Below the pieces are notes generated by a model that saw only the letters and a list, made by a program, of their open reading frames with translations, was not told the origin of the DNA and did no database searches. Shown piece after piece: positions 1-4,809 of a DNA stretch of 4,809 bases (positions are counted from its first letter, which is position 1; each line of letters begins with the position of its first letter). Source of the DNA: a virus. Lineage: Duplodnaviria; Heunggongvirae; Uroviricota; Caudoviricetes. The stretch lies in the IMG/VR virus record IMGVR_UViG_2534682256_000019. One strand, given 5' to 3'. The position numbers were made by a program, and so were the translations under genes.

Positions 1-126
1 GGGGAAAAACGAGTATTTTTAGTCATCCTGTTTACCTCTTTCTCAGGGAGTTTAGTCTCCAGGATTTCCGGGGCGGTTCAGTATGGCGAGAACACAGGTT
101 ATCTGGCTGAAAGAGGGGGTTATTAA
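1..126 (+). CDS. Possible 3' end of an upstream CDS (partial, product unknown)
   Basis: Frame 1 is open from position 1 to a TAA at 124-126, ending 3 nt before the rusA GTG; tight packing is typical of lambdoid nin-region operons. Frame 3 is also open to a TGA at 106-108, so the frame is not certain. No start is visible in the window. Confidence 0.25.
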   Translation, partial: GEKRVFLVILFTSFSGSLVSRISGAVQYGENTGYLAERGGY

Positions 127-129
127 GGC

Positions 130-492
130 GTGAATACCTACAGCATCACATTACCCTGGCCTCCGAGCAATAATCGCTACTACCGGCATAATCGCGGGCG
201 CACGCACATCAGCGCAGAAGGGCAGGCATACCGTGATAACGTCGCCCGAATCATCAAAGGCTCCATGCTGGATATCGGCCTGGCTATGCCAGTGAAAATC
301 CGTATTGAGTGCCACATGCCGGATCGCCGTCGCCGTGACCTGGATAATCTGCAAAAAGCCGCTTTTGACGCACTCACCAAAGCAGGTTTCTGGCTGGATG
401 ATGCTCAGGTCGTTGATTACCGTGTTGTGAAGATGCCCGTTACCAAAGGTGGGAAGCTGGAGCTGACCATCACCGAACTGGGGAATGAATGA
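130..492 (+). CDS. rusA: RusA crossover junction endodeoxyribonuclease (Holliday junction resolvase)
   Basis: 120-aa ORF; the sequence [26 protein letters not shown]...DDAQVVDY matches my memory of E. coli prophage RusA almost residue for residue. GTG start at 130 preceded by GAGGGGG (113-119); a TAA lies in frame immediately upstream, so no longer form is possible. Confidence 0.93.
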
Positions 493-629
493 TGTTTGAG
501 TCTTATATGGCAGAACGTCTTCGCCACCGCTGGATGCGCCTGCGCTTATATCGTTTTCCTGGTTCTGTTTTGACCGATTACCGGATACTGAAGAATTACG
601 CCAAAACACTGAAAGGAGCTGCCGCATGA
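492..629 (+). CDS. ylcG: Small basic protein, YlcG-like (45 aa), translationally coupled between rusA and Q
   Basis: ATG at 492-494 shares A492 with the rusA TGA stop (490-492); its TGA stop (627-629) overlaps the Q ATG (626-628). Translation: [45 protein letters not shown]. Position and size agree with the small ylcG ORF that I recall between rusA and the Q gene in E. coli DLP12. Not in the supplied ORF track because it is under 60 aa. Confidence 0.5.
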   Translation: MFESYMAERLRHRWMRLRLYRFPGSVLTDYRILKNYAKTLKGAAA

Positions 630-1315
630 ATACCCAATATTTACAGTATGTCCGCGAGCAACTCATTGTGGCTACCGCTGATTTGAGCGGAGCAACGAAA
701 GGACAGCTTGAAGCCTGGCTGGAGCATGCACAATTTGATACTGGTACATACAAACGAAAGAAGCCGCGCATTCTGGATGAGGTAACTGGCAGGATGATTA
801 CGCTGGATAATCCGCCGATTTCCGGTAAGCAGTCGTACGCAAAAGGTTCATCCATTGCACTGGTCAGCCAGGTTGAGTTCTCAACCTCGTCATGGCGCCG
901 CGCGGTTCTGTCTCTCGAAGAACATCAGAAAGCGTGGTTGCTGTGGAGTTACAGCGAAAGTGTTCGCTGGGAACATCAGGTCACCATAACGCAGTGGGCA
1001 TGGAGCGAGTTTAAGACTCTGTTGGGTACCAGGAAAATTGCAGGTAAGACACTGGAACGTTTGAAGAAGTTGATCTGGCTGGCGGCACAGGATGTGAAGA
1101 ACGAGCTGGCAGGGCGTAAGACCTATGAATACCAGGAGCTGGCATCACTGGTGGGAGTGACATCAAAAAACTGGTCTGAGACATTTACTGAACGCTGGGT
1201 TGCAATGAAACACATTTTTCTACAGCTTGATAGCCAAGCTTTATTGCTTTTAACGAAAACACGTTCAAAACAAAAGACCACATTTTCACAGCAAGATATT
1301 GCAAAACTGGATTAA
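626..1315 (+). CDS. Putative late-gene antitermination protein Q (non-lambda type; no Cys zinc-finger)
   Basis: 229-aa ORF with a strong SD (AGGAG 614-618, 7 nt before ATG 626). It sits where lambdoid genomes carry Q: just downstream of the nin/rusA genes and just upstream of a promoter-plus-terminator region and the lysis cassette. The call is positional; the protein has no cysteines, so it is not lambda-Q type. Confidence 0.6.
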   Translation: MNTQYLQYVREQLIVATADLSGATKGQLEAWLEHAQFDTGTYKRKKPRILDEVTGRMITLDNPPISGKQSYAKGSSIALVSQVEFSTSSWRRAVLSLEEHQKAWLLWSYSESVRWEHQVTITQWAWSEFKTLLGTRKIAGKTLERLKKLIWLAAQDVKNELAGRKTYEYQELASLVGVTSKNWSETFTERWVAMKHIFLQLDSQALLLLTKTRSKQKTTFSQQDIAKLD

Positions 1316-1327
1316 AAATCATATATT
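1299..1327 (+). promoter_or_regulatory. Candidate sigma70 late promoter (pR'-like) overlapping the 3' end of Q
   Basis: TTGCAA (1299-1304), 17-bp spacer, TATATT (1322-1327); predicted start near 1334-1335. Downstream -10-like elements (TGTAAAT, GATATT) could act as a sigma-dependent pause or Q-loading site. Sequence pattern only. Confidence 0.3.
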
Positions 1328-1382
1328 TTATGTAAATCTGATATTTTGCCAATGTTGTACGCACTGGCAGTAATCCAAATTC

Positions 1383-1417
1383 AAGCCCGAGGTTTAAAGC
1401 CTTGGGCTTTTCTGTTT
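1383..1417 (+). terminator. Intrinsic terminator (tR'-like) about 80 nt downstream of the candidate late promoter
   Basis: Stem AAGCCCGAGG (1383-1392) pairs with CCTTGGGCTT (1400-1409), 10 bp with one G-U, loop TTTAAAG; followed by the T-rich run TTTTCTGTTTCT. Confidence 0.6.
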
Positions 1418-1496
1418 CTGAACGGTGAGTAGCCTTCCAACCTACCCCAGCCAGGGGGTCTTCAGCTGTTGAGTTGATATTGCTTAGCCCTCTGTT

Positions 1497-1522
1497 GCCA
1501 GCTACATGCTGGCTTTTTTATT
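1497..1522 (+). terminator. Second intrinsic terminator upstream of the holin gene
   Basis: GCCAGC (1497-1502), loop TACAT, GCTGGC (1508-1513), followed directly by TTTTTTATT (1514-1522). Confidence 0.6.
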
Positions 1523-1624
1523 CCAGGCTTGTGGGGAGCATCAACTCCGTGCTTTGTCGTTAAATTACCCCGTGAGCCTGATTTCTGACATTTAACGTCC
1601 CGGCCTTTTGTCGGCGGCGAAACA

Positions 1625-1942
1625 TTGGCTATTCATATGCACGAAAAAGAGAGCCTTGCCGGAGCGTTCTGGCTCGTTTTGCTGATCATCGCAGGTTGGG
1701 GCGGTCTGGTCCGCTACCTGATAGATGTGAAGCAGAGTAAAGCAACGTGGAGTTGGATAAATGCTCTGGCTCAAATAGTGGTATCAGGATTCACCGGTGT
1801 TATTGGTGGCCTGATCAGCATCGAAAGTGGATTCAGTATTTACATGATTCTCGCGACAGCGGGGATTAGTGGTGCGATGGGTTCGGTTGCACTGACGTAC
1901 TTCTGGGAACGACTGACAGGGGTGAAAAATGCAAAATCTTAA
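1625..1942 (+). CDS. Holin (class I-like, three predicted transmembrane segments); possible dual start TTG 1625 / ATG 1637
   Basis: 105-aa ORF directly upstream of and overlapping the endolysin gene by 14 nt. Three hydrophobic stretches (AGAFWLVLLIIAGWGGLV, WINALAQIVVSGFTGVIGGLI, FSIYMILATAGISGAMGSVALTYF) and a charged C-terminus. The ORF-track start at 1625 is TTG; the first ATG is at 1637 (MHEKESLAG...). Confidence 0.8.
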   Translation: MAIHMHEKESLAGAFWLVLLIIAGWGGLVRYLIDVKQSKATWSWINALAQIVVSGFTGVIGGLISIESGFSIYMILATAGISGAMGSVALTYFWERLTGVKNAKS

Positions 1943-2405
1943 TCCTCAGCGTAAAGCCTTCCTCGATATGTTGGCGTGGTCAGAAGGAACGGATAACGGG
2001 CGACAACCGACACGTAACCACGGTTATGATGTTATTGTTGGCGGCGAACTGTTTACTGATTACTCCGATCACCCTCGCAAACTTGTCACGCTACACCCCA
2101 AACTCAAATCAACAGCCGCCGGACGTTATCAGCTTCTTTCACGCTGGTGGGATGCTTACCGTAAACAGCTTGGTTTGAAAGACTTCTCCCCCAAAAGCCA
2201 GGACGCAGTGGCATTGCAGCAGATTAAAGAGCGTGGTGCTTTACCTATGATTGATCGCGGTGATATCCGTCAGGCAATCGACCGTTGCAGTAATATCTGG
2301 GCTTCACTGCCGGGCGCTGGTTATGGTCAGTTCGAGCATAAGGCTGACAGCCTGATTGCAAAATTCAAAGAAGCTGGCGGAACGGTCAGAGAGAGTGAGG
2401 TATGA
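1929..2405 (+). CDS. R: Endolysin, lambda R-type lytic transglycosylase
   Basis: 158 aa; from residue 7 onward ([20 protein letters not shown]...) it matches my memory of phage lambda R closely, including the catalytic Glu in the AWSEGTD motif. Its stop overlaps the Rz start (ATGA at 2402-2405). Confidence 0.93.
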
Positions 2406-2863
2406 GCAGAATAACCGCGATTATCTCCGCTCTGCTCATCTGCATCATCGTCTGCCTGTCATGGGCTGTTAATCATTACCGTGATAACGCCATTACCTAC
2501 AAAGCCCAGCGCGACAAAAATGCCAGAGAACTGAAGCTGGCGAACGTGGCAATTACTGACATGCAGATGCGTCAGCGTGATGTTGCTGCGCTCGATGCAA
2601 AATACACGAAGGAGTTAGCTGATGCGAAAGCTGAAAATGATGCTCTGCATGATGATGTTGCCGCTGGTCGTCGTCGGTTGCACATCAAAGCAGTCTGTCA
2701 GTCAGTGCGTGAAGCCACCACCGCCTCCGGCGTGGATAATGCAGCCTCCCCCCGACTGGCAGACACCGCTGAACGGGATTATTTCACCCTCAGAGAGAGG
2801 CTGATCACTATGCAAAAACAACTGGAAGGAACCCAGAAGTATATTAATGAGCAGTGCAGATAG
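2402..2863 (+). CDS. Rz: Rz spanin, inner-membrane subunit (i-spanin)
   Basis: 153 aa with an N-terminal TM segment ([20 protein letters not shown]) and a coiled-coil-like periplasmic region; near-identical to lambda Rz as I recall it. Confidence 0.93.
2622..2804 (+). CDS. Rz1: Rz1 spanin, outer-membrane lipoprotein subunit (o-spanin), embedded in the +1 frame of Rz
   Basis: 60-aa ORF wholly inside Rz in another frame, with its own SD (GGAG 2611-2614, 7 nt before ATG 2622), a lipobox LVVVGC (Cys20) and a proline-rich mature region ([15 protein letters not shown]). This is the classic lambda Rz1 architecture. Confidence 0.9.
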
Positions 2864-2888
2864 AGCTGCCCATATCGATGGGCAGCTC
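2863..2888. terminator. Perfect 11-bp hairpin between convergent Rz and bor (possible bidirectional terminator)
   Basis: GAGCTGCCCAT (2863-2873), loop ATCG, ATGGGCAGCTC (2878-2888); it begins at the last base of the Rz stop codon and ends 7 nt before the bor stop codon. No strong U-tract on either side. Confidence 0.4.
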
Positions 2889-2894
2889 ATGCAA

Positions 2895-3188
2895 TTATTG
2901 TGAGCAATACACACGCGCTTCCAGCGGAGTATAAATGCCTAAAGTAATAAAACCGAGCAATCCATTTACGAATGTTTGCTGGGTTTCTGTTTTAACAACA
3001 TTTTCTGCGCCGCCACAAATTTTAGCTGCATCGACAGTTTTCTTCTGCCCAATTCCAGAGACGAAGAAATGGTGGGTGATGGTTTCCTTTGGTGTTACTG
3101 CTGCCGGTTTGTTTTGAACAGTAAACGTCTGTTGGGCACATCCTGTAATAAGCAGGGCCAGCGCAGTAGCGAGTAGCATTTTTTTCAT
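2895..3188 (-). CDS. bor: Bor outer-membrane lipoprotein (serum-resistance lipoprotein, lysogenic conversion)
   Basis: 97 aa with a signal peptide and lipobox (MKKMLLATALALLITGCAQ); it matches my recollection of lambda Bor and sits convergent to Rz, as in lambda. Confidence 0.92.
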   Translation of the reverse strand: MKKMLLATALALLITGCAQQTFTVQNKPAAVTPKETITHHFFVSGIGQKKTVDAAKICGGAENVVKTETQQTFVNGLLGFITLGIYTPLEARVYCSQ

Positions 3189-3321
3189 GGTGTTATTCCC
3201 GATGCTTTTTAAAGTTCGCAGAATCGTATGTGTAGAAAATTAAACAAACCCTAAACAATGAGTTGAAATCTCATATTGTTAATATTTATTAATGTATGTC
3301 AGATGCGAAGGATCGTCACTG

Positions 3322-3387
3322 TATTCCCGGATTAACTATGTCCGCAGCCCTGACAGGGAAACTCCTCTGCGGGAGTGTCCGGGAATA
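3322..3387. repeat. Nested inverted-repeat element in the bor to ybcV-like intergenic region
   Basis: Perfect 10-bp outer inverted repeat TATTCCCGGA (3322-3331) / TCCGGGAATA (3378-3387); inside it CCGCAG (3342-3347) / CTGCGG (3367-3372), and a central palindrome CCCTGACAGGG (3348-3358). Confidence 0.5.
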
Positions 3388-3479
3388 ATTAATAACGATG
3401 CACACAGGGTTTAGCGCGTACACGTATTGCATTATGCCAACGCCCCGGTGCTGACACGGAAGAAACCGGACGTGATGAT

Positions 3480-3890
3480 TTAGCGTGGAAAGATTTGTGT
3501 AGTGTTCTGAATGCTCTCAGTAAATAGTAATGAATTATCAAAGGCATAGTAATATCTTTTATGTTCGTGGATATTTGTAACCCATCGGAAAACTCCTGCT
3601 TTAGCAAGATTTTCCCTGTATTGCTGAAATGTGATTTCTCTTGATTTCAACCTATCATAGGACGTTTCTATAAGATGCGTATTTCTTGAGAATTTAACAT
3701 TCACAACCTTTTTAAGTCCTTTTATTAACACAGTGTTATCGTTTTCTAACACAATGTGAATATTATCTGTGGCTAGATAGTAAATATAATGTGAGACATT
3801 GTGACGTTTTAGTTCAGAATAAAACAATTCACAGTTTAAATCTTTTCGCACTTGATCGAATATTTCTTTAAAAATGGCAACCTGAGCCAT
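3480..3890 (-). CDS. ybcV: Hypothetical protein, YbcV-like (136 aa from the ATG; the ORF stays open to a TTG at 4013 giving 177 aa)
   Basis: Long minus-strand ORF in an AT-rich segment (hand counts give 18-19 G+C per 60 nt in rows 3661-3780, against 32 per 60 in the endolysin row 2041-2100). The ATG at 3888-3890 has an SD-like GGAAGG 8 nt upstream on the minus strand; the first in-frame ATG (3930-3932) and the TTG (4011-4013) have none. Position (next to bor) and the 136-aa size match my recollection of ybcV in DLP12 and the ORF beside bor in lambda. Function unknown. Confidence 0.7.
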
Positions 3891-4175
3891 TGGTAAAACC
3901 TTCCATGTGATACGAGGGCGCGTAGTTTGCATTATCGTTTTTATCGTTTCAATCTGGTCTGACCTCTTTGTGTTTTGTTGATGATTTATGTCAAATATTA
4001 GGAATGTTTTCAATTAATAGTATTGGTTGCGTAACAAAGTGCGGTCCTGCTGGCATTCTGGAGGGAAATACAACCGACAGATGTATGTAAGGCCAACGTG
4101 CTCAAATCTTCATACAGAAAGATTTGAAGTAATATTTTAACCGCTAGATGAAGAGCAAGCGCATGGAGCGACAAA

Positions 4176-4382
4176 ATGAATAAAGAACAATCTGCTGATG
4201 ATCCCTCCGTGGATCTGATTCGTGTAAAAAATATGCTTAATAGCACCATTTCTATGAGTTACCCTGATGTTGTAATTGCATGTATAGAACATAAGGTGTC
4301 TCTGGAAGCATTCAGGGCAATTGAGGCAGCGTTGGTGAAGCACGATAATAATATGAAGGATTATTCCCTGGTGGTTGACTGA
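4176..4382 (+). CDS. ybcW: Hypothetical small protein (68 aa), YbcW-like
   Basis: ATG at 4176 with a strong SD (GGAG 4165-4168, 7-nt spacing). Mildly acidic 68-aa product. Order and size match the small ORF after the bor-adjacent gene in lambda and DLP12 as I recall them. Confidence 0.65.
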
Positions 4383-4546
4383 TCACCATAACTGCTAATC
4401 ATTCAAACTACTTAACCTGTGACAGAGCCAACACGCAGTCTGTCACTGTCAGGAAAGTGGTAAAACTGCAACTCAATTACTGCAATGCCCTCGTAATTAA
4501 GTGAATTTACAATATCGTCCTGTTCGGAGGGAAGAACGCGGGATGT

Positions 4547-4741
4547 TCATTCTTCATCACTTTTAATTGATGTATATGCTCTCTTTTCTGACGTTAGCCT
4601 CCGACGGCAGGCTTCAATGACCCAGGCTGAGAAATTTCCGGACCCTTTTTGATCAAGAGCGATGTTAATTTGTTCAATCATTTGGTTAGGAAAGCGGATG
4701 TTGCGGGTTGTTGTTCTGCGGGTTCTGTTCTTCGTTGACAT
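4547..4741 (-). CDS. ylcI: Small putative DNA-binding protein with ribbon-helix-helix-like features (64 aa), YlcI-like
   Basis: 64-aa minus-strand ORF: basic N-terminus (MSTKNRTRRTTTR), then a candidate beta-strand NIRFP and two helix-like segments (NQMIEQINIALDQKG, NFSAWVIEACRRRL), the pattern of Arc/MetJ/CopG proteins. Size and position match my recollection of ylcI in DLP12. The SD is weak. Confidence 0.6.
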   Translation of the reverse strand: MSTKNRTRRTTTRNIRFPNQMIEQINIALDQKGSGNFSAWVIEACRRRLTSEKRAYTSIKSDEE

Positions 4742-4809
4742 GAGGTTGCCCCGTATTCAGTGTCGCTGATTTGTATTGTCTGAAGTTGTTTTTACGTTAA
4801 GTTGATGCG

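Follow-up and report, generated by a model that had tools for sequence, protein, structure and literature searches.

A variable moron slot between the lysis genes and cos of lambdoid phages, probably built of separately exchangeable genes

We propose that the AT-rich block (positions 3190-4809) beyond the lysis genes and bor in the window, i.e., the whole 4,809-nt stretch of caudoviricete DNA analyzed here (IMG/VR record IMGVR_UViG_2534682256_000019), is probably a variable moron slot filled by separately exchangeable one-gene modules rather than by one system. Its three small genes, ybcV, ybcW and ylcI (Table 1), assort independently between phages and hence do not constitute a single unit. 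The block is the right end of phage lambda itself: it is long-sequenced and already catalogued lambdoid cargo. The sequence of this right-end DNA has been known since 1982. Nevertheless, even in lambda, the best-studied temperate phage, the last 1.6 kb before cos carries three conserved genes of unassigned function. Viewed as separable modules rather than a system, they offer: (i) in ylcI, a candidate DNA-binding regulator at the lysis/packaging boundary; (ii) in ybcV and ybcW, a candidate PdhR-controlled pair acting on lysogen physiology; and (iii) in p79, the product of ybcW, a possible immune trigger. They also counsel caution, as an AT-rich block of small ORFs beside bor is ordinary lambdoid cargo.

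Table 1. Features of the block and its left neighbor, in window coordinates
Feature	Positions	Strand	Basis or context
bor, serum-resistance lipoprotein	2895..3188	-	ORF, annotation; within the 98.2% lambda match
Candidate bor promoter region	3275..3344	-	Consensus and annotation
Long imperfect hairpin	3322..3387		G+C-richer island, bor-ybcV spacer
ybcV (lambdap78), 136 aa	3480..3890	-	DUF1398; long form to 4013
PdhR box ATCTGGTCTGACCTCTT	3952..3968		Divergent ybcV/ybcW control region
ybcW (lambdap79), 68 aa	4176..4382	+	ORF; 100% identical to lambda p79
Weak hairpin	4407..4461		Convergent ybcW/ylcI spacer
ylcI, 64 aa, DUF3950 / YlcI-YnfO family	4547..4741	-	Pfam, NCBIfam, RefSeq

Identity and composition of the block

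Window positions 2895-4809 match lambda 46459-48370 (J02459/NC_001416) with 98.2% identity over 1914 nt, which identifies the block as lambda's own right end; the window stops 131 bp before the lambda right end (cos). The two have in common the gene order Rz-bor-p78-p79-(ylcI)-cos/terminase, and from bor, lambdap78 and lambdap79 (NC_001416 46459-47944) up to cos, the strands and spacings are also those of the window. At the protein level YbcW is 100%, YbcV 98.5% and YlcI 98.4% identical to the lambda versions, and the differences within 3190-4809 amount to 28 substitutions, besides an indel of 2 nt between bor and ybcV. Further upstream, the window carries the genes of a DLP12/O157-type prophage (RusA, YlcG and a 229-aa Q), whereas lambda has its own nin/Q region. 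Annotations of these genes are found in lambda, HK630, lambda imm434, DLP12 and the O157 prophages. The cryptic prophage DLP12 of E. coli K-12 reproduces the gene set and order of the window (borD-ybcV-ybcW-ylcI-nohD) but is defective, with its packaging genes truncated after nohD; in contrast, the O157 relatives have nohD and then the large terminase gene after the set, and run on into complete head genes. In the lambda CRISPRi study bor, p78 and p79 were all classed as non-essential. The first-pass annotation, which was made from the letters alone, had presented the block as the best candidate for an undescribed system; what it had come upon is this long-known, non-essential right end of lambda.

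Its gene calls were sound: the three ORFs lie where it had placed them, and on the same strands, in both the ORF list and the RefSeq annotation of identical E. coli DNA. Its YbcV-, YbcW- and YlcI-like naming likewise agrees with RefSeq, which has ybcV (DUF1398), ybcW and ylcI (YlcI/YnfO). Pairwise comparisons with diverged phage homologues point to purifying selection on all three (dN/dS 0.17-0.49 overall; 0.35 for ybcV against ev099, 0.41 for ybcW and 0.17-0.49 for ylcI) and thus they look like real genes, including ylcI, which corresponds to lambda 48109-48303 (complement) and is unannotated in NC_001416. We also concur that no function has been assigned to any of them; Pfam supplies DUF1398 and DUF3950, and nothing for YbcW.

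By exact count, the block has 39.2% G+C as against 48.9% for positions 1-3189, and is thus set apart from the rest of the phage DNA in the window. The reported sharp drop past bor holds for ybcV (32.1%, with the lysis genes at about 50%), whereas ybcW (39.6%) and ylcI (43.1%) deviate only mildly. Of the two hand counts behind that report, the value of about 30% for 3661-3780 was close to the exact 30.8%, while the endolysin has 49.9% rather than about 53%. The spacers had been described as repeat-rich, but our repeat search recovered no direct-repeat family and just two weak inverted pairs; an Rfam search of 3190-4809 gave no match.

Independent assortment behind ylcI

In a tblastn survey of 50,697 phage records, homologues of YlcI, YbcV and YbcW were present in 155, 43 and 40 records, respectively. 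More than half of the complete E. coli genomes carry these genes: the 5426 genomes contain 8369 ylcI-like, 3689 ybcV-like and 2136 ybcW-like copies, with ylcI reaching up to 12 copies in a genome. Individual phages illustrate the underlying combinations: phage 434 has only bor and ylcI; ev099 and the Qin prophage have ylcI followed by ybcV, without ybcW; mEp460_ev081 has ybcW but lacks ybcV; and in BP-4795 the DUF3950 gene stands alone before HNH-terS-terL. We then compared the cargo at 76 IMG/VR loci with an at least 95%-identical YlcI. Thirty-four of these carry ybcV, ybcW and bor, 26 bor only, 10 ybcW only, 4 none of the three, and 2 ybcV and ybcW without bor. Thus, five cargo combinations are found behind a near-identical ylcI, the kind of presence and absence between close phages that is expected of morons, and the earlier placement of accessory moron DNA beyond the lysis genes and ahead of cos holds good. 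The deviating base composition, a second such feature, is pronounced in ybcV but slight in ybcW and ylcI. The slot already houses a known moron, bor, as the left neighbor of the block. Together with lom, another moron of lambda and like it a Hendrix-type accessory transcription unit, bor resembles the block in being present in some phages and missing from others that are otherwise nearly the same, in its aberrant G+C, in lying between blocks of late genes and probably in being expressed from a (cryptic) prophage. However, both the products and the phenotypes of bor and lom are known, which sets them apart from ybcV, ybcW and ylcI. As a separate observation, three large homologue searches were dominated by near-identical contigs of ~3.5 kb, apparently reads of lambda control DNA, and a scan of genome contigs returned mostly lambda contamination within unrelated "genomes".

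The first-pass annotation had read the three genes as one exclusion, defense or toxin-antitoxin-like cassette; YlcI would then be the DNA-binding regulator, and YbcV and YbcW effectors expressed from the prophage to protect the host. This reading finds some support in the juxtaposition of a small basic putative DNA-binding protein with two uncharacterized proteins in a known moron slot, in the AT-rich, acquired character of the DNA and in the fact that all three genes with bor form the commonest arrangement (34/76 loci). We nevertheless regard it as very unlikely, given that the genes assort independently, that most ylcI copies occur without either partner (8369 as against 3689 and 2136), that the region is classed as non-essential in lambda and that over-expression of YbcV or its paralogue YdfO is tolerated. 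Moreover, the search against defense models that the annotation had called for, run with PADLOC-DB 2.0, returned no defense match for any of the proteins: the best E-values, 0.07 and 0.017, cover partial stretches, and YlcI had none.

A narrower version would take a ylcI-ybcV pair as the ancestral unit, i.e., a ribbon-helix-helix (RHH) antitoxin or regulator with its effector, into which ybcW was later inserted in lambda and DLP12. At every Escherichia locus with ybcV, ylcI indeed lies upstream on the same strand, and they follow each other at a distance of ~58 bp, with no intervening gene, in Qin and ev099. In Qin, the paralogues ynfO (DUF3950) and ydfO (DUF1398) occupy the same place as the genes of the window, beside nohA, but Qin lacks both ybcW and bor, has ynfO and ydfO adjacent to each other, and carries gnsB, ynfN and cspI as nearby cargo. 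Further, a putative N-terminal DNA-binding part with a variable tail would make YlcI reminiscent of type II antitoxins. Even so, several observations render such a pair unlikely. First, in place of the obligate co-occurrence and adjacency of a type II toxin-antitoxin system, more than half of the ylcI copies come without ybcV (40/76 in the IMG/VR loci) and, in the window, ybcW separates the two on the opposite strand. Second, phage 434 retains the lambda-type tail of YlcI although it lacks ybcV, and hence this tail does not go with its presumed partner. Third, a DUF1398 homologue of 53% identity sits alone among chromosomal genes in Citrobacter, and DUF1398 has no match to toxin or defense models. 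Finally, YdfO has been produced for an NMR structure (PDB 2HH8), and the ybcV over-expression clone in the ASKA glycogen screen grew to stationary phase and gave a glycogen phenotype; both speak, indirectly, against a YbcV toxin. A Keio mutant, ybcV::Kan, is also in use.

Returning to the slot of exchangeable modules, which we prefer, ybcV and ybcW occur together in 36 of the 46 IMG/VR loci that have either and have a common control region, and thus may act together.

ylcI as the probable constant element

YlcI is a basic protein (pI 10.5) with clear matches to PF13132 (DUF3950; E 5e-20, 71.4 bits against a cut-off of 25) and to NCBIfam NF041551 (36.6 against 30). The family is small, with 141 clusters at 50% identity in a representative search. 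Its layout comprises an Arg/Thr-rich tail, a probable strand-helix-helix unit and a variable C-terminal tail. The AlphaFold2 (AF2) monomer model (pLDDT 65.5) has helices at residues 19-32 and 34-62, with residues 1-18 as coil. Residues 14-50 align in register with the strand, helix A, the G-x-N-x-S turn and helix B of the Arc/Mnt/NikR RHH domains, with NIRFP of YlcI opposite NLRWP of Arc; the corresponding hhalign comparisons are in register but weak (P 0.049 for Arc; P 0.032 for NikR). The earlier suggestion of an RHH protein thus stands as a possibility backed by the basic charge, the helix-helix model and these alignments, although a search of the PDB with the family profile did not retrieve an RHH domain. 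On the strength of the sequence and the model, we consider YlcI a putative DNA-binding protein, probably of the Arc-type RHH class.

The gene is the last before cos and the terminase genes, whereas the packaging genes beyond it vary, being either Nu1/NohD (99% or 37% identity) or HNH with Terminase_2. We therefore picture ylcI as probably the constant element of the slot, in every case the final gene ahead of those for packaging and transcribed against the late operon, with its product perhaps regulating leftward transcription in the prophage state. The family also has homologues in phage satellites, and DUF3950 is listed in capsid-forming PICIs. In the satellites, the genes diverge from the replication operon, as a repressor gene would, and carry palindromic sites resembling operators at their own start. 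In two satellite proteins, DUF3950 is joined to the N-terminal HTH of Terminase_2; each domain scores above its Pfam cut-off, and the HTH shares 64% identity with the N-terminal part of the TerS of the helper. We count both the position and the fusions in favor of YlcI as a DNA binder.

These fusions, the listing in capsid-forming PICIs and the constant position just before packaging genes of whatever type could be taken to mean that YlcI is a cos-proximal packaging accessory, which modulates the access of terminase (e.g., by shielding the prophage cos) or acts in the competition between helper and satellite for packaging. For packaging of lambda in vitro or from cosmids, terminase, IHF and a short cos fragment without ylcI are sufficient. 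With lambda packaging thus proceeding without it, with ylcI antisense to the operon that makes terminase, and with the satellite genes at a repressor site and bearing operator-like palindromes at their start, a packaging role seems improbable to us. A packaging redirection akin to that of Rpp was likewise rejected, as Rpp is a winged HTH protein rather than a DUF3950 protein.

ybcV, ybcW and the DNA between the genes

The match of YbcV to PF07166 (DUF1398) is strong (E 3e-46, 156.6 bits against a gathering cut-off of 22) and complete, spanning profile positions 1-119 of 119 and residues 49-167 of the long form of the protein. This 177-aa form, starting from TTG at 4013, is probably too long; in PGAP and in the lambda imm434 record the gene begins at the start of the 136-aa protein. 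The protein is basic (pI 9.2), is devoid of a hydrophobic segment and aligns over all 136 residues with YdfO (E 1.6e-70 to 2HH8; 79% identity by tblastn). Its AF2 model, built on a shallow alignment, was poor (pLDDT 51.4), and a Foldseek search with it was uninformative, failing to recover even the known relative 2HH8. PHROG 413 and RefSeq label lambdap78 a "head protein", a label inherited from a PHROG name. Taken at face value, this would supply the homology to a structural function that the first-pass annotation had named as telling against its reading. However, we reject a head protein and judge the label to be an annotation artefact, since the gene runs opposite to the late operon and plating is unaffected when it is knocked down (lambda CRISPRi on p78: EOP 1.9 and 1.3, scored as non-essential).

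The PdhR box between ybcV and ybcW is a letter-for-letter copy of the published DLP12 site, which was identified by genomic SELEX in the corresponding spacer; in a pdhR mutant, the ybcV and ybcW mRNAs were 10.0-fold and 8.9-fold lower, respectively (PMC7660256). A second TGGT-N3-ACC core lies at 3891-3900. The independent promoters proposed for these genes receive partial support: a consensus scan for promoter-like sites was at chance level (4 as against 5.6 +/- 2.4, i.e., no excess), but the DLP12 data (PMC7660256) back a control region proper to ybcV and ybcW. We accordingly suggest a scheme in which ybcV, a very AT-rich and presumably acquired gene on the same strand as ylcI, diverges from ybcW out of a common 285-bp control region. 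The site therein for PdhR, the host's pyruvate sensor, would make both host-regulated prophage genes, most likely serving to modulate lysogen physiology rather than to kill the cell. Being sense on the 27-kb Q-antiterminated late transcript, ybcW is also expected to be expressed late in the lytic cycle. T4 MotB was reported to induce ybcV and ybcW more than 1000-fold in BL21(DE3). This strain also carries lambda DE3 and, hence, we do not use these data as proof of H-NS silencing; the induction may reflect late transcription or cross-mapping rather than relief from H-NS.

YbcW is acidic (pI 4.9), gave no match to Pfam and belongs to PHROG 657, labeled function unknown. Its gene points the same way as the Q-dependent late operon, which continues through cos. 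When p79 was blocked with dCas12a, the EOP fell to 1e-4..3e-4 even though p79 was classed as non-essential, whereas lambda CRISPRi guides on bor and p78 had no effect; we infer a polar effect on the late genes. A connection of YbcW with immunity is hinted at by a phrase, "co-expression of lambdap79", in a 2026 preprint on a NADase defense domain (NIR/DUF4062; 10.64898/2026.09.04.749371). A bolder proposition takes the genes singly: ylcI would encode a widely conserved, hitherto unrecognized cos-proximal RHH regulator reused by satellites, and YbcW would be a trigger or antagonist of NADase immunity. If so, satellites would have taken ylcI into the place of their repressor and joined it to a TerS-type DNA-binding domain, affording helper-satellite control of packaging or late expression. 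YbcW, for its part, would be a small acidic protein made late and either sensed by the bacterial NADase (NIR/DUF4062) system or countering host immunity. The YbcW part leans on phrases in this preprint; we hold the proposition as a whole to be doubtful.

The spacers hold a few further elements. Ahead of bor, a sigma-70-like match (CTGACA-16-AACAAT, 3302->3275) is accompanied by a minus-strand promoter annotated in the HK630 record at the equivalent of 3318-3344. In the convergent spacer, the hairpin is weak (-20.6 kcal/mol, z -1.9 on the plus strand; not significant on the minus strand). The hairpin between bor and ybcV is the sole clearly non-random structure that we found in the spacers of the block: it has -31.3 kcal/mol (z -4.5) on the plus and -28.1 kcal/mol (z -3.3) on the minus strand, with none of 200 shuffles being equally stable. 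It has no U-tract and may form the 3' end of, or a barrier to, leftward transcripts from ybcV. In many O157:H7 genomes, IS1203 is inserted within this hairpin, with the junction at 3334-3337.

The right end of lambda

The window comes from a lambdoid prophage and corresponds to its late region: rusA, ylcG, Q, the holin and endolysin genes, Rz/Rz1 and bor come first, followed by the block at 3190-4809. E. coli O157:H7 DNA that is 100% identical to it carries annotations for the three genes of the block and continues past ylcI into nohD and the genes for the large terminase subunit, the portal and the head. Phage lambda 46459-48370 matches window 2895-4809 at 98.2% identity; the window ends at 131 bp from the right-hand terminus of lambda, so that the block is the outermost right part of lambda's own genome. 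The ylcI counterpart is without annotation in the lambda reference NC_001416 and is annotated in lambda imm434, O276 and phage 434. The same gene set is present in the K-12 cryptic prophage DLP12, and Qin has a paralogous pair, ynfO-ydfO. What had been put forward as a possible undescribed system is already known as the lambda bor-cos region, equivalent to DLP12 ybcV-ybcW-ylcI, and its interest is confined to what its three widespread genes do.

Genes of the lambda right end in the window
Gene	Window position	Strand	Lambda counterpart	Remark
bor	2895-3188	minus		directly before the block
ybcV (DUF1398)	3480-3890	minus	lambdap78	annotated in 100%-identical O157:H7 DNA
ybcW	4176-4382	plus	lambdap79	annotated in 100%-identical O157:H7 DNA
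ylcI (YlcI/YnfO family)	4547-4741	minus	48109-48303 (complement)	annotated in 100%-identical O157:H7 DNA

The entry MW057783.1 (match H37, 'Campylobacter phage CJLB-4', 48,361 bp) is 98.2% identical to the window, has the same genes and matches the lambda right end just as lambda does; it is probably lambda DNA under a different name. Lambda right-end DNA, 98-99% identical, also occurs in assemblies labelled Pseudomonas, Kitasatospora, Brevibacillus, Flavobacterium and others, among them an Arcanobacterium 'plasmid' and the plant Dovyalis caffra (loci L013-L047, e.g., L015, L017, L018 and L023; proteins P0001-P0120, P0122-P0240 and P0379-P0498). The contigs measure ~48.4 kb or ~3.5 kb, the latter spanning roughly lambda 45.1-48.4 kb which would fit the 3.6-kb lambda control amplicon of Oxford Nanopore. 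These occurrences have the appearance of contamination by spike-in DNA, and through them many copies of YbcV, YbcW and YlcI full of errors have entered the protein databases.

Composition, coding and product labels

The drop in G+C noticed in the first-pass annotation is borne out by exact counts: 39.2% for the whole block against 48.9% for the remainder of the window (endolysin, 49.9%), with ybcV as the main source (32.1%; 30.8% across 3661-3780). A repeat search does not support the spacers being repeat-rich, as described there: it returned no direct repeat and just two inverted pairs, both weak. What does stand out is a strong imperfect hairpin of 66 nt in the bor-ybcV spacer (3322-3387; dG -31.3 kcal/mol, z -4.5), inside which IS1203 is found (junction 3334-3337) in many O157:H7 genomes otherwise 100% identical to the window. 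Ahead of the block, a weak match to the Rfam isrJ model (1331-1410; 30.4 bits, under the gathering score of 37; E 0.009) lies just 3' of the Q gene within an AT-rich dip (1201-1400), which is the expected place of a lambdoid late promoter and short leader RNA.

All three genes are under purifying selection, as indicated by dN/dS values against diverged phage homologues (ybcV 0.35, ybcW 0.41, ylcI 0.17-0.49). Pfam recognizes DUF1398 in YbcV (E 3e-46) and DUF3950 in YlcI (E 5e-20), and has no match for YbcW. The start of YbcV is most likely the ATG at 3890, giving 136 aa, because in the 177-aa form the DUF1398 profile does not begin before residue 49, and PGAP as well as a curated lambda record use the short form. 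Calculated pI values make YbcV basic (9.2), YbcW acidic (4.9) and YlcI very basic (10.5). No membrane-like segment is calculated from any of the three sequences, leaving the 'putative envelope protein' label of older records without support. The 'head protein' label on p78 (RefSeq, PHROG 413) is at odds with its antisense strand relative to the late operon and with the null CRISPRi knock-down for plating (EOP 1.9 and 1.3). Neither label fits the strand, non-essentiality or sequence of YbcV (window 3480-4013).

Gene combinations and expression of ybcV and ybcW

ybcV, ybcW and ylcI are not one system. By tblastn against 50,697 phage records, YlcI was found in 155, YbcV in 43 and YbcW in 40, and their combinations vary: phage 434 has the order Rz-bor-ylcI-cosQ; ev099 has KilA-N ... 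ybcV-ylcI without bor or ybcW; mEp460_ev081 has cspG-gnsB-ybcW without ybcV; and in the Stx phage BP-4795 a DUF3950 gene stands alone, 41 bp from a divergent HNH-terS-terL module. Megablast of 5426 complete E. coli genomes located ylcI-like sequences at 8369 places, with as many as 12 in one genome, ybcV-like sequences at 3689 and ybcW-like sequences at 2136. Among 76 IMG/VR loci with a YlcI at least 95% identical to that of the window, the cargo behind it is ybcV, ybcW and bor in 34, bor only in 26, ybcW only (with gnsB and cspI) in 10 and ybcV with ybcW but no bor in two, with none in the remaining four. In Citrobacter murliniae, a DUF1398 gene (53% identical) lies alone amid chromosomal genes. 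Further, YbcV, YbcW and YlcI have no match among the PADLOC defence models. Of the earlier proposal of an exclusion, defence or toxin-antitoxin-like cassette, the accessory nature of the cargo stands, and the cassette does not; the observation was mostly right and the interpretation partly so. A toxic YbcV is likewise disfavoured, because its paralogue YdfO could be made for NMR structure determination (2HH8), cells with an ASKA ybcV clone grew, with changed glycogen content, and the Keio ybcV mutant is routinely used. A smaller unit of ylcI and ybcV might be read from the fact that every ybcV in Escherichia has ylcI upstream on the same strand; we consider this improbable. Phage 434 keeps the lambda-type YlcI tail without having ybcV.

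ybcV and ybcW diverge from a 285-bp spacer, in which genomic SELEX located a PdhR site, AtcTGGTctgACCtcTT, in DLP12; in a pdhR mutant, ybcV mRNA was down 10.0-fold and ybcW mRNA 8.9-fold (PMC7660256). The window has an exact copy of this 17-mer (3952-3968) and, at 3891-3900, a further TGGT-N3-ACC core. Site and mRNA fall together indicate that, within a silent prophage, the two genes are expressed on their own under control of the host, which is how morons behave and upholds part of the earlier intuition. In the lambda imm434 record, a 40-aa ORF beginning at the end of the PdhR box (3968-4090, plus strand) is entered as a CDS and given an RBS; the ORF lacks a Pfam match and probably does not represent a gene.

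In addition, ybcW has the same direction as the Q-dependent late transcript (pR' to cos to nu1...J). A genome-wide screen with dCas12a rated p79 as 'essential' (EOP 1e-4 to 3e-4) though it is listed as non-essential, bor and p78 were not so rated, and the authors documented roadblock polarity on long lambda transcripts; we infer that it is the late transcript which the p79 guide obstructs, placing ybcW on late mRNA. Over-expression of T4 MotB raised ybcV/ybcW more than 1000-fold in BL21(DE3), but as this strain also carries lambda DE3, the rise is not cleanly attributable to H-NS relief. A preprint of September 2026, which deals with an immune domain of NADase type (DUF4062/NIR), names lambdap79 six times, in phrases such as 'co-expression of lambdap79' and 'of the lambdap79 gene', and offers only a lead that YbcW might trigger immunity or act in counter-defence.

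The DUF3950 family in phages and satellites

At 50% identity, 1.84 billion proteins contain just 141 clusters of the YlcI family, a small family that combines a nearly invariant stretch of the first ~50 residues with variable C-terminal tails, of which there are at least three unrelated versions (window 4547-4600; homologues in loci L005 and L008 and protein P0100). This switching of tails suggests that the 3' end of ylcI contains joints of mosaic recombination. Two distant members (P0316 and P0376) join DUF3950 to the HTH from the N-terminus of Terminase_2, each domain scoring over its Pfam cut-off; these fusions, 120 and 129 aa long, are located in integrase-primase satellites, the DUF3950 genes of which lie at L053:7590-8363 and L052:4714-5103. 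Satellite L053 (E. coli CP027459) is inserted in terS of a lambdoid helper prophage, which has its own DUF3950 gene ahead of HNH-terS, and the HTH of its fusion shares 64% identity with the N-terminal part of TerS from this helper.

The satellite DUF3950 genes are divergent from the replication operon, i.e., in a repressor position. Two copies of the palindrome GGTACGTACC flank a TATAAT and abut the start codon of a 60-aa satellite DUF3950 gene, and direct repeats precede the two fusion genes: three to four copies of the GTTTAACAC type, and GTGCA(C)AAACAC in three copies; these operator-like repeats (L053:7444-7590, L053:7775-8000 and L052:4420-4713) were found by eye. Position and repeats together support DNA binding by the family, and we favour a role in transcription rather than in packaging.

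Beyond the window, in the lambda interval that separates cosQ from the start of ylcI, a 16/19 match to the Fur-box consensus, GTAGATGATAATCATTATC (lambda 48447-48465, i.e., L002:4448-4466), is overlapped by the palindrome GATAATGATTATC. This Fur-box-like site is kept in 434, ev099, Qin and O157 prophages, and could either mediate an iron response of leftward transcription of ylcI, and perhaps bor, or be part of cos.

Follow-up and report, generated by a model that had tools for sequence, protein, structure and literature searches.

Which sequences control the divergent genes ybcV and ybcW at the right end of a lambdoid prophage, and do the short repeats in the spacer between them serve as operators? 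The question was raised by a first-pass annotation of a 4,809-nucleotide stretch of viral DNA (hereafter the window, meaning the whole stretch analyzed), which described the spacer (positions 3891-4175) as a divergent control region and proposed that its direct and inverted repeats are bound by an RHH protein, the product of the neighboring ylcI-like gene. Our analysis leads us to consider it rather probable that two phage modules meet in the spacer and that it serves as a divergent promoter region of low strength, silenced by H-NS and induced under anaerobic conditions, in which the repeats are no dedicated operators.

Identity of the locus and limits of the spacer

The window comes from the right end of a lambdoid prophage. 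It shares 98.7% identity with phage lambda (lambda 46962-48370), 99.1% with DLP12 of E. coli K-12 over a 1.4-kb region (99.3% for the spacer alone), and 100% with an O157 prophage; the full region is carried by ~950 E. coli genomes. The right end of lambda (bor, lambdap78, lambdap79, and the orf before cos) and the borD-ybcV-ybcW-ylcI segment of DLP12 are the same DNA as the window and show no difference of substance from it, except that lambda homology begins at position 1934 and the left part of the window (Q, rusA) is not lambda-like. Lambda coordinates are ~47494-47511 for the direct repeat, ~47664-47689 for the inverted repeat, and 47738 for the ybcW ATG; neither repeat is named in the publications consulted.

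Three genes define the surroundings of the spacer. The ybcV-like gene (lambdap78 of lambda; 3480-3890, minus strand, ATG at 3890) encodes a 136 amino acid DUF1398 protein (Pfam E = 2e-46, residues 8-126) and is annotated as ybcV in identical E. coli records. The ybcW-like gene (lambdap79; 4176-4382) lies on the plus strand, which is the late-operon strand, and encodes a 68 amino acid protein preceded by a Shine-Dalgarno sequence GGAG at 4165-4168. Convergent with it is the ylcI-like gene (4547-4741, minus strand), which encodes a DUF3950 protein of the YlcI/YnfO family (Pfam E = 5e-20); the ybcW-ylcI pair appears in a published listing as a convergent excludon. CRISPRi knock-down of lambdap79 kills lambda, even though the gene is classed as non-essential, and we read this lethality as polarity on the late transcript, a reading absent from the table of the source paper.

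The length of 285 bp given for the spacer holds if ybcV starts at ATG 3890. The first-pass annotation had also allowed for a longer, TTG-initiated ybcV ORF that would place the direct repeat inside coding sequence. This 177 amino acid form is the one annotated in lambda NC_001416-type records, but its reading frame is not preserved in homologs: all non-lambda alleles lack one base at ~3895, which destroys the frame and refutes that option. The Shine-Dalgarno sequence GGAAGG (3904-3899), 8 nt before ATG 3890, and the ATG itself are kept in all homologs. In Pfam, DUF1398 starts at residue 8 in the short protein and at residue 49 in the long form. Judged from the sequences, lambdap78 as annotated, with 177 amino acids, probably extends too far upstream.

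The spacer is a junction between two phage modules

We compared the spacer with diverged alleles (LF82, APEC, Qin, and gnsB-ybcW types) recovered with the spacer as BLAST query and YbcW as tBLASTn query; a YbcW search of viral contigs comprised 100%-identical proteins only and was used solely for SNPs in close relatives. In blastn against a Qin-type locus (L003), homology to ZF8-1/Qin-type loci stops at 3969 and restarts at 4579. The interval between these points (3970-4578, plus strand) is a 609-bp cassette carrying the ybcW module, which lambda/DLP12 have and Qin-type ynfO-ydfO loci lack. The ybcV-proximal ancestral segment (3891-3969) is what is left of a ynfO 3' end together with the ynfO-ydfO spacer, which are its equivalent in Qin-type prophages and where CAG GTC AGA CCA GAT TGA encodes the YnfO C-terminus (QVRPD and stop). 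These breakpoints show the ybcW cassette as a moron-like insertion that entered a ynfO/ylcI-type gene at its 3' end. Like phage morons, segment 3970-4578 comes and goes as a unit, occurs in varied neighborhoods (after ybcV or after gnsB), and carries ~160 bp of conserved upstream DNA; where ybcW homologs lie downstream of gnsB, without ybcV, homology runs from ~4016. It differs from morons in that the scans revealed no promoter or terminator of its own; ybcW lies on the late-operon strand and may be read through from pR'.

Across these alleles, conservation is concentrated in an FNR box, a PdhR box, the ribosome-binding sites of both genes, and the interval 4121-4140; the two flagged repeats lie in drifting segments.

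Both repeats are present and decay in relatives

The tandem repeat is exactly as first described: two head-to-tail copies of TTATCGTTT (3932-3940 and 3941-3949, plus strand), 100% identical, which read in ybcV sense as two copies of AAACGATAA with two CGATAA cores. The chance of finding each repeat was estimated with dinucleotide-preserving shuffles. Perfect, non-trivial tandem duplications of at least 9 nt arose once among 2000 spacer shuffles and in 6 of 300 whole-window shuffles. Random sequence therefore does not account for the direct repeat, but it is of the type that replication slippage yields. It is perfect only in lambda/DLP12-type alleles. The LF82 type has TTATCGTGT/TTATTGTTT and the APEC type AGATCGTTT/TTATCGTTT, each identical at 16/18 positions and with the two copies substituted at different positions; in the Qin type the segment differs at ~10/17 positions, and single SNPs occur among close relatives. 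Against an incidental origin stands the level of conservation of the segment across the three ybcV-ybcW spacer types, which is close to that of its flanks. The direct repeat may be a lineage-specific product of local duplication or conversion in the ybcV leader or promoter-proximal DNA.

The inverted repeat proved one base longer on each side than first reported: TCAAATCTT-N8-AAGATTTGA spans 4102-4127, with 9-nt arms (4102-4110 and 4119-4127) that are 100% complementary, 49-74 nt before the ybcW ATG at 4176. It is only mildly unusual against chance, as a perfect inverted repeat with 9-nt arms and a 3-20 nt loop was found in 38/2000 spacer shuffles and 76/300 window shuffles. In three diverged alleles the left arm matches at 7/9, 4/9, and 6/9 positions and the right arm at 9/9, 9/9, and 7/9, while the loop is longer by 16 or 8 nt through extra copies of an 8-nt unit, CTTTCAYN, whose copy number varies; a T4107C change disrupts the repeat in an 11-contig lineage. 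The right arm lies in the strongly conserved block GATTTGA-N-GT-W-ATATTTT-W-A (4121-4140, plus strand), which also holds a putative -10-like element, AATATT/TATATT (4131-4136). The inverted repeat would be an accident of one copy number and sequence of the slippage-prone unit adjoining this block.

In diverged spacers, the symmetry of neither repeat is preserved and the copies of the direct repeat diverge independently. Both repeats are lineage-specific and probably incidental and non-functional.

Mapped regulator sites lie outside the repeats

The spacer was already known as a regulatory region, with occupancy by FNR, H-NS, sigma70, PdhR, and ArcA in published genome-wide data. To transfer these data, the offset between K-12 and window coordinates was verified on the sequence of the ArcA site; the FNR and PdhR sites at the spacer rest on ChIP or SELEX combined with motif finding.

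The FNR/CRP-type box ATGAT-TTAT-GTCAA (3981-3994) matches TTGAT-N4-ATCAA at 8/10 positions, and the bases at 3978-3995 are identical (18/18) in three diverged ybcV-ybcW spacer types. Its motif center, K-12 578914.5 (window 3987.5), belongs to a ChIP-chip peak (Grainger et al., 2007, PMC1802558 Table 2). In a later study, the ybcV/ybcW site ATGATTTATGTCAA was a strong motif, enriched for H-NS, that gave no wild-type FNR peak, the peak being seen only in an hns/stpA mutant (Myers et al., 2013, PMC3688515). Match, conservation, and published occupancy coincide at this box and not at the flagged repeats. Sites of this kind are known as H-NS-occluded FNR sites (PMC3688515; listed among FNR targets of unknown function in PMC1802558), of which the ybcV/ybcW site is itself a listed case; the flagged repeats fall outside it. 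A second FNR site, TTAAGTTGATGCAGATCAATTAAT, lies in the ylcI/nohB divergent region and was validated by EMSA in published work; its left part occupies 4797-4809, where the site is cut by the window end (last letters TTAAGTTGATGCG). Its center is K-12 579735.5, equivalent to window 4808.5 (PMC1802558), and TTGATGCAGATCAA was bound both in wild-type datasets and in the hns/stpA mutant (PMC3688515).

A sigma70 ChIP-seq peak at K-12 578910 (window ~3983) rises from 82 to 434 reads anaerobically, ~5-fold, and ybcW mRNA is higher under the same condition (PMC3688515). An H-NS antagonist has been reported to derepress ybcV/ybcW more than 1000-fold.

PdhR, a GntR-family regulator, has a genomic-SELEX site ATCTGGTCTGACCTCTT with palindromic core GGTCTGACC at 3952-3968, centered on K-12 578887 (window 3960) and matching at 10/14 positions; in a pdhR mutant, ybcV mRNA is down 10.0-fold and ybcW mRNA 8.9-fold (PMC7660256). 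We found the GGT-N3-ACC core in place within this interval, and the box is conserved at 17/17 positions in the LF82 type and 15/17 in the APEC type. The site resembles PdhR operators of the GntR/FadR type (ATTGGT-N3-ACCAAT), was recovered by SELEX between divergent ybcV and ybcW, and lies 2 nt from the direct repeat; it fits the consensus less well than the canonical pdhR, ndh, and cyoA sites do, and the reported effect is activation, although PdhR is classically known for repression. Activation of ybcV/ybcW by PdhR is inferred from the mutant and could be indirect. In Qin-type prophages the bases of the box encode the YnfO C-terminus, and its left half-site varies there.

The ArcA site TAGTAAATATAATGTGAGACATTGTGACGTTTTAGTTCAGAA, with four direct repeats, lies inside the ybcV coding sequence (3778-3819, plus strand; K-12 578705-578746, same sequence), and an arcA mutant shows ybcW at -2.6-fold and ylcI at -2.8-fold (PMC3798270 and its supplement).

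Other candidates in or near the spacer were considered and, on inspection of the sequence, dropped. These were DnaA, Fur, LexA, CRP, and IHF sites, an ArcA site at the direct repeat (11-bp spacing is needed and 9 bp is present), terminase R sites (cosN is ~800-1000 bp away), and a Cra site of which just the left half, TGAAAC at 3951-3946, is present.

A consensus scan of the spacer for promoters and terminators found nothing, and the best PWM promoter score, 6.8, is below the median best score of shuffled sequences (7.4), so that promoter positions are unreadable from the sequence; scores below shuffle level fit activator dependence and silencing. The Cappable-seq and ROSE supplements hold no transcription start site entry for ybcV, ybcW, or nearby coordinates, and the ArcA paper states "no TSS" (PMC3798270). 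That no start was found for either gene, which leaves the placement of the repeats relative to promoters provisional, counts against calling them incidental.

Taken as a divergent control region, the spacer is real: sigma70, FNR, PdhR, and H-NS have all been placed in it, and ybcV/ybcW mRNA changes with pdhR and arcA, under anaerobic conditions, and when H-NS is antagonized. The proposal that the flagged repeats are its operators is unsupported, as the mapped or predicted sites lie elsewhere (PdhR 3952-3968, FNR 3981-3994) and the repeats decay in relatives in an uncoordinated way. We propose that host global regulators, rather than a phage RHH protein, run the spacer. In K-12 DLP12, according to the published data, H-NS covers the FNR box, at which FNR binding is detectable only once hns/stpA are removed, and sigma70-RNAP occupies the spacer in its left third, peaking at ~3983 and giving a 5-fold stronger signal under anaerobic conditions. 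PdhR selects 3952-3968 in vitro, and ArcA binds inside ybcV.

Alternative roles for the repeats

A role of the direct repeat in silencing itself is the alternative that survives best, and we regard it as unlikely. The repeat would be a high-affinity H-NS nucleation pair that seeds a filament silencing ybcV/ybcW and occluding the FNR and PdhR sites. Its two CGATAA cores are one helical turn apart, a third exact copy of TTATCGTTT lies 190 bp away inside ybcV (3736-3744), and the ybcV-sense units aACGATAAAAa and aACGATAATGc match the footprint-derived H-NS motif tCGATAAATT at 7/10 and 6/10 positions, within the range of validated H-NS sites such as fis-1 (GCGATAATTA). A G+C content of 29-40%, the H-NS enrichment, the mutant-dependent FNR binding, and the strong derepression described above all agree with a filament here. 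However, the motif has low specificity (~39/99 random 500-bp regions were positive in the motif paper's own control), the two cores are not both kept in LF82-, APEC-, or Qin-type alleles, and AT-rich prophage DNA can be silenced by H-NS without a special site. Under the reading that we prefer, of a silenced junction without dedicated operators, the direct repeat would contribute at most two CGATAA H-NS-type motifs.

That the inverted repeat is functional seems to us quite improbable. It could be an operator over a weak ybcW promoter (-35 TTCATA at 4109-4114, -10 AATATT at 4131-4136), or it could act at the RNA level, as a hairpin that alters the processing or stability of the Q-antiterminated late transcript or of the ybcW 5' UTR. 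The hairpin of the lambda allele has a predicted energy of -9.6 kcal/mol (z = -3.2), the right arm lies within the most conserved non-coding block upstream of ybcW, and at roughly this position the gnsB-ybcW type and the APEC type have short inverted repeats of other sequence, TCACTC-N9-GAGTGA and CTCAA-N4-TTGAG, respectively. Against this, left arm and loop length are unconserved without compensatory change, and the RNAalifold consensus of seven diverged ybcW leaders leaves the hairpin out and contains no supported structure, with an unfavorable covariation term (+1.6) and compensatory changes in 2/41 pairs. LF82-type leader RNA (z = +0.3) folds no better than its shuffles. The region has no promoter-like call, the terminator scan called no intrinsic terminator at 4102-4140, and a search of the whole window against Rfam (E<=1) gave no match in the spacer. 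The published sigma70 peak (~3983) is some 120-145 bp away.

Very unlikely, in our judgment, is the circuit originally proposed, in which YlcI is an RHH repressor acting on the direct repeat, the palindrome, or both to control the divergent ybcV and ybcW promoters. YlcI is small with a basic N-terminus, and its short hydrophobic NIRFP segment followed by two helices is compatible with an RHH fold; the perfect repeats and the immediately downstream ylcI share the lambda/DLP12 allele, and the tandem repeat is non-random. As in RHH operator arrays (P22 Arc/Mnt, CopG, and the ParD/omega-type tandem heptads), short repeats lie at divergent promoters near a gene for a small basic protein. Nevertheless, YlcI matches only DUF3950 and no RHH family in Pfam (E<=10), and phmmer and profile searches against PDB (E<=10) found no solved RHH structure that matches it. 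Its AF2 monomer model has low confidence (pLDDT 61), with predicted helices at 19-32 and 34-63 and a disordered N-terminus, which is RHH-compatible but not diagnostic. An autoregulating RHH protein would be expected to bind DNA upstream of its own gene, yet neither TTATCGTTT nor TCAAATCTT (<=1 mismatch) occurs in the 68 bp upstream of ylcI to the window end (4742-4809). The repeats and ylcI do not travel together either. Genes of the ylcI/ynfO type adjoin ybcW without the inverted repeat (L129; PhiR63_1) or ydfO without the direct repeat (Qin type; L003, L110-L115), the 11-contig L021 lineage keeps ylcI with both repeats broken by SNPs (T3947C and T4107C), and four contigs have the repeats with no ylcI motif within 700 bp. 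Besides the RHH fold of YlcI being only putative, the locus differs from known RHH arrays in repeats that are not conserved with the protein or copied at its own promoter and in having only two head-to-tail copies at 9-bp spacing; the two copies of the direct repeat also mutate at different positions.

We give hardly any credence to a circuit private to lambda/DLP12, in which YlcI or another lambda right-end product binds the tandem repeat and/or palindrome; if true, it would couple ybcV/ybcW expression to the FNR-controlled ylcI promoter and give the phage that has been studied best a pair of regulator and operator not described before.

Our analysis adds little new biology to a spacer whose regulators have been mapped, and its value is corrective: the repeats that look like operators differ from the elements that are conserved and mapped, the spacer is a recombination junction, and the 177 amino acid annotation of lambdap78 is probably overlong.

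Published regulator sites in the ybcV-ybcW spacer

The first-pass annotation had proposed that the spacer between ybcV and ybcW (3891-4175) is a divergent control region, with a tandem direct repeat and an inverted repeat as its operators. The first part of this proposal is borne out and was already documented, since both the region and its occupancy by PdhR, FNR, sigma70, H-NS and ArcA have been published. K-12 coordinates correspond to window coordinates plus 574927, an offset that we verified on the sequence of the ArcA site. A PdhR genomic-SELEX site, AtcTGGTctgACCtcTT, lies at 578887 (window 3952-3968), and ybcV and ybcW mRNA fall 10.0-fold and 8.9-fold, respectively, in a pdhR mutant (Anzai et al., 2020; PMC7660256). 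An FNR ChIP-chip target named 'ybcW', with the motif TGTTGATGATTTATGTCAAATATT, is centred at 578914.5 (window 3976-3999; core 3981-3994; Grainger et al., 2007; PMC1802558). ChIP-seq of sigma70 shows a peak whose centre is 578910 (window 3983), with 82 reads aerobically and 434 anaerobically, and ybcW is ~4-fold up anaerobically; the FNR motif at 3981-3994 is strong, lies in H-NS-enriched DNA without an FNR peak in the wild type, and acquires a peak in an hns/stpA mutant (Myers et al., 2013; PMC3688515). A four-repeat ArcA site lies inside ybcV (window 3778-3819), and ybcW and ylcI are reduced in an arcA mutant, the authors noting no known TSS (Park et al., 2013; PMC3798270). In addition, antagonism of H-NS by T4 MotB has been reported to raise ybcV and ybcW more than 1000-fold.

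The mapped sites differ from both repeats, and the regulators are host global factors. The PdhR box starts 2 nt past the direct repeat and the FNR box 32 nt further on, while the palindrome is 120-145 bp away from the sigma70 peak.

Genomic context and ybcV start codon

The ORF list and BLAST identify the window as the right end of a lambdoid prophage, with the gene order rusA-like, Q-like, holin, lysozyme R, Rz/Rz1, bor (minus strand), ybcV (3480-3890, minus strand; lambdap78 in lambda), ybcW (4176-4382, plus strand; lambdap79) and ylcI (4547-4741, minus strand). BLAST of window 3400-4809 gave identities of 100% with an O157:H7 prophage, 99.1% with K-12-type DLP12 and 98.7% with phage lambda 46962-48370, where the direct and inverted repeats correspond to ~47494-47511 and ~47664-47689. 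The Q-antiterminated late transcript runs on the plus strand of the window. In a CRISPRi screen, lambdap79 knock-down scored 'essential' despite its non-essential listing, and lambdap78 scored non-essential; we read the former score as late-operon polarity, a reading of our own that is not stated in the paper's table. A September 2026 bioRxiv preprint on an NADase defence domain (10.64898/2026.09.04.749371) mentions lambdap79 six times.

Just downstream of the Q-like gene, positions 1331-1410 gave a sub-threshold Rfam match to isrJ (30.4 bits; gathering score, 37), with a G+C-rich hairpin followed by a T-run at the end of this stretch (~1383-1415). This region probably represents the leader of the late promoter with its terminator, corresponding to lambda 6S RNA/tR'.

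Many contigs of ~3.5 kb in assemblies from unrelated taxa (Cohnella, Pedobacter, Flavobacterium, Kitasatospora and others; loci L086-L107 and L116-L122 of our collection) share 98-99% identity with the lambda segment, as do error-ridden ENA proteins (P0001-P0120). Both look like the 3.6-kb lambda 3'-end control DNA of nanopore sequencing, together with contamination from lambda spike-ins. Over the 1.4-kb query, 'Campylobacter phage CJLB-4' (48,361 bp) has 98.7% identity and likewise resembles lambda.

A 177 amino acid ybcV ORF initiated at TTG would place the direct repeat inside coding sequence, and phage records such as PV340558 (locus L127, 205-738) annotate a ybcV homolog of 534 nt (177 aa) from this TTG. 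Every non-lambda allele has lost 1 bp at ~3895, just 5' of ATG 3890, which breaks this long frame; the Shine-Dalgarno sequence GGAAGG (3904-3899) and ATG 3890 are conserved, and DUF1398 begins at residue 8 of the 136-aa product. The comparison of alleles thus indicates that the ybcV start is the ATG 41 codons downstream of the TTG, and that the spacer is therefore non-coding.

Mosaic origin of the spacer

In Qin-type prophages and in strain ZF8-1, ydfO, a ybcV paralog, is directly preceded by a ynfO/ylcI-type gene on the same strand. Because their homology to the window stops at 3969 and restarts at 4579, and because GGTCAGACCAGATTGA (ybcV sense, window 3965-3950) represents the final YnfO codons (..QVRPD-stop), positions 3891-3969 are a former ynfO 3' end together with the ynfO-ydfO spacer. 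The ybcW cassette of lambda and DLP12 (609 bp, 3970-4578) stands in place of 50 bp (2070-2119 of L003, a ynfO-ydfO locus) inside the 3' end of the ynfO/ylcI-type gene. It gives lambda/DLP12 YlcI (64 aa) a new C-terminus, Qin-type YnfO having 77 aa and ending in ..RKQVRPD; the orphaned YnfO codons persist at 3965-3950, overlapping the PdhR box. Homologs of ybcW are also found downstream of gnsB at loci that lack ybcV, and these match the window from ~4016. The two repeats are thus parts of different modules, the direct repeat of the ybcV-proximal piece and the palindrome of the ybcW cassette.

The ~160 bp upstream of ybcW (4016-4175) keep ~73% identity whether the upstream gene is ybcV or gnsB, with near-invariant blocks GTATTGGTTGYGTRACAA (4019-4036), ACGACAGAT(G)TATGTAAGG (4073-4092) and GATTTGANGTWATATTTT (4121-4138); none of these is accounted for by an ORF, an Rfam family or a supported RNA structure.

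The repeats across diverged alleles

Both repeats are present as described. A repeat search recovered TTATCGTTT twice, head to tail, at 3932-3949, and an inverted repeat of TCAAATCTT (4102-4110) and AAGATTTGA (4119-4127) separated by 8 nt, each arm being 1 base longer than first reported. Chance was estimated with dinucleotide-preserving shuffles (2000 of the spacer, 300 of the window). A perfect tandem duplication of at least 9 nt arose in 1/2000 spacer and 6/300 window shuffles, so rarely that the direct repeat is not a random-sequence event, though slippage makes such repeats. A perfect inverted repeat with 9-nt arms and a 3-20 nt loop arose in 38/2000 and 76/300, and the palindrome is mildly unusual, no more. 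A third exact TTATCGTTT lies inside ybcV (3736-3744), ~190 bp from the tandem pair, and the window holds four matches at up to 1 mismatch, against 1.3 expected. Neither repeat is discussed in the papers that we read.

We compared the spacer with the LF82/Tritos type (~84-90% identical), the APEC O78 type (74%), the gnsB-ybcW type (~73% from 4016 on) and Qin-type ydfO upstreams. The FNR block (3978-3995) is identical in LF82 and APEC (18/18 each), the PdhR box matches at 17/17 and 15/17 positions, and both Shine-Dalgarno/ATG regions are nearly invariant; the gnsB-ybcW type has neither box and a nearly invariant ybcW start region. Block 4121-4140 is strongly conserved in all three types.

The direct repeat matches at 16/18 positions in LF82 (TTATCGTGT / TTATTGTTT) and in APEC (AGATCGTTT / TTATCGTTT) and is absent from gnsB-ybcW. 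Substitutions in its two copies fall at different positions, close relatives carry single SNPs at yet other positions, and ~10/17 positions differ in the Qin-type segment. For the palindrome, the left arm matches at 7/9, 4/9 and 6/9 positions in LF82, APEC and gnsB-ybcW, and the right arm, which is part of block 4121-4140, at 9/9, 9/9 and 7/9. Its 'loop' is an 8-nt unit, CTTTCAYN, present once in lambda, twice in APEC-type and gnsB-type alleles and three times in LF82, so that the arms stand 8, 16 or 24 nt apart, respectively. In an 11-contig lineage, T4107C and T3947C break both repeats. Other alleles carry different short palindromes of their own, such as GGTATTG-N9-CAATACC and TCACTC-N9-GAGTGA in the gnsB type, so that repeats of this kind evidently arise and vanish in this AT-rich DNA. 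The evidence says that the flagged repeats are not conserved functional units.

At the RNA level, the lambda palindrome is foldable (-9.6 kcal/mol, z = -3.2); shuffled sequences fold at least as well as the LF82-type leader, the RNAalifold consensus lacks the hairpin and has an unfavourable covariation term, and searches for terminator-like and Rfam matches returned none in the spacer.

YlcI and the repeats

The repeats had also been linked to YlcI as a ribbon-helix-helix (RHH) regulator. DUF3950 was the sole match in a family search, and no RHH match was obtained in Pfam at E<=10 or with phmmer and a family profile against all PDB chains. The AlphaFold model, from a shallow alignment (pLDDT 61; helices 19-32 and 34-63, disordered N-terminus), would fit an RHH monomer without being diagnostic of one. 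Neither repeat motif is present upstream of ylcI, even allowing 1 mismatch. Moreover, ylcI-like genes are found beside ybcW or ydfO alleles without the repeats, a lineage with both repeats broken still has ylcI, and four contigs have the repeats with the ylcI motif absent within 700 bp. A lambda-private YlcI-operator circuit is highly improbable.

A near-perfect FNR site lies upstream of ylcI, its left part forming the last 13 bases of the window (4797-4809). This is the published, EMSA-validated site TTAAGTTGATGCAGATCAATTAAT of the ylcI/nohB divergent region, whose core TTGATGCAGATCAA is bound in wild-type datasets and in the hns/stpA mutant. As the site is centred ~67 bp upstream of the ATG of ylcI, FNR probably controls ylcI itself.

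Proposed mechanism

The sequence-specific inputs to the spacer would be FNR (3981-3994) and PdhR (3952-3968), with RNA polymerase occupancy centred on the FNR box. Starts ~41.5 bp either side of the FNR box centre (~3945 for ybcV, ~4029 for ybcW) would suit class II FNR geometry. Between the FNR box and a candidate ybcV -10 (CAGATT, 3956-3951) there are no indels in any allele compared; the APEC allele lacks 4 nt on the ybcW side. No sigma70-like site in the spacer scored above shuffled sequence.

The direct repeat would fall within the ybcV start or early-leader region, without a dedicated binding protein. Its two CGATAA cores match the H-NS motif tCGATAAATT at 7/10 and 6/10 positions, a low-specificity motif that is not conserved here, and might contribute to H-NS nucleation. 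The palindrome would be an accident of the 8-nt-unit copy number of the lambda allele beside a conserved block, and this block (4121-4140) is possibly a second, proximal promoter, with a -10 of AATATT/TATATT at 4131-4136. The CTTTCAYN tract (4105-4118; equivalents in loci L002, L124 and L125) is slippage-prone and lies where the -35 of a proximal promoter would fall.

Overall, the spacer most likely holds weak promoters that would be silenced by H-NS and more active under anaerobiosis, with FNR and PdhR as inputs.

What the first reader, a model, noticed from the sequence alone, without database searches (positions are those of the whole stretch)
4547..4741. 64-aa YlcI-like protein predicted to be a ribbon-helix-helix DNA binder
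The N-terminal basic tail, the short strand NIRFP and the two following helix-like segments fit the RHH pattern used by phage repressors (Arc, Mnt) and by many antitoxins. It is an orphan here: it is convergent with the YbcW-like ORF and has no adjacent co-directional partner in the window. It may regulate the neighbouring genes, or pair with a gene beyond the window end.
Basis: inference. Interest (0 to 1): 0.5.

Follow-up and report, generated by a model that had tools for sequence, protein, structure and literature searches.

The report
Lambda's unannotated small DNA-binding repressor
The 64-codon reading frame is a real, strongly conserved gene (YlcI/YnfO family, also present but unannotated in phage lambda beside its DNA-packaging site) that most likely encodes a small ribbon-helix-helix DNA-binding regulator whose target in lambda-like phages remains unknown.

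Summary
Window 4547-4741 (- strand) encodes a 64-aa protein of the DUF3950 / YlcI-YnfO family (Pfam E=5e-20). It is 98% identical to an ORF at lambda 48109-48303 (complement) that the lambda reference records leave unannotated. It is under strong purifying selection (dN/dS 0.04-0.21).

The ribbon-helix-helix (RHH) reading is supported by several independent lines, each moderate:
- AlphaFold2 gives an extended N-terminus followed by two helices (19-32, 37-50+).
- Profile comparison with real Arc/Mnt sequences aligns NIRFP with Arc's NLRWP (P=4e-4).
- In homologues carried by P4-like/PICI satellites, residues 12 and 14 of the predicted strand co-vary with the centre of three palindromic boxes (GTG-N6-CAC) just upstream of the gene.

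No dimer could be modelled. No operator was found for the window's own protein.

The idea of a partner gene beyond the window end is refuted. Past 4809 lie cos and the divergent terminase gene nohD/Nu1. The gene is always solitary and points against the surrounding lytic operon.

The best reading is a repressor made in the quiescent prophage, of a known kind. Interest is moderate.

The parts
4547..4741 (-). ylcI coding sequence, 64 aa plus stop. It corresponds to phage lambda 48109-48303 (complement).
   Evidence: ORF list. DUF3950 E=5e-20. 100% identical to ylcI in O157:H7 chromosomes. The DNA of 4380-4809 is 98.6% identical to lambda 47942-48370. dN/dS 0.04-0.21.
4691..4708 (-). Codons 12-17 (T-R-N-I-R-F): the predicted beta-strand of the ribbon. 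T12, N14 and R16 are inferred to face the DNA; I15 and F17 face the core.
   Evidence: I15, R16 and F17 are invariant. hhalign register with Arc's NLRW. Residues 12 and 14 co-vary with operator cores in satellite homologues. The segment is extended, not helical, in the AF2 monomer.
4709..4741 (-). Codons 1-11: basic N-terminal arm (MSTKNRTRRTT).
   Evidence: Read from the sequence. Low pLDDT and no secondary structure. Arm positions 4-6 co-vary with the operator core in homologues, r 0.34-0.41.
4646..4687 (-). Codons 19-32: helix A.
   Evidence: AF2, pLDDT about 82-87. I25 invariant.
4592..4633 (-). Codons 37-50: helix B, opening with the invariant F37-S38 and containing W40, V41, A44 and C45.
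   Evidence: AF2. Invariant columns. Pfam DUF3950 covers residues 21-49.
4547..4591 (-). Codons 51-64 plus stop: a variable C-terminal tail, not part of the conserved core.
   Evidence: At least four unrelated tails occur in otherwise near-identical lambdoid copies. pLDDT 54-58.
4742..4809 (-). 5' leader and start of the presumed promoter region. It holds a GGGG Shine-Dalgarno-like run at 4749-4752, the palindrome TCAG-N5-CTGA at 4757-4769, and the first half of TTGAT-N4-ATCAA at 4802-4809. The region continues beyond the window into cos.
   Evidence: Sequence. Palindrome list. No consensus sigma-70 site was found on this strand.
4383..4546 (.). Spacer between the convergent ybcW and ylcI genes, with an 8-bp inverted repeat (4419-4426 and 4439-4446). 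No T-run terminator is present.
   Evidence: the repeat finder I10 in L001, converted to window coordinates. Terminator scan negative. The ybcW-ylcI pair is listed as a convergent overlapping-transcript pair in K-12 (PMC12288877).
3480..3890 (-). ybcV (DUF1398): the next gene on the same strand as ylcI. Its homologue ydfO lies directly downstream of ynfO in Qin-type prophages.
   Evidence: Pfam DUF1398 E=3e-46. RefSeq annotation. PDB 2HH8 YdfO, E=2e-70.

Best explanation
**What it is.** YlcI is a small, solitary DNA-binding transcription regulator of the ribbon-helix-helix type.

**How it is proposed to bind (inferred).** Two copies pair their N-terminal strands (residues 12-17) into a two-stranded ribbon that lies in the DNA major groove.
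- T12, N14 and the invariant R16 read the bases, helped by the basic arm (residues 4-9).
- Helices 19-32 and 37-50 form the dimer core.

**What the sequence shows directly.** In every kind of element examined, the gene points against the flow of the surrounding lytic operon. It is divergent from the first gene of a lytic module:
- the terminase gene nohD/Nu1, across cos, in lambda-type phages;
- HNH-TerS-TerL in Stx-type phages;
- the icd-like to primase operon in P4-like/PICI satellites.

**Inferred for the satellites.** The protein binds three palindromic GTG-N6-CAC boxes placed between its own gene and the divergent operon. There it would act as a repressor of the quiescent state and as an autoregulator.

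**Inferred for this window, by homology only.** The lambdoid protein does the same kind of job. It is made from the prophage. It is silenced when Q-dependent late transcription runs through it in antisense. It represses a target that is not yet identified.
For: **Real, constrained gene**
-.

**RHH fold**
- AF2 topology and element lengths.
- hhalign against genuine Arc/Mnt sequences: P=4e-4, in the expected register.
- Weak hits point the same way: a HicB-like PHROG at E=0.016 and a CopG-family PDB chain at E=1.4.

**DNA binding through the strand (in homologues)**
- In 26 satellite loci, three GTG-N6-CAC boxes sit at about -99, -76 and -30 from the ATG.
- The upstream regions hold 54 strict boxes in 3.4 kb. 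The remaining roughly 300 kb of the same loci hold 70 (totals).
- Box cores correlate with residues 12 and 14 (r=0.72) but not with the rest of the protein (r=-0.01). In the partial Mantel test, 0 of 5000 permutations reached the observed value.
- Column by column, the signal is confined to the arm and the strand.

**Conserved placement and orientation**
-.

**Transcribed in an uninduced cryptic prophage**
- ybcW-ylcI is listed among convergent overlapping transcripts in K-12.
Against: - No dimer model could be made, so the ribbon itself is unseen.
- The window and its prophage contain no GTG-N6-CAC boxes near the gene.
- The three palindromes upstream of the lambda-type gene are unlike one another.
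- Nu1-type and HNH-type phages carry almost the same N-terminal 50 residues but share no flanking motif above chance. An operator for this protein is therefore not identified, and autoregulation is unproven.
- No consensus promoter was found upstream.
- No experimental paper on YlcI/YnfO function was found.
Confidence: 0.6

Rival explanations
1. YlcI is the antitoxin, or dedicated regulator, of a two-gene module whose partner is the DUF1398 protein (YbcV/YdfO). In this window the module has been split by insertion of ybcW.
For: - RHH proteins are common antitoxins.
- In Qin, ynfO is followed 57 bp later, on the same strand, by ydfO (DUF1398). The same layout occurs in loci L034, L038 and L041.
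- In the window and in DLP12, ylcI and ybcV are on the same strand.
- ylcI transcripts reportedly overlap ybcW, so read-through toward ybcV is conceivable.
Against: - DUF1398 is not a known toxin; its structure 2HH8 carries no functional name.
- Stx-type phages and all satellites carry ylcI without any DUF1398 gene.
- The C-terminal tail, which binds the toxin in RHH antitoxins, is not conserved.
- ybcV has its own PdhR-dependent expression.
- No neighbour cluster is conserved next to ylcI on the same strand across the family.
Confidence: 0.1
2. YlcI is an accessory factor of DNA packaging. It binds at or near cos, or the terminase genes, and modulates terminase action rather than transcription.
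For: - The gene is always the divergent neighbour of the first packaging gene, in two unrelated packaging modules: Nu1 with cos in between, and HNH-TerS-TerL at 41 bp.
- E. coli satellites encode fusions of the YlcI domain to the N-terminal DNA-binding part of a Terminase_2 small subunit. P0256 scores 45.4 bits against a cut-off of 26.1 and occurs on 39 contigs.
Against: - The gene is antisense to the late transcript that makes terminase, so it should be least expressed when packaging occurs.
- Most family members sit in satellites or chromosomal islets far from any packaging gene.
- The slot between the lysis and packaging modules also holds other genes oriented against the late operon, such as bor and ybcV, so position alone is weak evidence.
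Confidence: 0.1
3. The phage copy is a borrowed satellite repressor used for cross-talk. The prophage makes it to hold resident P4-like/PICI satellites silent, or to be sensed by them.
For: - The family's clearest role is as the divergent regulator of satellites.
- Satellite box cores and ribbon residues are highly diversified, as expected for immunity-type specificities.
- A satellite and a YlcI-bearing prophage lie side by side in L084.
Against: - No satellite with the lambda-type ribbon (T-R-N-I-R-F) was seen among the representatives.
- No matching box is known.
- The idea rests on inference alone.
Confidence: 0.12
4. The ORF is a decaying or non-functional remnant, and the family signal only reflects recent shared ancestry.
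For: - It is unannotated in the lambda reference records J02459 and NC_001416.
- No consensus promoter was found.
- No phenotype has been reported.
Against: - dN/dS is 0.04-0.11 at saturated dS.
- Ten residues are invariant across three bacterial orders.
- The start codon and length are conserved.
Confidence: 0.03

Closest known systems
Arc and Mnt repressors of Salmonella phage P22 (ribbon-helix-helix)
   Same: - Similar small size and a phage origin.
- A basic N-terminal arm, followed by a strand with the same N-x-R-aromatic-P pattern: YlcI N14-I-R-F-P18 against Arc N11-L-R-W-P15.
- A 14-residue helix A, a short loop, and a helix B that begins with Ser.
- The profile alignment falls in that register.
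- The gene sits at a divergent promoter region in the satellite homologues, as mnt and arc do in immI.
   Different: - No significant sequence match: BLASTP found nothing and the Pfam Arc model is not hit.
- The inter-helix loop is longer.
- The conserved W40/C45 helix-B signature is specific to this family.
- The operators of the homologues are 12-bp GTG-N6-CAC boxes in three copies, not the 21-bp Arc operator (the latter from established knowledge).
- The target of the lambda-type protein is unknown.
RHH antitoxins such as M. tuberculosis VapB12 (PDB 7E4J), in the CopG/MetJ superfamily
   Different: - There is no adjacent toxin gene in the window or in most contexts.
- The C-terminal tail is variable rather than a conserved toxin-binding segment.
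- Sequence identity is 5%.
YlcI (DLP12) and YnfO (Qin) of E. coli K-12; Pfam DUF3950; NCBIfam NF041551
   Same: They belong to the same family and occupy the same position next to nohD/nohA. The window protein is essentially YlcI itself.
   Different: Nothing differs in kind. The databases and the papers searched record no fold or function for the family. The RHH assignment and the satellite operator arrays are additions made here.
Master repressors of mobile elements at divergent promoters (lambda CI; Stl of staphylococcal pathogenicity islands)
   Same: In the satellite homologues, the gene is the only one pointing against the lytic genes. Three operators lie between it and a divergent early operon.
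   Different: - The fold is unrelated: CI and Stl are helix-turn-helix proteins (established knowledge).
- No derepression mechanism is known.
- Published models of enterobacterial satellites list AlpA, MerR or Stl homologues as the regulators and do not mention DUF3950 (PMC10085698).
- In lambda itself CI holds that role, so YlcI can only be an accessory regulator.

Membership tests
DUF3950 / YlcI-YnfO family (Pfam PF13132, NCBIfam NF041551) | Scores above the curated cut-offs of the family models | tested here: met
   Pfam 71.4 bits against 25. NCBIfam 36.6 bits against 30.
DUF3950 / YlcI-YnfO family (Pfam PF13132, NCBIfam NF041551) | Conserved N-F-S motif and the I-R-F / W-V-x-x-A-C signature in a protein of about 55-80 aa | tested here: met
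   N36-F37-S38, I15-R16-F17, W40, V41, A44 and C45 are present. These columns are invariant or nearly so in 58 members.
Ribbon-helix-helix (Arc/MetJ/CopG) superfamily | Beta-alpha-alpha order with a short N-terminal strand and two helices joined by a tight turn | tested here: inconclusive
   The AF2 monomer shows an extended 1-18 segment, then helices 19-32 and 37-51/63. pLDDT is 72-76 overall and 82-87 in the core. DSSP calls no strand, as expected for a monomer.
Ribbon-helix-helix (Arc/MetJ/CopG) superfamily | Obligate dimer in which the two strands form an antiparallel ribbon | not testable with these tools
No multimer prediction is available.
Ribbon-helix-helix (Arc/MetJ/CopG) superfamily | Detectable structural similarity to a solved RHH domain | tested here: inconclusive
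Ribbon-helix-helix (Arc/MetJ/CopG) superfamily | Sequence or profile similarity to an established RHH family | tested here: inconclusive
   hhalign against Arc/Mnt: P=4e-4 to 6e-4, probability 28-35%, 19-22 columns. No RHH Pfam model is hit by any of the 58 members apart from HicB_lk_antitox in 3 of them, best E=0.022. PDB profile search: a CopG-family chain at E=1.4.
Ribbon-helix-helix (Arc/MetJ/CopG) superfamily | DNA specificity carried by alternate residues of the strand, binding to repeated or palindromic sites | tested here: inconclusive
   Met for the satellite homologues by covariation: residues 12 and 14 against box cores, r=0.72, 0 of 5000 permutations. Not shown for the window protein, for which no operator was found.
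Arc family proper (P22 Arc/Mnt) | Significant match to Arc/Mnt sequences or to the Arc family model | tested here: not met
   BLASTP found no alignment. Pfam scans list no Arc model. The protein works like Arc but is not filed as a member.
Type II antitoxin | Co-transcribed toxin gene immediately adjacent on the same strand | tested here: not met
   The window has none. Upstream lie cos and the divergent nohD. No same-strand neighbour is conserved across 43 loci. Only Qin-type prophages have DUF1398 downstream, and it is not a known toxin.
Type II antitoxin | Conserved C-terminal toxin-neutralising segment | tested here: not met
   At least four unrelated C-terminal tails follow a near-identical 50-residue core.
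Known anti-phage defence systems (PADLOC) | Match to a defence-system protein model | tested here: not met
   No family matched at E of 0.1 or better.

The most novel reading that the evidence does not exclude
YlcI-family proteins are an undescribed class of quiescent-state repressors shared between lambdoid phages and their P4-like/PICI satellites.
- In satellites, they would hold the icd-primase operon off through three GTG-N6-CAC operators, with a simple two-residue recognition code (positions 12 and 14).
- The phage copies, placed against the packaging nuclease genes and next to cos, would either keep terminase/HNH expression silent in the lysogen or interfere with satellite derepression.
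- The fusions of YlcI to the terminase small-subunit N-terminal domain would be satellite tools that bind helper packaging sites.
Probability: 0.2. Interest if true: 0.7.

Novelty: new member of a known kind. Interest (0 to 1): 0.45.

Why it matters
Lambda is among the best-studied viruses. Even so, this conserved gene, about 200 bp from its cohesive end, is absent from the reference annotation and has no assigned function.

Placing DUF3950 in the ribbon-helix-helix class turns a 'domain of unknown function' into a testable DNA-binding regulator. That domain is present in about three quarters of complete E. coli genomes (the ybcV-ylcI query matched 4095 of 5426).

The homologues also suggest something not in current satellite models: a repressor with three operators, and a readable link between two residues and operator sequence. 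That link could be used to predict immunity groups of enterobacterial satellites, or to design orthogonal small repressors.

For the window itself the result is modest. It is a plausible fold and role, with no identified target.

Tried and rejected
**Searches for a fold or family match that found nothing**
- BLASTP against Arc: no alignment.
- phmmer and a profile search of PDB sequences: nothing significant.
- Foldseek against the PDB: nothing.
- Lenient Pfam scans of all 58 family members showed no recurrent RHH model.
- PADLOC: nothing.
- Rfam on the window: nothing.

**Searches for an operator of the window's own protein**
- No GTG-N6-CAC boxes in the window, and none near ylcI in the 17.6-kb prophage locus.
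- K-mers shared between Nu1-type and HNH-type flanks are at chance level. An 11-mer and two AT-rich 9-mers were examined and dismissed.
- The palindromes at -105, -74 and -28 are unlike one another and lie in a region that is 98% identical in all lambda-type copies, so no footprint can be read.

**Promoters**
- Consensus promoter scans found no leftward promoter upstream of ylcI.
- They found none in a satellite spacer either. My promoter assignments there (TTGACG and TATAGT) rest on inspection only.

**Other checks**
- Long antisense ORFs that cover ylcI in satellites are annotated as 'transcriptional repressor' in Pmp7 and as 'hypothetical protein' in vB_KppS-Ant. I considered them as the real genes and rejected that: they vary from 50 to 700 aa, look like low-complexity read-through, and share only the C-terminal icd-like part.
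- Literature searches for YlcI, YnfO and DUF3950 found no functional study. Searches on lambda expression and on satellites found none either.

Full report
**1. What is in the window**

The window is the late-gene end of a lambdoid prophage. In order it holds:
- rusA, ylcG and the Q antiterminator (PF06323);
- a holin, a lysozyme and Rz/Rz1;
- then, on the opposite strand, bor and ybcV (DUF1398);
- ybcW on the + strand;
- and finally the ORF in question, 4547-4741 on the - strand.

Bases 3200-4809 are 100% identical to many E. coli O157:H7 chromosomes, where RefSeq names the genes ybcV, ybcW and ylcI. In strain PV15-279 the prophage sits next to icd.

Bases 4380-4809 are 98.6% identical to phage lambda 47942-48370. 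The ORF therefore corresponds to lambda 48109-48303 (complement) and differs by one residue, D30E. The lambda reference records J02459 and NC_001416 annotate nothing there. Some newer lambda records call it a hypothetical protein.

**2. Is it a gene?**

Yes, on four grounds.
- It matches Pfam DUF3950 (71.4 bits), NCBIfam YlcI_YnfO_N and PHROG 949.
- Between the window copy and the copies in Stx-type phages, synonymous sites are saturated (dS 0.8-1.6), yet the first 50 codons differ at only 7 non-synonymous positions. dN/dS is 0.04-0.11.
- Across 58 members from Enterobacterales, Pasteurellales and Orbales that share only 33-45% identity with it, I15, R16, F17, I25, F37, S38, W40, V41, A44 and C45 are invariant.
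- After residue 50 the sequence is free to vary. At least four unrelated tails occur in lambdoid copies.

The family is narrow, with 141 clusters at 50% identity among 1.84 billion proteins.

A caution for anyone repeating this. Most top 'homologues' are error-laden copies of lambda control DNA on contigs of about 3.5 kb, filed under unrelated organisms.

**3. Fold**

AlphaFold2 was run with a 58-sequence alignment.
- It gives an unstructured basic arm and an extended segment up to residue 18, helix A (19-32), a four-residue loop, and helix B from residue 37.
- Mean pLDDT is 72, and 82-87 in the core. A model of residues 10-52 gives the same elements.

Fold and profile comparisons gave the following.
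- I rebuilt genuine Arc and Mnt sequences from phage records.
- Profile-profile comparison then gave P=4e-4 to 6e-4 and probability 28-35%.
- It aligns YlcI T12-G33 with Arc Q9-G30, so that N14-I-R-F-P18 lies on Arc N11-L-R-W-P15.

Each line is modest. All of them point the same way, and none points to another fold.

**4. Evidence from relatives that the strand reads DNA**

I fetched 39 diverse genomic loci.
- About 30 are P4-like/PICI-type satellites. Their gene order is integrase, AlpA, often an AntA/Bro-type gene, then ylcI, then an icd-like gene, DUF4222 and a primase. Some also carry capsid genes.
- In these loci ylcI is the only gene on its strand, and it is divergent from the icd-like to primase operon.
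- In 26 such loci the spacer carries three 12-bp boxes, GTG-N6-CAC, at nearly fixed positions: about -99, -76 and -30 from the ATG, or -108, -85 and -38.
- Strict boxes number 54 in 3.4 kb of upstream DNA, against 70 in the remaining roughly 300 kb of the same loci (totals).
- By inspection, the middle box abuts a conserved GTCAA, which reads TTGACG on the other strand, like a -35 element. The box nearest the gene follows a TATAGT-like hexamer. The consensus scanner did not call either promoter, so that part is inference.

The six central bases differ between elements and track the protein.
- Y/F12 with G14 goes with TTTAAA.
- T12 with G14 goes with [CT]A[CT]A[AT]A.
- K12 with N14, H14 or A14 goes with G/C-rich cores.
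- Identity at residues 12 and 14 correlates with box-core identity (r=0.72).
- Identity of the rest of the protein does not (r=-0.01).
- In the partial Mantel test, 0 of 5000 permutations reached the observed value.
- Column by column, the signal sits at positions 12 (0.55) and 14 (0.53), at position 11 (0.35) and at arm positions 4-6 (0.34-0.41). It is absent from both helices.

This is the pattern expected for a ribbon inserted in the major groove with N-terminal arms, as in Arc. The loci are related to one another, so the statistics are indicative only. The lack of any correlation with the remainder of the protein argues against simple shared descent.

**5. Context of the window's own subfamily**

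In lambda-type phages the gene lies between the lysis genes and the packaging genes, antisense to the Q-dependent late transcript. It is divergent from the first packaging gene.
- Beyond window position 4809 come about 130 bp, then the cohesive-end site, then nohD/Nu1 about 390 bp from the ylcI start, on the other strand.
- DLP12 and Qin of K-12 have the same layout.
- In Stx-type phages the neighbour is instead an HNH endonuclease gene 41 bp away, followed by TerS and TerL.

Downstream on the same strand the next gene is ybcV (DUF1398). In Qin-type prophages its homologue ydfO follows ynfO after 57 bp. That keeps a two-gene-module idea alive. However, Stx-type phages and the satellites lack DUF1398.

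Other family members are solo genes in chromosomal islets:
- in four Tatumella species, between housekeeping genes;
- in Citrobacter, after a TonB-dependent receptor gene;
- in Salmonella, after cdtABC.

**6. What I could not find: the operator of this protein**

- The window and the 17.6-kb prophage locus have no cluster of GTG-N6-CAC boxes.
- Upstream of the lambda-type gene there are palindromes at -105 (ATAATCAATTAT), -74 (TTGATC-N2-ATCAA, half inside the window) and -28 (TCAG-N5-CTGA, window 4757-4769). Their spacing recalls that of the satellite boxes.
- These three palindromes are unlike one another, and the whole region is 98% conserved, so it carries no footprint.
- Nu1-type and HNH-type phages share the N-terminal 50 residues but no flanking motif above chance.
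- No consensus sigma-70 promoter precedes the gene.
- The only expression evidence is that ybcW-ylcI appears among convergent overlapping transcript pairs in K-12 RNA-seq (PMC12288877).

**7. Mechanism proposed, and its standing**

| Standing | Statement |
|---|---|
| Shown | A constrained 50-residue core with a variable tail. |
| Shown | Solitary placement against the surrounding lytic operon, in three kinds of element. |
| Shown | Operator-like triple boxes in the satellites, whose cores co-vary with residues 12 and 14. |
| Inferred | A dimeric RHH fold. |
| Inferred | Repression of the divergent operon and of its own promoter in the satellites. |
| Inferred | The same type of activity for the lambdoid protein, made in the quiescent prophage and shut off by antisense late transcription. 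|
| Unknown | The lambdoid target. |

Candidates for that target are leaky transcription into the terminase or HNH genes, satellite operators in trans, and ybcV.

Rivals are scored in the report sections:
- antitoxin or regulator of DUF1398 (0.10);
- packaging accessory factor (0.10);
- phage-satellite cross-talk (0.12);
- dead remnant (0.03).

**8. Comparison with what is known, and novelty**

- The protein is a member of DUF3950/YlcI-YnfO (membership met).
- It works like Arc/Mnt but fails a membership test for that family.
- It resembles RHH antitoxins in fold only. The defining adjacent toxin and the conserved tail are both absent.
- The databases and the papers searched give no fold or function for this family.
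- A survey of satellites lists AlpA, MerR or Stl homologues as the regulators and does not mention DUF3950 (PMC10085698).

For the window, this is a new member of a known kind of regulator. The satellite operator arrays and the recognition pattern at residues 12 and 14 are the more original by-product.

**9. Verdict**

Interest is 0.45.

Noticed in passing
Loci L045-L083 and L091: the 130 bp upstream of each ylcI homologue (for example L067 5900-6000): P4-like/PICI satellites carry three GTG-N6-CAC boxes at fixed positions between ylcI and a divergent icd-like to primase operon. The 6-bp cores co-vary with residues 12 and 14 of the protein (r=0.72). This looks like an undescribed repressor-operator module of enterobacterial satellites.
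   Followed up: yes
L084 7001-7363 (P0256); also P0196, P0374-P0376 and L088 4714-5103: Satellites encode 120-129-aa proteins that fuse a YlcI domain to the N-terminal DNA-binding part of a Terminase_2 small subunit. In the local alignment this part is 29 of 53 residues identical to a neighbouring prophage terS fragment. Repeated GTTTAACAC-like boxes lie upstream. In L084 a second, plain DUF3950 gene lies just before it.
   Followed up: partly
L084 2176-2664 and 9696-9881: The satellite in E. coli CP027459 appears to sit inside a prophage terS gene. A 61-aa Terminase_2 N-terminal fragment lies on the integrase side, and a full 162-aa terS with a different N-terminus lies on the far side. This suggests that integration swaps the 5' end of terS. 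No direct repeat of 14 bp or more was found.
   Followed up: partly
window 3952-3968: ATCTGGTCTGACCTCTT in the ybcV-ybcW spacer is identical to the DLP12 site reported to bind host PdhR. The same study found ybcV and ybcW mRNA about 10-fold lower in a pdhR mutant (PMC7660256).
   Followed up: partly
L004-L044 (genome-contig hits) and P0001-P0120: Dozens of contigs filed under Streptomyces, Cohnella, Staphylococcus aureus, Flavobacterium and others are copies of the right end of lambda. Many are about 3.5 kb with sequencing errors, which looks like sequencing-control DNA contaminating assemblies. They inflate the apparent host range of this family.
   Followed up: partly
L091 4435-5109 (Pmp7_0008) and L092 5634-6608: Deposited annotations call long ORFs antisense to ylcI: a 'transcriptional repressor' of 224 aa and a hypothetical protein of 324 aa. 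These look like over-extended icd-like genes that run through ylcI, so the real small gene is missed in those records.
   Followed up: yes
L052, L065, L066 and L070 (Tatumella); L099-L101 (Citrobacter); L102-L103 (Salmonella): Solo YlcI-family genes sit outside mobile elements. One lies at a conserved spot between a malic-enzyme-like gene and a transporter-like gene in four Tatumella species (gene identities judged from the sequences, not tested). One follows a TonB-dependent receptor gene in Citrobacter koseri. One lies just downstream of cdtABC in Salmonella.
   Followed up: partly
window 3480-4013: The ybcV reading frame is open for 177 aa from a TTG at 4013. RefSeq and the Pfam match (residues 49-167) favour the 136-aa form starting at 3890, while lambda's lambdap78 is annotated with the long form.
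   Followed up: no
L001 9690-9706 (about lambda 48451-48467), beyond the window end: A perfect 8+1+8 palindrome, ATGATAAT-T-ATTATCAT, lies about 30 bp before the cohesive-end cut site and overlaps a promoter-like site (GTGACA-16-TATCAT) that points toward nohD. Lambda itself has one mismatch in it. Its relation to cos elements or to YlcI is unknown.
   Followed up: no
L001 9664-9672 compared with the Qin-type locus L038 (same position): Within an otherwise roughly 98% identical cos-proximal region, a 9-bp patch differs at most positions between the O157 prophage (GCATCTACG on the ylcI strand) and L038 (GCGTGGAGG). The cause is unexplained.
   Followed up: no
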